Of a stretch of DNA of 64,000 nucleotides, positions 1 to 64,000 are shown one piece after another. The notes below the pieces were generated by a model that saw only the letters and a program-made list of their open reading frames with translations, was not told where the DNA came from and ran no database searches. Positions within the stretch are counted from its first letter, which is position 1; each line of letters begins with the position of its first letter. Made by a program: the position numbers and the translations under genes. Source of the DNA: a virus; the IMG/VR virus record IMGVR_UViG_3300032268_001078, positions 32,001 through 96,000 of that record; one strand, written 5' to 3'.

Positions 1-141
1 TTTGTCTTTGAACCATTCATCTACTTTTGTTTGATTTGTTAAATCTACTACATCACGAGTTAACTTAACTGTGTTGTATGGTAATTGTTTACAAATTGTT
101 GAACCAATATAACCATTTGCTCCTGTAACTAGAATTTTCAT
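1..141 (-). CDS. NAD-dependent epimerase/dehydratase (GDP-fucose synthase-like), 5' part; runs off window start
   Basis: ATG at 141 reads MKILVTGANGYIGSTIC..., a Rossmann GxxGxxG motif; open to position 1; absent from the ORF track. Confidence 0.75.
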   Translation of the reverse strand, partial: MKILVTGANGYIGSTICKQLPYNTVKLTRDVVDLTNQTKVDEWFKDK

Positions 142-142
142 A

Positions 143-679
143 TTATTTTTCTTTTGCGAAATCTCCAAACTCAACTAAAATTGTACTTCTACCATCTGTT
201 CTATTCAATGCTTTTTCATAAGCAGGAACAATGTCTTCTGGTTTGTGAAGTTCAATTACTTCTATTGTTTTACACATAGATCTAAAAGCATCACTAAAAT
301 TTCCTTTATGTTGATCTTGGGGATCTACTGGTCTTTCACTACCTACTGCTACTCTAATGATTACTTTAGGAGTACATCTTCCATCAGACATTAATGGATA
401 TTTATCTAAGTGATTTACTATTTGATCAGTTCCCATCAATAAAAAATTCCAACGTGGAATCACAGATACAGGAATCCAACCTTGAATAGCTAATCCATTT
501 ACTACTCCACTTTGTAGATACTCAGCTACAGGAAATTCCATTCTTTTTTCTGATGGGATATGTTCCAATGTATCATATAATCCCGTTCCAGCAAATTCAA
601 CGGCTTGACCTATAAAGATAACCTTTTCGTTTTCAGCTAAAAGAGACATTGCTCTTTGTAATTCTTCAAAATATTTCAT
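143..679 (-). CDS. Transketolase C-terminal / pyruvate dehydrogenase E1 beta-like subunit
   Basis: EFPVAE..QSG..NGLA and D.QH motifs of the TK pyrimidine-binding domain; paired with the adjacent alpha-like gene. Confidence 0.8.
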   Translation of the reverse strand: MKYFEELQRAMSLLAENEKVIFIGQAVEFAGTGLYDTLEHIPSEKRMEFPVAEYLQSGVVNGLAIQGWIPVSVIPRWNFLLMGTDQIVNHLDKYPLMSDGRCTPKVIIRVAVGSERPVDPQDQHKGNFSDAFRSMCKTIEVIELHKPEDIVPAYEKALNRTDGRSTILVEFGDFAKEK

Positions 680-683
680 AAAA

Positions 684-1337
684 TTAAAATTGAACTCTCA
701 TACCAGCACCTGCGTGAGGGTATTTTGTGTTTTTATATTGGTAATACATTAAATTAGGTTGAGTGTAAATTTCTTTATTTTCCATTTTTTGTTTCCACAT
801 TTCTTTATCATCTATAAAATATGGAATTGTTCTTTTCCAAATATCATTAGTAGGTGTTAATACTGATAACTCATTACTTTCTACTACAAATGTTATTGGT
901 AATTCACTATTTCTAGCATACTTATATGCTTCATGGAAATGACCCGTTTCAGCAGACATATCACCGACAAAACACCAAACGTGATTATTAGTACCTGCTA
1001 ATTTTTCACCTAAAGCTAATCCTGTAGCTATAGATGGAATACCACCAACAATTGAACTACAAATAAATTTATACTCAGGCATCGTTTGTACCATAGATTT
1101 ACCTTTAAGAATTTCAGCTTCTAAAATATCTGCTGGAATGCCTTTTAATAAGGCTTGGTAATGATTTCTCCACGTGCAACAAATCCAATCATTTGTATTA
1201 TCTACTTGTTCAAAGATTTCTATCATCTTTTCTTCATTATTATGATAAAGATGAATAGGTGCTTTGATGTGTTTTTGATTGAATAATTCACCAATTCTGG
1301 TTTCAAATTCTATTAGTTGTTCTTTATTCATTACCAT
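684..1337 (-). CDS. TPP-dependent dehydrogenase E1 alpha-like subunit
   Basis: TWRNHY, SSIVGG and TPP-binding GD..AETG.FHEA...(N) motifs. Confidence 0.8.
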   Translation of the reverse strand: MVMNKEQLIEFETRIGELFNQKHIKAPIHLYHNNEEKMIEIFEQVDNTNDWICCTWRNHYQALLKGIPADILEAEILKGKSMVQTMPEYKFICSSIVGGIPSIATGLALGEKLAGTNNHVWCFVGDMSAETGHFHEAYKYARNSELPITFVVESNELSVLTPTNDIWKRTIPYFIDDKEMWKQKMENKEIYTQPNLMYYQYKNTKYPHAGAGMRVQF

Positions 1338-2281
1338 ATAAATCTATTTCTGTAGTATTCTACTATATTTGGAAGTGCATCATCAAAATTCATTTGTGGT
1401 TTCCATCCTAATGCTCTTAATTTATTATCATTTAAAGCATAACGAACATCTTGACCAGGTCTAGAATAAGATAAATCTAAATACTTTTCAAAATTTTCTT
1501 CTTTCGTATATAATGTAATAATTTTTTTTACAGTAGCCAAATTTGATTGTTCAAACCCTCCACAAATGTTGTAAATTTCATTTTTTACTCCTGCTTCAAT
1601 AATTATAATAACAGCTTGAGCAGTATCATAAGCGTGTAACCAGTTTCTAACTGGAGTTCCATTATTGTGAAGTGGAATTTGTCTTCCTAATTCTAAATAT
1701 TTTAATGTTTTAGGAATTAATTTTTCTACATATTGACCACTCCCATAATTATTAGTTGGTCTAATAATGATATATGGTAAATTATAAGTACGACCCCAAG
1801 CAGTAATCAATTGATCTGCTGCTGCTTTTGTTGCGGAGTATGGATTACTTGGTTTTAATAAATCAGTTTCAATGTGTTCACCTTCATTAATGTCTCCATA
1901 TACTTCATCAGTACTAAAGTGTAATAATACTGGTACGTGTTGACCTTCTTGTCTGTGGTTGCGAATTAATTCTAATAAGTTGTGAACACCATTAATATTT
2001 GAATGAATAAAGTCATCACTTCCTACAATACTGTTTCCAACGTGAGTTTCAGCAGCTGTGTTGATAACATAATCACAATCATACAAAAAATCAATATCAT
2101 AAATATCTTTTTCTTCAAAAATGAAATTGTTATAACCTAAAAATTCATCTAATAAATCTTTATTAGCAGCATAAGTCATTTTATCAATTCCTCTAACTTG
2201 CCAACCTTTCTTTAAACACTCTCGTGTTACATAGGATCCAATAAATCCTAAACAACCTGTTATATATACTACTTTTGTCAT
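1331..2281 (-). CDS. rfbB: dTDP-glucose 4,6-dehydratase
   Basis: TGCLGFIG, AAETHV, STDEVYG, PYSATKAA, NNYG, RNWLH motifs. Confidence 0.88.
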   Translation of the reverse strand: MTKVVYITGCLGFIGSYVTRECLKKGWQVRGIDKMTYAANKDLLDEFLGYNNFIFEEKDIYDIDFLYDCDYVINTAAETHVGNSIVGSDDFIHSNINGVHNLLELIRNHRQEGQHVPVLLHFSTDEVYGDINEGEHIETDLLKPSNPYSATKAAADQLITAWGRTYNLPYIIIRPTNNYGSGQYVEKLIPKTLKYLELGRQIPLHNNGTPVRNWLHAYDTAQAVIIIIEAGVKNEIYNICGGFEQSNLATVKKIITLYTKEENFEKYLDLSYSRPGQDVRYALNDNKLRALGWKPQMNFDDALPNIVEYYRNRFIW

Positions 2282-2284
2282 ATT

Positions 2285-2953
2285 CTATTTATATAAATTT
2301 TCATCATAACTTACAGCGGTTAAAAAATCATCATATACATTAAATACACTTTTATATTTTGATTCATTATTTGATCCTATCCAAAATTCACATTTGTGTC
2401 TCACATCATAAATTACAGGTAACATTTGTGGATCTTGTAATGTATTAATATGACTAGCTCTAGCCCACCAGAAATTATTAGAATAGTGTCTCACTGGATT
2501 GTAAATAAGTTCTGCTCCACATACATCAAATTCTTCTAACCATTTTAAACTGTCTTTGTATTTAGTAATATTCCAATATGATTGATATTTTCTAATATCC
2601 TCAATATATTTAAATTCTTTAACATATTTACTACTACTTGAACCTTTAGTATGTAAATATAAAATATTATCGTTTGGATTATTTTTACAATGTTCTATTA
2701 TTTTATATAAAGTTGGAAATTCCCACTGATATATATCTTCACCATTATAATTTAATTTACCTTTAGGTACATCAAATTTTATATTAGGGTCTCCAATTAA
2801 TTCTAGATTAATTTGATCAACATCTTCATATAATTTAGAATCAAGTATATTTTTAGAAATTTCATCAATTATAGATTGACATCTATCTTCATTAGGGGTA
2901 CCAAATTTATCTATAATTAAATTACCCGCGTGTATAAATACTACATTTCCCAT
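2285..2953 (-). CDS. Hypothetical protein, putative glycosyltransferase-like
   Basis: YLHTKG and HYSNNFWWA motifs seen in viral glyco-island proteins; context. Confidence 0.4.
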   Translation of the reverse strand: MGNVVFIHAGNLIIDKFGTPNEDRCQSIIDEISKNILDSKLYEDVDQINLELIGDPNIKFDVPKGKLNYNGEDIYQWEFPTLYKIIEHCKNNPNDNILYLHTKGSSSSKYVKEFKYIEDIRKYQSYWNITKYKDSLKWLEEFDVCGAELIYNPVRHYSNNFWWARASHINTLQDPQMLPVIYDVRHKCEFWIGSNNESKYKSVFNVYDDFLTAVSYDENLYK

Positions 2954-2954
2954 A

Positions 2955-3803
2955 TTAATTGTTTTTATAATAATTTACTAATTTTTTAACAGCGTCTTCA
3001 GCACTGTATTTATTTTGGAATCCATATGATTTCAATTTAGTTATGTCTAGCCACGAATGTTCTACCTGAACTACATTGTGAAAATGAGGAGGATCCATTT
3101 TGGTTATGATTGATGTTGAATTAGATTCTTTTACAGCTAATTCTATCGCATCTATCAAAGCAGTTGGAGTACCAGTTCCAATATTAATGATTTCATTTGT
3201 TGGAGCTTTATCAATACAATGGATTATTGCATCACATACATCATCTACATAAATGTAATCACGTTTAGCAGTTCCACCATTATACAATAACAATTCTTCT
3301 CCTTCAACTGATTGTTTTAGTAAAAATTGCATAGCATTTTTCTTTCTAGATATTTTATTATCACCTTCTCCAATAACATTAGCTAATCTAAATATTCTGT
3401 ATTTAATTCCAAATGTTTCACAGTAACTGATTAACATTTGTTCAGCACAACGTTTTGTAATACTATAGAATCCTGTTGGGTTACAGTGAGTTGTGTCTTC
3501 ACTAAATGGTACATTTTCATTTTTACCATAAACAAACCAACTACTAACAAAGTTAAATACTAAATTAGGATCATTTTTATCTATGTTTTTTAATACATCC
3601 ATCAATACATTTAAATTAGTATTAATATCAATATGTAAATTATTATGTATATTATAATTATCTACTGTACTAATAAAATACAGTATATTATTTGATTTAG
3701 GGATATAATCATCCCTATCAATTTTGATAATTTGATCTTGATTCATTTCACAAAATCTACTACCTATAAAACCTGTTCCTCCAAAAATTGATATTTTATT
3801 CAT
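2955..3803 (-). CDS. NAD-dependent epimerase/dehydratase
   Basis: GGTGFIG, SSWFVYG, YxxxK (YSITK), RDYIYVDD. Confidence 0.85.
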   Translation of the reverse strand: MNKISIFGGTGFIGSRFCEMNQDQIIKIDRDDYIPKSNNILYFISTVDNYNIHNNLHIDINTNLNVLMDVLKNIDKNDPNLVFNFVSSWFVYGKNENVPFSEDTTHCNPTGFYSITKRCAEQMLISYCETFGIKYRIFRLANVIGEGDNKISRKKNAMQFLLKQSVEGEELLLYNGGTAKRDYIYVDDVCDAIIHCIDKAPTNEIINIGTGTPTALIDAIELAVKESNSTSIITKMDPPHFHNVVQVEHSWLDITKLKSYGFQNKYSAEDAVKKLVNYYKNN

Positions 3804-4468
3804 TATATTGTTTTTAATAATTTTATTTTATCTTTAAATTGTTGTCCTTCTCCTTGGAATATCCAAGCGTCTCCTTTACCATGAAAACCAAAACAATTAT
3901 CTAAGTTGTATTCACATTCTGGTATTTTTGATTCTAATGAAAAATTCATAGCTACATCTACTGGTGCGTATTTACATCCATTTGATATAAAATAATCATA
4001 GTGAGTATTAGTTACATATATATCATCATGTTGATTATTAATAGGTAAGTTTAAAGCTAAATCTAAAAACTTTTTACTTTTAAGTACAAATCCACCATTT
4101 CCTACTCTATTATTAGGACACCAAGTTGCTTCTAATGGCCATGGTGCCCCAATATAATCATATTCAAACCACTCATCATCCCATAAATGTGGATTAATAA
4201 TAAATCCATCATCGTGTATAGTAATACAATAGTCATTATTAACATATTTAACTAGTTCAAAAACCATAAAACTGTTAATACTATCGTGAGTTTGATTTCC
4301 TATATTATGAAATTCAATATGATCAGGACAATTATCTGGTTTATAGTGTGCTAATAATTTAATACTACCAAACTCAATGTCTTTAGAACTATACAACAAT
4401 GCTTTAACAGACTGTTCTGGATTAACACAATTAATTGATATTAAATCTATATTTTTTAATTGTTTCAT
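3803..4468 (-). CDS. DUF5672-like protein (glycosyltransferase-associated)
   Basis: HDDG, YDYIGAPW, VGNGGF, EDxY-like (DDIY), FGFHG motifs. Confidence 0.65.
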   Translation of the reverse strand: MKQLKNIDLISINCVNPEQSVKALLYSSKDIEFGSIKLLAHYKPDNCPDHIEFHNIGNQTHDSINSFMVFELVKYVNNDYCITIHDDGFIINPHLWDDEWFEYDYIGAPWPLEATWCPNNRVGNGGFVLKSKKFLDLALNLPINNQHDDIYVTNTHYDYFISNGCKYAPVDVAMNFSLESKIPECEYNLDNCFGFHGKGDAWIFQGEGQQFKDKIKLLKTI

Positions 4469-5436
4469 AGTTTGTTAAAAAAATTATTTATGTAGTAATC
4501 TTCAATATGTTTTTGATTTTCAGTACAACCATAAGCCATATGAATTCCATAACAGTTTCTAACATAAATTGGAGATTTATTTGTATTATTTGCTAACTTT
4601 GTTAATTGACCTTCATCCCAATGATCAAAAAATAGTGTTTGTGCTTCTTTATAAAATTCAGTTGTTGAAATAAATAAATTATTACAAACATAAGGAGTAG
4701 TGTATTTTTCTAAATAACAATTACTATTATTTAATACTAAATGTTTATTGTTTATCGCATGGTTAGCTATATACATATTATAATCATATGAAAATCTAGC
4801 TGGGTGGACACCTTTGACAATATCAAAATACCAAGGCAAATTTCTATTTTCAGTTGGATCAACCGAATTAACAAACTCCCAATATTTGTCTCCATCCCAA
4901 CTATCTAATTGATTAATATAATTAATAATTTTAGTGTAATTACAACCCCAAATATCTGGTGTTATATTATCTTTCATAAAGATATTATTTACAATTTCTT
5001 TTTCGCTTTTATTTAAGAAATCTTTAATAAATAATTCAACAGTTGGAATACCGTTAGATAATGTAGGTACTAAAATAGATACTGATGAGTCTTTTAATAC
5101 ATCAACATTTTCAATCATGTAATCCCACACATATCTATTTATAAAAACATCATCATCCCATTTACATAAATACTCAGAATCTAAATTTTTAGTAATTTCC
5201 ATTTTTTCTGAGTATTCGTCTGTTTTCAATGGTGCTAAAAATACTTCAATGTTTTTATTTGATACTTGTTTTAACATTTCAATCCATACATCTTCATTAG
5301 AATGATGAATACATGCTACTAAACGTACTTTAGATTTATTTTCTTCTTTTATATTAGAAAATTCATTTAAAGCTGCTTTTACTAAAGATAGTCTATATTG
5401 ATTTGTTGAACTATTAAATAGATTGATTTGTATCAT
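4465..5436 (-). CDS. Hypothetical protein, GT-A fold-like
   Basis: KWDDDVF DxD-type motif; glyco-island context; 4-nt ATGA coupling. Confidence 0.45.
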   Translation of the reverse strand: MIQINLFNSSTNQYRLSLVKAALNEFSNIKEENKSKVRLVACIHHSNEDVWIEMLKQVSNKNIEVFLAPLKTDEYSEKMEITKNLDSEYLCKWDDDVFINRYVWDYMIENVDVLKDSSVSILVPTLSNGIPTVELFIKDFLNKSEKEIVNNIFMKDNITPDIWGCNYTKIINYINQLDSWDGDKYWEFVNSVDPTENRNLPWYFDIVKGVHPARFSYDYNMYIANHAINNKHLVLNNSNCYLEKYTTPYVCNNLFISTTEFYKEAQTLFFDHWDEGQLTKLANNTNKSPIYVRNCYGIHMAYGCTENQKHIEDYYINNFFNKL

Positions 5437-6212
5437 AGGTATGAGTATGGTAAATTTAAATTTAATGCTCGTACAAAATAATTAACATTAGATCCTGTGC
5501 AACAAAGTAACATATCAACTTTAGATAATAAATACGCTTCAATTATAACATCTTCTCCAATATAATATTTACTACATTGATATGAATTTTGATAATGTAA
5601 TGGAGATTCTGAAGTACTTCTAAATGTTACATCATATTCTATAACTTTGTCTCCATATGCTTGTTTGATACAATCAACACGATATTGTTCATCCGACGCA
5701 ATAAAGATATAATCATAATCATTGACATATTTTGAAATTTGTTCAATATAATATGACATATTTTTTTTATCTGGATGATCTGTGCCACGAGCATGAATTC
5801 CTAATATTTTTTTATCTTTAAAATATTGTTTGTGAAAATTATCAATCTTTTCTGTTACATGTGGTAATAGTTGTACATGTTGTTTAATAATCTCATGATA
5901 TTCTATTCTTCGTTGTTCGTATAATTCTGGTGTTAGATATATATCTCTGAATTCACTCCATTCATCATATAATAATCCAACTTCTGATAATATTTCAGTT
6001 GGCATTTTATTAATATGAGGTTGTTCAAAATAATAATCCCACACATTTTCGATACCTTGTTGAAGATACATTTCTTCATCGAAATAACAAGATTCTCTAC
6101 CAAAATATACATAATATTTATCGTTGGGAAAATGGTACATTGCTCTAATTGTTTGCCATATAAATGCAAACATTCCAGAATTAGGTTGGGTTGGGTGTAA
6201 ATATCTATACAT
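5433..6212 (-). CDS. NodZ/O-fucosyltransferase-like glycosyltransferase
   Basis: LGIHARGTD, IFIASDE, EAYLLSK.D.L...SN motifs of alpha-1,2/1,6/O-fucosyltransferases. Confidence 0.7.
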   Translation of the reverse strand: MYRYLHPTQPNSGMFAFIWQTIRAMYHFPNDKYYVYFGRESCYFDEEMYLQQGIENVWDYYFEQPHINKMPTEILSEVGLLYDEWSEFRDIYLTPELYEQRRIEYHEIIKQHVQLLPHVTEKIDNFHKQYFKDKKILGIHARGTDHPDKKNMSYYIEQISKYVNDYDYIFIASDEQYRVDCIKQAYGDKVIEYDVTFRSTSESPLHYQNSYQCSKYYIGEDVIIEAYLLSKVDMLLCCTGSNVNYFVRALNLNLPYSYL

Positions 6213-7860
6213 TGTTATTAAAAATTAAATCTTTTAAAAATTTGTTAAATAATATATCATTATTATAATAATAATCTTTAGCTTTGCCAAAATTACTTTT
6301 AATAAATTCTAAACGAGAGTTATAGTCTTCCTCAGTTAAATTATCTAATATATTAACTAATTCTTCACTTGTATTGAAAATAATAAAACCTCGTGTATCA
6401 AAGAATTCTATTATATTTTGACAACCTTTATAAATTGGTACCGTACCGGTTAAAAAACAATCTAAGATTTTTTCTGTAAAGTAATTATCGTATATACCAT
6501 TTTCAATTGCTACTGAAAATCTATAGTCTTTTAAACCTTCAATTTTACCTTTAATTTCACGAATGCCAACTCCATAAAAATCAACATTATCATAGTTTTT
6601 ACTATGAACAGCATTAGCACATTCTAATCTAACTCTGTGTCCTTCAGTCATTACTTTATTAGATGTAATAAATGAAACTTGTTTGGATTTAGTGTAGATT
6701 TGTTGTAATGAATCATCTTGCAAAATTGGATATTCTTGCTTATGTATGTTTTTATTAAGTACTACTTCATATCCTCCATTTCTAAACACAGCATTTGGTA
6801 ATTTCAATAGTTCTGGGTCAAATGTAAGTATTCTATCAAATTTAGTATAATTATCTTTAACAGCTTTATAAACTTCATTTTGACTTAATAAATGTGGTGC
6901 TTCGTGAATATCAGCTATTATTTTACCTCGTTTGATTGGAATTTCACCATTAATAAATCTTATAATGTCCATATCTTGAATTAAGGTAATATCAAATTCG
7001 CCATCTAATTGATTGTAAACATATGAAAATTCTTTAGGAATACTATTACGTTCTCTAAAGTCTCCAATTACATTTACTTGAGGTAATTTTTCACCACTTA
7101 AACCTTCTTTATAGTGTTTACGATTTCTAACTTCTTCCTCAAATTTAGAATTGTCAACATGTTCACGTTCTTGTGTTCTAGTAGCGTTTTTAGGTGCTTG
7201 GTTGTAAATACAAGTTGGAAAATCAACTGCTCCTACTTTATTTTTAGGACACATTTCTAAATAAGGATACTGAAATGCTAAATCAACAGCGTGCCAATAT
7301 AATTTATTATCTAATTTTGATATTAAATCATTTGTATCAAGTTTTTTAAATAAGAATGTTCTGTATGTTCTCATATGAGAAGCACGCCAAGTATCTTGTC
7401 TAAACAATTTATGTTCTAAAACAAAATCTGGATGTGGTGTACTTTGAGGGTAACCTAATGTTAGGTTATCAGTCCCATCATAGCAATAAAACTTACCATA
7501 TGTCATCCATACATCTTTTTCATTGTAATAATCATTTAAATTTTTTAAAACGTTGTTATCAAATAACCAATCGTCTCCATCTAAATGAACAATAATATCA
7601 TTGTCATTGTCTAAATACTCGTCTAATTCAAAAAAGTAGTTGTATGCTGCTCCTTTATTTTCAGTTCTATTGATTAATTTGAACTGTGGATTGTTTCCTA
7701 CAATACTTTCAACTTTACTGAATGTATTATCTGTTGAATTATCATTAATATATAATACTTCATAGTTAGTATATGTTTGATTTAATATACTAGCTAAGTT
7801 GTATTCTACAAATTCTTCATTATTATATGAAGGTGTAATTATTTTAAATTTGTTTTCCAT
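6205..7860 (-). CDS. GT2 glycosyltransferase fused to a GT10 (alpha-1,3-fucosyltransferase-like) domain
   Basis: N-term ITPSYN/NDNSTD/LDGDD; C-term YRFSVAIEN...YFTEKILDCFLTGTVPIYKG. Confidence 0.75.
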   Translation of the reverse strand: MENKFKIITPSYNNEEFVEYNLASILNQTYTNYEVLYINDNSTDNTFSKVESIVGNNPQFKLINRTENKGAAYNYFFELDEYLDNDNDIIVHLDGDDWLFDNNVLKNLNDYYNEKDVWMTYGKFYCYDGTDNLTLGYPQSTPHPDFVLEHKLFRQDTWRASHMRTYRTFLFKKLDTNDLISKLDNKLYWHAVDLAFQYPYLEMCPKNKVGAVDFPTCIYNQAPKNATRTQEREHVDNSKFEEEVRNRKHYKEGLSGEKLPQVNVIGDFRERNSIPKEFSYVYNQLDGEFDITLIQDMDIIRFINGEIPIKRGKIIADIHEAPHLLSQNEVYKAVKDNYTKFDRILTFDPELLKLPNAVFRNGGYEVVLNKNIHKQEYPILQDDSLQQIYTKSKQVSFITSNKVMTEGHRVRLECANAVHSKNYDNVDFYGVGIREIKGKIEGLKDYRFSVAIENGIYDNYFTEKILDCFLTGTVPIYKGCQNIIEFFDTRGFIIFNTSEELVNILDNLTEEDYNSRLEFIKSNFGKAKDYYYNNDILFNKFLKDLIFNNNV

Positions 7861-8798
7861 TTTTCTATATCGTAATATCTTCTATAATTTTCTTTTGCGT
7901 GTTCACTGCAAGTTTTATAAAATAACTCATCTGTTTTTAGTCTTTTTGCTAAGTACACAGCTTGTTCAACATCGTCTACATCTACAGACAAATAAGGATG
8001 ACATATTATTTGTGTATCAACTTTTTTATTACCTATACAAGGTATTCCAAAATATGCACAATTCAAACTAAATGTTCCTGCTGCTATTGTAGGCATTAAA
8101 TGAACTGCGTATTTAAATTCACTTAGTTGTTTCATCCAATCAGTCCACATAACTCTAGGTAAATGATGAATTATTTGTTCTTCTTGTTCACGTTGAGCAT
8201 GAGAACTAATAGTATAACAAATGTTATTAAATTCTTGAGCAACCATATAAGAAGACATTCCTCCATACCAACGACTAAAATTACCACCAATAATAGTTTT
8301 ATCTTGGGGTTTCCACTCAATTCCTTGAATAGGTTCTTCAATCATTAAAGTAGGTATTACAAATACTTTATCTGTGTAACCTTTCCAAAATTTAGTATCA
8401 TATTCATTATGAGCGTAAATTCCATCTGATTGTCTAATCATATTAATAAAGTTAATTTGATCAGCCATTTCATAGTTATGAAACCACCAAGTAGGACCTT
8501 CTTGAATTATAAATACTTCAGTATTATATTTTTTTAATACAGCGATAAAATTTGAAGTTAATAAATCAGAAACAGGATTTGAGTCATTAATTAATTTACT
8601 TCCAGCGGAATCTAAAAATACTCTACCTTTAGGAAAAATAACAAATACCTTGTCATATTGTAATACATGATTAGTATTTCTAATGTTGAAATGATCTGCA
8701 TCTAGTGCGTACATCCAAGCGAATTCAGTTCGCATATTATGGTGGTTTGAAGGTATTTTACCCTCAAACCCCATTTCTGTCAAAAATGCTATTTTCAT
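7839..8798 (-). CDS. Putative GT-B glycosyltransferase
   Basis: AAGTFSLNCAYFGIPCIG resembles the GT-B donor-binding end; context. Confidence 0.55.
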   Translation of the reverse strand: MKIAFLTEMGFEGKIPSNHHNMRTEFAWMYALDADHFNIRNTNHVLQYDKVFVIFPKGRVFLDSAGSKLINDSNPVSDLLTSNFIAVLKKYNTEVFIIQEGPTWWFHNYEMADQINFINMIRQSDGIYAHNEYDTKFWKGYTDKVFVIPTLMIEEPIQGIEWKPQDKTIIGGNFSRWYGGMSSYMVAQEFNNICYTISSHAQREQEEQIIHHLPRVMWTDWMKQLSEFKYAVHLMPTIAAGTFSLNCAYFGIPCIGNKKVDTQIICHPYLSVDVDDVEQAVYLAKRLKTDELFYKTCSEHAKENYRRYYDIEKWKTNLK

Positions 8799-9943
8799 TT
8801 ACTAAAGAATTCTTTGATTTTATCGCAAACGTAATCTACGTCTTCAATTGTCATTCCGTGATGTGCTCCTAATAAGAAACCATTTTTCATAATAGTATCG
8901 GAATTTTCGAATTCTTGTAAGTATTCCCTGTAAACAGGATGGCGAGTCACGTTACCGGCAAACGTTACACGGGTCTGCACATTGTTTTCTTCTAAGAAGT
9001 TTAATAATTCAAAACGACTTTCAGATTGTAGAGGAATTGCTAACCAATTTGGTTTAATTGAATCATCTGGTAATACAATATCACCTACACCTTGAAGATT
9101 TGTGATGTATCTTTCAGCATTAGCTCTTCTAATTCCTTCAAAGTCTTTAAATCTTTCTAATTGAACTAAACCAAATGCTGCATTCATTTCACTTGATTTA
9201 AAGTTGTAACCTAACACATCATATAAAAACTTATGATCGTATGGTATACCGTCAACTACATGATTAAAACGATCAGCCATGATTTCTGAATTATCACCCA
9301 TTCTTCCCCAATCTCTGAATTGTAAAATAATGTCTCTTAATTTAATATCATTTACCATCACCATTCCACCAGCTCCACCTGCTGTAATAACATGTGATGC
9401 ATAGAAACTAGTAGTTGCTATATCTGTCTCAGGTGTATTAGTCACTGTGTCAGCACTATCTTCAATAATAACGATATCTGCACGACCCATTGCTACTAAA
9501 CCTTCTTTCAATGCTTTCCAATCTGGTTTATTGCCAATCAAATTAGGAACCATAATTGCTTTTACTTCATCAGTAACTGCTGTTAACATATCTTCTACTT
9601 TAGCTACATAAGTATCTAATCCAACATCTACAAATACAGGTCTTAAACCTAATTGAATAATTGGTGCTAATGTAGTTGAAAATGTGCACGCTGGAGTAAT
9701 TACTTTAGTTCCTTTAGGTAATTTTAAACAAGCTAAAGCTAATAAACACGCAGATGAACCTGAGTTGACGAATACGCCATATTTTTTACCGAAGAATTTA
9801 GCTACTTTTTCTTCAAACTCGATTGACTTAGGTCCAAAACCAGCCAACCACCCTGAACGCAAACAGTCTACAACTGCTTGGATTTCTTCCTCACCATAAG
9901 ATTCAAACTTATTAGGAGCATACCAAACTTTTTTATTTGTCAT
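8795..9943 (-). CDS. DegT/DnrJ-family PLP enzyme, RfbH/DdhC-like 3-dehydrase
   Basis: NSGSSA, EDSAD, SFYASH (His at the PLP-Lys position), RDWGR, YDHK..GYN motifs. Confidence 0.8.
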   Translation of the reverse strand: MTNKKVWYAPNKFESYGEEEIQAVVDCLRSGWLAGFGPKSIEFEEKVAKFFGKKYGVFVNSGSSACLLALACLKLPKGTKVITPACTFSTTLAPIIQLGLRPVFVDVGLDTYVAKVEDMLTAVTDEVKAIMVPNLIGNKPDWKALKEGLVAMGRADIVIIEDSADTVTNTPETDIATTSFYASHVITAGGAGGMVMVNDIKLRDIILQFRDWGRMGDNSEIMADRFNHVVDGIPYDHKFLYDVLGYNFKSSEMNAAFGLVQLERFKDFEGIRRANAERYITNLQGVGDIVLPDDSIKPNWLAIPLQSESRFELLNFLEENNVQTRVTFAGNVTRHPVYREYLQEFENSDTIMKNGFLLGAHHGMTIEDVDYVCDKIKEFFSK

Positions 9944-10557
9944 AATGTATTATAAAAATTATTTTGTTTTTCTTGTTTTTGAATTGTTTTGTGGTGACCT
10001 AAAGCATAAACATCTTCAGATGGAAGTTTTGTTACGGTTTCATATCCCACTAAACGTTCATGTACTTTATTTACCCAATGAATTTCAGGTTTGTTTTTAC
10101 AAACTCTAAATTGATAATCAGGCCAATTTACTCTTTGGTGTTGATCTACTCTCCAACCCCATTGTGCTATATGTTTTTGTGTTAAACCAGTTACTGTATT
10201 GATACGTGGTACTAAGAAACATTCAATTTTTGGGTTAAGTCTTAAAACTTCACGAATCATATAAATTTGATCTTCATTTACTTCTTCATCAGCATCAATA
10301 AAAAAAATATATTTTTTCTTACAGTGTTTTTTTAAGTTATTTTTAAAAGTAGAAAAGTCACCATTTAATTCACTAAATACTCTTTCAATTTTTTCAAAAC
10401 TACTTATTAAATCTAACATTTCTTGAGAAGCATTGGGTGTATCAATTTGAATAATGATTTCATCACCATCAACTTTACATTTATTAAGCTGATCTATTAA
10501 ACGTTTTAATTCTGCTGTTTCATTGCAGGCGGTGATGGCAAAACTAATGTTTATCAT
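9940..10557 (-). CDS. GT2 family glycosyltransferase
   Basis: FAITACNE, FFIDADE, WPDYQ.R, VHE motifs. Confidence 0.75.
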   Translation of the reverse strand: MINISFAITACNETAELKRLIDQLNKCKVDGDEIIIQIDTPNASQEMLDLISSFEKIERVFSELNGDFSTFKNNLKKHCKKKYIFFIDADEEVNEDQIYMIREVLRLNPKIECFLVPRINTVTGLTQKHIAQWGWRVDQHQRVNWPDYQFRVCKNKPEIHWVNKVHERLVGYETVTKLPSEDVYALGHHKTIQKQEKQNNFYNTL

Positions 10558-10997
10558 ACAGCATTAATATAAGAAATTGCCTCAAGAAAACCAACTTTTC
10601 CAAAATTTCTTTTAGTTGTCGTGTCTGATTTATGTTTAGGTATTTCTTTATTTTGCTCAACATAAATTTTCTTTTCTTCTTCTGTTAGTACTCTATTTTT
10701 GATTGCTGACCAAGTCCAATTGTCTTTAGTTGCACCATCAATGAATACAATACCTTCTTCATTTTCAATAACAAGTGGATACCATACTCTACCTTCAGTG
10801 TCTATTGATTTTAGATCTTTATAAAGTTCAGGCATTGTTTCTTCAAACTTTTCTACATCATACTCACCGTCTTTGATAAAATCATTAGCGGTAAATCCAC
10901 AACTTGGGCAGTTGTATGCCCAAGCTGTTTCATTTATTGGAGTAGCGTAACACATTTCACTTTCACAGTGACTACATTTTACTAATTTATCTTCCAT
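10554..10997 (-). CDS. Hypothetical protein with N-terminal zinc ribbon
   Basis: CSHC...CPSC. Confidence 0.55.
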   Translation of the reverse strand: MEDKLVKCSHCESEMCYATPINETAWAYNCPSCGFTANDFIKDGEYDVEKFEETMPELYKDLKSIDTEGRVWYPLVIENEEGIVFIDGATKDNWTWSAIKNRVLTEEEKKIYVEQNKEIPKHKSDTTTKRNFGKVGFLEAISYINAV

Positions 10998-12286
10998 TAT
11001 ATTTTCTTTAATTTAGGTAATTGTGGTAATACTAGTTTAGGTTGTTCTTTAACATATTGTTTATAATACTCACCTAATTTTTCTGTCATTTTTTCAAAAC
11101 TAAAATTAGTTTTACTGTAAAATGATTGACGATTTGCTTTATCTATGTATTTTTTATAATTAATATGAATATCAACTAATAACTGTCCAGCTTGAACATA
11201 ATCAGCAGTGTACCAACTACTTTCAGCTAAAATAATATTAGGAACAACAGCTGATGGATGAATTTGAGTTAATCTACCTCCAATTAAATTTGTAAATTCA
11301 GGATTTAAAAAGTCTATTTGGCCTGACCATCCTGAACAAATAATTGGTTTTTTAGTCATACTAAATTCTAATAGTGGGCGGCCAAATCCTTCACCTTTAG
11401 TTAAATTAACCATCGCTTTAATTTTTGGATGATTATAAAGATAATTAATTTCTTTTTCTTCTAAATCACCATGAATTAAATAAATGTTAGGTAATGTACC
11501 TTTTACTGTTTTTCTAACTTCATTGATTTTATTTAAAATACTATTTTTATCTAAAATACTTCCACCAGCACTTGATGTTTTTAAAATTAAACAAGGAGCA
11601 TTTTTCTTATTTTTAAATGTTTCTAAAAATACTTTAATTGTCATTCCTACATTTTTACGATCTTCACCTAAAACTCCACCTAACCAATGACCAACAAATA
11701 AATACGCAAAATTCTCGGGGATTTCATCGAGATACGTTACTAAATCATTTTCAGGTATGTCTTTATCATCCATGTGAAAGTATGTGTTTAAATCAACACC
11801 TTCAAAAATAACTTCAATTGGTTTTTCAATTTTAATTATTCTAACAACATTACCTTGTTGATCACGTTGTTCTGCTTGAGTTTGTAAAAATACTTGTTTT
11901 GAATGTTCTGATGAAATTAAATTCAAATCCATTCGATTACAACCATCAATCCAAGATGGATCACAAATAGTTGTTTCAATACCCGCTGTTACACCAATGT
12001 TGTATTTTCCTATAGGTTGAAATTCATTTGGAATTGTAATTTGCATCCAAACATCAGGCTGTTGTGTTAATTGGTTACCTTGAATCAAATGTTTTTTCAT
12101 CCAATTCCATTCTTCATGATCATCTAAATAACCATAAGGTGTGTTTCCCCAACGTTGAGATAAAATCCACACATCCCACTCGTCTTTTTTTGCTTCTATT
12201 GTTGCTTTAACAAAATCTCTTGCTCTAGCACCATACCCACTATATGTTTCTACTGGGCAACTTATAACTACATATTGTTTACTCAT
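10997..12286 (-). CDS. GT4 family glycosyltransferase
   Basis: YSGYG, GEGFGRPLLE, SGWSGQ.DF. Confidence 0.78.
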   Translation of the reverse strand: MSKQYVVISCPVETYSGYGARARDFVKATIEAKKDEWDVWILSQRWGNTPYGYLDDHEEWNWMKKHLIQGNQLTQQPDVWMQITIPNEFQPIGKYNIGVTAGIETTICDPSWIDGCNRMDLNLISSEHSKQVFLQTQAEQRDQQGNVVRIIKIEKPIEVIFEGVDLNTYFHMDDKDIPENDLVTYLDEIPENFAYLFVGHWLGGVLGEDRKNVGMTIKVFLETFKNKKNAPCLILKTSSAGGSILDKNSILNKINEVRKTVKGTLPNIYLIHGDLEEKEINYLYNHPKIKAMVNLTKGEGFGRPLLEFSMTKKPIICSGWSGQIDFLNPEFTNLIGGRLTQIHPSAVVPNIILAESSWYTADYVQAGQLLVDIHINYKKYIDKANRQSFYSKTNFSFEKMTEKLGEYYKQYVKEQPKLVLPQLPKLKKI

Positions 12287-12289
12287 AAC

Positions 12290-13735
12290 TTAATATACTA
12301 ATTTGTGTCTTAATTTTTTAACTGGTAGTTCTTCTACTTTGGTAAATGTAAATGGTTTTTTAGGTGTCCATTTTTCTAATGTAGCTTCAATTCCTTCAAT
12401 AATATTTTTACTCATATTATCAGCAGTCATCATAGCTTCAGTTGATGTAACCCACTCACGAGCTAATTCACCTCTACGTTTTCTTTCATCTGCTCCCATT
12501 TCATAACATTCTACTAAACGTTTAGCTACATCTCTAAAATCACAACGATCATCAAAAATATATGGAGTTAATGGAGAACCTTGTATACTCATATTTGTAG
12601 GCCAAACAGGTAAAGCCCATTCACCACATTTTTTATATGTTCCAAAATGATTAGAACAAAAATCTGAGTCAAATTTAATCCAATTTCCATCTTCGTCTTC
12701 AAAACGCATTTGATCTTGCATACCACCAGTTGAATTAGCAATAATCATTTTACCACACATCATAGCTTCTGTTAAACTTAAACCCCATCCTTCATTAGAT
12801 GAAATTAAAGCAGTCACATCACACATATTATATAGTCTTCTCATATCATCTACTGATACTAATTTATCCCAGTAAATAATATTCATATAATCTTCACTGC
12901 ACAATAAATCTTCTACAGCTTTCATGTCTGTTCCATTATCATCCACAATTTGAGTATGCATTAAAAAAGCACAATTTTTAGCTTTTTCTTCACCAATTTG
13001 TTCACAAAACAATCTGTAAGCAGCCATTAAATCAGGCAATGATTTACGACGAATATTACGAGCATTATAATAAACAACATACTCATATTCTTTACCTCCA
13101 AAAACTTCACTTTTTAAACGTTTGAATTCAATGTAATCTGGATCTGTAGGTGTAATAGGTCTAAAATTATTTTCATTAATACCATGAGGTACATATTTAA
13201 TAACTTTGTTGTGAGCTTTGTCACCTAATACAATTTTGTTAATATTCTCTGTTTGTTTAGAAATAGCCAATAATCCATCACAAGAATCATAATAATCTTC
13301 ATTATACATTGGTGCTGGATAATCATCCCAAATGTTTAAATAAATCATTGGTATTTTACGACGAACTTCATTTTCAATATCAAACAACCAAATCCAATAA
13401 CGTGGATCTGTAAAAAACATTAAAGCGTCTGGTTTCTCGTATTTTAAAAGATCTCTAATTAATTGAGCATCTCCATATCCATTAATAGGTAATAATTCAA
13501 CTTTAGCATCATCAATGTCTAATAATTTATTAGTTTCTGGTGATAAATCAAATTTTTTACCTTGATCTGGATGTTGAATAGCTCCTCCAATATTTAACCA
13601 ATTAAATCGATGAGCTGATCCTATTACAAATTCACGAGCCATAGTAGCAATACCACTATGCATTCTCATATCATCTGATAATAGAATAATTTTTTTACGT
13701 TTGTTTTGTGGAATATAACCTTCTTTTGTATTCAT
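12290..13735 (-). CDS. GT4 family glycosyltransferase
   Basis: HSGIA, VPHGI, RNIRRK, SNEGWGLSLTEAM..G. Confidence 0.8.
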   Translation of the reverse strand: MNTKEGYIPQNKRKKIILLSDDMRMHSGIATMAREFVIGSAHRFNWLNIGGAIQHPDQGKKFDLSPETNKLLDIDDAKVELLPINGYGDAQLIRDLLKYEKPDALMFFTDPRYWIWLFDIENEVRRKIPMIYLNIWDDYPAPMYNEDYYDSCDGLLAISKQTENINKIVLGDKAHNKVIKYVPHGINENNFRPITPTDPDYIEFKRLKSEVFGGKEYEYVVYYNARNIRRKSLPDLMAAYRLFCEQIGEEKAKNCAFLMHTQIVDDNGTDMKAVEDLLCSEDYMNIIYWDKLVSVDDMRRLYNMCDVTALISSNEGWGLSLTEAMMCGKMIIANSTGGMQDQMRFEDEDGNWIKFDSDFCSNHFGTYKKCGEWALPVWPTNMSIQGSPLTPYIFDDRCDFRDVAKRLVECYEMGADERKRRGELAREWVTSTEAMMTADNMSKNIIEGIEATLEKWTPKKPFTFTKVEELPVKKLRHKLVY

Positions 13736-13744
13736 AAATCTAAT

Positions 13745-13945
13745 TTAAATTGATCCTGTTAATTCATGTTTATAATTATGCATTGTTTTTCTGAAATCTT
13801 CATTATTAATATAATAATGCATTGCACGATCTACCAACTTTGATAAACTAAATTTTGTTCTTACACACATAACTTTGAAATCTTCAAACATTTGTGGTTC
13901 GAGTTTTAAACTTGTTAAACTCTTGTCTTTACTTGCTGTTGTCAT
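13745..13945 (-). CDS. Small ribbon-helix-helix-like protein
   Basis: TSLKL strand followed by two helices (SLSKLVDRAM); fold inferred. Confidence 0.45.
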   Translation of the reverse strand: MTTASKDKSLTSLKLEPQMFEDFKVMCVRTKFSLSKLVDRAMHYYINNEDFRKTMHNYKHELTGSI

Positions 13946-13995
13946 AATTTTATTGTCGATAATAAATATGTATATATTATATAAAAATATACGTA

Positions 13996-14937
13996 TTATG
14001 AAAAAAATGTTGTTTTACTTTCACCTTTAGTACATAGTCCGTTATTATATGGACACCATGTGCAAGATTCTTTACTAATATTCATTGGGTATTCTTTATG
14101 AATATAAATTCCATCTTCAGTAAAACAAGTATTTAAAAAATCATTAAATTGATCTTCAGCTTGTTTCATTTTAATTTTTCCAGCAGCTGGTTTTACACTT
14201 TGTGTTCTAGGAATAACAAAGTCTGCATTTTCATAGAGTTTGCGTTTTACTACAATAAATTCAACTTCTATTTTTTCTAGAGGAATATTATATAATTCAC
14301 TAAAGTATTTTTTATATAATAAAATTTGTTGTAATTTAGTATCGTTTTTCTTTTCTTTATCACCCCAACCTCTAGTTGATGTTTTGAAATCATAAATATA
14401 ATAAGTGTCGTATGTTTTATCATAAACAACGACATCAATAAATCCTTTCATATAAAGATTTTGTTTTTGTGATAATTTAGCTATAATAGGAACTTCAATT
14501 CCTACTAATTCCCAATTTCTAACACCAAACCATTTTACTTTGTCTTTTTTAAAAGCTTTAATGATTTCTAATCCATCTTGGTGGAACTCTCTCATTTCAT
14601 CTGGTGATGAAAAGTGAATATCTTTATTTTGGTTTAAGGTTTTCTTATATTCTTCTGTAAATTGAATTTTAAAAAAAGCTTCCCAATCTTCTTCATCTGC
14701 TTTTTTATTAGAAACATTGTATACTTTGTCTAAGTATGTTTGTAAAGTAGTATGAATCGCTGTTCCAAAAACAGCATGAATAGAAGGAGAAAAAACATAA
14801 TTACCTAAGGCATAATTAAGATACCATTGGTGTTGACAACTTCTCCAAGTTGAGTACTGAGAATAAGATACTGTTTTGTCTGTAGCGTAATTTATCTCAT
14901 GTAATTTAATCTTGGTTGGATTTTTAAATTTTGCCAC
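13996..14937 (-). CDS. PD-(D/E)xK exonuclease (RecB/AddB C-terminal or Cas4-like)
   Basis: SYSQ..TW..C, GTAIH, GFID...YDFKTS, QxxxY, C.WCPY. Confidence 0.8.
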   Translation of the reverse strand: MAKFKNPTKIKLHEINYATDKTVSYSQYSTWRSCQHQWYLNYALGNYVFSPSIHAVFGTAIHTTLQTYLDKVYNVSNKKADEEDWEAFFKIQFTEEYKKTLNQNKDIHFSSPDEMREFHQDGLEIIKAFKKDKVKWFGVRNWELVGIEVPIIAKLSQKQNLYMKGFIDVVVYDKTYDTYYIYDFKTSTRGWGDKEKKNDTKLQQILLYKKYFSELYNIPLEKIEVEFIVVKRKLYENADFVIPRTQSVKPAAGKIKMKQAEDQFNDFLNTCFTEDGIYIHKEYPMNISKESCTWCPYNNGLCTKGESKTTFFS

Positions 14938-15268
14938 TTAGTTCTTTTTTAATTTTGTTTAAGTATAAAATAGCATCCATATGTTCTTCAATAGCGTGTT
15001 CTAACCATTGTTCAATAGTTAAATCAGTTCTATCCATATCATTGTTGTATTTTTGCTTACCAAAACTAGCTCTACTAATAAATTTATCTACTACACCATC
15101 TACAATTGAGTCTGTTTTACGAACTAAACGATGAGTGTCTTCACCACTCATAATACGCTCATATTCTTCATAACTTTTCCTAAAAGCTTTTTCTGTTCTT
15201 TCTTGAATATAACTATAATCAACTTGATCAGTTGGGTGTGGTTCGTATTTATTTTTTTCGTTTTCCAT
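14924..15268 (-). CDS. Hypothetical phage protein, possible all-alpha NTP pyrophosphatase-like
   Basis: GKQKY...WLEHAIEEHMDAILYL; start re-assigned to MENEK. Confidence 0.4.
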   Translation of the reverse strand: MENEKNKYEPHPTDQVDYSYIQERTEKAFRKSYEEYERIMSGEDTHRLVRKTDSIVDGVVDKFISRASFGKQKYNNDMDRTDLTIEQWLEHAIEEHMDAILYLNKIKKELSGKI

Positions 15269-15683
15269 TTTTCTTTTTCTTTTCAAAACCTTTTATCTCA
15301 TTTAATATAATAACCTTATCGTCTAAAGCCAAAAGATCTAGTAAGTCTTTTGCTTCACGAGTTCCACATTCAAAATAAGTGGCTATTGATTGTAATTCTT
15401 CTTCATCCCATTTTACGTTCGATTTTACCCATTTATTCCACATTGGTTTTTTAGGAATAACATCTTTGTAAAAATCATAAAGTTTATTTGGAGGCATTGG
15501 GTACAACATAGCCATTTCAACTACCTGAATGTATTCTTTATTGAAACTCAATGCCTTATTAATAATAAAACTATTAAAACCAGACTGTTCTTCTTCAGTA
15601 AAAGATGACCAATCACGTTTTTCAACCGTGATCTGTTTTAACCAATCGAATGGTGTGAGTGTCTTTTTTATTTGTTTTTCCAT
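15249..15683 (-). CDS. Probable clamp loader small subunit (T4 gp62-like)
   Basis: PFDWLKQI...FNSFIINKALS pattern; near the RFC gene; start re-assigned to MEKQ. Confidence 0.6.
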   Translation of the reverse strand: MEKQIKKTLTPFDWLKQITVEKRDWSSFTEEEQSGFNSFIINKALSFNKEYIQVVEMAMLYPMPPNKLYDFYKDVIPKKPMWNKWVKSNVKWDEEELQSIATYFECGTREAKDLLDLLALDDKVIILNEIKGFEKKKKNGKRKK

Positions 15684-16327
15684 ATATAACCTCCTGCTGT
15701 TTTTGTTTTTCCTTCTAAACATGCTCTAATGTCTCCTTTACTAATGGATCTTTTAGCATTAGATATACTATCCCATTCCTTAATAAAATTTCCTTCTAAA
15801 TCATACTGAATTATGGGTTTTGGTGTTTTACCAGCATTTTTTGCTCTTGGTCTGCCTTTAATGCTTTTTCTTGTTGTATAATTAATTCCTGTAGGTTTAC
15901 CTTTTCTAGATTTAGCTATTTTATTTCCCCAAGTGACTTTTCTTCCTTTTAAGACTTCACTTTGTTTTTGCTTTGACTCTTCATTCCATCCACTATTAGG
16001 TTTTCTAGTATTGATTGATTTATCCCACCATGTGTTTTTTCTACCTTTATGGACATCTTTTGGACATCCATAACTAACATTATGACAATTATAAAAATTA
16101 GTATTATTAGCGGCGTCATAATAATTTAACCAATATTCTTCTCTTTCTCTTAGATGGATTTCATTATTACAATACTCTAATATTTCCTTTTTAAAATTTT
16201 CTTTTCCGTATTTAACAATAGCCTGTTTTAAGAATTTTCCACTTCCTAAATAAGAATTTTTATTTTTAGTATCTTTTCCAATATACTTCTTCCCATTAAT
16301 GACATTAGTAGTCAAGTAAATAACCAT
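15668..16327 (-). mobile_element. Free-standing GIY-YIG homing endonuclease with NUMOD1-type C-terminus
   Basis: IYLTTN..NGKKYIGK, YLGSG, E..WL, FYN; C-term IIQYDLEGNFIKEW.S...A. Confidence 0.85.
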
Positions 16328-16368
16328 ACGCTAATAAATATTAGTGTAGTCACATAAATGATGAAGAT

Positions 16369-16593
16369 TTAATCCTTCTTTTTTAATTCAGCTGGGAGAA
16401 ATTCCTCGTTAACATTTCCGCATTTTTGACAAGAAAATACTGGAATTGGTACTAGTCCATCTTGAGCATTACCTGTTAAAAATTTACTTACTTTTCTTAA
16501 CATCATTCCTTCTTGGAATACTTCATGTCCACACTCATCACAAGTCATGGCAACTGTTTTATCTAACGAAACGTTTAATTTTGGTGCTTGCAT
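16369..16593 (-). CDS. Small zinc-ribbon protein
   Basis: CDEC...CQKC. Confidence 0.6.
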   Translation of the reverse strand: MQAPKLNVSLDKTVAMTCDECGHEVFQEGMMLRKVSKFLTGNAQDGLVPIPVFSCQKCGNVNEEFLPAELKKKD

Positions 16594-16604
16594 ATATATA
16601 AATA

Positions 16605-17495
16605 TTAAATTAATTTAGCTATTGTACTCATAAATGTAATTTCTTTATCTGGTGAATTCATTGAGTTGTGAATTCCTTCAGCAATTGTAATAATAGATTT
16701 AGCATCAGTTGTATTATCATATAATGCTTTATAAATTTCAGTGAAATCTTTTACTCCATTATCTGCTACAATTTGTCTAATTTCAATAAACGCGTCTTTA
16801 GTTTGTAATTTATCAATAATGTCTTGAACATAATTTGACTTAGTAAAACTTTTACCTTGAATACTCAATTTTCCATTTTTAACACACGCTTGTAAGTTGT
16901 TAAGAGTTTTACGAATATCAGGATGAAATGTTTTTACAATTGATACTACTTCTTTTTTATCATATTCAACTGTTTCTTGGTCGAGTATACTCAAACAATG
17001 TTCATAAAGTTGTTTGGGAGTAAGCGAATTTAACGCATAACTTGCTAGTCTCGAATGGAGTGGTGAAATAATTCTATCTGCAAAATTACACGTAAATACA
17101 AAACGAGTTTGTAAACTAAATGTTTCAATAATATTACGTAAAGCAGCTTGAGCATTTAATGTCAAGAAATCAGCTTCATCTAAAATAACTACTTTAAGTT
17201 TTCTAAAGGTAGCAGCACTTGCAAATTGTTTTACTTTATCACGAATAGCATCAATTCCATTTTCATCACTACAATTCAAATACAAATAATCACAGTCAAT
17301 GTTAGATGTAATGATTTTAGCAGCAGTTGTTTTACCTGTACCTGGACCACCGTGAAGTAGTAAGTTAGGAAAGTCTTGATGTGAAATCCATTCTTCTAAG
17401 TCTTCTACCAATGCTTCATTTCCAATATATGTGTCTAAGTTTTTAGGTCTGTACTTCTCTACGTATAGAGTGTGTTTTTTATTTGTTTTTATCAT
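16605..17495 (-). CDS. Clamp loader large subunit (RFC/T4 gp44-like AAA+)
   Basis: VEKYRPK, GGPGTGKT, LDEAD, AQAALR, SR(L), DIR motifs. Confidence 0.92.
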   Translation of the reverse strand: MIKTNKKHTLYVEKYRPKNLDTYIGNEALVEDLEEWISHQDFPNLLLHGGPGTGKTTAAKIITSNIDCDYLYLNCSDENGIDAIRDKVKQFASAATFRKLKVVILDEADFLTLNAQAALRNIIETFSLQTRFVFTCNFADRIISPLHSRLASYALNSLTPKQLYEHCLSILDQETVEYDKKEVVSIVKTFHPDIRKTLNNLQACVKNGKLSIQGKSFTKSNYVQDIIDKLQTKDAFIEIRQIVADNGVKDFTEIYKALYDNTTDAKSIITIAEGIHNSMNSPDKEITFMSTIAKLI

Positions 17496-18058
17496 AACTT
17501 ATTACTTTTTCTTATATTATCACTACACCACATTGGTCTCAAATTGGTATAGTGATTTAGTTTATAAACTTCTTCTTCTGTTGTTGCAGAGCTAGCAGGT
17601 ATGATGTGGTCAATATGCCAAGTTGAATTGTCTTTTCCTATACCCCAATTATCCCAATTCATACCTTCTGTAAATTGTTTTTCTAAATGTTCTTTTAATA
17701 GTTCCCAATTTTCTAAACCAACTATTTTTAATGAATTTTTATTTTTTATAAAGTTTTGTTTATTTAAATAAGTATTAATTTGAGTTGATAAATGATGTTG
17801 AATTTGAAATATTTTATTGTTTTTTCTTTTTTCTTTCATCCAGTTATTCATATAATTTGGGTTAGTTTTGAACCATTCTTGGACTTGCTTTTTTTGTTTT
17901 TCAACAAACTCAGGATTATTTTCTTTATATTGTTTTGAATATAATAATCTTTTTTCTTTGTTTTTATGGTAACTTTTTAAATCAATAGCATTTTTACAAT
18001 CAGTACAATATATTCGATGGTTAGTTATTTCGTTTGTTTTACATTTTGAACATTTCAT
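17492..18058 (-). mobile_element. HNH homing endonuclease-like protein
   Basis: N-term CxxC/CxxC; WHIDHIIP...HYTNLRPMW..DN..K. Confidence 0.8.
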
Positions 18059-18111
18059 AGGTCGGTATTTTTTCTAATAAATATTAACCTAAGTTTATTT
18101 TCTTACTCATA

Positions 18112-18870
18112 TTAGTCTATATCTAAATTTAAACTTAAATCGTTTGAAATATATCTCAAATCTTCTAATTTTGCTGATTTTACTCGTAATGCTTGTTGAA
18201 ATTTTCTTTTAATTCCACTCAACTGTTGTAAACGTTTCATTATTTTATCGTGGTTTTTACATAAGAAATCAATACAATCGTCTTTATGTTTTTTATTTTT
18301 CCTATAACTTTCATAAAATGCATAACGTACTTTATATGAAATTGTTTTAGATGGATGTTGAACATAAATAATATGAGGATCATCGTGTGATCTAAAATTA
18401 AGTGGATATAAATTTTCTTGTTTTGAATCAAAGTTATTATCATATTGTGAATTGAAAATATCAATATGAATTTTCAACTTATAATCATATAATCTAATTA
18501 AATTCAGTTTAAGTATATCTTTAGTTGGTATTTTAGCCATATCATCAACTGAAATAATTTCATCATCCGCATATACATCACATACTACTTCTAATTCAAA
18601 TAATGACTTCATAATGTCAAATTCTTCTTCAGTTAATGGTTCTGTTAAAGCAAAGTCTAAATCAGCACTTCTAGTTTTAAAGTCTAATTTAACTAAATCC
18701 AATGCGTGTAATGAAACTGAACCTGCTAATACTAATTTAGGACAAACACTAGTCATTGTAATAAGTCTATTATATAGATCTTCGTTATCAATAAATTGAT
18801 GCGTAGTTGCATAAGCACTTTGTGCTTTTTTTGAATATGATCTTAAATCATAATTAAATTTTTCTTCCAT
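18112..18870 (-). CDS. Putative nucleotidyltransferase (AbiEii/MenT-like motif)
   Basis: LAGSVSL...RSADLDF and a later IDIF strand. Confidence 0.5.
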   Translation of the reverse strand: MEEKFNYDLRSYSKKAQSAYATTHQFIDNEDLYNRLITMTSVCPKLVLAGSVSLHALDLVKLDFKTRSADLDFALTEPLTEEEFDIMKSLFELEVVCDVYADDEIISVDDMAKIPTKDILKLNLIRLYDYKLKIHIDIFNSQYDNNFDSKQENLYPLNFRSHDDPHIIYVQHPSKTISYKVRYAFYESYRKNKKHKDDCIDFLCKNHDKIMKRLQQLSGIKRKFQQALRVKSAKLEDLRYISNDLSLNLDID

Positions 18871-18887
18871 AACCTTTTATTTTGAAT

Positions 18888-18920
18888 AATATAAGAAAAA
18901 AAGCTTGGAAAACCAAGCTT
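18888..18920 (-). promoter_or_regulatory. Sigma70-type promoter overlapping a terminator-like hairpin
   Basis: TTGGTT-N17-TATATT; hairpin AAGCTTGG-TTTT-CCAAGCTT followed by a T tract. Confidence 0.75.
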
Positions 18921-18933
18921 CTTTAAATTTTAG

Positions 18934-19008
18934 TGGGCCCTACAGGGATCGAACCTGTGTATCTCTTCGTTATGAGCGAAGTGCCTTTACCTACTTGGCG
19001 AAAGGCCC
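18934..19008 (-). tRNA. tRNA-CAT (Ile2 or Met)
   Basis: Acceptor GGGCCTT/AGGGCCC, anticodon arm CTTCG-CTCATAA-CGAAG, T arm GGTTCGATCC. Confidence 0.85.
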
Positions 19009-19013
19009 AGAAG

Positions 19014-19085
19014 TACTCCCAACGGGATTCGAACCCGTGACTTGTCCGTGAAAGGGACATGACTTAACCGCTTGTCGATAGGAGC
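19014..19085 (-). tRNA. tRNA-Glu(TTC)
   Basis: Acceptor GCTCCTA/TGGGAGT, anticodon arm TGTCC-CTTTCAC-GGACA, T arm CGGGTTCGAATCCCG. Confidence 0.9.
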
Positions 19086-19094
19086 GTGGTAGGT

Positions 19095-19166
19095 GCACCC
19101 TCCCGGGATTCGAACCCGTGACTTGTCCGTGAAAGGGACATGACTTAACCGCTTGTCGATAGGAGC
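19095..19166 (-). pseudogene. Chimeric second tRNA-Glu copy with a foreign acceptor 3' strand
   Basis: 63 bp identical to 19023-19085, then GGAGGGTGCA, which pairs poorly with GCTCCTA. Confidence 0.65.
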
Positions 19167-19171
19167 AATTG

Positions 19172-19242
19172 TTACCTCCCAAGGATTCGAACCTCAATTA
19201 ATTGGACCAAAACCAATTGTCCTGCCGTTAGACGAGGAGGTA
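19172..19242 (-). tRNA. tRNA-Gln(TTG)
   Basis: Acceptor TACCTCC/GGAGGTA (U1-A72), anticodon arm ATTGG-TTTTGGT-CCAAT. Confidence 0.88.
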
Positions 19243-19254
19243 ATTTATTTTTTG

Positions 19255-19400
19255 TAGTCAGGACAGGACTCGAACCTGTATGGTCTACATTTCTCCTAGC
19301 TGGCCCAATTACCGGGACTCGAACCCGAATGTGTGTGACCTCAATCCAGCTCTAGCGTCTACCACGTCAGGGGACACCCCTAACCTTCCGCCACCTGACT
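19255..19400 (-). ncRNA. Aberrant 146-nt tRNA-Leu-like element with insertions in the D-loop and anticodon arm
   Basis: Acceptor AGTCAGG/CCTGACT, GGCGGAA..TGGTAGACGC D arm, ACAGGTTCGAGTCCTGT T arm; extra hairpin and nested second T arm. Confidence 0.6.
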
Positions 19401-19416
19401 AATTTTAAACCAAAGT

Positions 19417-19593
19417 AGAGTAGAGTTAAACTTTTGCTGAAAAGTCTTAAGTGTTGAGTTTTTCTGGTTTTGAATCTTGGATTTTGAATCTTAAGGCGTT
19501 CATCAATATCAATATCAAAGCATCATGTTATCGTTAGATAGTAATCTCTATCAGAGACGTCCGAAGACGGTGCTACTCATTCAACTCTACTCT
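19417..19593 (-). ncRNA. Unannotated structured RNA with periodic internal repeats
   Basis: 11-bp perfect terminal helix (19417-19427/19583-19593), C(UUCG)G tetraloop hairpin (19558-19569), 7-nt and 6-nt periodic tracts, no ORF. Confidence 0.7.
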
Positions 19594-19602
19594 TTAAATT
19601 GG

Positions 19603-20028
19603 TTATATCATTGTGAGAGCATTATATGCCTCAATTTCTTCTTGAAGAGTTTCAATCTGCTCTTCTATTTCTTTTATTTTAGAATCCTTAGTGAATAAGT
19701 TCATATGAGCTACATACTCAGAAGTAGTATCAGCATAACGATCCTTAATGGTCCCTTCCTGAGTTGATACAATGCGAAGTTTTGCAGCTATACTTTTCAA
19801 TTCTCCTAATTTAAAAATTTTATCAGCAATACCCACATTAGCAATATGAATCTTAGTTTTCAAATCAACCAATTGGTCTGTTAAATTAATCCAACTTTCA
19901 AATGCTTCGCCTGCATCATATCCTACACTTCCTTTTTCTGTTGAGTTGAATTTGCTGAAACGGATGTACATTTCATCGATTTGCTTTACAAGTTTCTTTT
20001 TGTGCTTTAATGCTTTAGTTAAGTTCAT
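19603..20028 (-). CDS. DIP1984-like (DUF6847-like) coiled-coil protein
   Basis: MNLTKAL..K..L N-terminus, LKTKI..AN, C-terminal IE.LQEEIEAYN.LT.I; start re-assigned because the upstream extension overlaps a tRNA-like element. Confidence 0.6.
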   Translation of the reverse strand: MNLTKALKHKKKLVKQIDEMYIRFSKFNSTEKGSVGYDAGEAFESWINLTDQLVDLKTKIHIANVGIADKIFKLGELKSIAAKLRIVSTQEGTIKDRYADTTSEYVAHMNLFTKDSKIKEIEEQIETLQEEIEAYNALTMI

Positions 20029-20048
20029 ATACTTTATTTTTATTTTAG

Positions 20049-20123
20049 TAATCAGGACAGGACTCGAACCTGTAAATGCGCTCCACTTGCTGTGGGTGTG
20101 TCTATCCATTCCACCACCTGATT
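20049..20123 (-). ncRNA. tRNA-like element (Leu-type body, non-canonical anticodon arm)
   Basis: Acceptor AATCAGG/CCTGATT; T arm identical to the 19255-19400 element; anticodon loop lacks U33. Confidence 0.55.
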
Positions 20124-20205
20124 ATTTTTTGCTCTTTATTCTATTACCCTTTTATTTCAGAGCTAACCTGCTTTACTTAAACGAGTTTTTCAAGGGTACA
20201 GGTTT

Positions 20206-20277
20206 TGGGAGCGGACCACGACTCGAACGTGAATTAAAGGTTATGAGCCTTTTGTGTTACCATTACACTAATCCGCT
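20206..20277 (-). tRNA. tRNA-Met(CAT), CCA encoded
   Basis: Acceptor AGCGGAT/GTCCGCT, arm AAAGG-CTCATAA-CCTTT, 3' C-CCA. Confidence 0.8.
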
Positions 20278-20279
20278 AG

Positions 20280-20352
20280 AGCCACCTGCAAGACTCGAAC
20301 TTGCGACCATCTGATTACAAATCAGAAGCTCTACCAACTGAGCTAAGGGGGC
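20280..20352 (-). tRNA. tRNA-Thr(TGT)
   Basis: TAGCTCAGTTGGTAGAGC D arm, TCTGA-TTTGTAA-TCAGA, GCAAGTTCGAGTCTTGC T arm. Confidence 0.9.
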
Positions 20353-20366
20353 TTTTGTGCTCTTAT

Positions 20367-20395
20367 AATATAAGAAAAAATATTATAAAAGCCAA
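20367..20395 (-). promoter_or_regulatory. Sigma70-type promoter for the tRNA cluster
   Basis: TTGGCT-N17-TATATT, 14 nt upstream of tRNA-Thr. Confidence 0.7.
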
Positions 20396-20399
20396 TTTT

Positions 20400-20588
20400 T
20401 TAGTATCTTTCTGGATGTTTATCCATTTCGACTACTTGTCTAACTCCAATTGAATCATTTAAAGTTAATGAATCTTTACATTGTGTTGAATCACATTTTG
20501 TTGAATCACAAGCTGAAGTTGAAGTTGTTTGGTTTGAGGTACAAGCTATAAAACCTACGATTGCTAAAACAATAAATATTTTTTTCAT
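20400..20588 (-). CDS. Small lipoprotein
   Basis: Signal II MKKIFIVLAIVGFIA-C; four D-S-(T/L/I) motifs. Confidence 0.7.
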   Translation of the reverse strand: MKKIFIVLAIVGFIACTSNQTTSTSACDSTKCDSTQCKDSLTLNDSIGVRQVVEMDKHPERY

Positions 20589-20596
20589 ATATTCAT

Positions 20597-20630
20597 ATTA
20601 TAAGAAAAAGAGCTTGGAAAACCAAGCTCT
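20597..20630 (-). promoter_or_regulatory. Sigma70-type promoter with overlapping terminator hairpin
   Basis: TTGGTT-N17-TATAAT; hairpin AGAGCTTGG-TTTT-CCAAGCTCT plus T tract. Confidence 0.78.
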
Positions 20631-20652
20631 CTTATTTAAAGTCTTTAGTTTT

Positions 20653-21030
20653 TTACCCAATATGATCATCTAAGTGATCAGGAATGCCATCACCATCTAT
20701 ATCTGCTATTTCATTATAACCTAATGCTTTAAAGAAATTAGCTACTCTAGCTTTTAAATCTCCATCAGTATCAGCAAACCAATCTTCTTTGATATTGTCG
20801 TGACTTAATAACACTGTTAGTGCTTCATAAAAAACATCAACATCATTGACAAGATAAATGTCTGGTGTATGAAAATCTAAACTAAATGCAAAATCATCGA
20901 TTTGAGGTATTTTTAACAAATCATCTGTTTTACCTATTTTCTTTTCAGTAGGTACTATACCTCCGAATTTATGGAAATACTCACCAACGTAAATATAACC
21001 TTGTTTTTCTTTTAATTGAAACTCACTCAT
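20653..21030 (-). CDS. Hypothetical protein (GIY-YIG/T5orf172-like N-terminus, DxDGDG C-terminal motif)
   Basis: GYIYV...KIGKT; DIDGDGIPDHLD. Confidence 0.35.
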   Translation of the reverse strand: MSEFQLKEKQGYIYVGEYFHKFGGIVPTEKKIGKTDDLLKIPQIDDFAFSLDFHTPDIYLVNDVDVFYEALTVLLSHDNIKEDWFADTDGDLKARVANFFKALGYNEIADIDGDGIPDHLDDHIG

Positions 21031-21872
21031 TATTTTAATAAATTATAGTATTCATTGAAATGTTTAATACGATCAGGTAGTCCAATTGTTCCACCATTAA
21101 CTCTTTTAGTTACTGCTGTTATTGTAGCTTGATCTGCTCCTTTGTCACAAATACTCCAAAGTTTATTTTTATCAAAAAACCAAGCAGCACTTGCTAAAGC
21201 ATACTTAGTTGATACTAAATCTGGGTTAGATAGAATATCTTCTAGAACTGTTTTATCAAATTGAGTATAGTTGTCTTTACCTGTTAATTGAATATAGCCT
21301 CTACCTCTGAATTTAAAACCGTCGCCTGTAGCTTCAGCGCCATTACCCATTCTTCCACCATAAACTCTATTAGCTATTTTTTGAGGTTGACGAGCATAAG
21401 ATTCTGCTAAAGCTGGAGTGAAGTATTTTGGAAAAATACCTAATAAGCCTTTTGAACTGTAGTTTAAATTTTCACTAGTTGCTTTGAATTGACCTGATTC
21501 ATGTCCTGCTTGTGCGAGGAAATGAGCTAAGCGCAATGTATTTGTGATGTTGAATTTAGCTGCGGTGTCAGGAATTGCTGCGATTACCGCATCTGGGATG
21601 TGACCTTTTAGTTTGTCTAACTTGAATGAGGTTGTAGAAATTGGCGCAGGTATCGTAGCTACAGCTGGAACAGCTACTACAGGAGTTACTGTTGGAAATA
21701 ATTTCTTCCAAGTATCATCACTTATTACACCATCATCGTTTAATCCATTTGCTTTTTGCCAAGCTTTTACAGCTATTTCAGTTTTAGGACCAAATGTTCC
21801 TATTGCTTCTACGCCTAACTTGATTTGTAATTTTTTGACGTCTTCACTTACGTCACCTCTTTTTAATAACAT
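21030..21872 (-). CDS. Endolysin: peptidoglycan-binding domain + GH19 catalytic domain
   Basis: G.FGPKTE.AVK.WQK..GL..DG; HFLAQAGHESG, FRGRGYIQLTGKDNY, VNGG..GL.DR. Confidence 0.9.
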   Translation of the reverse strand: MLLKRGDVSEDVKKLQIKLGVEAIGTFGPKTEIAVKAWQKANGLNDDGVISDDTWKKLFPTVTPVVAVPAVATIPAPISTTSFKLDKLKGHIPDAVIAAIPDTAAKFNITNTLRLAHFLAQAGHESGQFKATSENLNYSSKGLLGIFPKYFTPALAESYARQPQKIANRVYGGRMGNGAEATGDGFKFRGRGYIQLTGKDNYTQFDKTVLEDILSNPDLVSTKYALASAAWFFDKNKLWSICDKGADQATITAVTKRVNGGTIGLPDRIKHFNEYYNLLK

Positions 21873-21873
21873 A

Positions 21874-22281
21874 TTATTTTTCTTTATGATTGTCAATTTT
21901 GCTAAGAAGCATTGTCAATAACTCATTTTGTACTAACCCTGCTCTATTTGCATTTTTTAAGGCACTTATTAATTGAAATACAATAAATGGTGCCATTATA
22001 GTTTCACTTAACCAACTTGTTCCTTTAAATCCTATTTCAATCATAAGAATACAAGTTAACATTATAGTCCAAACTACTAATGTTTGAATAACTTTAATAG
22101 CTTTTCTAGTTTGAAATCCTTCTGTTTTAGTACCAGCCCACACTCCTAAAAAACCATCAGCAAATATTACTGCGACTAATGCTAAATACTGTTCAACATT
22201 GTCTGCTGTTAATTTCATGAAATATGTGCCTATAAAAGCACATACAGTGGTAAGCGATATTACTAATAAACTAGATTTCAT
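21874..22281 (-). CDS. Putative holin
   Basis: Several TM segments, DGFLG.WA motif, immediately upstream of the endolysin. Confidence 0.7.
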   Translation of the reverse strand: MKSSLLVISLTTVCAFIGTYFMKLTADNVEQYLALVAVIFADGFLGVWAGTKTEGFQTRKAIKVIQTLVVWTIMLTCILMIEIGFKGTSWLSETIMAPFIVFQLISALKNANRAGLVQNELLTMLLSKIDNHKEK

Positions 22282-22544
22282 CCTTTTTCTTCTTTGTCTT
22301 CAGGTTTATCTGTTGGTTTGTTTTTATGAACAAATTTATCTACAGAACCAATAGCAAAACTTCCCAACACAATTACCATAAATCCATCAAATATCATTCT
22401 GTTAATAACTAATTCTTTTCCCATGTAGCCAGTTATAATATCTACAAGAAATGCAATACACATTAATGAAAAAGCCACAAATCCAACTACTGATTTCTCA
22501 TTAATTGAATTACTATCATCAAATAAATTTTTAAACCAGCTCAT
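22278..22544 (-). CDS. Small 2-TM membrane protein (lysis-associated?)
   Basis: Two hydrophobic helices, charged tail, ATGA-coupled to the holin. Confidence 0.55.
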   Translation of the reverse strand: MSWFKNLFDDSNSINEKSVVGFVAFSLMCIAFLVDIITGYMGKELVINRMIFDGFMVIVLGSFAIGSVDKFVHKNKPTDKPEDKEEKG

Positions 22545-22546
22545 AC

Positions 22547-23014
22547 TTACTTATTTAATAATAAATATGTATTTTCAAATGACTTTTGTAGTGTTTTAGA
22601 AAATGTTTTTCTATTTAATGGAACCTCATTATTAGTCACATCTAAAAAAGCAGCAAATACATACGCTGTTTTCTTAGCTTTTCCTTTAAAACACTTTGTT
22701 CCAATACAAATACTTGTTTCTATAATATAGTCTTTCTTAAACCACTTTAAACCAAATATATTTAATTCTTGAGCTGGAGAATAAATACTGTCTATACTCA
22801 CTTGTACATCCATTCCATTTGAGTCTAAAAAATATCCATCATTTACAAATATTTCTTCTATATTTTCTTTTACTCCAAAAGTAACATCTCTGTCTTCTAC
22901 TTTTTTAATAGTTGAGTAATTTGAAACCTCATTTATTTTAATATGAATAGGTTCATTTTGTGGTGATAACAGCATTGCCGCTGCTATGTAAATTGTTTTT
23001 ATGTCAAATATCAT
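22547..23014 (-). CDS. Hypothetical, possibly exported protein
   Basis: Short hydrophobic N-terminus; ORF track. Confidence 0.45.
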   Translation of the reverse strand: MIFDIKTIYIAAAMLLSPQNEPIHIKINEVSNYSTIKKVEDRDVTFGVKENIEEIFVNDGYFLDSNGMDVQVSIDSIYSPAQELNIFGLKWFKKDYIIETSICIGTKCFKGKAKKTAYVFAAFLDVTNNEVPLNRKTFSKTLQKSFENTYLLLNK

Positions 23015-23025
23015 GTTTATAAATA

Positions 23026-24090
23026 TTAATTGTTAAATCCAGTTCTTATTAAATAATAATTTGATGATCCTTTATTTGTTAATCCAGTTATTGTTATTGA
23101 TTGTGTCCCTACATAAGTTGTTTTTAAATTTATTGTAGATGAATTTATTGTAGTATATTCTGTTGGACTAAATATTCTATAATACAATGTACCATTTTTC
23201 CAAGAATTTCCCAAAACTCTTCTGTAAGTTAAGTAAACGTCTGTTATTGTAAAATTGTTATCTCCATTTATGTCCATTCTATAATAATCTTTTGATACAA
23301 TAGATGGGTATAGTATTTTTTGATTAAATGTTTGAGCGTCACTTACTAATGGAGATGTAATAGTTAGTGCGTCTATTGTCATTTGAAAATCATAAGTATT
23401 AGCGTCTTGTGAAGATGTTAAAGAGTATTTTCCAGTAGCGTCTGTATTATTTGTACTTAGTAAAGTATATGTTGTAGCTGATTTTAACTTACTGTAAAGT
23501 TTTACAGGTATATTAGATATTCCTATTCCATTTGCTCCATAAATATAACCTGTGTAACTGAATGGATCTTGAGCTCCTGTAATAGTTGTTGAAAAATCAA
23601 ATGTATTTCCGTAAGCATATGTTCCACAAATAACAGGACTTCCTGAATACTGCATAACAAATCTCATATAAACTTTTCCATTATAAACTGATGTTGGTAC
23701 TGTAAATGTTGCCGTCATTGTTTTTGTTCCTGTCCAAGCAACATTGTAACTATGAACTAATTCACCAGCATCTGTTAAACTACCATTTCCATTAAAATCA
23801 ATCCACAGTTTAAAATACTCCATATAGTTTCCATTTGTAACTCCAGTATATGAAATAGAAATATTTTGACCTGCTGTAATTGTAGGAACTGCATTACTTG
23901 TGTAGTCATAGTATCCTGCTGGACTTCCTCCTGATGATGCCGCATATCCTGTTGAACCACCATATGTTTTTCCATTTATTGTAACACTATTAACATATTC
24001 ACAACAAAAATTTGTTGGTCTACTAGCACATAAAGGAGACTGAGCCTTTAATGTATTAAAAAATAATAATATAATCGTAATCCACCTCAT
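23026..24090 (-). CDS. Secreted protein with GEVED-like domain and dockerin-like Ca-binding motif
   Basis: Signal peptide; WIDFNGNG..D.GE GEVED-type motif; DINGDNNFTITD. Confidence 0.7.
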   Translation of the reverse strand: MRWITIILLFFNTLKAQSPLCASRPTNFCCEYVNSVTINGKTYGGSTGYAASSGGSPAGYYDYTSNAVPTITAGQNISISYTGVTNGNYMEYFKLWIDFNGNGSLTDAGELVHSYNVAWTGTKTMTATFTVPTSVYNGKVYMRFVMQYSGSPVICGTYAYGNTFDFSTTITGAQDPFSYTGYIYGANGIGISNIPVKLYSKLKSATTYTLLSTNNTDATGKYSLTSSQDANTYDFQMTIDALTITSPLVSDAQTFNQKILYPSIVSKDYYRMDINGDNNFTITDVYLTYRRVLGNSWKNGTLYYRIFSPTEYTTINSSTINLKTTYVGTQSITITGLTNKGSSNYYLIRTGFNN

Positions 24091-25439
24091 AATAACAACT
24101 TAGCTCCTAGTAAGATTTGAAAGTTTAAAATGTCTTGTTTTGCTACATATGTTCCACCAGCTGTTAAACCCATTCCAAAACTTTTTGTCATTTTATAAGT
24201 TAAATTTAAAAACGGTATAATTATAGGTTTGTTAGTTAAAAAGCTTTCTGTATAGTATTTCATGTAAGGTGCATAAATAGCTGCCATAATAACAGTAGAT
24301 TCTATTTTTTTAGTTAATTTTCCTTTATACATAAAACCACCAATAGCTAATGTTGAAATAAGCGGTTCTTCGTTCATTATTCCGTAAGTTCCTGCACATC
24401 CATATAAAGCGGTGAAAGATTTGATTGAGTTAACTCTAACAAACAAAGCTGTTGTACTCCACGTACCAGGCAATAATGAACCTGAACCAGAAACCACATT
24501 TATATGTTTATTACCTGCTTTATTAGTTCCTATCCAAGAACGCATTACACTTAAATTTCCTATTTTAGCATTTACCATATAATCAGCTGAGAAGCCTAAA
24601 CTAGCCGTTCCATCTCCTTTTACTCTTGTAAAGGACATTGTAGCTCTTGCGTCTTGAGCTCCATCTGCTTTAGATTGTATACCAACTATATCTCCAGTTA
24701 CTAAAATAGCTGGTTTTGCTACTTCTGCTTTTGCTTTACTTGTTGATTTAGCAACTGAATTAGAAGTAGTTTTGTTTTGTTCAGTTTTTTGTTCTTCTAC
24801 TTTTTGTTCATCAGGCTTTTTATCATCGGGTTTAGTTTCTGTTTTAGTTTCACTGCCTTTTCCTGAGTTGCCACCATTAGTTCCACCATTAGACCCAGAA
24901 CTACTAGACCCACTGTTATTAGACCCGCCATTATTATCGGAGTGATTGTCATTTGTATTGTCTCCATTATTTTTTGTTTCTTGTTTTTGTTCACTATTAT
25001 TATCAGATTTACTGTTGTTATCACCCCCAACATTAGTTCCAGAGGATGTTGCTCCTCCTACATTTATGTTACTCCCTACATTTGTTACACTACTAAAGTC
25101 TAAACTGGTTAGATTCATTACATTTCCAACTATATTTAAAGTTTGGTTTGTAGTTGTTGTTGTAGTTGTTGTTATTGCGGCTCCTTGACATGGACTTGTT
25201 GTTCTGTATTTATTATATAAATCATTCATCCAAATTTCTAAATTTCCTGTTTGAAGATCATTATAACTAAATGTTTTTGCTTGTCCATAATAAACTACAA
25301 CTATAGGGCTGTTCATATCAGCATATATAGTCTTCATATCCTTAGTACAAGGATCTACATATGTGTAAGTGAAGGACTGTCCCTTTAAGGACAGTCCCAC
25401 TAACATGAATAAAAATAATATTTTAATTTTTAAATACAC
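24087..25439 (-). CDS. Secreted protein with S/N/G-rich linker and probable outer-membrane beta-barrel C-terminus
   Basis: Signal peptide, low-complexity linker, alternating amphipathic strands ending LLGAKLLL. Confidence 0.5.
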   Translation of the reverse strand: MYLKIKILFLFMLVGLSLKGQSFTYTYVDPCTKDMKTIYADMNSPIVVVYYGQAKTFSYNDLQTGNLEIWMNDLYNKYRTTSPCQGAAITTTTTTTTNQTLNIVGNVMNLTSLDFSSVTNVGSNINVGGATSSGTNVGGDNNSKSDNNSEQKQETKNNGDNTNDNHSDNNGGSNNSGSSSSGSNGGTNGGNSGKGSETKTETKPDDKKPDEQKVEEQKTEQNKTTSNSVAKSTSKAKAEVAKPAILVTGDIVGIQSKADGAQDARATMSFTRVKGDGTASLGFSADYMVNAKIGNLSVMRSWIGTNKAGNKHINVVSGSGSLLPGTWSTTALFVRVNSIKSFTALYGCAGTYGIMNEEPLISTLAIGGFMYKGKLTKKIESTVIMAAIYAPYMKYYTESFLTNKPIIIPFLNLTYKMTKSFGMGLTAGGTYVAKQDILNFQILLGAKLLL

Positions 25440-26106
25440 CGGCTTTGATTAAGTTTTCTATAACCTTAACCGTAGCTGTTTCCAGTGATTTACGAGTTGC
25501 TTTACCTACTGTAGATTGACTAAATTTCATATCAAGAGACTTTAAAAAACTTTCTCCTGTTTTTGTTGCTTCACCATCTCCTGAACCTATAAAAATTTGT
25601 CCAGTTTGAGCATTTACAAATCTTACTTGTAATCTAATAAACGTTGTAACAACAACTTTACCTTTGGCACCACTAACTTCCTCGTCTTCATCAACAGCGA
25701 AATCAGCCACAGTGACATAAACAAAATACTGAGCAGCTTTAATTTTACCTTTTCCATCAATTGGTTCTTCAAATATACCTTTTTTAGATGCCTTAAACTG
25801 TGCTGCCATTTTATTTTTTATTTCTGCTTTTTCTTCAGTAAAAATAAAACGACCAGTTTCATCTAAATAATCTAATGTTGATTCAGCAAATCCTAAACCT
25901 ACATTTTTTTCTTGTAATGAAGGATAAAGTTTTAAGATTTTTTCTAAATCAATATTGATTACTTGAACAGTTTTCTTAATACTATCAGTATAGCCAGACA
26001 CTGAAGAAATACTTTTCTTTTCAGTTACTTCTGTTTCAGTAGTAGTTTTCATTGTACCACATCCAACTAACAATACTGTTAATAATAGACTACCAAGGAC
26101 CCTCAT
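25423..26106 (-). CDS. CsgG/HfaB-like lipoprotein
   Basis: Lipobox LLVG-C; TGRF, ..RFVNAQTGQI...G.GE strand pattern of the CsgG family. Confidence 0.65.
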   Translation of the reverse strand: MRVLGSLLLTVLLVGCGTMKTTTETEVTEKKSISSVSGYTDSIKKTVQVINIDLEKILKLYPSLQEKNVGLGFAESTLDYLDETGRFIFTEEKAEIKNKMAAQFKASKKGIFEEPIDGKGKIKAAQYFVYVTVADFAVDEDEEVSGAKGKVVVTTFIRLQVRFVNAQTGQIFIGSGDGEATKTGESFLKSLDMKFSQSTVGKATRKSLETATVKVIENLIKAGVFKN

Positions 26107-26410
26107 CTTCTGGTTTTTCGGTTTTAGCTGGTTTAGATTCTACAGTTGCTGGAGCTGCTTTCTCTTTAATAATAACTGTGTTAGTACCACCTGCTGCTTG
26201 TTGTTTTTGTTGATTTTCATTACTATTAGTAATGTTAATAACAGGAGCAGGAGCTGTAACAGCTGCTGGGGTTTCTACTTTTGGTTCTTCTCCACCACCT
26301 AAGTGGGTAGCAAACCATGCACCACCGGCAGTTACCGCGGTGGTAATAGCTCCGATGATGGCTTTTTTAACAGCGGACATTCCGCCTTCTTCTTTTTGTT
26401 CTTCTGACAT
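26090..26410 (-). CDS. Single-pass membrane protein with low-complexity tail
   Basis: AIIGAITTAVTAGGAWF helix; P/A/Q-rich tail. Confidence 0.55.
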   Translation of the reverse strand: MSEEQKEEGGMSAVKKAIIGAITTAVTAGGAWFATHLGGGEEPKVETPAAVTAPAPVINITNSNENQQKQQAAGGTNTVIIKEKAAPATVESKPAKTEKPEDEGPW

Positions 26411-26414
26411 GATA

Positions 26415-26771
26415 TTAACCTATTGTGTTTGACATTGATTGACCATCTTCTTCATCAACTTTTTGGATCAACATTTTGTCTCTGTCTTCAGAATTGAACC
26501 AGTAGTCAACTACTTTATTTAAATTTCCTACAAATGCACCTAAAAGAATAAGTAACATTTCTTTCCAGTTTTCAGCAATTTCAATATTAAACATTACTGC
26601 CATATTAATACCAAAAATAATGAAAAAGAATAAAAATAAAACGATGCCCGTAATTTTCCAACGGTTGTTTTGCATTTGTTGTAACATAAAGTAAAAGCGA
26701 TTCTTATCGTCTACTTCTACAAACTCTGATTTTCCACCCACAGCTTGTTTGATTTTGTCTTTTATACTCAT
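26415..26771 (-). CDS. 2-TM membrane protein
   Basis: Two hydrophobic helices; VVDYWF motif. Confidence 0.6.
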   Translation of the reverse strand: MSIKDKIKQAVGGKSEFVEVDDKNRFYFMLQQMQNNRWKITGIVLFLFFFIIFGINMAVMFNIEIAENWKEMLLILLGAFVGNLNKVVDYWFNSEDRDKMLIQKVDEEDGQSMSNTIG

Positions 26772-26774
26772 AAT

Positions 26775-28664
26775 TTATTTATTTACTATAATTTTTGTAG
26801 TTGAATTACTATACTCAGTTTTGATTGATAATAAATACAAACCATTATTTAGTTTATGTAAATCAGTAACATATTTATATTTACCAGCAGGTAGTCTTTC
26901 ATTTAATAATTCTTTTATTTTTCTACCAACCATATCATCAATTACTATTAATGTATTAGTTTCTTGTTTAATTCCAAATTCTATTACTATTTCACCTTCT
27001 GTTGGATTTGGAAATATTAGTACTTTACTTAAATCACTAATTGCAATAGGAGATTTTACTTTTCTAACTTCAATAATACCCATAGTTGGAGTAATATTAA
27101 TGTCTCTAGAATCACTTCCACCTACATATTTTTCTGCTGTCCACAATGCTGCTGTTCCCCATTCTGCTTGAGGTTTTTTAGCGATAAATTGAATTGTAAA
27201 AGCTTGATCACCATTATTAATAAAGTTTTGATTAGTTAAATCAGCTGAACCCCAAGTAATATATCCATTTGAAGGATTAATAAATGTAGTCCATTTCATT
27301 ACTTTTTCACTGTTTACAATATTTTTAAATTCTAACAATGAAGTATCGTATTTTAGGTTTAATTGTAAAGCACCAATTGATTGGCCTTGAGTAGTCATTG
27401 ATACTGGAACTTTAACTAAGTTACCATCTTCAACTTTTACTTTAGGCATTGTCATTTCAACTGTTTCTGTTATATTGTCATAACTTACAGTATTATCAAT
27501 AATGTGTTTATTAGCATTTGAAGGATTAATAATTTTAATTGGAGTTAAACGAGCCATTTTAAATCCTGTTCCATTTGCATCACCTTTAACATTTACATAA
27601 TAAGTAATACTATCTTTACCATCTATATAATAGTAAAAGTTTGTAACACCCGGAATAGTAGAAACATTATTTGTTGCTGAACCATTAATTGAATTAAATT
27701 CTGCTACTGTAAAGAATTTTACATCATTTTGTGAATTAGGCCAAGCAGTAAATCTACCTGCTAAACGACCATAAACTGAGTAAACATCTGAAATAGTAAT
27801 TGTTCCATCAGCTCCATTTACATCCATTGAATAAAAATCAAATCCTTTTGGAGTATATTGACCCAATACTGTTTGGTTGATTTTTTGAGCATCTGCTGTT
27901 GAGAATACTGAACCTGGTGTCATTGTATCACCTTTAACAGCCATTCTAACATCCCAATATGATGTATCAATGTTTTTAAAGAAAACTACATGACCTAAGT
28001 TATTTGTTTGTTGAGTTAATACTGTAGTCCAAGATCCACCTGGTGCTTTCTTTTCTAAACTAACCCATAAGTTTTTAGCATTAGTTCCAGTTGTATTAAT
28101 AAATTTACCAGCAAATCTTAACATTTTCTGATTAAAACGACCACCATAAGAATAAACAGTTAAAGTAGTATCGTTACCCATGTTAGTTGAAGCTAAATTA
28201 GGAAAACTATTCACACCTGATACTTTTAAACTTTTAATACTATCTAAACTGTTCCATACAGCGTCACTAGCATGAGTAAAAGTTAAATCAAATGTCGCGC
28301 CATCAGCGTAATTAAAAGAACTATTAGTACCTGTGTAAACTACAGTTACTGTTAAACTTCCACCTGTATTATCATCAACATATTGTAGATACTGATCAGA
28401 AGTAGAAATTTTTAAAGTAGGTACAACCGCTGTAAAAGCAGTTTTATCATAAAATACTCTAAATTGCATACCTGTAATTTTATTTACAGTTGAAGTATTA
28501 TGAAAATAAAGAGGCGCAACTGTTTTTCCTGTTGTTGCTGTAGCTACTTGATATCCAGAGTCAATAACAACCCAATGTCCTGTTCCTGGTGATGTAGCTG
28601 ATTTTTGAGCGAAGGCTGATACTGCAACCATAGCAGTAAAAAGCAATAATATTAGTTTTTTCAT
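26775..28664 (-). CDS. T9SS type A sorting domain protein with two cohesin-like domains and a dockerin-like motif
   Basis: Signal peptide MKKLILLLF..AFA; QFRVFYD and LQLNLKYD cohesin strands; DVNGADG; C-term IFPNPT...DMVGR...L..GLYLL...KIIVNK. Confidence 0.8.
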   Translation of the reverse strand: MKKLILLLFTAMVAVSAFAQKSATSPGTGHWVVIDSGYQVATATTGKTVAPLYFHNTSTVNKITGMQFRVFYDKTAFTAVVPTLKISTSDQYLQYVDDNTGGSLTVTVVYTGTNSSFNYADGATFDLTFTHASDAVWNSLDSIKSLKVSGVNSFPNLASTNMGNDTTLTVYSYGGRFNQKMLRFAGKFINTTGTNAKNLWVSLEKKAPGGSWTTVLTQQTNNLGHVVFFKNIDTSYWDVRMAVKGDTMTPGSVFSTADAQKINQTVLGQYTPKGFDFYSMDVNGADGTITISDVYSVYGRLAGRFTAWPNSQNDVKFFTVAEFNSINGSATNNVSTIPGVTNFYYYIDGKDSITYYVNVKGDANGTGFKMARLTPIKIINPSNANKHIIDNTVSYDNITETVEMTMPKVKVEDGNLVKVPVSMTTQGQSIGALQLNLKYDTSLLEFKNIVNSEKVMKWTTFINPSNGYITWGSADLTNQNFINNGDQAFTIQFIAKKPQAEWGTAALWTAEKYVGGSDSRDINITPTMGIIEVRKVKSPIAISDLSKVLIFPNPTEGEIVIEFGIKQETNTLIVIDDMVGRKIKELLNERLPAGKYKYVTDLHKLNNGLYLLSIKTEYSNSTTKIIVNK

Positions 28665-29119
28665 TTTATATTCCAAAGTTTTACTTGTTCTTTTGTGAAC
28701 TCAATTAAATCAGGTTCAACATTCGGCAACAATTTTAAAAACTTTAGTTCAAACGAATATGCTTGATACTCTTCTTCATGACCAGATAAAATGTATGGCA
28801 TAGCCATCAAATGTAAATGGTAAGTTTCATGTACTAAAACAGCAGCTATGTTATTTAAACTATTTAGCTTAATGTCTTTTGATGAAACTACTATAACTCC
28901 TTTTCCGTCAACTATATTATTTGATGAATAATCTTCATTCCAAAATTCAATAACATCTACATGATCTACTAACATTTTATAATGTGTAGGAGATGTTTTA
29001 GCTATCAGAAGAATAGCTTGTTTTACTATTGAGTCCCAACCATCTCCAGCTTTATGAATATTAATTTGAGAACATAAAACTTGTGGTAAAAGACACAACA
29101 ATAAAACAAACTTTTTCAT
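28661..29119 (-). CDS. Secreted zinc metallopeptidase-like protein
   Basis: Signal peptide; VLVHETYH...EE.QAY. Confidence 0.65.
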   Translation of the reverse strand: MKKFVLLLCLLPQVLCSQINIHKAGDGWDSIVKQAILLIAKTSPTHYKMLVDHVDVIEFWNEDYSSNNIVDGKGVIVVSSKDIKLNSLNNIAAVLVHETYHLHLMAMPYILSGHEEEYQAYSFELKFLKLLPNVEPDLIEFTKEQVKLWNIK

Positions 29120-29140
29120 CTGTAATAAATATGGGAGGGA

Positions 29141-30754
29141 TTAGTATCCCATTCCCATATCCATCATTGATTGTGCATCATCTTTCTTTTCTTCAAAAAT
29201 AACACTTTCTGAAGTTAAAATAGTACTAGCTACTGATAATGCATTTTCTAGTGCTACTCTTGTTACTTTAAATGGATCTAAAATTCCAGCTTCATACGCA
29301 TTAACTACTTCTTGTTTTTTAGCATCATAAGTCAATTCAACGGATTTCATTAAATATCCAACTGTTTCAATATCTACGTCTAATCCTGCGTTGTCCATAA
29401 TTTTCATAAATGGACTACTAATAGCTTTAGCAATGATTTTCTTACCCATTGTTTCTTGAGTCATTCCAAGAGCAATGTTATACAATGGCCATCCACCACC
29501 TGGAATGATACCTTCTGCTAAAGCTGCTTTAGTAGCATACAATGCATCTTCAACACGATCTCTTTTTTCTTTAATTTCAAGATCACTGTTTCCACCAACT
29601 GAAATGATAGCAACTCCACCACTTAATTTAGCTAAACGTTCTTGTAGTTTTTCTTTTTCAAACATTGATTGAGCATTATCGATTTGATTTTTTAGTTCTT
29701 CTGCTCTTATTTCTAATGCTTCACTACTTCCTTTACCATCAACAATAGTTGTTGATTCTTTAGTAATAGTTACCATTCTAGCATTACCTAAACACTGTTC
29801 TAATACAGGACCTACAACTTTTTCAAGTTTAATACCTTGTTTTTTAACACTAACAACTTGTCCACCTGTTAATGTAGCCATGTCTTCTAACAATAATGTT
29901 CTACGATCACCATAGTCTGGTGCTTTAATAGCACATGCTTTAACTACACCTCTTGATTTATTAATTAATAATACTGCTAATGCTTCTTCACCAAATTCTT
30001 CAGCTACAATTACTAATGATTTGTTTTCACCACTTGCTTTTTGTAAAACAGGAACTAATTCAGCTGCTGAATTGATAACACCATCTACTAATAAAATCAT
30101 TGGATCATTTAATACTGCTTTCATTGTAGCATTGTCAGTTACAAAATAAGGTGATTTATAACCTCTTTCAAACTGCATACCTTCAACAAAGTCTAATACT
30201 GTCTCACCAGTTTTACTAGATTCAATAGTAACAATTCCATCATATCCAACTTCTTCAATTGCATCTGCTAATAAACGACCAATTTCTTCATCGTTGTTTC
30301 CTGAAATCGTAGCAATGTTAAATAATTGTTCATTTGAAGTAACAGGAACAGATAATGCTTTTAATTCATTAATAACTTCAGTTACTGCTGTTTCCATTTG
30401 TTGTTTTACTTCAACAACATTAGTACCTTTTTCAATTAACTTCATTCCTTCTTCAATCATAACAGTCGCTAAAAGAGTAGAAGTAGTAGTACCATCACCA
30501 GCTTCATTTGCTGATTTTACAGCTACTTGTTTTACTAGTTGTGCACCAATATTTTCAATATCATCATCTAATTTATGAAAACTTTTAGCTACACTAACAC
30601 CATCTTTAGTTGCTTTAATAGTTCCATCTGCTTCATTAATTAATACATTTCTGCCACCTGGGCCTAAAGTTGAACTTACACTAGCATTCAATTTAAGAAT
30701 GCCATCTAGTAATTTTTGTTTTAATTCGGTTCCGAATAATGTTTTTGTGCTCAT
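29141..30754 (-). CDS. groEL: Chaperonin GroEL
   Basis: TLGPGGRNV, TKDGVSVA, GDGTTT, EGMQFERGY.SPYF, GIIPGGG, M/G-rich tail. Confidence 0.96.
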   Translation of the reverse strand: MSTKTLFGTELKQKLLDGILKLNASVSSTLGPGGRNVLINEADGTIKATKDGVSVAKSFHKLDDDIENIGAQLVKQVAVKSANEAGDGTTTSTLLATVMIEEGMKLIEKGTNVVEVKQQMETAVTEVINELKALSVPVTSNEQLFNIATISGNNDEEIGRLLADAIEEVGYDGIVTIESSKTGETVLDFVEGMQFERGYKSPYFVTDNATMKAVLNDPMILLVDGVINSAAELVPVLQKASGENKSLVIVAEEFGEEALAVLLINKSRGVVKACAIKAPDYGDRRTLLLEDMATLTGGQVVSVKKQGIKLEKVVGPVLEQCLGNARMVTITKESTTIVDGKGSSEALEIRAEELKNQIDNAQSMFEKEKLQERLAKLSGGVAIISVGGNSDLEIKEKRDRVEDALYATKAALAEGIIPGGGWPLYNIALGMTQETMGKKIIAKAISSPFMKIMDNAGLDVDIETVGYLMKSVELTYDAKKQEVVNAYEAGILDPFKVTRVALENALSVASTILTSESVIFEEKKDDAQSMMDMGMGY

Positions 30755-31041
30755 TTTACAATTCCTATAATATCTGTTTCTTTACAAATTACATAATCTT
30801 CATTGTCAAGTGAAATAATTTGGCTACCCATTCTTGGTACCAAAACTATGTCTCCTGATTTCAATTCAGAATCTTTTGACTCGCCTCTGTGGAAGTTATA
30901 TGTAGGACTTACATCAATAACCTCACATACCAAAGATTTTTCTTTTCCCAAGTCTGGAAGATAAATAGCTCCGGCCATTTGTTCTTCTTCCTCAACTTGT
31001 TTTAGGACCATATGTCCATTTACTGGTTTTAGTGTTTTCAT
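30751..31041 (-). CDS. groES: Co-chaperonin GroES
   Basis: LKPVNG, GAIYLPD..KEK, GD.VL, E.DIIG; coupled to groEL. Confidence 0.9.
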   Translation of the reverse strand: MKTLKPVNGHMVLKQVEEEEQMAGAIYLPDLGKEKSLVCEVIDVSPTYNFHRGESKDSELKSGDIVLVPRMGSQIISLDNEDYVICKETDIIGIVK

Positions 31042-31325
31042 ATATCGAATTTATTACTTAATTTTGTCATCATTTCATCATATTGTTTGATAAAATCAGC
31101 TATAGTAGTTGTTTTATTGTTATTTACTAATAATTTAACTATAGATTTTAAAGCATGGCTTAAACTATTATAATAGCCAATATTTTCATCATTACCATTT
31201 TCTTTAGGTTTAACTACTGTGTAGCTCATCCCATCAAAGTAAATTACATAAGGATTGATTGCTTCATCTTCAATTTTTGAACTTGATTCTTCTCGTGATT
31301 TTTTTCTCAAAACTTTATTTTCCAT
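31038..31325 (-). CDS. Hypothetical protein
   Basis: ORF with its own promoter (31332-31360). Confidence 0.6.
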   Translation of the reverse strand: MENKVLRKKSREESSSKIEDEAINPYVIYFDGMSYTVVKPKENGNDENIGYYNSLSHALKSIVKLLVNNNKTTTIADFIKQYDEMMTKLSNKFDI

Positions 31326-31331
31326 GTTTAT

Positions 31332-31360
31332 AATATAATAATTTACTCAGGAAAAACCAA
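31332..31360 (-). promoter_or_regulatory. Sigma70-type promoter
   Basis: TTGGTT-N17-TATATT, 6 nt before ATG. Confidence 0.7.
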
Positions 31361-31555
31361 AGAAAGTTGACCATCGTCTATATGTTCAACGTCTTGAATT
31401 TCATTTACAAAATAGTAAAATCCTTGAGCTTGGAAGACTTTATCATAGTCTCCTTTATATTTAAACCATTTAACGTCAATTTCCTTGTGGTCGGCTATTT
31501 TGCGGCCTACTAGGTATAACTGATCTTGTACTTTGATTATTTCCTTTTGTAGCAT
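31343..31555 (-). CDS. Hypothetical protein
   Basis: Start re-assigned to MLQKEII; overlaps the 3' end of the upstream ORF. Confidence 0.5.
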   Translation of the reverse strand: MLQKEIIKVQDQLYLVGRKIADHKEIDVKWFKYKGDYDKVFQAQGFYYFVNEIQDVEHIDDGQLSLVFPE

Positions 31556-31895
31556 AACTTGTTGATTTATTAGATATAACGGGTGTTGGGTTAAATGTTT
31601 TTGTAGGTTCAGGTTTAACAAATGGAGATTCACTCACATTAAATTTTCTTACTCCAGGAATTTCTGTAATTTCAGCAATAACCTTATCATGAACTTCTTG
31701 CGAAAATTTTCCACCATATGGATATGGATCTACTTTTACTACAGCAGCAATTCTATCTTTATCTAAGTGTCGAGTATTTAATGTAACAACACCAGCAATA
31801 CTTCTAATCTCGCTGTTTATTTCACCTTGGGTTTTTTCTGTATTACTTGTACTTAAAAACAGTGTGCCTTTTATACTATATGTAGTTCTAGCCAT
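31476..31895 (-). CDS. Hypothetical protein
   Basis: ORF preceded by ATATTTAT motif; low-complexity tail. Confidence 0.6.
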   Translation of the reverse strand: MARTTYSIKGTLFLSTSNTEKTQGEINSEIRSIAGVVTLNTRHLDKDRIAAVVKVDPYPYGGKFSQEVHDKVIAEITEIPGVRKFNVSESPFVKPEPTKTFNPTPVISNKSTSYATKGNNQSTRSVIPSRPQNSRPQGN

Positions 31896-31911
31896 TTGTA
31901 ATAAATATATA

Positions 31912-32646
31912 CTAATCAGCTAGTTTTACAACAAAATACACAGATGTTGTATTATCTTCAGTAAATTCTAATTTTAGTAAACCAGCTTCATTGATTTTTG
32001 CTTTACCCACTGCTGATTTGTTTACAGATAGTATTTCTTTTACAATGTTAGCAGAAAAAGCCATTGGTTCAATACCTATTGTATATTCACTTGGTTGAAT
32101 CATTTTGATTTTATTTGCAAAAGTAGCAGAATCACCTACAGTTAATTCAACATATTTAATACTATCAATATTTTTACATCCAATTTCAAATCTGTTTGGT
32201 TTATCTAAAGCTGAATATGCTTTAGTAAAGTTTTTAATAAAATCTTCATCAATTGAAAATTTTACATCATATTCTTCGGGTTCAGTAATATTAGGAACTG
32301 AAGGAATTAAATCTTCACTAGATAAATAAAAATCTAAATCAAAATCATTGTCTTTAACTTTTAATTGATATGGAATACCCTGATTTCCAGTAATTACATC
32401 AATATTGACCATAGCTATATCCATAATTCCCAACAACTTATTAAATTGAGATGTTGAATAAATACTTATGTTATTTGCGCCGAGTCCTAGATCTTTTGTA
32501 GTAGATACCGAACCAGCACAGTCTTTAGTTGGAGTAACAAATTCTACGCGTATTCCGTCGTTTTCTGTACTATTCCATGTAACGGATTCTATTAAACCAT
32601 TTAAATGATATTTATCAATAATTTGAGTTAAATTTTTCTTTTCCAT
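31912..32646 (-). CDS. Probable DNA sliding clamp (T4 gp45-like)
   Basis: Size and two-domain alpha/beta pattern; clamp loader and PolB present; early-type promoter. Confidence 0.65.
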   Translation of the reverse strand: MEKKNLTQIIDKYHLNGLIESVTWNSTENDGIRVEFVTPTKDCAGSVSTTKDLGLGANNISIYSTSQFNKLLGIMDIAMVNIDVITGNQGIPYQLKVKDNDFDLDFYLSSEDLIPSVPNITEPEEYDVKFSIDEDFIKNFTKAYSALDKPNRFEIGCKNIDSIKYVELTVGDSATFANKIKMIQPSEYTIGIEPMAFSANIVKEILSVNKSAVGKAKINEAGLLKLEFTEDNTTSVYFVVKLAD

Positions 32647-32659
32647 AACTTATATTAAT

Positions 32660-32692
32660 AATATAATAAAAAAGGCTTGGAAAACCAAGCCT
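32660..32692 (-). promoter_or_regulatory. Sigma70-type promoter with overlapping terminator hairpin
   Basis: TTGGTT-N17-TATATT; AGGCTTGG-TTTT-CCAAGCCT plus T6. Confidence 0.78.
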
Positions 32693-32698
32693 CTTATT

Positions 32699-34060
32699 TT
32701 ATCTTACTACTTTTCCAGCTTTTGTGTCTGGTTTTGGTTTGAGATTTGTTCCAGATAAACTCAAAATTCCTGTTACTGTTAAATTATCAGGTAATTCTCT
32801 TAGTTTTGAATTTGTTAAATCCAAGTCTCCATTAATTGTCATATTAGCTGGTAAAGAACTAATATCGGAATCAGATAAATTTAAAGAAGGAACATTTGGA
32901 ATTACAGTACCTGCAGGAATGTCTAAATTTAATAATAATCTATATAATGCTGGTATTTTCTTACCTTGAGTATAAGCAAATTTTACTAAGTCCATATAAG
33001 GTAATCTAACTATAACTTTAGTACCAGCGTCTTTACCATCTTGGGTTTTTAATTTATTTGTGTCTTCATCATAGTAAAACAATTTATTTTTTGTTTCATC
33101 ACCAAAATCCATATAAAGTTTATCACCAATTTCATAAACAGGATAACCATTTGGAGATTGACCCTTTTGAAATTTACTTAAATCTAAGCTAAAATTAAAA
33201 CTTGCTGGTGGGATACGACCTTCTTTATCTAATAAGAATTGTAAAAATTTATTTTCTAAGTCTTTATCGTATCTTCCTAATGGAGTGTCAGATTCATCCA
33301 TAAATTGGCCTGATTCATAGTGAAGTTGATATTGTCTTCTTTTATCCCAGTTTTTAAATATATAGTAAGGACCATTTGTTAAATAACTATTAAACATACC
33401 AGTATTTCTAGTACACCACTGTACTCTATAACCAGCATTTGGTGCTTCTTCTCCTGCTCTACTTGGTTCAAAACGTTGTGTTAGATCACCACAACCAGTT
33501 AATGCTTGATATTCTGCTTCACATTCTTTATTGTTTTTACAACTTTGTGGAACTCTATATACAACAAATCCATCTACACTACCAATGGCTTTGATGTTTT
33601 TCATAAATTTGAACTTTTCCGGTCCTAAATTTTCTCCACCACCTTCTCCTTCAATTTTTGCTTTAACAGCTCCTAACATATTTTCAAAATCATTTAAAGA
33701 TTTGAATTGATTGATGTCTTTAGGAATACTTGGATCAACTTTTGCTATTCTTTGTTTAAATCTATCGAAAAATGTTAATAATTCTTTAACTGATTCATTA
33801 TGACCATCTTGAATAAATCTTTTTCTTTCATTACGATCAAGAGCAGTGTATCTAGTTAACATCCATTGTAAGTAGTTTCCATTTGCTGTAGGATCACTAT
33901 CTACTAGAGTTTTAAATTCTCTTTCACTAATTTTTCTTGGATCACCAGCATTCATTCCCATAGGGTCATCTTTAGAAGCTGGAGGGTTAACAAATTTTGC
34001 TTTTAATGCTGCTTCTTTTTCGGCGTTCAAAGCTTCTGCTAAAAGATCTAATAATTTCAT
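32699..34060 (-). CDS. Hypothetical protein with C-terminal leucine-rich repeats, possibly virion-packaged
   Basis: N-term MKLLDLLAEA; central WCT motif; C-term L.L....I..LP..L.I.G.L repeats. Confidence 0.5.
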   Translation of the reverse strand: MKLLDLLAEALNAEKEAALKAKFVNPPASKDDPMGMNAGDPRKISEREFKTLVDSDPTANGNYLQWMLTRYTALDRNERKRFIQDGHNESVKELLTFFDRFKQRIAKVDPSIPKDINQFKSLNDFENMLGAVKAKIEGEGGGENLGPEKFKFMKNIKAIGSVDGFVVYRVPQSCKNNKECEAEYQALTGCGDLTQRFEPSRAGEEAPNAGYRVQWCTRNTGMFNSYLTNGPYYIFKNWDKRRQYQLHYESGQFMDESDTPLGRYDKDLENKFLQFLLDKEGRIPPASFNFSLDLSKFQKGQSPNGYPVYEIGDKLYMDFGDETKNKLFYYDEDTNKLKTQDGKDAGTKVIVRLPYMDLVKFAYTQGKKIPALYRLLLNLDIPAGTVIPNVPSLNLSDSDISSLPANMTINGDLDLTNSKLRELPDNLTVTGILSLSGTNLKPKPDTKAGKVVR

Positions 34061-34077
34061 AATATAATATAAATATA

Positions 34078-36675
34078 TTAAAAGCTGAAGAATCGCTCAA
34101 CATTTGGGTTTAAAGAAGGAAAACTGTTTGGTCCATATATATCATCATAAATACCTTCTAATTTATTTAACAATACATTATTAAATCCGATGTCAGTATC
34201 TGCAAACTTATCAAGAAATTCAAAAATAAATGGAGGACTATCATTTGTAAACGCTAACACTTCAATTCCATATGGGTTCTTTTTAAGAGGAATAAATTTA
34301 ATTTTATCTCCTTCAGTAATACAAGAGTATTCTTTATCTAAGCCTTTAAATCTTAATAAATCATTATACCAAATACTTGCTTTTGTATTAATAGGACATT
34401 TTAATGCTAATTTACTAAATATTTGACCCGAAGCTGGTGGGCTTGCTATGTAGTTTCTAATTTGTTTTACTCCTGTAGGTTTAGCTAATTTACTATAGTG
34501 AGTTGCTTTGATTTCTTTTCTAAAGTCTTGAATTTTCTTATCAATTTCTTTTTTAGGTTTACCATACATTATATCCATCAATAAACCTTCACCAAATTTT
34601 GAAAACATTGGTGTCATATTTGATTTCATAATGTCCATTCCTTTAATATCTAATTCTTCTGTAGGAACACCTTCTTTATTTACAATAAATTGTGCGTATC
34701 TGCGTTTACCGGCAAAATAACCTCGTTCAAGTACAACTTCTTGTTTTAATTCAAAATAAACATTGTCACAATTAAATTGAGATTTACATAAGTTTTGTAA
34801 GAATGGAGCAGTTTTGTCTTGATATTCTTTAGTAATGTCTAAAGCTACAGGAACTACTTGTTCTCTTGATTTAATGTCAATATCTGGTCTTCTGTGTTTG
34901 ATCAAGTCTTTCATTTCAAAAAACAATGAGTCTGTGTCAGCAGTAACAACATAGTCTTTGTCTGTTTGTAATTCTGTGTTGATTTCTTTGTTTACAAACT
35001 TAATTGATTCTTGGTCTAATCGTTGGCCTGTTAAAGTAATTGCTTTACTAATAAACAAGTTTCCATCACTGTATCTCCAACCATTTTGAGCATAACAACC
35101 ATATAGATCATTAAGCTTAATTTTCATAGCGTGTTGTCTTTTATTATAAAACTCACCAAGTTCCGGGTCTTTCAGCACTTTATATGCTTCCTTCATCTTG
35201 TTTTTATATTCTTTACGTTTTCCAAACCAATCATTTAATACATCAGCTACAATACTATTTTTGTCTGTTCTAAAAATAGTTCCATTTGCTGAAATGACCA
35301 TATTTTTTGTTTCAACAAATTTAATAAGATCACCTACATTCATTTCCATTTGTTGGACTCTACGGTCTGCTGTTACTCGTTCAATTGTTAAGATTTTAGT
35401 TGGGTTTAATTGTTTTAAATCTTCTAAACCCCACTGATTATCATATTTATCCCTATTTTGAATGCAAGCTACAAGTGTTTCAATTCCCATATTAAGATTT
35501 CTAATAATACTAGGATAAAGAGACGTAAAATCTAAATCACTTACCCACTCGTATAAACCAGGCACAGGATCTTTTAAATAACCACCAGCATATTCTTCAT
35601 TTCCTTCCTTCAATGCTGGGTTCATTGTTGTGGGTTTGTTAGGGCTTACGATGTCTTTACGGCGTAAGTATGTTAATATGGCACCTTCATTGAGAGCAGT
35701 ACTATAATAAATATTCTCGTACGAAGTATGGCAAAGATGACAAATATTTTTGGTTAGTTCTATAAACTGAAGCTTATCATCCAATGCTACTAAAATTTCA
35801 ACGTCTCGTAAGTTATAATCAATAAACTTATTGACGTCTTCTTTAAACAAACGATCTAAGCTGCCTTCATATTCTATTTTTCCTAATTTAACATATTTTT
35901 CACCAATTGCTGCTAAAGCATAACTAGGTTCTTGTTTCATAATAAATTTCTTATGAAGCAACATATAATCTAAATGATTTACTCCACAAACTTTAACTGT
36001 AGATTCATCTTGTTGAGTTTTCTTATTGAAAAAATCTTTAATTTGAACGCGTTTTAAGGGAGACAATCGTTTTGCTTGTTGATCTCCTATTACTTGACAC
36101 ATTCTGTGATATAAATAAGGCATATCAAAAAACTGACTATTCCACCCGCTGATTATTGTAGGATCACATTCTTCCCATTTTGATAAAAATCCCATTAATA
36201 ATTCTCTTTCATTATTATATGGAATAATTTCCTTGTTTGGTTCTTCTATGTGTTTTAATTGTTTCTTTTCATCTAAAACCAAACAATAGTATTTTTTTAG
36301 TATAAAATCATAAAGAGCTACTGAAGTGATTTTCATTGGTGCTCGTTTGATGTATTCTGTTGTTAAAGCTCCACCAATTTCACACTCAATATCTAAAAAT
36401 ATTACATTATGCCATTCCGGTACATCATCTTCTTCTTTATAAATGTCTACTAATGCATTTGTTTCAAGAGGAATGTCTATTTCAAAAAATTCTGTTGGTC
36501 TTGTTTTGTCAAAATCTTTACAAGGACTTACTCGTTTTCCATCAATTGTAAAAAACTCACCTTCCTTATCTAATTTATAATAAGTTGGTTTATAATCTAT
36601 TTCTTGCCAACCTAACTTGTCGTCTCTAATAATAATCTTTTTAGTTGTAAAATTAGAATCTATAACTTGATACAT
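34078..36675 (-). CDS. DNA polymerase family B
   Basis: Exo DIE, GWNS..FD; pol DFTSLYPS, K..LN..YG, ADTDS, KRRYA; no intein. Confidence 0.96.
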   Translation of the reverse strand: MYQVIDSNFTTKKIIIRDDKLGWQEIDYKPTYYKLDKEGEFFTIDGKRVSPCKDFDKTRPTEFFEIDIPLETNALVDIYKEEDDVPEWHNVIFLDIECEIGGALTTEYIKRAPMKITSVALYDFILKKYYCLVLDEKKQLKHIEEPNKEIIPYNNERELLMGFLSKWEECDPTIISGWNSQFFDMPYLYHRMCQVIGDQQAKRLSPLKRVQIKDFFNKKTQQDESTVKVCGVNHLDYMLLHKKFIMKQEPSYALAAIGEKYVKLGKIEYEGSLDRLFKEDVNKFIDYNLRDVEILVALDDKLQFIELTKNICHLCHTSYENIYYSTALNEGAILTYLRRKDIVSPNKPTTMNPALKEGNEEYAGGYLKDPVPGLYEWVSDLDFTSLYPSIIRNLNMGIETLVACIQNRDKYDNQWGLEDLKQLNPTKILTIERVTADRRVQQMEMNVGDLIKFVETKNMVISANGTIFRTDKNSIVADVLNDWFGKRKEYKNKMKEAYKVLKDPELGEFYNKRQHAMKIKLNDLYGCYAQNGWRYSDGNLFISKAITLTGQRLDQESIKFVNKEINTELQTDKDYVVTADTDSLFFEMKDLIKHRRPDIDIKSREQVVPVALDITKEYQDKTAPFLQNLCKSQFNCDNVYFELKQEVVLERGYFAGKRRYAQFIVNKEGVPTEELDIKGMDIMKSNMTPMFSKFGEGLLMDIMYGKPKKEIDKKIQDFRKEIKATHYSKLAKPTGVKQIRNYIASPPASGQIFSKLALKCPINTKASIWYNDLLRFKGLDKEYSCITEGDKIKFIPLKKNPYGIEVLAFTNDSPPFIFEFLDKFADTDIGFNNVLLNKLEGIYDDIYGPNSFPSLNPNVERFFSF

Positions 36676-36682
36676 CTGTTAT

Positions 36683-36715
36683 AGTATAAGAAAGGGTTGA
36701 CAAAATGCCAACCCT
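36683..36715 (-). promoter_or_regulatory. Sigma70-type promoter with overlapping hairpin
   Basis: TTGGCA-N17-TATACT; AGGGTTGGCA-TTT-TGTCAACCCT. Confidence 0.72.
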
Positions 36716-36742
36716 CTTTAAATATTTTTATTAATTTTATTA

Positions 36743-39733
36743 TTAAACTATTCTTATAACTTTAGCTCCACTTACAATATCTGTATATAAGTCACCTGAA
36801 CTTAGATTAGGAAAATCTGCACTTGTTGGTAAGTTTTTAATATTAACTATTGTTGCTCTATTAGCTGCTATTAATGTTGAATTTGTACTTCTATAAACAC
36901 TAAATCCACTTACTCTAGTTAAGCTAGTTCCTGTACCTACAATAAAGGCTGCTGTTAAATTACTTTCAGTATTATATTGACCTACAACTGTAGTATAACT
37001 TCCACTTGCAATTGTAGCTAAACCTTCTGCATGAGTTGCTGTTCCTTTGGCTGTTGTTTGATAACCTTCAGCGTGTGAATACATTCCTAAAGCTCTAGTT
37101 TGGTAACCTTCACTATGTGAACCACTAGCTAATGTTTCAGTGACAGTTTGAATACCTTCAGCGTGTGAAGCATTTCCTTTAGCTGTACTATAATAACCTT
37201 CAGCATGTGTATTTTCTCCATAAGCATTAGCAGCTCTACCTTCAGCATGTGAGTAGTCTCCGTCTGTTCGTGTACTACCCCCTTCAGCATGTGACCAAGC
37301 TCCATTAGCAAATGTACTAACACCTTCAACATGTGATGCATAAGCAGCTGCTACAGTGTCACACCCTTCTGAGTGTGAATGTTCACCACCAGCTGTTGTT
37401 CTATCTCCTTCAGCATGGCTATCATTACCTTCAGCATATGAACCTGTTCCTTCTGCATGTGAATAGTTTCCTCCTGCTGTATTAGCTCTACCTTCCGCAT
37501 GTGAATAGTTTCCTTTTGCTGTATTACCTAAACCTTCAGCATGAGAATAAGCTCCTGCTGCTTCATTTCCTAAACCTTGAGCGTATGAAAATATTCCACT
37601 TGCTGTTAGACGAAGACCATGTGTCATAGTAGCTCCTAAAGTAAATGAACCTGTTTTATTTCTTATTCCACCTTGTGAAGCCGGTAAACTTACATCTAAA
37701 CTACATGAAGTATGATTATCTCTTGTTGTAACTGATTGCCAATTTTCAATTGGTGGTGTAGATCCAGTATTTACTGTTACTAATACTCCATCTGAACCAC
37801 TTAATATTACATTTACTCCACTGCCTGTAAAATTCCAAACTGTAGTAGTAAGATTAACTAATGATCCACTATAATAAACACTACTTGTATTATTATAATA
37901 ATAAGATTGAGTTACATTTGTAATAGAACTAGTATAAGATTGAGTTACATTTGTAATAGAACTAGTATAAGATTGAGTTACATTTGTAATAGAACTAGTA
38001 TAAGATTGAGTTACATTTGTAATAGAACTACTGTAAATATTATTTACTACACTACTTGTATTATTAGTAATAATAATAGAACTTGTATAAAATGATTGAG
38101 ATACTGAAGATGTATAATTATTAATTGTTGTTCCTCCACCACTTCCACTAGTAACTAAAGAACTAGTAGGCATGTAAAACAATTGACCATTTGTTGGGTT
38201 TATACTAATTACATTTGGTAATACATTTACAGTTAAATCAGGCATATAAATACTTTGACTTAATCCAATAAATGTTTTATTAAAAATAGCTAAGTCTCTT
38301 CTAGCTCCACTACTTCCACTTCCATTACCAATAATAAATAAATCATTATCTTGTGGTCTATCTAAATTATAATGACCTACTACGTTCACATATGAACTAG
38401 ATGCTATTGTAAACCAACCAGCAGTGTGAGAACCATCTCCTATAGTTGTAGTATTAACACCTTCAGCATGTGAATACTGTGCTAATGTAGTTGTTCCTAA
38501 ACCTTCAGCATGAGATGAATCTGCTAATGTAGTTGTATTGTATCCTTCTGCGTGTGAATAGTTACCTGCTCCGTCTGTGCCAGATAATATTTCACCGGCT
38601 AATGTGCCATATCCTTCAGCATGAGCCCAACGTCCACTACCTCCAGTGGTTGTTTGATAACCTTCAGCATGTGAGTATTCTCCTATAGATATTGTACTGT
38701 CTCCTTCAGTGTGTGACCATGAACCTGATGATATTGTATTATATCCTTCAGCATGTGAAATACTTTTTGCTTTAGTATTTTGACCTTCAGCATGAGAATA
38801 AGCTCCTATTGCTGTAGTTTGTCTACCTTCAGCATGTGAGTAATTTCCTATAGCTGTTGTTTGATAACCTTCAGTGTGACTTGCTTCTCCTTTTGTTAAT
38901 GTTCCATAACCTTCAGCATGTGAATATTGAAAAGCTGCTGTTGTAAATGCTCCTTCAGTGTGTGAGCTTGTTGCTCCTAAAGCTACAGTTGTACCATAAC
39001 CTTCTGAGTGTCCACCATATCCTATTACTGTGGTACCTCTACCTTCAGCATGACCTTTACCACCATTTCCATGTCCACTCGGACCTCCATTTCCATCTGT
39101 TACTGTTCTATATCCTTCTGTGTGTGACCTCCAACCACCAGCAGTTGTTTCAAAGCCTTCAGCATGTGATCCATTACCTAATGCTTTAGTGGATACACCT
39201 TCAGCATGAGTTGAATCTCCCTGAGCATACGTGCTAAATCCTTTTGCGTGTGAATAATCTCCTTTTGCTTCAGTTCCACCACCTTCAGCGTGTGAATTAT
39301 CTCCTGATGCTATTGTTGAACTACCTTCAGCATGTGAATAATCTCCTGATGATACTGTTGAATTGCCTTCAGCATGACTATATTGACCACTTGCATCATT
39401 ATTATTTTTTCCATTCACCATACTTCCGGTAATAGATACAAATCCATTTTGGTTGAATGGTCCTGTATTATCTAAAGTATTACTACTTGAAATATACAAG
39501 GATCCTGAGATGATAACAGTACTGCCAGAAACAGTAAAAATGTCTCCTAATGAAAAACTACTTGTATTAAAATTAACATCTCCTATAAAAGTAGTACTTC
39601 CTGATAAAGTTATTGTAGAACCTGTAATATTAACAGCACTACCAGACATGGTAGTTGACAGGTATTGAAGATTACCGTCAGCTTCTTCCCAAGTAAGAGC
39701 ACGGTTTAGATTTTCTCTATAAATTAGTGGCAT
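36743..39733 (-). CDS. Tail fibre/adhesin-like protein with YadA-head-like SHAEG repeats
   Basis: Two arrays of ~14-aa (S)HAEG repeats; N-term ALTWEEADGN anchor motif; S/T-rich linker. Confidence 0.72.
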   Translation of the reverse strand: MPLIYRENLNRALTWEEADGNLQYLSTTMSGSAVNITGSTITLSGSTTFIGDVNFNTSSFSLGDIFTVSGSTVIISGSLYISSSNTLDNTGPFNQNGFVSITGSMVNGKNNNDASGQYSHAEGNSTVSSGDYSHAEGSSTIASGDNSHAEGGGTEAKGDYSHAKGFSTYAQGDSTHAEGVSTKALGNGSHAEGFETTAGGWRSHTEGYRTVTDGNGGPSGHGNGGKGHAEGRGTTVIGYGGHSEGYGTTVALGATSSHTEGAFTTAAFQYSHAEGYGTLTKGEASHTEGYQTTAIGNYSHAEGRQTTAIGAYSHAEGQNTKAKSISHAEGYNTISSGSWSHTEGDSTISIGEYSHAEGYQTTTGGSGRWAHAEGYGTLAGEILSGTDGAGNYSHAEGYNTTTLADSSHAEGLGTTTLAQYSHAEGVNTTTIGDGSHTAGWFTIASSSYVNVVGHYNLDRPQDNDLFIIGNGSGSSGARRDLAIFNKTFIGLSQSIYMPDLTVNVLPNVISINPTNGQLFYMPTSSLVTSGSGGGTTINNYTSSVSQSFYTSSIIITNNTSSVVNNIYSSSITNVTQSYTSSITNVTQSYTSSITNVTQSYTSSITNVTQSYYYNNTSSVYYSGSLVNLTTTVWNFTGSGVNVILSGSDGVLVTVNTGSTPPIENWQSVTTRDNHTSCSLDVSLPASQGGIRNKTGSFTLGATMTHGLRLTASGIFSYAQGLGNEAAGAYSHAEGLGNTAKGNYSHAEGRANTAGGNYSHAEGTGSYAEGNDSHAEGDRTTAGGEHSHSEGCDTVAAAYASHVEGVSTFANGAWSHAEGGSTRTDGDYSHAEGRAANAYGENTHAEGYYSTAKGNASHAEGIQTVTETLASGSHSEGYQTRALGMYSHAEGYQTTAKGTATHAEGLATIASGSYTTVVGQYNTESNLTAAFIVGTGTSLTRVSGFSVYRSTNSTLIAANRATIVNIKNLPTSADFPNLSSGDLYTDIVSGAKVIRIV
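37901..38030. repeat. 33-bp in-frame tandem repeat, ~4 copies
   Basis: ATAAGATTGAGTTACATTTGTAATAGAACTAGT starting at 37901, 37934, 37967, 38000; encodes SSITNVTQSYT. Confidence 0.95.
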
Positions 39734-39771
39734 AGTCAGTAATAAATATACCCATAATTAATTAGACTAAT

Positions 39772-39945
39772 TTAAAACTGAAATTTTTTGTTTAAAGTTT
39801 TTTTTCTACGAGTACATCCACAGTCTCGTTTTAAGATTTTTGTAAAAAACCAAGTAGTTAGAAGATCTAGTTTAGTATAATAAGTAATTAAAGCAACTAA
39901 GTCGCCTAAACCTTCTAACTTTTGTCCTGGTTGATAACGTTCCAT
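39772..39945 (-). CDS. Small hypothetical protein (DCGC motif)
   Basis: GLGDLVA...DCGC..R; start re-assigned to MERY. Confidence 0.55.
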   Translation of the reverse strand: MERYQPGQKLEGLGDLVALITYYTKLDLLTTWFFTKILKRDCGCTRRKKTLNKKFQF

Positions 39946-39956
39946 GTTAATAAATA

Positions 39957-40460
39957 TTAACGTTGTTTGTCGTTTTGGAATTGTCCGTTGTAAAGTTTGT
40001 CTTCTGTTACTGGAGTACAATCGTGGAAATACATTTGAGCTACTCTACTATTTTCTTCAATGAATATAGGATAATTTACAAACATATATGTTCCTACATT
40101 ATTTGTTTGAAATCCTGGATCAAAAATACTTGATTGGATTAATGCTCCATTTCTCATCAATGAACTTCTTTGACGAATTAAACCTACTCTATTTGGTGCT
40201 ATATTACAACCTTCATTCATGATTACATCATAAACTCCAGCATATAATAACCATCCAAAACGACCATCAATCATTTGTTTTTCTACTCCAACGTGTTGAT
40301 TTACTTCAGTTTTGTCTTTCAAAACTTTACCTACTCTTCCACCAACTTGATTGATTGCTTTAATTGATAAGTCAAAGCCTACTTGAGCTGGTTTACCATG
40401 TGAATTACTATCTAAAGTAATTAGACCTTCTTCTAATATTTGATCTGCGTTTAATATCAT
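39957..40460 (-). CDS. dCTP deaminase/dUTPase family protein
   Basis: GFDL, RSSLMR.G, DPGF, RVAQM motifs. Confidence 0.8.
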   Translation of the reverse strand: MILNADQILEEGLITLDSNSHGKPAQVGFDLSIKAINQVGGRVGKVLKDKTEVNQHVGVEKQMIDGRFGWLLYAGVYDVIMNEGCNIAPNRVGLIRQRSSLMRNGALIQSSIFDPGFQTNNVGTYMFVNYPIFIEENSRVAQMYFHDCTPVTEDKLYNGQFQNDKQR

Positions 40461-41188
40461 ATTTCTTTATTTTTGTTTTTATAATAATTTTTATTTAGAT
40501 ATTTGTAATCACTTTTTTCATCTTTAAGTAATTTGAACATTTTAGTGATACCTATATTATTACTTAATCTACATTCTTTAACTGAGTTATAAGTAGTGTT
40601 AGTACTTATTTTTAAAACTTGGTTTCCTGTTTTTGGACCAGCTCCTAATTTTGGTATTCCTTTTCCACCAGCTCCTGGTTTTGGTTTTCCTTTTTGTTTT
40701 AAATCAGGTTTTCCTTTTCTTTTACTGGGGATTCCTGTTTTTACTATGCTTAGATTTTTACAATGTTCTTCAGTTTTTTTCTTTCCGGTTAATTTTTTAC
40801 TTACATTAGGTTTTTTAGAGTTTCTTTGAGCAATACTAGCCGCGTCTGAATGTGTTCCTGTTCTAGATTCAGTTATTTTTGATCCTCTATTTAAGTATTT
40901 TTCTGTTTTTGTAGGTCCATTAATACTTCCAAAACTTTTATTAGTTTTATTGTAAAACAAACCATTATTAGCCGCGTCGTAATACTCTAACCAATAAATT
41001 TCTCTTTCATTTAAATGTTTCAAATCGATACAATGTTCTAATATTTCTTTTTTAAAATTATGTTTACCAATTTTTTTTAAAGCTTTTTTAAACTCCGTAC
41101 CACCACCATAATAAGAAGAAATATTGTTTCTGTCTTTTCCTAGGTATTTCATACCATCAATCAAATTAGTTGTTATGTAAATAATCAT
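40457..41188 (-). mobile_element. Free-standing GIY-YIG homing endonuclease with NUMOD3-type repeats
   Basis: IYITTN...KYLGK, YYGGG, RE.YW, FYN; basic KGKP repeats. Confidence 0.82.
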
Positions 41189-41229
41189 ACATTAATAAAT
41201 ATGAAACACCTAGTAGAGTGACAAAAATA

Positions 41230-41925
41230 TTAGTAAAGAAGTTTATGAGAAGAAGCCATGTCAATTGATTTAAAATATTCAGCTCTAACTTCTGCTTTAT
41301 CCATAAATACTCCTGTTAAGTGATTAGTAACCATTGCTGAACCTACATGATTTGTTCCTCTACAACTAACACATTGGTGTTCTCCAACAATAGTTACTGC
41401 TACCCCAATATTACCCTCACATACATTATCAACAGCATTGTGAATAGCCATTGTAAGTTGTTCTTGAATAGCACCTCTTCTCCCAAAATGCTCTACAAGA
41501 CGATTTAGTTTACTTAAACCAATTACTTTAGCATCTGGTCCAGGAATGTAAGCGATATGTACTCTTCCTAAAATAGTTTCATGATGATGTGAACACATTG
41601 ATGTTAATGGTATGTTTGTTTGAACTACCATTCCTTGGTATCCATCACTTGGAAAAGCAGTTATTGATGGAGGAGCATCATATCTTCCTCTCCATTGTTC
41701 AAAAACATACTTTTTCGCGATACGACGAGGAGTGTCACTACTATTAGGATCGTTTTCCCAATCACAACCTAATGCTGTCAAAAATTGACCATAAGCTTCT
41801 GCTGCTTTATCTACCATAGCCCATTTTTCTTTTTCAGTAAATGGAAAGCCGGGCGCTATTCCATTTGCATAACCTTGTTTTACTACTTCTAAATCAAGTG
41901 TAAAAGTTTTCTTATTATTTGTCAT
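41230..41925 (-). CDS. folE: GTP cyclohydrolase I
   Basis: TPRR.AK, SMCSHH, GLSKLNR, IQEQLT, HQCVSCRG. Confidence 0.93.
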   Translation of the reverse strand: MTNNKKTFTLDLEVVKQGYANGIAPGFPFTEKEKWAMVDKAAEAYGQFLTALGCDWENDPNSSDTPRRIAKKYVFEQWRGRYDAPPSITAFPSDGYQGMVVQTNIPLTSMCSHHHETILGRVHIAYIPGPDAKVIGLSKLNRLVEHFGRRGAIQEQLTMAIHNAVDNVCEGNIGVAVTIVGEHQCVSCRGTNHVGSAMVTNHLTGVFMDKAEVRAEYFKSIDMASSHKLLY

Positions 41926-42100
41926 TGTTTTTGATTTTTTTTTCTGTTTCTAAAATTCGTTTTGATGTTGTTGATGCTAAAGTAAATATTTGTATCCACA
42001 ATTTATCAATTTCTCTTCTTTGTTTATCTATAATATAACCAAAATAACATAAAATCCCAAAAATTACTGCTAAAATTATATATAAGATTGTTAATGTCAT
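41915..42100 (-). CDS. Small membrane-anchored protein
   Basis: N-terminal TM helix then coiled coil. Confidence 0.5.
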   Translation of the reverse strand: MTLTILYIILAVIFGILCYFGYIIDKQRREIDKLWIQIFTLASTTSKRILETEKKIKNNDK

Positions 42101-42498
42101 AATTTTTCTGGTGGTGTGTTAAATATTCTTTTTACTTGTTCTGATATTGAAATAGGCTGTCCTTCATTATCAACTCTAACAAAAGTCATCTTAGTGGCTA
42201 ATAATACAACTTCATCTGCTCTAAAAACATTGTATGCTCTTGCTTCTACTTTAAATGTAGCTGATGTATTTCCTATTTTAGATAATTCAGCATATATCTT
42301 AACTAGATTGTTTTCTTTAGCTGGTTTTTTAAATACACATTCATCAATAGCCATTGTGATCATATTTTGTGTTCGACATTTTTCCATAGCATAAGCAGCT
42401 ACAGCAGAGTCTAACCATGCTAAAAGTACTCCTCCAAATAAATTACCGTGGAAACCTAAGTCTGATTTTTTAACTGGGTGTGTTGATAGTAAATCCAT
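42097..42498 (-). CDS. Acyl-CoA thioesterase (hotdog fold)
   Basis: D..FHGNLFGG.LL.WLD motif; FV.VD..G.P. Confidence 0.85.
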   Translation of the reverse strand: MDLLSTHPVKKSDLGFHGNLFGGVLLAWLDSAVAAYAMEKCRTQNMITMAIDECVFKKPAKENNLVKIYAELSKIGNTSATFKVEARAYNVFRADEVVLLATKMTFVRVDNEGQPISISEQVKRIFNTPPEKL

Positions 42499-43292
42499 TA
42501 AACTGCTCTTTTAGTATCGTATGATATAATATGATCTCTACCAGTCCAATTGTATCCCATTTCAAATGCTTTTTCTAAACTAATTGGATACTGTTTAATC
42601 AATTCTTCTCTGTTATCACCAGCTGGCATTAACCATGTTTTATTTTTAGGAATGTTGTGTTTTATTCTAAACTCTTCAATTTCTTGAATATTTTCTTCTG
42701 TTCCGTCGTAAACTGGTTTGTAATGATAATCTGAATGGTAAGCTAGAGTTTTACTAATTGCGTCATGATTTAAACGTAATTTGTTATGTTGGTCAATCAT
42801 CTTTTGATCAACGAGTTTACCCATTGGTGTAGTGACGTCAATTTTAGGTACAGAGTTACTAAACTTAGGGCTAAGAGATACCAACCCAAATGGATAATCT
42901 GTTTCAATAAAATGGCTGCCTTCTGTTTCAATAGTTATAAATATACCTCTTTCGTTAGCAAAGTGAGTTAATTCATTACAAAGATCAGGTTGCATTGTTG
43001 GTGAACCACCCGTTAACATCATTTCAGTAATTGTTGGATTTTCATCATAAATTTTGATGATATCATTAAATGTGTAAGTTCCTTTACCTGGATGAATACT
43101 TGTGTACCAAGAATCACACCAGCCTCCAGCACCAAACCAACAACGATGTGTACATCCAGTTGTTCTAATAGCTACTGTTGGTCTACCTTGTCTTGAACCC
43201 TCACTTTGAATACAAGTGTAGAGTTCAAGAATTGGTAAAGTTTTATTATAATCAGTAATTCTACCTGGTTTTTTAATTTCTGTCATAAGCAT
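42498..43292 (-). CDS. queE: 7-carboxy-7-deazaguanine synthase (radical SAM)
   Basis: IQSEG..QG, GCTHRC...WCDS, TGGSP, IETEG, SPK. Confidence 0.9.
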   Translation of the reverse strand: MLMTEIKKPGRITDYNKTLPILELYTCIQSEGSRQGRPTVAIRTTGCTHRCWFGAGGWCDSWYTSIHPGKGTYTFNDIIKIYDENPTITEMMLTGGSPTMQPDLCNELTHFANERGIFITIETEGSHFIETDYPFGLVSLSPKFSNSVPKIDVTTPMGKLVDQKMIDQHNKLRLNHDAISKTLAYHSDYHYKPVYDGTEENIQEIEEFRIKHNIPKNKTWLMPAGDNREELIKQYPISLEKAFEMGYNWTGRDHIISYDTKRAV

Positions 43293-43515
43293 CTTGTAGT
43301 GTCTGTAATGTTGTTATTCCAACGTTTTTCCATACTTCTACTCCATCTTTTAACAAGATAGTTGTAGGTACAGCTTTTATTCCATATGATACCGCTGTAT
43401 CTATATCGATAGTTATATCTATTTTTTCAACAGGTACATTTAATGTACTGATTATTGGTCCGTAAGTCCTACAAGGTCCACATGTAGGAGATGTAAAATA
43501 TATAAATTTTTTCAT
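43273..43515 (-). CDS. Thioredoxin
   Basis: CGPC active site; VPT. Confidence 0.85.
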   Translation of the reverse strand: MKKFIYFTSPTCGPCRTYGPIISTLNVPVEKIDITIDIDTAVSYGIKAVPTTILLKDGVEVWKNVGITTLQTLQDAYDRN

Positions 43516-43522
43516 TTTCTAT

Positions 43523-43551
43523 AATATAATTAATTTTGTTTAAATTTCCAA
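43523..43551 (-). promoter_or_regulatory. Sigma70-type promoter
   Basis: TTGGAA-N17-TATATT, 7 nt before ATG. Confidence 0.6.
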
Positions 43552-44096
43552 ATAAAACCATATGCTGTTGGTTGTTTTCCTCTACAAACAGCCCCAACAC
43601 CATCACTATTAGGTTTTTTCATAAATACTTGTGCTTGAATTTGTGATTCAAATTCTCTAATAAAAGTTCCATTTAAATCATATTGTATGACTGGTGTTTG
43701 TGACCATGTATTTTTTCTTTCTTTTAAATGACTTCGTTTTAATTTTATTTTACTTTTATGTTCATCACTAAATAATTTTCCTTTATGAGATTTTGATTTA
43801 CCTTTAGTTTTTTTACTAATTTTTTGATTTCGTTCATTAGTGAATGTAATAGTAGTTGATCCTCCACCACCAAAATTTTTATTTTCTAAAATAAATCCCC
43901 AACTTCTATATAAAAATATATAATGACTTTCCCAAAATTTCCATTCATTTAATGATACTTCATCTATTATTTCAAATTGAATGTTTTTACCAAATTTTTT
44001 ACGATGATCTCCTTTTCTACCTTGAATAGAATTGGTTTTACCTATGTAAAATGGTATTTTATTTCCATTATGTAAATAGTAGATAAAGGTGTTCAT
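43530..44096 (-). mobile_element. GIY-YIG homing endonuclease-like protein with NUMOD domains
   Basis: FIYYL...FYIGKT, WE..YI, LEN; C-term VIQYDLNG.FIREF. Confidence 0.78.
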
Positions 44097-44098
44097 AA

Positions 44099-44563
44099 TT
44101 ATCCTTTGTAAATTGCTGTATTTTTTTCGTGTTCTCTAAATTCAACTTGAGTTACTTTAACTCTACCTTCTGTTTCTAGTTGAACAAAATTATTTAGTTT
44201 ATTGTAAAAATATTCAGCAAAACGTTCTGCTCCTACTGATGGAATAATTCTTAATTGGATTATACCAGACTCGTGCATTTGCATAAATAGAGGTAAGTAA
44301 GGATCATCTTCAGCTACAATAGTTGTATGATCAAGCATATAATCCATCCATACTTTAGGATTCATACCATCAATAGTACCTTTAGCTCTTTTCATTCCTC
44401 CGAAGTCCCAAACCCAATTACGCTCATCAAGTTCACCTTCAAACCATACTCTAAAACTTACTGCATAACCATGCAAAAATTTACAGTGAGTATCTTCTGC
44501 TTTCCATTGTCTAAAACAAGCAGAATATCCATCAAATAACTTTGTTGATTTAAATGTTTTCAT
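44099..44563 (-). CDS. queD: 6-carboxy-5,6,7,8-tetrahydropterin synthase
   Basis: HCKFLHGY, DFG, LDH, AE, E.EKN.A. Confidence 0.9.
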   Translation of the reverse strand: MKTFKSTKLFDGYSACFRQWKAEDTHCKFLHGYAVSFRVWFEGELDERNWVWDFGGMKRAKGTIDGMNPKVWMDYMLDHTTIVAEDDPYLPLFMQMHESGIIQLRIIPSVGAERFAEYFYNKLNNFVQLETEGRVKVTQVEFREHEKNTAIYKG

Positions 44564-44569
44564 ATTAAT

Positions 44570-44598
44570 AATATAATAAAATTTATTTTAAAAACCAA
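44570..44598 (-). promoter_or_regulatory. Sigma70-type promoter
   Basis: TTGGTT-N17-TATATT, 6 nt before queD ATG. Confidence 0.7.
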
Positions 44599-45232
44599 AA
44601 GCTTTAATAGTATAATCAAAAGGATTTCCTTCAATGTTTTTAACTTGATCTAACATCATTTGTGCTAATTCTCTTACTTCAACTTGAGCGTGTTCACTGT
44701 TTCTTAACTGTTGAAAATGCGCAAAACTACGCCAGTTAAACATAATATCCATTGTTATTTGACTATTAAATGTCTTAAAAAACCTAGCTGATTCTTTCGC
44801 GCGTTTTCTACCTAGTATAGGAGTTAAATCTTTTAAACAATCATGATATAATTTATTAGCTCTTTTTGTATGAGTAGATAAAATATACAACCATTTATCT
44901 TCAACTTCTGTAGTTTTTATATCTTCCCAATCTTCAGGTAAATAAAAATTATCTTCTTTTAGCTCTTTATATCTAGCACTTTCACCATTAATACTAACTC
45001 CAATTCTGTGTTTTAGTAAATGAATATGAGTTGCTTGATCTACTGTAACTAAAAAATGTAAACTAGACTTTTCAAAAGGTGTGTGATGACCTTCTTTAGC
45101 TAACATCTCCAATAATTTAGGAACTCTATTTATTTTATCTTCATTTAAATCTCTAGATGTACTAGTCCATGCCGAACATGCATGAACTAAATCGTCTCCA
45201 TAATGTCCCAATAATTCTACTTTGTTTTTCAT
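44588..45232 (-). CDS. thyX: FAD-dependent thymidylate synthase
   Basis: GHHTPFE, HLLKHR...SxNxESARY, NWRS..HF..LR, HAQ.EVR. Confidence 0.9.
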   Translation of the reverse strand: MKNKVELLGHYGDDLVHACSAWTSTSRDLNEDKINRVPKLLEMLAKEGHHTPFEKSSLHFLVTVDQATHIHLLKHRIGVSINGESARYKELKEDNFYLPEDWEDIKTTEVEDKWLYILSTHTKRANKLYHDCLKDLTPILGRKRAKESARFFKTFNSQITMDIMFNWRSFAHFQQLRNSEHAQVEVRELAQMMLDQVKNIEGNPFDYTIKAFGF

Positions 45233-45236
45233 AATT

Positions 45237-45425
45237 TTAACCTTGTTTTGTTCCTAATGCCCAAACTGATTGTGGAAATAATTCTTTTCTCAGTTTTAAT
45301 ATAATGTCTCTTTTTTCTTGAAATTTATCCCCATAATAAGGATGATATCCATTTAAAACTTCTTTTGTTATTTCATAATCTAATTTAGCTATTAAAGCCA
45401 TTTTTTCTATTCTTTCTTTATCCAT
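45237..45425 (-). CDS. Hypothetical protein
   Basis: ORF; start uncertain. Confidence 0.45.
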   Translation of the reverse strand: MDKERIEKMALIAKLDYEITKEVLNGYHPYYGDKFQEKRDIILKLRKELFPQSVWALGTKQG

Positions 45426-45441
45426 TATTATAGTAATATCT

Positions 45442-46149
45442 TTAAAAATAACCAACGTCTTTATAAAAGTAATTAAGATTTTTTCTATTTTTATAGTTAT
45501 TTAATAATAATTTTATCATTTTTCCATAACCATATCTTTTAAATCTTCTATTATTTTGAGTAATTAAATCTGGTATTAATAAAAATCTTGATGGTTTTAC
45601 TTGACGACTTAAAAGCCAATCTTCAGATTGAGTTGCTTTTTCATCATATCCTCCTAGTTTTTTAAAAACATCTTTTTTAACTAATGTGAAACCACCAATA
45701 GCAAATGGTTGGGTTTTAGAAAGATACCAAGTTATTAATAAGTTTATACGAAATAATAGCCAAGCTCTAACATCAAATTCTCCTTTATACCATGGAGTAG
45801 TACCCACCATGTCAATTGGTCTATTATATATACTATCAAACGCTGTTTTGATTGACTGTCTATCTGTAAAAGTGATATCTGCATCTAAAAATAAGATATA
45901 AGGTGTTTTTACTAATTTAGCTCCTGCATTTCTTCCTATTGCTGGAAGTCCTCCATCTATTATTTTTAAATTTAAATCAAGTTCAAAAGCATAAGTATTA
46001 GCTAATACTCTAGTTCTATCTGTAGATTTAGCATCAGCAAGAATAATTAAAGTATTTCCAATATTTTGTTGTTTTAATTCTAAAAATAATTGTTTAATGT
46101 TTTCTTCTTCGTTTTTACAAGGAATAACAATAGTTAAGATTTTTTCCAT
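45442..46149 (-). CDS. GT2 family glycosyltransferase
   Basis: VIPCKNEE, DAKSTD, RNAGA, FLDAD, GGYDE, ED. Confidence 0.85.
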   Translation of the reverse strand: MEKILTIVIPCKNEEENIKQLFLELKQQNIGNTLIILADAKSTDRTRVLANTYAFELDLNLKIIDGGLPAIGRNAGAKLVKTPYILFLDADITFTDRQSIKTAFDSIYNRPIDMVGTTPWYKGEFDVRAWLLFRINLLITWYLSKTQPFAIGGFTLVKKDVFKKLGGYDEKATQSEDWLLSRQVKPSRFLLIPDLITQNNRRFKRYGYGKMIKLLLNNYKNRKNLNYFYKDVGYF

Positions 46150-46820
46150 AATTTTAAAGTATTATATTCTGAGTAGTATGTTATATGAGAACAATTTTCA
46201 ACCCAATCTCCACAATTCATATAACGAATACCATCAATCACTTTATCAGAAGGTGAATGAATATGACCACAAACTACTGTATGACAGTTTCTTTTTTTAG
46301 CTTGTCTTACCATTTCATTTTCAAAATCAACCATAAATGAAATAGCAGCTTTAATATTGTCTTTTAAAAACTTAGATAAACTTTTTTTCTTACCGAATTT
46401 TTTTAAGAATCTATCAATTACAATTGCAAGATCATACCCTAAAGATCCAAGCATACCAAGCCAATGCATTTGAACAATACCGTCGTACTTATCCCCATGA
46501 CAGAACCAGATTCCATCTTCTACATACTCATCTACAACTGTAATATTACCAATTTCTAAAGGTGTGTATTTTCTTAAAAATTCATCATGGTTTCCAGAAA
46601 TCCAAATAATTTGTTTGTCTTTTGAAAGTTTTAGAAATCTTCGAATAACTCTAGTTTGATTATAATCAAACTTTTTGTATTTTTTAAATAACCATCCGTC
46701 GATAATATCACCAACTAAAATGTATCTTTCATAACTTTCATCTTCAAGTAAACGTAGAACGTTTTCTGCTTGACATCCTTTTGATCCAACATGGATGTCT
46801 GATATTACTAGTGTTTTCAT
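46134..46820 (-). CDS. LpxH-like calcineurin-fold metallophosphoesterase
   Basis: SDIH, GDIID, GNHD, HGD, CGHIH, NCGDW. Confidence 0.85.
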   Translation of the reverse strand: MKTLVISDIHVGSKGCQAENVLRLLEDESYERYILVGDIIDGWLFKKYKKFDYNQTRVIRRFLKLSKDKQIIWISGNHDEFLRKYTPLEIGNITVVDEYVEDGIWFCHGDKYDGIVQMHWLGMLGSLGYDLAIVIDRFLKKFGKKKSLSKFLKDNIKAAISFMVDFENEMVRQAKKRNCHTVVCGHIHSPSDKVIDGIRYMNCGDWVENCSHITYYSEYNTLKLWKKS

Positions 46821-47326
46821 TTATAATAAATAGCTTTTAAATGTCGTGAACCACCATTTTCGTCGTCCATTCCATAACCAATATACCAAAAATCATTATT
46901 TTCTTTAGGAACACTCATAATACACATTTCTTCTCTGTATTTGTCATCATATTTTTTTAATGCAAAAATACCTTCAACACTTTTTGCTCCTTTGTACTCA
47001 TAGTGAATTTTTAAGTACTCATAAGTAATTCCACTGTCTAAAATATCATCAATAAGATAAACGTGTTTGTCTGTCACGTCTACCCTACTGTCTAACAACA
47101 TTTTAAATCCAGTGTTTTCTGTTCCTGTGTATGAAGCACAATTTACAAAATCACAAATAATATTCATACGTTGGAGTTCTTGCATCAAATCCGCGTAAAA
47201 CATAAAACCTCCACGCATTACTCCAATCATTACAATTGGTTCGTCTACGTTGTGTCTCATCATAATTTTCTCAACAATTTTGAGAACACCCATACGAATT
47301 TGATGTGGATTTAATAATACTTGCAT
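46817..47326 (-). CDS. Purine phosphoribosyltransferase (HPRT-like)
   Basis: VMRGG..F..DL, IDDILDSG.T PRPP motif, IGYGMD. Confidence 0.85.
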   Translation of the reverse strand: MQVLLNPHQIRMGVLKIVEKIMMRHNVDEPIVMIGVMRGGFMFYADLMQELQRMNIICDFVNCASYTGTENTGFKMLLDSRVDVTDKHVYLIDDILDSGITYEYLKIHYEYKGAKSVEGIFALKKYDDKYREEMCIMSVPKENNDFWYIGYGMDDENGGSRHLKAIYYK

Positions 47327-47481
47327 TATACTAGTTCCTCTACAATACCTACTAATTCTGATATGATTAAAATAATTGCTCCAAGGCTAATGCTCCAGAA
47401 TAAAGCAACATAGCCAGAGATTCTAACAGCTGATTTTAAAAAGCTGACTGACTGATGTAGTTTAGGATCTGGATGTTTCAT
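47326..47481 (-). CDS. Small membrane protein (51 aa, below ORF-track cutoff)
   Basis: MKHPDPKLHQSVSFLKSAVRISGYVALFWSISLGAIILIISELVGIVEELV; stop overlaps the next ATG. Confidence 0.65.
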   Translation of the reverse strand: MKHPDPKLHQSVSFLKSAVRISGYVALFWSISLGAIILIISELVGIVEELV

Positions 47482-48334
47482 GTTTGTCTAAAACTTGTTT
47501 TACGTATTCTACAACATATTCCCAACTTACAGGACCAAATTCATCAGCATATTGAACTGGATCTTTACGACCTAATTTCAAAAATGCTTCTACTCTTTCT
47601 ACACTTGATGCTGATTTAAAATCACTAAACCATTCTTTTTCATAACAAACATTGTCTCCAACTGTATATTCAATACTATGTTGAATTGGTTTATAAGATG
47701 TGTTTGTTTTGCTGTAAACTTTATCAAAGTTCAAATGTAAAAAAGTGCAACATTCTTCTCCATCTTTTAAAATATCAAATTTATCTCCTAACAAATATGG
47801 AGTATAATATGCTACTTTTTCAGCACCCCAGTTACCCATTTTAAAAGCAAATTCATCTGCATCTCTAAATTCTTGTCTGCAATCTGGATAGATACTATGA
47901 TCACCTGCGTGGATGCCCATAGCAATTTCAACATTACAATTTTTAGATTCTGCAATTGATAAAGCTACTGCTTGAATAATTGAACTAAAGATTTTGTTTC
48001 TGTTTGGTACTACTGTTGCTTTCATATTTTCTTCAGCATAGTGACCTTCAGGAACTTCTGCTCCTCCTGTTACTAGAGCTGAATTGAGTAGTTGGCTTAG
48101 TCCATCTAATTTAATTACTTGATACTTAACTTTTGGATAATAATACTCATCTTCATAACGAGAATGTGCATTAACATATCTTACTAAAGCTTGAGCACGT
48201 TCAAGTTCAATTGAGTGTTTTTGCCCATAGTCAAAAGACAGTGCGGTTACTTCATAGCCCTTGGCGAGTAGATGAAGTAACAATGTGGAGCTGTCCATAC
48301 CTCCACTTAATGATAGTACTGCTTGTTTATTCAT
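47462..48334 (-). CDS. queC: 7-cyano-7-deazaguanine synthase
   Basis: SGGMDS PP-loop, FDYGQKH, VPNRN, HAGDH..YPDCR. Confidence 0.92.
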   Translation of the reverse strand: MNKQAVLSLSGGMDSSTLLLHLLAKGYEVTALSFDYGQKHSIELERAQALVRYVNAHSRYEDEYYYPKVKYQVIKLDGLSQLLNSALVTGGAEVPEGHYAEENMKATVVPNRNKIFSSIIQAVALSIAESKNCNVEIAMGIHAGDHSIYPDCRQEFRDADEFAFKMGNWGAEKVAYYTPYLLGDKFDILKDGEECCTFLHLNFDKVYSKTNTSYKPIQHSIEYTVGDNVCYEKEWFSDFKSASSVERVEAFLKLGRKDPVQYADEFGPVSWEYVVEYVKQVLDKHETSRS

Positions 48335-48750
48335 TATAACTTTATTGTTCTTAGTGTTTTAATAATAATTTCTTCTGGTTCAAATTTACTTACTTCTGGG
48401 TCTTTACTTGCGGCATATTCAATACTTCCTTGGCTTAATGTTTCAACCCAAAATGTTTTGATCATTTTAGATCTAATGATTTTACCATCTTGATTTCTAG
48501 TCACTTTTATTACAGCAATTTCATGTTGCCATGAACTTCCAATCGTACTATCACCTAAATCATGAATTAATTGTCCCTTAATAATCATATTAGGTTCATA
48601 ACTTTGTGGATTGTAAATAGTATTAGTAAGTGTTCCCCAAGAAGTACCTGATGTTGATGTTAATATACCTGTAGCTGTAGCACTTGAGGGCAAAGTAGTG
48701 GATGTAGTAGTTGCTGTAGCACTTGATGGTATAGTAGAGGTTGTTGTCAT
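48334..48750 (-). CDS. Hypothetical protein with Thr/Ser-rich N-terminus
   Basis: Duplicated (T)PSSATAT segment. Confidence 0.55.
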   Translation of the reverse strand: MTTTSTIPSSATATTTSTTLPSSATATGILTSTSGTSWGTLTNTIYNPQSYEPNMIIKGQLIHDLGDSTIGSSWQHEIAVIKVTRNQDGKIIRSKMIKTFWVETLSQGSIEYAASKDPEVSKFEPEEIIIKTLRTIKL

Positions 48751-48763
48751 CTTATTTATTTTA

Positions 48764-49021
48764 TTAAATATATTCGTTACCGTTTTGTTTACTTAAAGCT
48801 GTAAAATAATGGTGTACAAGTTTTCCTTTATCTTCTGTTGGAATTGTTGTTGCCATAACTAAATGCATATTATCTTCAAAAGTTTCCATTTGGTCTTTAT
48901 TAGTATAATCAATGTTTTCTAAAAAACCAAATGCTAAATTTCTAGTAGACCCATCAGGAGACGACAACATACCAAGTATATTATCCCACATATCAGTATC
49001 AAATTTTAGTAATTCTTCCAT
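48764..49021 (-). CDS. Hypothetical protein
   Basis: Start re-assigned to MEELL, downstream of promoter 49037-49069. Confidence 0.55.
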   Translation of the reverse strand: MEELLKFDTDMWDNILGMLSSPDGSTRNLAFGFLENIDYTNKDQMETFEDNMHLVMATTIPTEDKGKLVHHYFTALSKQNGNEYI

Positions 49022-49036
49022 ATTGCTATTTATTAT

Positions 49037-49069
49037 AATATAAGAAAGGGTTGGCAAAATACCAACCCT
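49037..49069 (-). promoter_or_regulatory. Sigma70-type promoter with overlapping hairpin
   Basis: TTGGTA-N17-TATATT; AGGGTTGG...CCAACCCT. Confidence 0.72.
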
Positions 49070-49092
49070 CTTAATAGATTTTTTAAAATAAA

Positions 49093-49290
49093 TTAAAAAT
49101 CTTGTTTTGCAATTCCAGCTTCGATAGCTGCTAATGCTTTAGCTTCAGACAAAATAGCTGTCATTTTGTTTCCTGCTGCGTTTGTTCCTTTAGCGATAAA
49201 ACCACCACGTGATGTTTTGCTAATTGTTACTTCTACGAAAGCTACTCCTTTTTGTTTTGCTTTCAAATCGTATGCTACTAGTTGTTCCAT
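49093..49290 (-). CDS. Small hypothetical protein
   Basis: ORF with typical codon usage. Confidence 0.55.
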   Translation of the reverse strand: MEQLVAYDLKAKQKGVAFVEVTISKTSRGGFIAKGTNAAGNKMTAILSEAKALAAIEAGIAKQDF

Positions 49291-49293
49291 ATT

Positions 49294-49503
49294 CTATATT
49301 TCTGTTATTTGTTGTGTATTGTTAAAGTATGTTTCTAAAAAACTTTTAGGATAAAGTATTATTTTTCCTCTATAAACTGGATTAGATACTTCTCTTATTT
49401 TTGTTTGTACATTAAATTTTATTGCTTCGTTATTTACTTCTTTTCCTAATTCTCGTCCAGCGGCTTTTCCTAAAAAATCGTATAATGATAAATACTCGTC
49501 CAT
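49294..49503 (-). CDS. Small hypothetical protein
   Basis: ORF coupled to the upstream gene. Confidence 0.55.
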   Translation of the reverse strand: MDEYLSLYDFLGKAAGRELGKEVNNEAIKFNVQTKIREVSNPVYRGKIILYPKSFLETYFNNTQQITEI

Positions 49504-50279
49504 TATTGCATAAATTGTTTAAATGTTTCTATATTTTTTAAAGCTAAATCTAATTTTTCTTGATCTTGAGATTCAAATACATTTTCTACTTTAGTTTTAG
49601 GCTTAAAGTTGATTCCTAAGTGTTCTGTGTAATCAATCATTTCAAATCCTAATGTAACGGGATTTGAAGTATCACAAGATTTAATTTCAGGATAAAAAAC
49701 TGATGGATAGTGTTTGAATTCTGATGCAAAATTAGTTCCTAATAAATGATGATGAACTTTAGAACTCAATCTACCTGTAGCTTTTAAATAAGTAATAAAC
49801 TCTACTCTACCTAGTGTTTTTCTTGTTTCAAAGTGTTCGTGAGTTGAAAAATCATCATAAAACTGACCTAAATGATTAAAACCAATGTATTTTACTCCAT
49901 CTGCTACGAGTTTTTCATATAACTCTTCAGCTTCAAACATATTGTTTGCTTGTAATACAACCATAATTTTATCACTGTCGATTTTTGTTCTCCAGTGTTT
50001 ATAGTTTTCATATGTTTTATCTGCATCATTCCAAGCATCAGGAACAATAAATGCATTAGGTTTAATTTTTACATAAAGATCTATTAATGTTTTGTCGTCT
50101 TTCAAGTCATCTTCAAAAAGACCATTATCCATCATAATAAATCTGCCATTTTCTCTTGCTTTCAAAAAATGATTCATATAATCTTCATCGTGAGCAAACG
50201 ATGGTAAGAAATAATCAAAATCATTAAATTCAAAACTTTTTTCTAAAAGTGCTTTTGGGCATTCGTGACTAACTTTCAT
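49503..50279 (-). CDS. Divergent TGT-fold protein, candidate DpdA-type DNA-guanine transglycosylase
   Basis: MDNGLF (cf. TGT DSGxF), PD, VLQ, HLLG, SCDTS (cf. SxDS) motifs in TGT order; near queC. Confidence 0.6.
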   Translation of the reverse strand: MKVSHECPKALLEKSFEFNDFDYFLPSFAHDEDYMNHFLKARENGRFIMMDNGLFEDDLKDDKTLIDLYVKIKPNAFIVPDAWNDADKTYENYKHWRTKIDSDKIMVVLQANNMFEAEELYEKLVADGVKYIGFNHLGQFYDDFSTHEHFETRKTLGRVEFITYLKATGRLSSKVHHHLLGTNFASEFKHYPSVFYPEIKSCDTSNPVTLGFEMIDYTEHLGINFKPKTKVENVFESQDQEKLDLALKNIETFKQFMQ

Positions 50280-50285
50280 AACTAT

Positions 50286-50319
50286 AATATAAGAAAAAGG
50301 GCTTGGAAAACCAAGCCCT
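50286..50319 (-). promoter_or_regulatory. Sigma70-type promoter with overlapping terminator hairpin
   Basis: TTGGTT-N17-TATATT; AGGGCTTGG-TTTT-CCAAGCCCT. Confidence 0.78.
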
Positions 50320-50333
50320 ATTAAAGTGTTTTA

Positions 50334-50615
50334 TTAAAACGCATATGGGTTAGGTACAATATCTGCTGAACCAGAATAAATTATAGCTACACCAGATGAT
50401 TGAGTTACTTGATAAATATAACCATATACACCCGCACCCGCTGAAAAACTAACATTATTTAAATTTCCACTTAAATTACCAATTTTAACGTTTGCTATAG
50501 TATTAGTTACTGGGTAGTACCAAAATCCATCAGTAGATGCTGATACAGATCCTGATAAAACTGTTCCGCCCCCAAATCCATATGGGTGTTTCGAAATATC
50601 TATTTGTCCTTGCAT
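50334..50615 (-). CDS. Hypothetical protein (beta-rich, possibly virion)
   Basis: G/S-rich; preceded by ATATTTAT. Confidence 0.5.
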   Translation of the reverse strand: MQGQIDISKHPYGFGGGTVLSGSVSASTDGFWYYPVTNTIANVKIGNLSGNLNNVSFSAGAGVYGYIYQVTQSSGVAIIYSGSADIVPNPYAF

Positions 50616-50636
50616 TTTATTTGTTTATAATAAATA

Positions 50637-52487
50637 TTATACAATTTCGCAAGCTCCACCAGCACACGCTGCTTGATCCATTAAGTTTGTCATATCACTC
50701 ATTTCTACTACATTTCTCAAATCAATATTATGTAAATGTTGTACCATTTCATTGTATTGTTCTTCTGTAATTGTTTCAAACGGAGTTTGTTTATAACTTC
50801 CTAAGTCTTCAGGTAAACAAGACATTGCTGTGTAGTCTTCTCTGTGTTTCCACATCCATTCACCTACTTGTTTCCACTCACCTGCTTTGATATTGATAGT
50901 AACAGATACGTTATTGAAATTTTGACCGCTTCTATGACCTGGTCTTACCCATTCCATATTAAATCTGCGAGTTCTTTCTAATAAATCAAATGTTGATTCT
51001 GCTCTTGTTGTAGCTCCTACTGGTGCTGCTTGAGGAACAGAAATAACTGCTTGTTGACTTGGATTAAAGAAATCGTCTTCAACTAGTTCTGGGTGATTAA
51101 TAGATAAATAAGTGTAAATAGCTTCATTTTTACCTACTCTAATTCTACGAATATAGAAATTGTCGTGCCAAGCGTGAATTCCACTTGAACTTCCTAATAC
51201 TAAACTTGAAGTTCCACTTGGTTTTACAGTGGTTGAACGAGCTGCTTTTCTAATTCCTAAAAGTTTTGCTACTCTTTCGTTTTCTTCTTTAACTACTTTA
51301 GCACCTTCTTCTAAGTTGATGTTATCTAATTTTCCAGATGCAATTCCTGTAATACCTACACCTACTAAAGCGTCTTTTTCAGTTGTTTTTTTCCAAATGT
51401 CTCTTAAGTAGTGGAAGTCTGTGTAACTAGCTTGTAAAGTTCCTAAGAATGAAGCTGCTTTTGAACGAGCATTGAAATCTGCTTGATCTACTACATCTGT
51501 AGCGTTGATTTCACACAAGTTACAGAATTGGTATGGTCTTAAAGCAATTTCAGCACAAGGGTTAGTACCATAGTCTTTATCATTACTGAATATAAATCCT
51601 GGTTCACCTGCATTTGATGCTTCAACTTTAGCCCACAATCCCATAAATTCGCTTTCTGTAATTTTATGGCGCAAGATTACTGCTGAGTTGTTAGCTCTTC
51701 CACGTTGAGGATTAGTTTCCCACCAGTTTCCAAATTTACAAGTTAACATATCTTCATCATCAAAATCAAACAATGAAATCAATGCTGCTCTTCTAATTCC
51801 TCCACTTAATACTGCGTCAGCTAAGTGACAAGCAATATCGTGACATTCTACAGATGTTAATTTATCTCCTGCTTTTTTACGATCAAGAATTTTTTGGACT
51901 TGAAATAATACTTCTTTTAATGGTTCTGGTCCTGGAGCTTTTCCTCCTGCAGTAACTAATTGTTCTCCTTTTGCTCTAATGTCTCTAAAGTCAAATTTTG
52001 GTCTAGCTCCACCTTTCAAATAAGCTTTCATTAAAACATGTACTGCATCAGCCCATCCTTCAATAGAGTCGTTGATAAGATAGCGTTTTTCGCGTGTTGG
52101 AATTGTTATTTCAGGTAGTTTATCGATATGATGGCCTTGTACACTAAATCCAACGCCACATCCACTAAGAAGCAAAAACATAATTTCACTAAAACTCTTC
52201 ATATTGTCAATAGGAAGGAAACTACAATTGAACATTCTAGCATTGTTAATGTCTGCTGGTTTTCCAGCAAACTGCAATGATCTCATTGATGGTAAAACTT
52301 TTTTGTTGTAAACCATTTTGTAAACTTCATTGATTTCATCAGCTAATTCTGGGAATTTAGCTAAATGCATTTCTTTATTTCTGTCCACGATTTCTTCCCA
52401 GGTTTCGCGGCGAGATTTTTCGGGGATATGGCGAGCATACTTCATGTATGTCGTGATATCCGACAATATATTTTGTGTTGTGTTCAT
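50637..52487 (-). CDS. nrdJ: Class II (adenosylcobalamin-dependent) ribonucleotide reductase, RTPR-like
   Basis: FNCS, GTNPCAE, QFCNL, TTVKPSGT, C-term CAGGACE; no beta-subunit gene in window. Confidence 0.88.
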   Translation of the reverse strand: MNTTQNILSDITTYMKYARHIPEKSRRETWEEIVDRNKEMHLAKFPELADEINEVYKMVYNKKVLPSMRSLQFAGKPADINNARMFNCSFLPIDNMKSFSEIMFLLLSGCGVGFSVQGHHIDKLPEITIPTREKRYLINDSIEGWADAVHVLMKAYLKGGARPKFDFRDIRAKGEQLVTAGGKAPGPEPLKEVLFQVQKILDRKKAGDKLTSVECHDIACHLADAVLSGGIRRAALISLFDFDDEDMLTCKFGNWWETNPQRGRANNSAVILRHKITESEFMGLWAKVEASNAGEPGFIFSNDKDYGTNPCAEIALRPYQFCNLCEINATDVVDQADFNARSKAASFLGTLQASYTDFHYLRDIWKKTTEKDALVGVGITGIASGKLDNINLEEGAKVVKEENERVAKLLGIRKAARSTTVKPSGTSSLVLGSSSGIHAWHDNFYIRRIRVGKNEAIYTYLSINHPELVEDDFFNPSQQAVISVPQAAPVGATTRAESTFDLLERTRRFNMEWVRPGHRSGQNFNNVSVTINIKAGEWKQVGEWMWKHREDYTAMSCLPEDLGSYKQTPFETITEEQYNEMVQHLHNIDLRNVVEMSDMTNLMDQAACAGGACEIV

Positions 52488-52541
52488 AATCTAATTGTGG
52501 GTTAATAAATATTATATAGTAGTTTGTAAATGTAGATTTTT

Positions 52542-53891
52542 TTAAACAGATTTTGCCATATTTAGTAAATCACTATTATTCCATCCTTCATCAAGTAAAG
52601 AAGATTTTACTTTAATTTTTTCTTCAACTTCATCTTCTCCTCCACTTAATAAAACGTGTCCTGTTGTAGTATCTACTTGAGCATTGTAAGTCATACCATC
52701 CATTCCATAACGATTTTTCATAATATGAATTCTACCAGTTCCTGCTACTTTGTCTTCCTTTTTACGACTCAATGACATACAAAAATCTGAAATCATAATT
52801 TTATCATAACTTCCTGCTGCTTTATCACCTTGAATAATATCATCTTGAGCACCTGAACGATTTACTTGGCTTACTGACCAAATAGGTGTATTCAGTTCAC
52901 GAGCCATACCTTTAATAGCGATATAAACATCATCTATTTCATCTTTCCTATCACTATTTCTTTTAGGAGAACGCAACAAATCAATGTAATCAATAATAAT
53001 TAAATCGGGTTTAATGTCCATGTCTCTAAGTTTTGAAACATGAGATTCTAATGTTTGAACAGTTGCTTTACCCATACTAAATTCTTTAACAATTAGTTTA
53101 CCTTCTAAACGATTAATTTCATTTTCAACTTTTTTCCTATGTAAATGAATTTGATTTACAGATTCATCTACAAAAAAAGCATCAAATCGTTTACCTACAT
53201 AAACTTCTCCTAATTCTAGTGTGTAATAAACAACATTAAATCCTTGTTGTACAGCATGTCCTGCTATAGCAACCATCATCCATGATTTACCTCCACCAGG
53301 ATTACCAAAAACAAGACCCAAATCTCCTCCACCTAAACCACCCATTAAAAGTTTATTGATATCTGCCCAAGGCGTAGGAATAATTACTCTTGCATCTGGT
53401 CTGTATCTTGATTCTACATCTTTAGAGTACTCATGACCAATGTTTTTGTCCATTCCTGCTTTTAACGCAGAATCAATTAAACTTCTAATATCATCATACA
53501 TTCCTGAATTTAATAAATCTACTGATGTAAGTAAAGCTGATTTTAGTTGTTGATTTTTACAAAAATTACTAAATTCTTCTCTAACATAGTCAGCATCATT
53601 GTTATCAATTCTATAAGATTCACGAAGTTGTTCAACTACTGCTGTTTTTAATACTTCATTGTCTAATTTCTTAACCTCAATATGTAATGATTCAAGTGTA
53701 GGAGATGTGTGATACTTGTCGAAATATTTTAATGTTTGAGTTACAATCCACTGTAAACTTTGATTATCAAAGTATTCATTTTGAATGGTATCTCTAATAC
53801 TCAATAAAAACTCTTTATTTGTTAATAATTGGTTAATTACCTTGAGTTGAAAAGGTAGACCATACAAACTTAATTTATTAAAACTTACCAT
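52542..53891 (-). CDS. Replicative DNA helicase (DnaB/T4 gp41-like)
   Basis: GNPGGGKS, TLE, IIIDYIDL, SQVNR, KNRYG. Confidence 0.92.
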   Translation of the reverse strand: MVSFNKLSLYGLPFQLKVINQLLTNKEFLLSIRDTIQNEYFDNQSLQWIVTQTLKYFDKYHTSPTLESLHIEVKKLDNEVLKTAVVEQLRESYRIDNNDADYVREEFSNFCKNQQLKSALLTSVDLLNSGMYDDIRSLIDSALKAGMDKNIGHEYSKDVESRYRPDARVIIPTPWADINKLLMGGLGGGDLGLVFGNPGGGKSWMMVAIAGHAVQQGFNVVYYTLELGEVYVGKRFDAFFVDESVNQIHLHRKKVENEINRLEGKLIVKEFSMGKATVQTLESHVSKLRDMDIKPDLIIIDYIDLLRSPKRNSDRKDEIDDVYIAIKGMARELNTPIWSVSQVNRSGAQDDIIQGDKAAGSYDKIMISDFCMSLSRKKEDKVAGTGRIHIMKNRYGMDGMTYNAQVDTTTGHVLLSGGEDEVEEKIKVKSSLLDEGWNNSDLLNMAKSV

Positions 53892-53905
53892 AACTTATTT
53901 TTTAT

Positions 53906-53934
53906 AATATAAAAATTTATTTTTTAGATGCCAA
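53906..53934 (-). promoter_or_regulatory. Sigma70-type promoter
   Basis: TTGGCA-N17-TATATT. Confidence 0.68.
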
Positions 53935-54942
53935 AAGATGAGTAAAAACATTTATTAACCATCCTTCAACATTAGGAATTGAATTTCCTAATAAATCTTG
54001 GGTGTACATTGTTACAAACTTTGATTTATCCATTGTTGACTTAGGTTGTTGGAATATATCATCTGCTTCTAATTTCATCATTGCTGATAAATTTGGATTG
54101 TGTAAATCCATTAATTTTTCATTAATAAGGAGTTGATGTTTAAAATTATGAACATTAGAATACATCCCTGTGTTTTCTTTTTCTGATTTTTCAAGAATTT
54201 CATTTAATGTTACTTTTTCTTCTTCAACTAATTCTGGAAAGTTTTTGATTAGTTTTTTAGGACCTAATTTAGGAACACCAGGAACATTATCAGAACTATC
54301 ACCTAATAATATTTTCATTTGAAGATAGTTTTGAGGTGGCAGTCCATATTCTTCTTTTACGCGTTCTGGTGTGTAAAATTTCTTTTTAGTTGGAGAATAT
54401 ATTGTAATTTTATCGTTTACTAATTGAAGAAAATCTTGGTCTGAGGACATTATTACCACCTCTTTAGTTTCTGCGAATTTCGTTGCAAGATACCCGATAG
54501 TATCGTCAGCCTCTGCTCTGTCAATAGAGCATATGTCTATTGGAAGACATTGTAAATACTCAACGAGTCTTAACAACTGGTTTTCTATTGATTCAGATTC
54601 TTCTGCTTGATTAGCAAATCCATCAAAGTTAGTAATTCGTTTTAGTTTACGATTACCTTTATAATCAGGATACAAGTTTTTCTTATTTTGAGTAGAACCA
54701 GATCCTTCAAAAACAATAATTACTCTTGTTGGGTTAGTATGTTTAATAGCATAACCCATTGATTTTAAAAAACCAGTAAGTCCCCCAATATGATTTCCTT
54801 TGGGATTTATGTGATTAATTATTGCAAAACTTCGTAAAAAAGTATTCATAGCGTCAACCAAAAGCACCTTTTGGGTGCTTTCTGGTTGTGCTTGTCTTGA
54901 TTTGGATAATTTATCAATAATCGCTTGAAAATCTTTATCCAT
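53917..54942 (-). CDS. 5'-3' exonuclease / flap endonuclease (T4 RNase H-like)
   Basis: LVDAMN, YPDYKGNR, EADD, SSDQD, LGDSSDNVPG...GPK. Confidence 0.92.
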   Translation of the reverse strand: MDKDFQAIIDKLSKSRQAQPESTQKVLLVDAMNTFLRSFAIINHINPKGNHIGGLTGFLKSMGYAIKHTNPTRVIIVFEGSGSTQNKKNLYPDYKGNRKLKRITNFDGFANQAEESESIENQLLRLVEYLQCLPIDICSIDRAEADDTIGYLATKFAETKEVVIMSSDQDFLQLVNDKITIYSPTKKKFYTPERVKEEYGLPPQNYLQMKILLGDSSDNVPGVPKLGPKKLIKNFPELVEEEKVTLNEILEKSEKENTGMYSNVHNFKHQLLINEKLMDLHNPNLSAMMKLEADDIFQQPKSTMDKSKFVTMYTQDLLGNSIPNVEGWLINVFTHLLASKK

Positions 54943-56020
54943 TATCGTCGTCTCCTACTAAAGGAATATTATTTGTTTCTTCCCAATCTGATTTGTCTTC
55001 TACTACAGAGAAATCACCTGATCCTAAAACAGTTAACCATTCGTCTTTGTGTTCTTTTTTGTATGTTTCTACAGCTTTTGGGTCATCATCTATAAAACCA
55101 TGAACTGTAACCATAACTGTTCCTTTAGTTGTTACACCTGTAATATGGTTTTTATCACACATAATGCGAGTACGTTTAGCAAATTCAACATCTTTACCAC
55201 TTTTAGTAGCTTTTATTTTTGTTGTTCCGCTATTTGTAACATTACCAAACGTAATTACTAAAGTAGAGTCAAAGAACATAGTATCTCCACCTTTATTTCT
55301 CATTTTTGGTTGAGACATTGGTGTTTCTGCGGGGCTAACCCATACTTTATTTACTGCTACTAATGTATTAGTATAAGGTAAATTAGCTTTACGAGATAAT
55401 ACAATTTTCTGATTAATGAAATTACCAAACTGTTGGGAAATAGCACCAGCATTCCATTGTGGATTGTTTTTATTTGAATCTACAGACATTCTAGAAGGAA
55501 TTGAACCAACAGAATCCCATAAAAATAATAAATCATATGGTAATCGACCTTTAGCTTGTTCATCCAACATATCTGCAATAAAACTAGCAACATCTTCAAT
55601 AGTTGTCAAGCTACCCCTATCAACATAAACAAATTGACCTTTGTAATCAATTATTTCACCTGTTGTTTCATCTACAACTTCTTCCATTTCAAAACCCATT
55701 TGACGGGCATGATCCCAGTTCCATTTCATTTCAGTAATAATGAATACTGGTAAAATGCCCATCTTTTGAGCTGACACAGCAGCTTCAATTAAAGCTGTTG
55801 TTTTTCCTGTGTCTGAATGGCCTCGAAGTAACGTAATGTGACCCATAGGAATGCCTGGTAGAGTTAACACATCTTGAAATGCTGTGCTAAGTGGAATCCA
55901 TCTTTGTTCCTTAAACGTAACTGATGAGTTACTTAGATACTTTGACTTTTTAAATGATTCTAGGTCAAAATTTCCTTTTACTGCATTAGATACAGTTTCT
56001 GTTAACTTCTTTTTTGTCAT
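54935..56020 (-). CDS. RecA/UvsX-like recombinase
   Basis: GHSDTGKT Walker A, WDSVG, N..W, GG.. Confidence 0.88.
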   Translation of the reverse strand: MTKKKLTETVSNAVKGNFDLESFKKSKYLSNSSVTFKEQRWIPLSTAFQDVLTLPGIPMGHITLLRGHSDTGKTTALIEAAVSAQKMGILPVFIITEMKWNWDHARQMGFEMEEVVDETTGEIIDYKGQFVYVDRGSLTTIEDVASFIADMLDEQAKGRLPYDLLFLWDSVGSIPSRMSVDSNKNNPQWNAGAISQQFGNFINQKIVLSRKANLPYTNTLVAVNKVWVSPAETPMSQPKMRNKGGDTMFFDSTLVITFGNVTNSGTTKIKATKSGKDVEFAKRTRIMCDKNHITGVTTKGTVMVTVHGFIDDDPKAVETYKKEHKDEWLTVLGSGDFSVVEDKSDWEETNNIPLVGDDDNG

Positions 56021-56027
56021 AATTTAA

Positions 56028-56891
56028 TTAGTTTTCCCAAGGAAGATCACTGTTGTCTTCGTCTTCTTTAAATGGTGATTTAAGAGTTGATTCTGTGAAA
56101 AGAGCATCAAATTCATCTTCATTGAAATTTGATTTTTTCTTTACTGGAGTAGCATAATCAGTAACTACTGAATTTGTTGTTTCAACAGCTGTTTCAGCAG
56201 TTGCTTCTTCAGTTGCTTCTTCTGGGTTCATCCAATTTAATAAAATAGTTTTCATTTCTTCATAATCCATTTTCTTATATAAAGATAAAAGATCATTTTG
56301 TTCAGAAATCCATTGTTTTACTTTGGTTGAATCTTCACTTAATGGAGTTTGTTTAGTACGAGGACGAACAGTTGACTTATTAAATTTAGTTCCAGTTACA
56401 TCTGGTCCTACAGTTTCAATAGTAATGTCACGACCTTCATAGATGTCTGAAAAATCCCCAATGTCTTCATCAGCAGCCATACTTAATAATTCTTGATAAA
56501 TTTCTTTACCAAACTCCCAATAACGAACACCTTTTTCTTCTTCACCTCTTACAATAACAGGAACGAAGACACGCATTTTAGGTTCAATTTTTTTAGCTAG
56601 TAACCAATTTTCTTTGTCACCAGATTTACGAAGTTGACCAGCAAACTCAACAATTGGATCTTTTTCACCCCAGTTAGTTAAAGCAACCATAGAACGGTTA
56701 GCTACACCATAGTGAAAATACACCTCTTTAAATGGGTTTGTTTTGTCAAATTTAGAAGGAACAATACGAATTAATTGTTTACCAATTGTTGGTTTCCAAT
56801 AATTTTTTGCTCGTTCTTCTTTGTTGTTGTTACCACCTTTACCTTTATTTTGTAAGGTATTCAAGCGATTTTTGATTTGATTAATATCCAT
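56028..56891 (-). CDS. Single-stranded DNA-binding protein (gp32-like)
   Basis: WKP...IRIVP, aromatic OB pattern, GRD, acidic tail ending DLPWEN. Confidence 0.8.
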   Translation of the reverse strand: MDINQIKNRLNTLQNKGKGGNNNKEERAKNYWKPTIGKQLIRIVPSKFDKTNPFKEVYFHYGVANRSMVALTNWGEKDPIVEFAGQLRKSGDKENWLLAKKIEPKMRVFVPVIVRGEEEKGVRYWEFGKEIYQELLSMAADEDIGDFSDIYEGRDITIETVGPDVTGTKFNKSTVRPRTKQTPLSEDSTKVKQWISEQNDLLSLYKKMDYEEMKTILLNWMNPEEATEEATAETAVETTNSVVTDYATPVKKKSNFNEDEFDALFTESTLKSPFKEDEDNSDLPWEN

Positions 56892-56912
56892 AACTTTCTT
56901 AATTTCTAATAT

Positions 56913-56941
56913 AGTATAATAAAACTCTTATATAAAACCAA
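56913..56941 (-). promoter_or_regulatory. Sigma70-type promoter
   Basis: TTGGTT-N17-TATACT. Confidence 0.7.
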
Positions 56942-56943
56942 AG

Positions 56944-57333
56944 TTATATATAAATTATTTTATAAATTTTTGTATTTATTATTCTTAAATCGTCGCCTTG
57001 TGTTAATAATACACTATTTTGATAATCAGGCCAATTTACTTTAAAATTAGAATCTATTTTTCCTTCATTTAAAGATTTTATTAATGTGTTTAAAGCATTT
57101 ATTGTGTAAAGGGTGTTAGACTCTTTTTTTCTGTGTAATAAAATTGTATTATCAGGAATTGTATCTAAAGGCTTATCCATATCAATATTATATGTAATTA
57201 AATATTCTGTAGTTTGGGAACTTTCTAAAATAAATAATTTATTATATAATATAGAATAACGAGAAGTTATCATCGCTATTGTTTCAGGTAAAAAATCATG
57301 TGCAGTAAAACTACAAAATAGCTTATTCTTCAT
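56944..57333 (-). CDS. Conserved hypothetical phage protein
   Basis: LHRKKESNTLYTINALN motif; start re-assigned to MKNK. Confidence 0.6.
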   Translation of the reverse strand: MKNKLFCSFTAHDFLPETIAMITSRYSILYNKLFILESSQTTEYLITYNIDMDKPLDTIPDNTILLHRKKESNTLYTINALNTLIKSLNEGKIDSNFKVNWPDYQNSVLLTQGDDLRIINTKIYKIIYI

Positions 57334-57370
57334 ATCAATCTCAGTATTACCCATAAATATTGAAGATAAA

Positions 57371-58657
57371 TTAAAATGCATAGTTATTTCCCCTTTTCAT
57401 TTTTGTTATAAACCCGGTTGATTCTAATATTTGTTTTATTTCTTTTACTGTTTCTATTCCATCTTCTTTATTAAAATCAAGAAGAATACTGTCATATGTG
57501 TATAATATAATAGATGATTGTTTATTTTCCAAATATTTTAAAACTTTTTTTAAGAGTTCTACATTTGATTTAGTTTCTAAAGACTGAATATAATAGTTAA
57601 ATATTTTAGTTGGAGATAAATCATCTTGTTTATGTAATATTCTACCAGTGGCAAGTTTTACTTTTCCTTCTTGTTGGTAAATATTCCATAGTTTTTTGAT
57701 TAATCCATTAATTTGTCCAAAGAATGGTTTGTCTCTGTTTTCTTGTTTAACACCTCCATAGATGTTTTTGAACGTAATCTCCTTTGCTTCTTCAACTGAT
57801 ACGCCGAGTAATTGCGATAAATGATCATAAGGAGTGGAAGTCCAGCGAAAACCAATAATTGAAGCGATAAGAGAAGGATGGTAGGCAGTGAAGTCATATT
57901 CTATAAAATAGTCGTTTGATGGTATTAAAGCCGTTCTAGCACCAGTATCTTTAGGTAAAGCAGCAAAATTAATATTATTAAATGTATTACTAGGACGAGT
58001 TGTTAAATTATAAAGATTGTATGAAGTATGTATTTTATTTTTACTGATAGAATAATCTTCAAACTGTGGTTCAAAATGATTATTAAATTTAATAGGTGTA
58101 AATTTTATTCCAATTTGTTCGATTTGTCTAAATACGCCTGTGTAAGTATTATCAAACCAAGTATTTATTTTTCCATCTAAATATGGTTTTATGTGTTCAA
58201 ATACTTTTTCCCACTTTTCAAGGTGTTTAACCACTGGGATAATATTGTTAATATTGTTTCTAAAATAATGTTCTCGATAAAAATGGGTATGAGCAGGTGT
58301 ATCATGTTCAGATGGTTTAATGGTTTTATTTGTTTTATTTAAAGCTTTAAATTGAATGTCACTTACTGTTAAAGTTGATGGTAAAAAATAATCATGAAAT
58401 TTTTTATCTAGTACATAAATTATATTATGTTTTTTTAAAAATTCTAAAACATCTTCAATATCTAAATTGAATGTTTCTGAATGATTAATGGGAAATATGT
58501 ATCCTTTTGAATTAAGACATCTATAGTATATAGAACTTACATTTGTAAGTTTGGGATGATAATTATCATTTCCTGGGATTATTTGAATAAAACAACTATC
58601 AGTACAATGTTCATGTAATCTAAATAATTGTTCTTTTGTTTCTATAATTGCGTGCAT
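57371..58657 (-). CDS. Compact family A DNA polymerase-like protein
   Basis: YNLYNLTTRPS, motif A YDFTAYHP, motif B AKEITFKNIYG, FNYYIQ, motif C YDSILLD. Confidence 0.75.
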   Translation of the reverse strand: MHAIIETKEQLFRLHEHCTDSCFIQIIPGNDNYHPKLTNVSSIYYRCLNSKGYIFPINHSETFNLDIEDVLEFLKKHNIIYVLDKKFHDYFLPSTLTVSDIQFKALNKTNKTIKPSEHDTPAHTHFYREHYFRNNINNIIPVVKHLEKWEKVFEHIKPYLDGKINTWFDNTYTGVFRQIEQIGIKFTPIKFNNHFEPQFEDYSISKNKIHTSYNLYNLTTRPSNTFNNINFAALPKDTGARTALIPSNDYFIEYDFTAYHPSLIASIIGFRWTSTPYDHLSQLLGVSVEEAKEITFKNIYGGVKQENRDKPFFGQINGLIKKLWNIYQQEGKVKLATGRILHKQDDLSPTKIFNYYIQSLETKSNVELLKKVLKYLENKQSSIILYTYDSILLDFNKEDGIETVKEIKQILESTGFITKMKRGNNYAF

Positions 58658-58669
58658 AACCTTTCATAT

Positions 58670-58702
58670 AATATAATAAAAAAGGCTTGGAAAACCAAGC
58701 CT
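58670..58702 (-). promoter_or_regulatory. Sigma70-type promoter with overlapping terminator hairpin
   Basis: Identical to 32660-32692. Confidence 0.78.
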
Positions 58703-58710
58703 CTTTAATA

Positions 58711-60591
58711 TTATGATAATCCACCTGGCCTTTTGGCTGGATCTTTGTCTCGATCTGCTACAAATTTATCTATTTTACTTGCAGCTGCAAAAATAATATT
58801 TGCTAGTTTATTTCTGTCTTGAGTTATTTTTCCGTTTGGATCAATAAATGGTAAGATACTAAAAATTAAATCAGCAAATTCTCTTCTATCGTTGATGTTT
58901 TGTAAATGTTGTGCTAAAGACTTAGTTGCTTCAATAGCATTAGCTGAAAAATTAGTATCAGGTGTAAAAGTTGAATAGTCTTCTTGTACTGTTGTTTGTG
59001 CTGCTTTTGCTGCTTGTTTTTGTTTACCTTTTAACATATTAGCAATAGCAAACAATGCTGATTTTAAACTTGCTTTGTCTTTTCTTAAATTAGCACTAAC
59101 AAATTGACTCATTTGTAAAATTAAATCTCTAAAATCATCAGCAGTATCAATCTTTCCTAATGCTGTTTTTACAGGTGTTGATTGTTCAATATCATTTTTA
59201 ACTGTTTTTACATCAGGAGGAAGTGGTTTTCCATCTACTCCGGTTGGTACTTCTGGTTTTTTGTCTTTATCAGCTGTTGGTTCAGTTGTGTTTATTGGTT
59301 CATCTATAATAGCTGGGTTTTCTTTGGTAGATTCAACATCTTTTAATGATTGATAAAGATCATTCAATGTAGCTGCTCTTGAACTTTTTCTTCCTTTTAG
59401 TCTAGCTAATGCTGTTACAGCACTACCTGCTACTAAAGCAACACCTAATCCACTAGCAACAGTTCCTAACCAACTTCCTGCTGCTGTTGCGCCTTTTTTC
59501 AATAAAATTTTTCCTAAAGATCTAGTTACTAACATGTCTCCAGGACTAGCACCAGTTCCAGCAAATTTACCTTTAAAGAAATCTCCTAAAGTTTTGCTTC
59601 CATCTGCTTTAGTTAATGCTGCTAGAGCTTGACGACCTTGATCTGGATCTTTAAACATTCCATTGTCTGCTGTTAGTCTATCTAGTCCTTCTTTATAGTT
59701 TCCTTCACCAATTTTAGTAATGTGTTCTTTTACATCATCTAAAGAAGCATTTGGACCTAATTGAGGTAAATTCCAATTTTTAGCGGCATTAATTCTATTT
59801 AAAGTTTGAGTTAATCCTTCACCTTTTAATACAGATATTAAATCAGCTTTGTCTTTAAGTAAATCTAATAACCAACTTACTCCACCTAGTGCTCCACCAA
59901 CACCAAATAAAGCTAAAGGTAAATTCCAAGAACGAAGTGTTTTCATTCTATAAGAATCAAATTTTTCTTCACCTTTTCTTCTTTGTAGTAGTTTTTTAGC
60001 ATCTCCTTTACTGTAATTGTCAGTGTCTCCAATTTTTTCTCTTTCTGCTTCGTTTGTTACTGAATATGCTGCTTTTACTTGTCTATCTAATATATCTTTT
60101 ACATATTCTCTTAAATCGGCAATAACAACATTTGCAGCATCAACAGGCATATATTCTTTATCTTCAGGATCTTTTTCAGTAGCATCTACAATACTGTCAT
60201 ATATTTTAGCAATTTCTAAACAACTTTTTAAAAAATCTCGTGCTGATTCATTATTTGGGAATTCAGAATTATATTGTTTAATTCCAGCATCAATTTTTCT
60301 AATAATATCGTTACCTTCTTTTGCTAAAATATCATCGATTTTTTTAATAGCTTCTTGATCTACTTTACCTTTACCAAAAATCTTTCCATTAGCTTTATAT
60401 CTACCTAATTTACTTAAATAGTATTTTGCTTTTTCCCATAAACTTTCATTTAAAGTACCTTCTTTTAATAAAGGATAGCTTTCATTTAACCAAACAATAA
60501 AATCTTCTTTAACAGTTTCAAGAGTTTCTTCTTTCTTAAGACCTGCTAACTTTTGCATTTTTATTACGTCTTCGTTTAATAATTTTTTCAT
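58711..60591 (-). CDS. Hypothetical protein, probable head-packaged/ejected protein with hydrophobic helices
   Basis: LLNE..KMQKLAG N-terminus, repeated L/V-x-E; two G/A-rich hydrophobic segments. Confidence 0.5.
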   Translation of the reverse strand: MKKLLNEDVIKMQKLAGLKKEETLETVKEDFIVWLNESYPLLKEGTLNESLWEKAKYYLSKLGRYKANGKIFGKGKVDQEAIKKIDDILAKEGNDIIRKIDAGIKQYNSEFPNNESARDFLKSCLEIAKIYDSIVDATEKDPEDKEYMPVDAANVVIADLREYVKDILDRQVKAAYSVTNEAEREKIGDTDNYSKGDAKKLLQRRKGEEKFDSYRMKTLRSWNLPLALFGVGGALGGVSWLLDLLKDKADLISVLKGEGLTQTLNRINAAKNWNLPQLGPNASLDDVKEHITKIGEGNYKEGLDRLTADNGMFKDPDQGRQALAALTKADGSKTLGDFFKGKFAGTGASPGDMLVTRSLGKILLKKGATAAGSWLGTVASGLGVALVAGSAVTALARLKGRKSSRAATLNDLYQSLKDVESTKENPAIIDEPINTTEPTADKDKKPEVPTGVDGKPLPPDVKTVKNDIEQSTPVKTALGKIDTADDFRDLILQMSQFVSANLRKDKASLKSALFAIANMLKGKQKQAAKAAQTTVQEDYSTFTPDTNFSANAIEATKSLAQHLQNINDRREFADLIFSILPFIDPNGKITQDRNKLANIIFAAASKIDKFVADRDKDPAKRPGGLS

Positions 60592-60614
60592 GATATTATA
60601 ATGATAAATATGTA

Positions 60615-61232
60615 TTATCTTTCAACTTCAGCATATAAAAGCAAATCAGTTAAATAACTTGATAGTCCAGGTATTGATTGTTCGGCTTGTTGTATTGATC
60701 TTTTATTTGAGTCTATAATACCCCCTCTTATAAGAATATTATTTTGTTTTTCATCAAATAAGGGTCCTCGTATTTTCCACAATACTTCACTAAACCAATA
60801 ATAGTCTTTATCTATAGAATTAACAATACTAAAATACTCATTTTTACTGGTTTCTCCAAATGTTAAACCACTTGAAAGTTTATATCTAAAAATATATCTT
60901 GTATAGTAACTTATATTATAATCGTCTTGAGATGGAGGTAAACTATTATTTTTTGGAAGTTTAATAGTATTTATAGAACTTCTAGTTTTTTTTAATAAAT
61001 CATCATATTCTGCTGGTGTAGCTTCATAAGTGTTTATTGAAGGATCTATAGTTGTGTTGGGTGGTTGACTTAAACTTAGTGAGTTTATTGTGTGAGTTTT
61101 TTCAGTCCATATACCACCGTATAAATCTCTATGATAATAACCAACATAATTTATTCCTGTAGATTGAATTATAAATTCTCCACCATCTGTGTAGTAAACT
61201 GTTGGGTCTAGTTTGCCTAAAGGAATATACAT
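60615..61232 (-). CDS. Hypothetical protein, probable baseplate-region gene
   Basis: YTDGGEF..YVGYYH motif; coupled to the large upstream ORF. Confidence 0.45.
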   Translation of the reverse strand: MYIPLGKLDPTVYYTDGGEFIIQSTGINYVGYYHRDLYGGIWTEKTHTINSLSLSQPPNTTIDPSINTYEATPAEYDDLLKKTRSSINTIKLPKNNSLPPSQDDYNISYYTRYIFRYKLSSGLTFGETSKNEYFSIVNSIDKDYYWFSEVLWKIRGPLFDEKQNNILIRGGIIDSNKRSIQQAEQSIPGLSSYLTDLLLYAEVER

Positions 61233-64000
61233 TATTTTATATTAAATGTTCTTTTAATAAAGTTATTTTTTAAAGTTTGATCTCTTTTATTATCATTTAA
61301 ATCAACCGTGAATGTATTCATCCAACTTTTATAAATATTAATTTGATTAGCAGCATCCGATGCAAATAGATTATTTCCAGTTTGTTTTACTTTATAGTGA
61401 AACATCATAGATTTAGAAGCACTAATGTCAAAAGCTGAACCATTGAAAATAGGTGTAAATGATGTTAATGGTGTTCTATTAGGTAACAACAAACCATAGT
61501 ATGTACTTTTTAATTGATTTCCTATATTCCTACCTCCAATAATACTTTCAAGATTTTTTCTAAGTAATATATAATCTATTACATCAGCTGTTGTTCCTGT
61601 TCGTTTTTTTATTACATTTCCTCCTATAAAAAATGGATAATAATAAAATATATCAATATTTTGTGCTATTTTTTGTTGAATATCAACTATTGTATTAAAA
61701 TATTTATTGCTTGAATCTGTTTTAGCTAATTCTTTTAAAACATTAATATAAGTTGTGTCTGATGTTATTTTTGTATTTAATATATTTGTACTTCTATTAA
61801 CTTCTTCTCGTTCAACCCATTTTTGAAAAAAACCAAAAAACTGATCTATTCCATAGTTTTTAGTAAGTACAGTTCCATTATCTTGAGAAAACCCTATTGC
61901 TGTGTCTCCACTTCCTATTCTTGTGTAGTTATATTCAAAGTGTTCTTTAGTTAGTAGTGATTTCCATGAAGTATAACCAAAATACGGATCTAAAGTAGCG
62001 GATGTTTGATTTGGTCGTGAAAAACTTTCTAAAATTGCTGAAAATGAACTTCCTTCCTGACTTACTGAGAATAATAATAATGATTTAAATGCTTGATATT
62101 CAAGAAAATCTATAAGTACTGGGTATAATAATGCTAATTTTATACCTTCTCCTACAAATGATTCAAATCCTTTTCTAGTGATATTATTTGATAAAACATG
62201 TTTTCCATCAGCATTATAAAATTTACTATCATCTAAAATACAAATTTGAGTTTCTAAACTAGTTTCCCAATCATTTTTAGTTAAAGTATGACTAATATCT
62301 GTAATAACAAAACCTAAATTTTTATCAATATAATTTTTAGGTAAAACATTAGGATTAACTTTGAATATTTGACCTACTACAATTCCTCCAATTCCATCTA
62401 ATGTTATTTTTAATTTAAAGGGAATTAGTGCTTTAAAATTTAATTCTCCATCAAATCTTAATAAAAACTGTTTTAAAAATGTGTATGGAATAGTTCCATT
62501 AGTTTGAGTCTCAATTTCAAACTTTTTAGTTGAATCTCCAATTACATAATCCTTTAAATAAAGCAAAAAATCAAATGTTTTTTGATAAATAGGATCAGTT
62601 GCACTTCCATCTGGTTGGGTAATTTCTTCTCCTTGCCATTTTTGTAAAGCTATTCTATCTGTTAAACCAGCATTTAAATAAACTTGTGTAGAGTTATAAA
62701 CATCTCCTAAATTTGCACGACTTTGTGCAGCAATTGCTATAATAGTTGATTGTTCGGGGAATATTTGTGATTCTATTGATACATTTCTACAAATACTTCC
62801 TAATCCCATTAAATCAAACTCATATTTAGGTTTAGCATTTCTTTCTAAATAATAAAGATCTATTAGTTTTATTTGATTTTGATCTCTTCCTATAGTACTT
62901 AAACCAAAGTTATTAAGACCACCCATAGCATTTGATATTTTTTTTAAAATACTATTAACATATGTCATAAAATTAACACCATCATCACTAGTATTATTTT
63001 TAATAGATTTATATTCACCCAATAATAAACTTAAATTAACAAAAATATTTCCAATATAACCAGCTTTTAAATTATCATCATAAAACTCAGGTAAATTTCT
63101 AGGATTTCCATTAGCATCTGTAACTTGTGGTTGAATACCTGGACCTGTATATGATCCTAAATTAAGATAACTTAATTCAGTACTAAATGCTTTTGAATTT
63201 CTTACTATACAAATACTAGGATCAGTAGATATAGTATCAGATCCTGCTAAACATAAGTCAGAATTAGTAAATGTATCATCTTTAGGAGGAATAATTTTAA
63301 TTAAATAATCAGTTTTTGTTGTTTTATTATTAGTTGTTTTAAAGTTAAAATAAGCAGCCATAATAGCAAACCAAACATCTAAACTTATATATTCATAATA
63401 TGTTCCATTATCAGAAGCATTTTCTTTAGACTCATTATTTACTATATTTTGAAGTAATGGTTGATTATCCAAATATTTAGCATACTTATCAAAATCAGCT
63501 GTTATTAATTTTGCTTTAATATCTTCAATAGGAATAGCATTTTCAGCTGCTCTCCAAGTTCCTCTATATTCGTCTTCATTAATAGCATAAACCTTATCAC
63601 CATCTGTATTATATATTTTTTCTAAATAGGGAAAGTTTTTTGTTTCTGATAAGAATTTTAATGATAATAGTATATTTTCATATTCATCATATGAGTATGA
63701 CTTAATTGATGGATCATTTATATTAAATGTACCAATATTTTTAGTATTATTTGAATTAACTGATATTTTTAAGCTATTTATAACTTCTCCCATTGAAATA
63801 AGAGTAGTTTGACATTCATAACCACCATTAGACATCATTTTCCAACTAAAGTTTTTAATGTAACCTAACATTCCATCATAGTTGTGGCGATATTTTACTC
63901 TTAAGGTTTCTAATTTATCATAAACATCTTGTTGAGATAAGTTGTCAAAAGGATTAATAGTTATACCATTAAAAACCTGAGATTTTATTTTGTCTGAGGT
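61232..64000 (-). CDS. Large virion protein (baseplate hub/tail-like), 5'-truncated by window
   Basis: Frame stays open from 63871 to 64000; NYDGM.G...NFSW...GGY.C and IPF....TLDGIGG..GQ.F....LP motifs. Confidence 0.55.
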   Translation of the reverse strand, partial: TSDKIKSQVFNGITINPFDNLSQQDVYDKLETLRVKYRHNYDGMLGYIKNFSWKMMSNGGYECQTTLISMGEVINSLKISVNSNNTKNIGTFNINDPSIKSYSYDEYENILLSLKFLSETKNFPYLEKIYNTDGDKVYAINEDEYRGTWRAAENAIPIEDIKAKLITADFDKYAKYLDNQPLLQNIVNNESKENASDNGTYYEYISLDVWFAIMAAYFNFKTTNNKTTKTDYLIKIIPPKDDTFTNSDLCLAGSDTISTDPSICIVRNSKAFSTELSYLNLGSYTGPGIQPQVTDANGNPRNLPEFYDDNLKAGYIGNIFVNLSLLLGEYKSIKNNTSDDGVNFMTYVNSILKKISNAMGGLNNFGLSTIGRDQNQIKLIDLYYLERNAKPKYEFDLMGLGSICRNVSIESQIFPEQSTIIAIAAQSRANLGDVYNSTQVYLNAGLTDRIALQKWQGEEITQPDGSATDPIYQKTFDFLLYLKDYVIGDSTKKFEIETQTNGTIPYTFLKQFLLRFDGELNFKALIPFKLKITLDGIGGIVVGQIFKVNPNVLPKNYIDKNLGFVITDISHTLTKNDWETSLETQICILDDSKFYNADGKHVLSNNITRKGFESFVGEGIKLALLYPVLIDFLEYQAFKSLLLFSVSQEGSSFSAILESFSRPNQTSATLDPYFGYTSWKSLLTKEHFEYNYTRIGSGDTAIGFSQDNGTVLTKNYGIDQFFGFFQKWVEREEVNRSTNILNTKITSDTTYINVLKELAKTDSSNKYFNTIVDIQQKIAQNIDIFYYYPFFIGGNVIKKRTGTTADVIDYILLRKNLESIIGGRNIGNQLKSTYYGLLLPNRTPLTSFTPIFNGSAFDISASKSMMFHYKVKQTGNNLFASDAANQINIYKSWMNTFTVDLNDNKRDQTLKNNFIKRTFNIK

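Follow-up and report, generated by a model that had tools for sequence, protein, structure and literature searches.

A DUF6847-fold gene and a structured RNA lie within a phage tRNA cluster

The window analyzed here is a 64,000-nucleotide stretch of a complete 179.7-kb virus record, and all coordinates refer to positions within it. On the minus strand, positions 19606-20028 hold an open reading frame of 141 codons with its stop codon at 19603-19605, whose product is assigned the DIP1984/DUF6847 fold on the basis of the reading frame itself, profile searches, an AF2 model and a match to the solved structure 3KDQ. The 3'UTR of this gene (19408-19604, minus strand) is a structured RNA of ~180-197 nt, delimited by its fold, by the CM R2 described below and by conservation in relatives. 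The features that a preliminary description had placed at 19417-20028 are all present there.

Inspection of the surrounding sequence reveals a putative transcription unit on the minus strand (18897-20395), drawn from consensus matches only, with a promoter-like site at its upstream end (20367-20395) and a terminator-like hairpin that closes it (18897-18924). Read in the direction of the gene, the unit holds tRNA-Thr, tRNA-Met, tRNA-Cys, the gene, the structured RNA, a 146-nt tRNA-like element, tRNA-Gln, two tRNA-Glu, tRNA-Met and the terminator-like hairpin. The start codon of the DUF6847-fold gene lies just 19 nt beyond tRNA-Cys, and ~200 nt of non-coding sequence lie between that gene and the tRNA-like element. 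The earlier proposal that the phage co-transcribes the RNA with its tRNAs is compatible with the promoter-like and terminator-like sites on either side of the cluster but does not hold in general, as in many relatives the pair comes with a terminator of its own and no tRNAs.

Contigs from the RNA libraries of three studies span the phage RNA at 90-99% identity, and one of them, 260 nt long, bridges the 3' end of the gene and the 5' part of the RNA. These are assembled contigs in which DNA carry-over is possible, and they lend weak support to expression of the phage RNA rather than proof of transcription. Most of the gene is uncovered in the same libraries, where the genes of relatives are too divergent for placement, and two contigs end at 19568 with no loose end; we draw no conclusion from either observation. 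The sequence setting points to a freshwater Bacteroidota host, because related contigs encode Por_Secre_tail (T9SS-type) sorting domains and relatives are binned mainly with Crocinitomicaceae, Flavobacteriia and Chitinophagaceae. Among cultured phages, neither a close DNA match to the locus nor a model phage was found, and no protein match among phages was better than 33% over 58% of the query, this one coming from an uncultured record.

The protein is a divergent DUF6847-like helical bundle with a predicted dimer interface

The AF2 model of the 141-residue protein (pLDDT 93.6) consists of three long helices and a β-hairpin. Its only convincing match in the PDB is 3KDQ, a C. diphtheriae protein that was recovered by Foldseek (probability 1.00, TM 0.75-0.78) and by VIA-align (Z 12.9, rmsd 3.3, 139 residues); the runner-up (Z 9.6) and the other structures align over a helical hairpin alone. 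Among profiles, NCBIfam NF038048 (DIP1984_fam) matches residues 3-137 of 141 at 23.6 bits (E = 4.6e-5), below its cut-off of 70 bits. A Pfam search with the window protein gave nothing significant and no PF20935 match at E <= 1; PF20935/DUF6847 is matched by 11 of 22 close and distant relatives, with a best E of 4.5e-8. When the relatives and the canonical members were compared by hhalign (A2 vs A8), the probability was 82% (E = 9.9e-6) over 90 columns corresponding to the first two helices. The DIP1984/DUF6847-like identity put forward in the preliminary description is thus borne out by fold, profile and profile-profile matches. That is to say, the protein shares the 3KDQ-like fold of the family while scoring below the curated cut-offs of NF038048 and PF20935, and we file it, with moderate support, as a divergent phage subfamily of DUF6847 because the hhalign support is itself moderate. 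Searches of PHROGs and PADLOC with the window protein returned coiled-coil noise only, and no enzyme-like fold relatives were found among PDB structures.

Complex prediction with four copies of the protein gave a score of 0.77 against 0.15 for the best control, with runs agreeing in at least 95% of contacts and a partner pLDDT of at least 89. A score of this height was reached by 20 of 30 proteins whose solved structure is a pair of one chain and by 1 of 23 solved as a single chain, in a calibration made on two copies and not four, and the result may reflect structures already known to the predictor because the related 3KDQ was solved with four chains. The protein is accordingly modeled as self-associating in an antiparallel dimer through contacts between the two copies of helix 2. 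In the four-copy prediction these contacts join one pair of copies only, with no ring and no higher-order contacts reported. The earlier expectation that the protein oligomerises is therefore retained as a predicted dimer and goes no further. TRAP forms a ring of about 11 β-sheet subunits, each binding one triplet repeat; for a helical protein predicted to pair without a ring, the TRAP-like picture of one repeat per subunit is without support.

Four lysines of helix 1 (K8, K10, K12 and K15) are invariant across relatives; because the predicted dimer interface does not include them, they would be available to a ligand. A conserved helix-2 motif lies within that interface; the candidate histidine that it contains is not invariant. 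Our searches of Pfam, PHROGs, PADLOC, the PDB and the open-access literature found no description of any function for DIP1984/DUF6847/PF20935, a result that a report escaping detection could overturn; the one mention of the family in that literature was unrelated, and no paper connected septicolysin with a small RNA. Family members often carry the automatic name 'septicolysin', or pore-forming toxin, a label that has no basis beyond annotation; the paper through which it became current for an Acinetobacter plasmid protein states that the role of that protein is unknown (PMC3358182).

The 3'UTR folds into a closed structure around two periodic tracts

The outermost element of the RNA is a 6-bp helix, P0 (19599-19604 with 19408-19413), which appears in the MFE structure, is invariant in close relatives and takes two bases of the stop codon into its 5' strand. 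The closing helix P1 follows, with a purine-rich 5' strand (19579-19593) and a pyrimidine-rich 3' strand (19417-19431), both defined by compensatory changes, and comprises 15 bp when G-U pairs are counted. The perfect 11-bp closing helix of the preliminary description is thereby confirmed as real and found too short, as it extends to these 15 bp and is enclosed by P0. Inside P1 lies a GAGUA internal loop with a GC step, P1b (19572-19578, opposite 19432-19439), recognized by its invariance: GUAGC does not vary among 21 sequences, of which 20-21 retain the GC/GC pairs. In the clade of the window, the loop stands opposite a purine-rich RAAA segment and beside a two-pair GC step. Judged against the known motif consensus, the loop may be of the loop-E or sarcin-ricin type, which it resembles.

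The P2 hairpin (19558-19570) carries the C(UUCG)G tetraloop, which, as had been noted, reads correctly only on the minus strand; the loop is kept in relatives that have wholly replaced the stem sequence, and the equivalent hairpin in other clades bears GNRA-like or other loops. Two small variable hairpins (19529-19556) are dispensable, being deleted in two relatives (L002 and L032). Next comes a tract of three GAU hexamers (19499-19524) with invariant columns, which aligns family-wide and is the most conserved stretch of the core. A G-poor tract of six to seven heptads (19438-19495), with the consensus YUCAARA, continues into a conserved block ahead of the 3' strand of P1. Both periodic tracts had been seen in the preliminary description, and both recur in much of the family.

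On the minus strand, the MFE is -46.1 kcal/mol compared with -31.2 +/- 3.9 for shuffles (z = -3.8). The plus strand of the region has a similarly stable fold (z = -3.6), so that assignment of the strand needs evidence other than energy. Diagonal scans of the family-wide CM and group-A alignments reveal no covarying helix besides the closing helix, and no covarying or conserved Watson-Crick partner for the heptads or the GAU hexamers. Thermodynamic prediction leaves the YCAA motifs ~50% and the GAU motifs ~33% unpaired, with uninformative base-pair probabilities; the two tracts may be single-stranded, or GAU hexamers and heptads may form mini-helices with each other (UUGA with UCAA). A 9-codon reading frame within the RNA is not conserved in relatives, and frame-breaking indels of 17 nt and 1 nt argue against a coding role for the region.

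Covariation fixes the RNA strand and defines a new family

The downstream unit had been described as a conserved structured RNA on the gene strand, a reading upheld by covariation in P1. Across a 21-sequence alignment, 12 of the 14 P1 pairs have changed on both sides and 91.5% of cells remain paired (88.8% for the whole structure). Not one of 500 shuffles attains these values, and controls in which the strands were slid are 38-48% paired. A tally across the relatives finds G-U pairs in 67 of 294 P1 cells, each of which would be an A-C mismatch on the opposite strand, and this fixes the RNA strand as the gene strand. The conserved UUCG loop agrees with this assignment, and two helix substitutions in close relatives yield G-U pairs on the gene strand only.

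Constraint on the RNA is at least equal to that on the gene. In four close relatives, the RNA retains 85-96% nucleotide identity compared with 76-91% for the proteins, and relatives at ~60% protein identity still have the RNA, in which compensatory changes are evident and the stem under the UUCG loop is entirely different. Nucleotide identity of the RNA is about equal to or above that of the gene in 14 of 15 relatives, reaching 95.6% versus 76.9% in one of them (L003). By these comparisons, the RNA is under purifying selection at least as strong as that on the gene.

The same parts extend well beyond the close relatives. Among 95 distinct downstream regions, UCAAA occurs two or more times in 70 and the pattern GAU-GAU-GA(U/A) is present in 56. 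Protein-based scans of metagenomes and genomes added ~100 further loci at 31-59% identity, nearly all of which place a purine-rich strand 0-11 nt after the stop codon that pairs with a pyrimidine-rich strand 150-200 nt downstream. These closing strands enclose a 5' hairpin and a GAU-repeat tract, then four to seven YCAA-type heptads, with a conserved block ahead of the closure. Representatives of 31 sequence clusters have the phage-type architecture by which the R2 family is recognized, and so does the window.

Comparison with Rfam 15 of window positions 18800-20500, on both strands and at E <= 10, returned tRNAs only, which removes the drum RNA that the preliminary description had named as a possible match. 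In 29 related phage-type loci, at E <= 0.1-0.5, no family matches the phage RNA; the Rfam matches among the related and bacterial loci tested are tRNAs, one GOLLD RNA and one sub-threshold T-box. The phage RNA is thus a new structured RNA family that is strand-specific and strongly constrained. Our search of the open-access literature found neither this RNA nor the bacterial type presented below described.

The RNA follows its gene through varied genomic settings

A first model, CM R1, was built from the clade of the window and already detects the RNA in distant clades; CM R2 is the broadened model. Applied to the window, R2 scores 173.9 bits (E = 1.8e-30) over 19414-19595, and the match is the single copy in the 179.7-kb genome. 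We searched both strands of 97 loci (372 kb), some on phage contigs and others on contigs that had been binned into genomes of Bacteroidota and Chlorobiota/Ignavibacteria. Approximately 78 matches at E < 0.1 were obtained, ~29 of them in loci outside the training set, and all lie immediately behind the gene and on its strand, with no R2 match elsewhere in the 372 kb. In L095 and L100, a small ORF is inserted between gene and RNA, and the RNA lies ~200 nt further on.

Searches that began from the RNA gave the same association. Two RNA-only patterns applied to IMG/VR recovered 7 and 14 genuine RNAs, and the gene stands upstream of every one of these 21 detections. Six of 20 matches to the second pattern had no gene; the CM rejected them, and they are therefore counted as chance 16-mers. 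The downstream RNA that the preliminary description required of homologues is therefore present, and in many genomes gene and RNA make up an obligate pair. When R2 was run over 151 Bacteroidota genomes, the nine matches read besides the known locus were plain heptamer arrays without the protein, which indicates that R2 is not specific in AT-rich genomes below a bit score of ~50.

The neighbors of the pair vary by clade and include tRNA arrays, Hsp70, an RNA-repair HAD domain, dCMP deaminase, and lysis genes or peptidoglycan hydrolases. Many copies stand apart from tRNAs and are followed by an intrinsic terminator of their own, and in one locus (L041) a GOLLD RNA lies ~500 nt from the cassette. 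No neighboring gene is conserved across the loci, the RNA-repair HAD domain being confined to one clade. This varied context argues that gene and RNA together are a conserved, mobile unit, and across these very different settings the RNA is genetically inseparable from the DUF6847-fold gene. An element of the 3'UTR is, however, linked to its gene by definition, so that linkage alone is no proof of an RNP.

Bacterial DIP1984 genes carry an analogous companion RNA

Canonical members of the family share the fold and length of the phage protein (DIP1984/DUF6847; PF20935, NF038048, 3KDQ), and they too are followed by a structured RNA, of a sequence family different from that of the phage. This was the case for 15 of 15 canonical DIP1984 genes examined, drawn from seven phyla (Actinomycetota, alpha-, beta- and gamma-Pseudomonadota, an Acidithiobacillus-labelled genome, Myxococcota, Bacteroidota, Cyanobacteriota and Bacillota). 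The gap 3' of these genes measures 270-620 nt and is unannotated wherever the record is annotated, with the exception of two short called ORFs. The bacterial-type RNA (~170 nt) has two helices, an outer one and an inner one (AGYRC with GYRCU), together with an invariant GCG / GA internal loop and, ahead of the 3' strands, a C/A-rich, G-poor tract; in GC-rich genomes it also bears a T-arm-like hairpin.

RNAalifold applied to ten bacterial sequences from five phyla finds compensatory changes in 12 of 15 pairs, with both helices covarying. An independent test was made on five loci collected later (the Acidithiobacillus-labelled genome, Advenella, a Myxococcota MAG, Bizionia and Neolewinella) and scored by a motif-plus-helix script; all five have the same architecture, with new compensatory variants. 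No Rfam family matches the bacterial-type RNA in nine bacterial loci at E <= 1. The two types share a layout and no detectable sequence homology, and R2 finds nothing in the bacterial loci L128 and L129. By sequence comparison, then, the protein family is accompanied in bacteria, too, by an RNA analogous to that of the phage. Searches with two bacterial queries returned 608 and 1166 clusters, and 369 plasmid records hold a member.

Comparison with known protein-RNA systems

In type III toxin-antitoxin systems (ToxIN, CptIN, TenpIN), the toxin, a β-rich endoribonuclease, cuts an RNA of ~36-nt tandem repeats that lies upstream of its gene. The phage cassette resembles these systems in pairing a protein gene in cis with a repeat-containing non-coding RNA and in its presence on phages, plasmids and chromosomes. 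It differs in its RNA, which is downstream of the gene and folds into one closed structure that holds motifs of 6-7 nt, and in its protein, which is a helical bundle. A ToxN/AbiQ-type endoribonuclease was considered and rejected, as the fold is all-helical and no such match arises in Pfam, PADLOC or the PDB; an antitoxin array of ~36-nt repeats upstream, followed by a terminator, was likewise rejected for an RNA that is a single closed structure behind the stop codon. Filing the locus as type III consequently fails on three points: the fold of the protein, the position of the RNA and the kind of repeat.

The RNA shares with CsrB/RsmZ, the ligands of CsrA, and with the TRAP leader RNA the presence of many short, regularly spaced motifs in one molecule, here beside a protein that is a predicted dimer. 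In contrast to those systems, it has no GGA or GAG/UAG motifs (its hexamers and heptamers differ from the triplets of TRAP targets), its protein has an unrelated fold with no predicted ring, and it is encoded in the 3'UTR of the gene itself, which is not so for the CsrB, RsmZ and TRAP-leader RNAs with respect to their regulators. It is also akin to orphan RNA motifs such as GOLLD, drum and the DUF-associated RNAs of Rfam, which are defined by covariation, have a fixed gene neighbor, are phage-borne and often lie near tRNAs; unlike these, neither the phage-type nor the bacterial-type RNA is matched by an Rfam 15 family.

Tandem heptanucleotide arrays have been reported in Bacteroidetes, Cyanobacteria and Beggiatoaceae and proposed as sites for single-strand RNA-binding proteins (PMC4679880). 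They have a seven-base period and a unit similar to that of the phage heptads. The arrays, however, are perfect and intergenic, with no closing helix, hairpins or protein, whereas the phage heptads are imperfect, few and set inside a structured RNA.

Models for the gene-RNA pair

The reading we favor, and to which we give an even chance of being right, is that of an RNP assembled in cis, in which the RNA is a specific ligand of its own protein and regulates, sequesters or directs it by titration. Direct binding between the two is inferred. The module would be self-contained and made of two parts, a small dimeric helical protein and an RNA of ~180 nt that starts at the stop codon. An RNA placed directly behind the stop codon would be met by the new protein on its own transcript, and the particle would thus assemble in cis, with loading at the moment when translation terminates at the base of the closing helix. 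The contact surface of the protein is likely formed by the lysine-rich N-terminal helices outside the predicted dimer interface, and the contacts on the RNA likely by the conserved internal loop, the G-poor tracts (GAU hexamers and YUCAARA heptads) or both. The long closing helix would probably mark the RNA for excision from a polycistronic or tRNA precursor and protect its ends. The most likely logic is titration, whereby the RNA would hold, buffer or direct a protein whose other targets are similar motifs of cellular RNA, single-stranded or T-loop-like, by analogy with CsrB holding CsrA or a type III antitoxin holding its toxin. With a dimer as the predicted oligomer, six to seven heptads are unmatched by a known subunit number.

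A broader and more tentative proposal is that DUF6847 proteins and their own 3'UTR RNAs may constitute a widespread, unrecognised class of RNP that spans at least seven phyla and is carried by chromosomes, plasmids and phages alike. In part, the RNA would imitate features of tRNA, through the T-arm-like hairpin in GC-rich bacteria and the T-loop-like heptads in phages, and would act on tRNA metabolism or translation, for example in phage takeover or in conflicts between mobile elements.

Alternatively, the RNA could be a purely cis-acting element of the 3'UTR that binds no protein and serves in protection of the 3' end, in RNase processing from the tRNA precursor or in coupling termination to folding. 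Its start 0-11 nt after the stop codon, the stop-codon bases within P0, its invariable position in cis and, in many relatives, its placement between stop codon and intrinsic terminator are all as such an element would have them. We nevertheless regard this as unlikely, for ~180 nt kept near-invariant with long tracts included, at 95% identity compared with 77% for the gene, exceeds the needs of end protection, and a gene family in seven bacterial phyla keeps a complex ~170-nt RNA with invariant loops.

Somewhat further from the data is a decoy or sponge acting in trans on a host factor, with the protein a helper or unrelated. The targets would be OB-fold proteins (cold-shock, S1), at about one heptamer each, or tRNA-handling enzymes drawn by the T-loop-like UUCAA. 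Several observations suit it: the G-poor heptad tract is conserved family-wide; of 150 other Bacteroidota genomes sampled, 11 contain tandem arrays of very similar heptamers, with no protein at the nine inspected; heptamer arrays in Bacteroidetes and the binding of one heptamer per protein by CspB have both been described (PMC4679880); and the cassette often sits in tRNA arrays and has a T-arm-like hairpin in its GC-rich bacterial versions. A decoy, however, has no need of one fixed gene, yet no orphan copy appears in the 21 RNA-first detections; many loci have no tRNAs nearby, and the likeness to a T-loop amounts to 5 nt with no stem. We consider this model doubtful.

More improbable again is a new kind of toxin-antitoxin, addiction or defence module, in which the free protein would be harmful and a labile, co-transcribed RNA would neutralise it by binding. 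The short repeats of the RNA and the movement of a small two-gene module between phages, small plasmids (8.7 kb in Acinetobacter), megaplasmids and chromosomes are in keeping with it. Against it, the protein has no nuclease-like fold or motif, the helix-2 histidine varies, PADLOC gives coiled-coil noise only, and the RNA is downstream and lacks ~36-nt tandem repeats. Finally, action of the element as DNA (an origin, iterons or a packaging site), which short direct repeats, an inverted repeat and near-equal folding of both strands might recall, is scarcely credible given the G-U cells of P1 (67 of 294) that become A-C on the opposite strand, a UUCG loop conserved on one strand only, a fixed position and orientation relative to the gene, and a location inside the inferred transcription unit.

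Significance

Two RNA families, both with strong covariation, are new to Rfam. For phage biology, the cassette provides a new component of the little-understood non-tRNA content of phage tRNA islands. The arrangement itself, a complex RNA fused to the stop codon of the gene of its presumed partner, is unusual, and if the two are indeed partners within a cis-assembled RNP, it would offer a simple route to assembly in cis.

The findings also bear on the naming of the family, as 'septicolysin' is listed as a virulence factor on Acinetobacter resistance plasmids. Cholesterol-dependent cytolysins are unlike a 141-aa helical bundle, and our analysis suggests that the toxin label is wrong. The conserved structured RNA found beside every DUF6847 member examined gives this family its first concrete, testable property.

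Gene-to-RNA spacing and neighbors of the phage-type cassettes

Inspection of the phage-type loci reveals that the distance between the DIP1984/DUF6847-fold gene and its structured RNA can vary. A small ORF is inserted between the two in loci L095 and L100, where ~200 nt separate the stop codon from the RNA that follows (L095:1839-2007; L100:1839-2006, coordinates local to each locus), and abutment of gene and RNA is therefore usual rather than absolute. In one phage clade, and only there, the cassette is followed by PF18143, a HAD domain known from 'Swiss Army Knife' RNA-repair proteins (L006:3682-4260; L013:3961-4545). A phage Hsp70/DnaK gene precedes the cassette in L008 and L013 (L013:1056-2912). 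Separately, a freshwater metagenome contig, L041, carries a full-length GOLLD RNA scoring 241 bits (L041:1728-2162, plus strand), which follows the gene-RNA cassette at a distance of ~500 nt, amid tRNAs.

In the window, the structured RNA is directly followed by a tRNA-like element of 146 nt (19255-19400, minus strand), whose acceptor stem and T arm resemble those of the nearby tRNA-Cys. It also contains ~70 extra nt that include a second T-arm-like hairpin. The element scores 25.5 bits against Rfam tRNA, which is below the gathering score, and ARAGORN calls no tRNA there. The relatives L001 and L020 carry other inserts at the matching position. Downstream of the tRNA cluster lie two minus-strand genes (18112-18870 and 17492-18058), for which a Pfam search returned no match at E <= 0.001.

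Heptamer arrays in Bacteroidota genomes

Perfect tandem heptamer arrays, with units closely resembling the YUCAARA heptad of the window RNA, are present in Bacteroidota genomes (loci L132 and L134-L141, from sampled genomes G007, G051, G103, G015, G071, G127, G064, G099 and G150). No DUF6847 gene lies near the arrays at these loci, in some of which two unlike arrays adjoin each other. Matches of this kind to R2, the broadened covariance model of the phage-type RNA, occur in 11 of the 150 genomes sampled besides the one with the known gene-RNA locus.

Companion RNA of bacterial DIP1984 genes

Canonical bacterial DIP1984 genes are followed by a conserved structured RNA at all 15 loci examined, which span seven phyla and include plasmids as well as chromosomes (L142:1957-2181, L143:1954-2168, L144:1945-2114 and each of L145-L155). 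This RNA, which has no counterpart in Rfam, comprises an outer helix, a GCG/GA loop and an inner helix, joined in GC-rich genomes by a T-arm-like hairpin. The E. faecalis plasmid represented by L144 has, upstream of its DIP1984 gene and in antisense orientation to it, a T-box leader-like match (L144:1095-1324, minus strand) that reaches 83.3 bits, short of the gathering score of 93. In one Bacteroidota genome (L128:1211-1422), tRNA-Gly and tRNA-Val are followed directly by a canonical DIP1984 gene, an arrangement that recalls how the phage cassette is associated with tRNAs.
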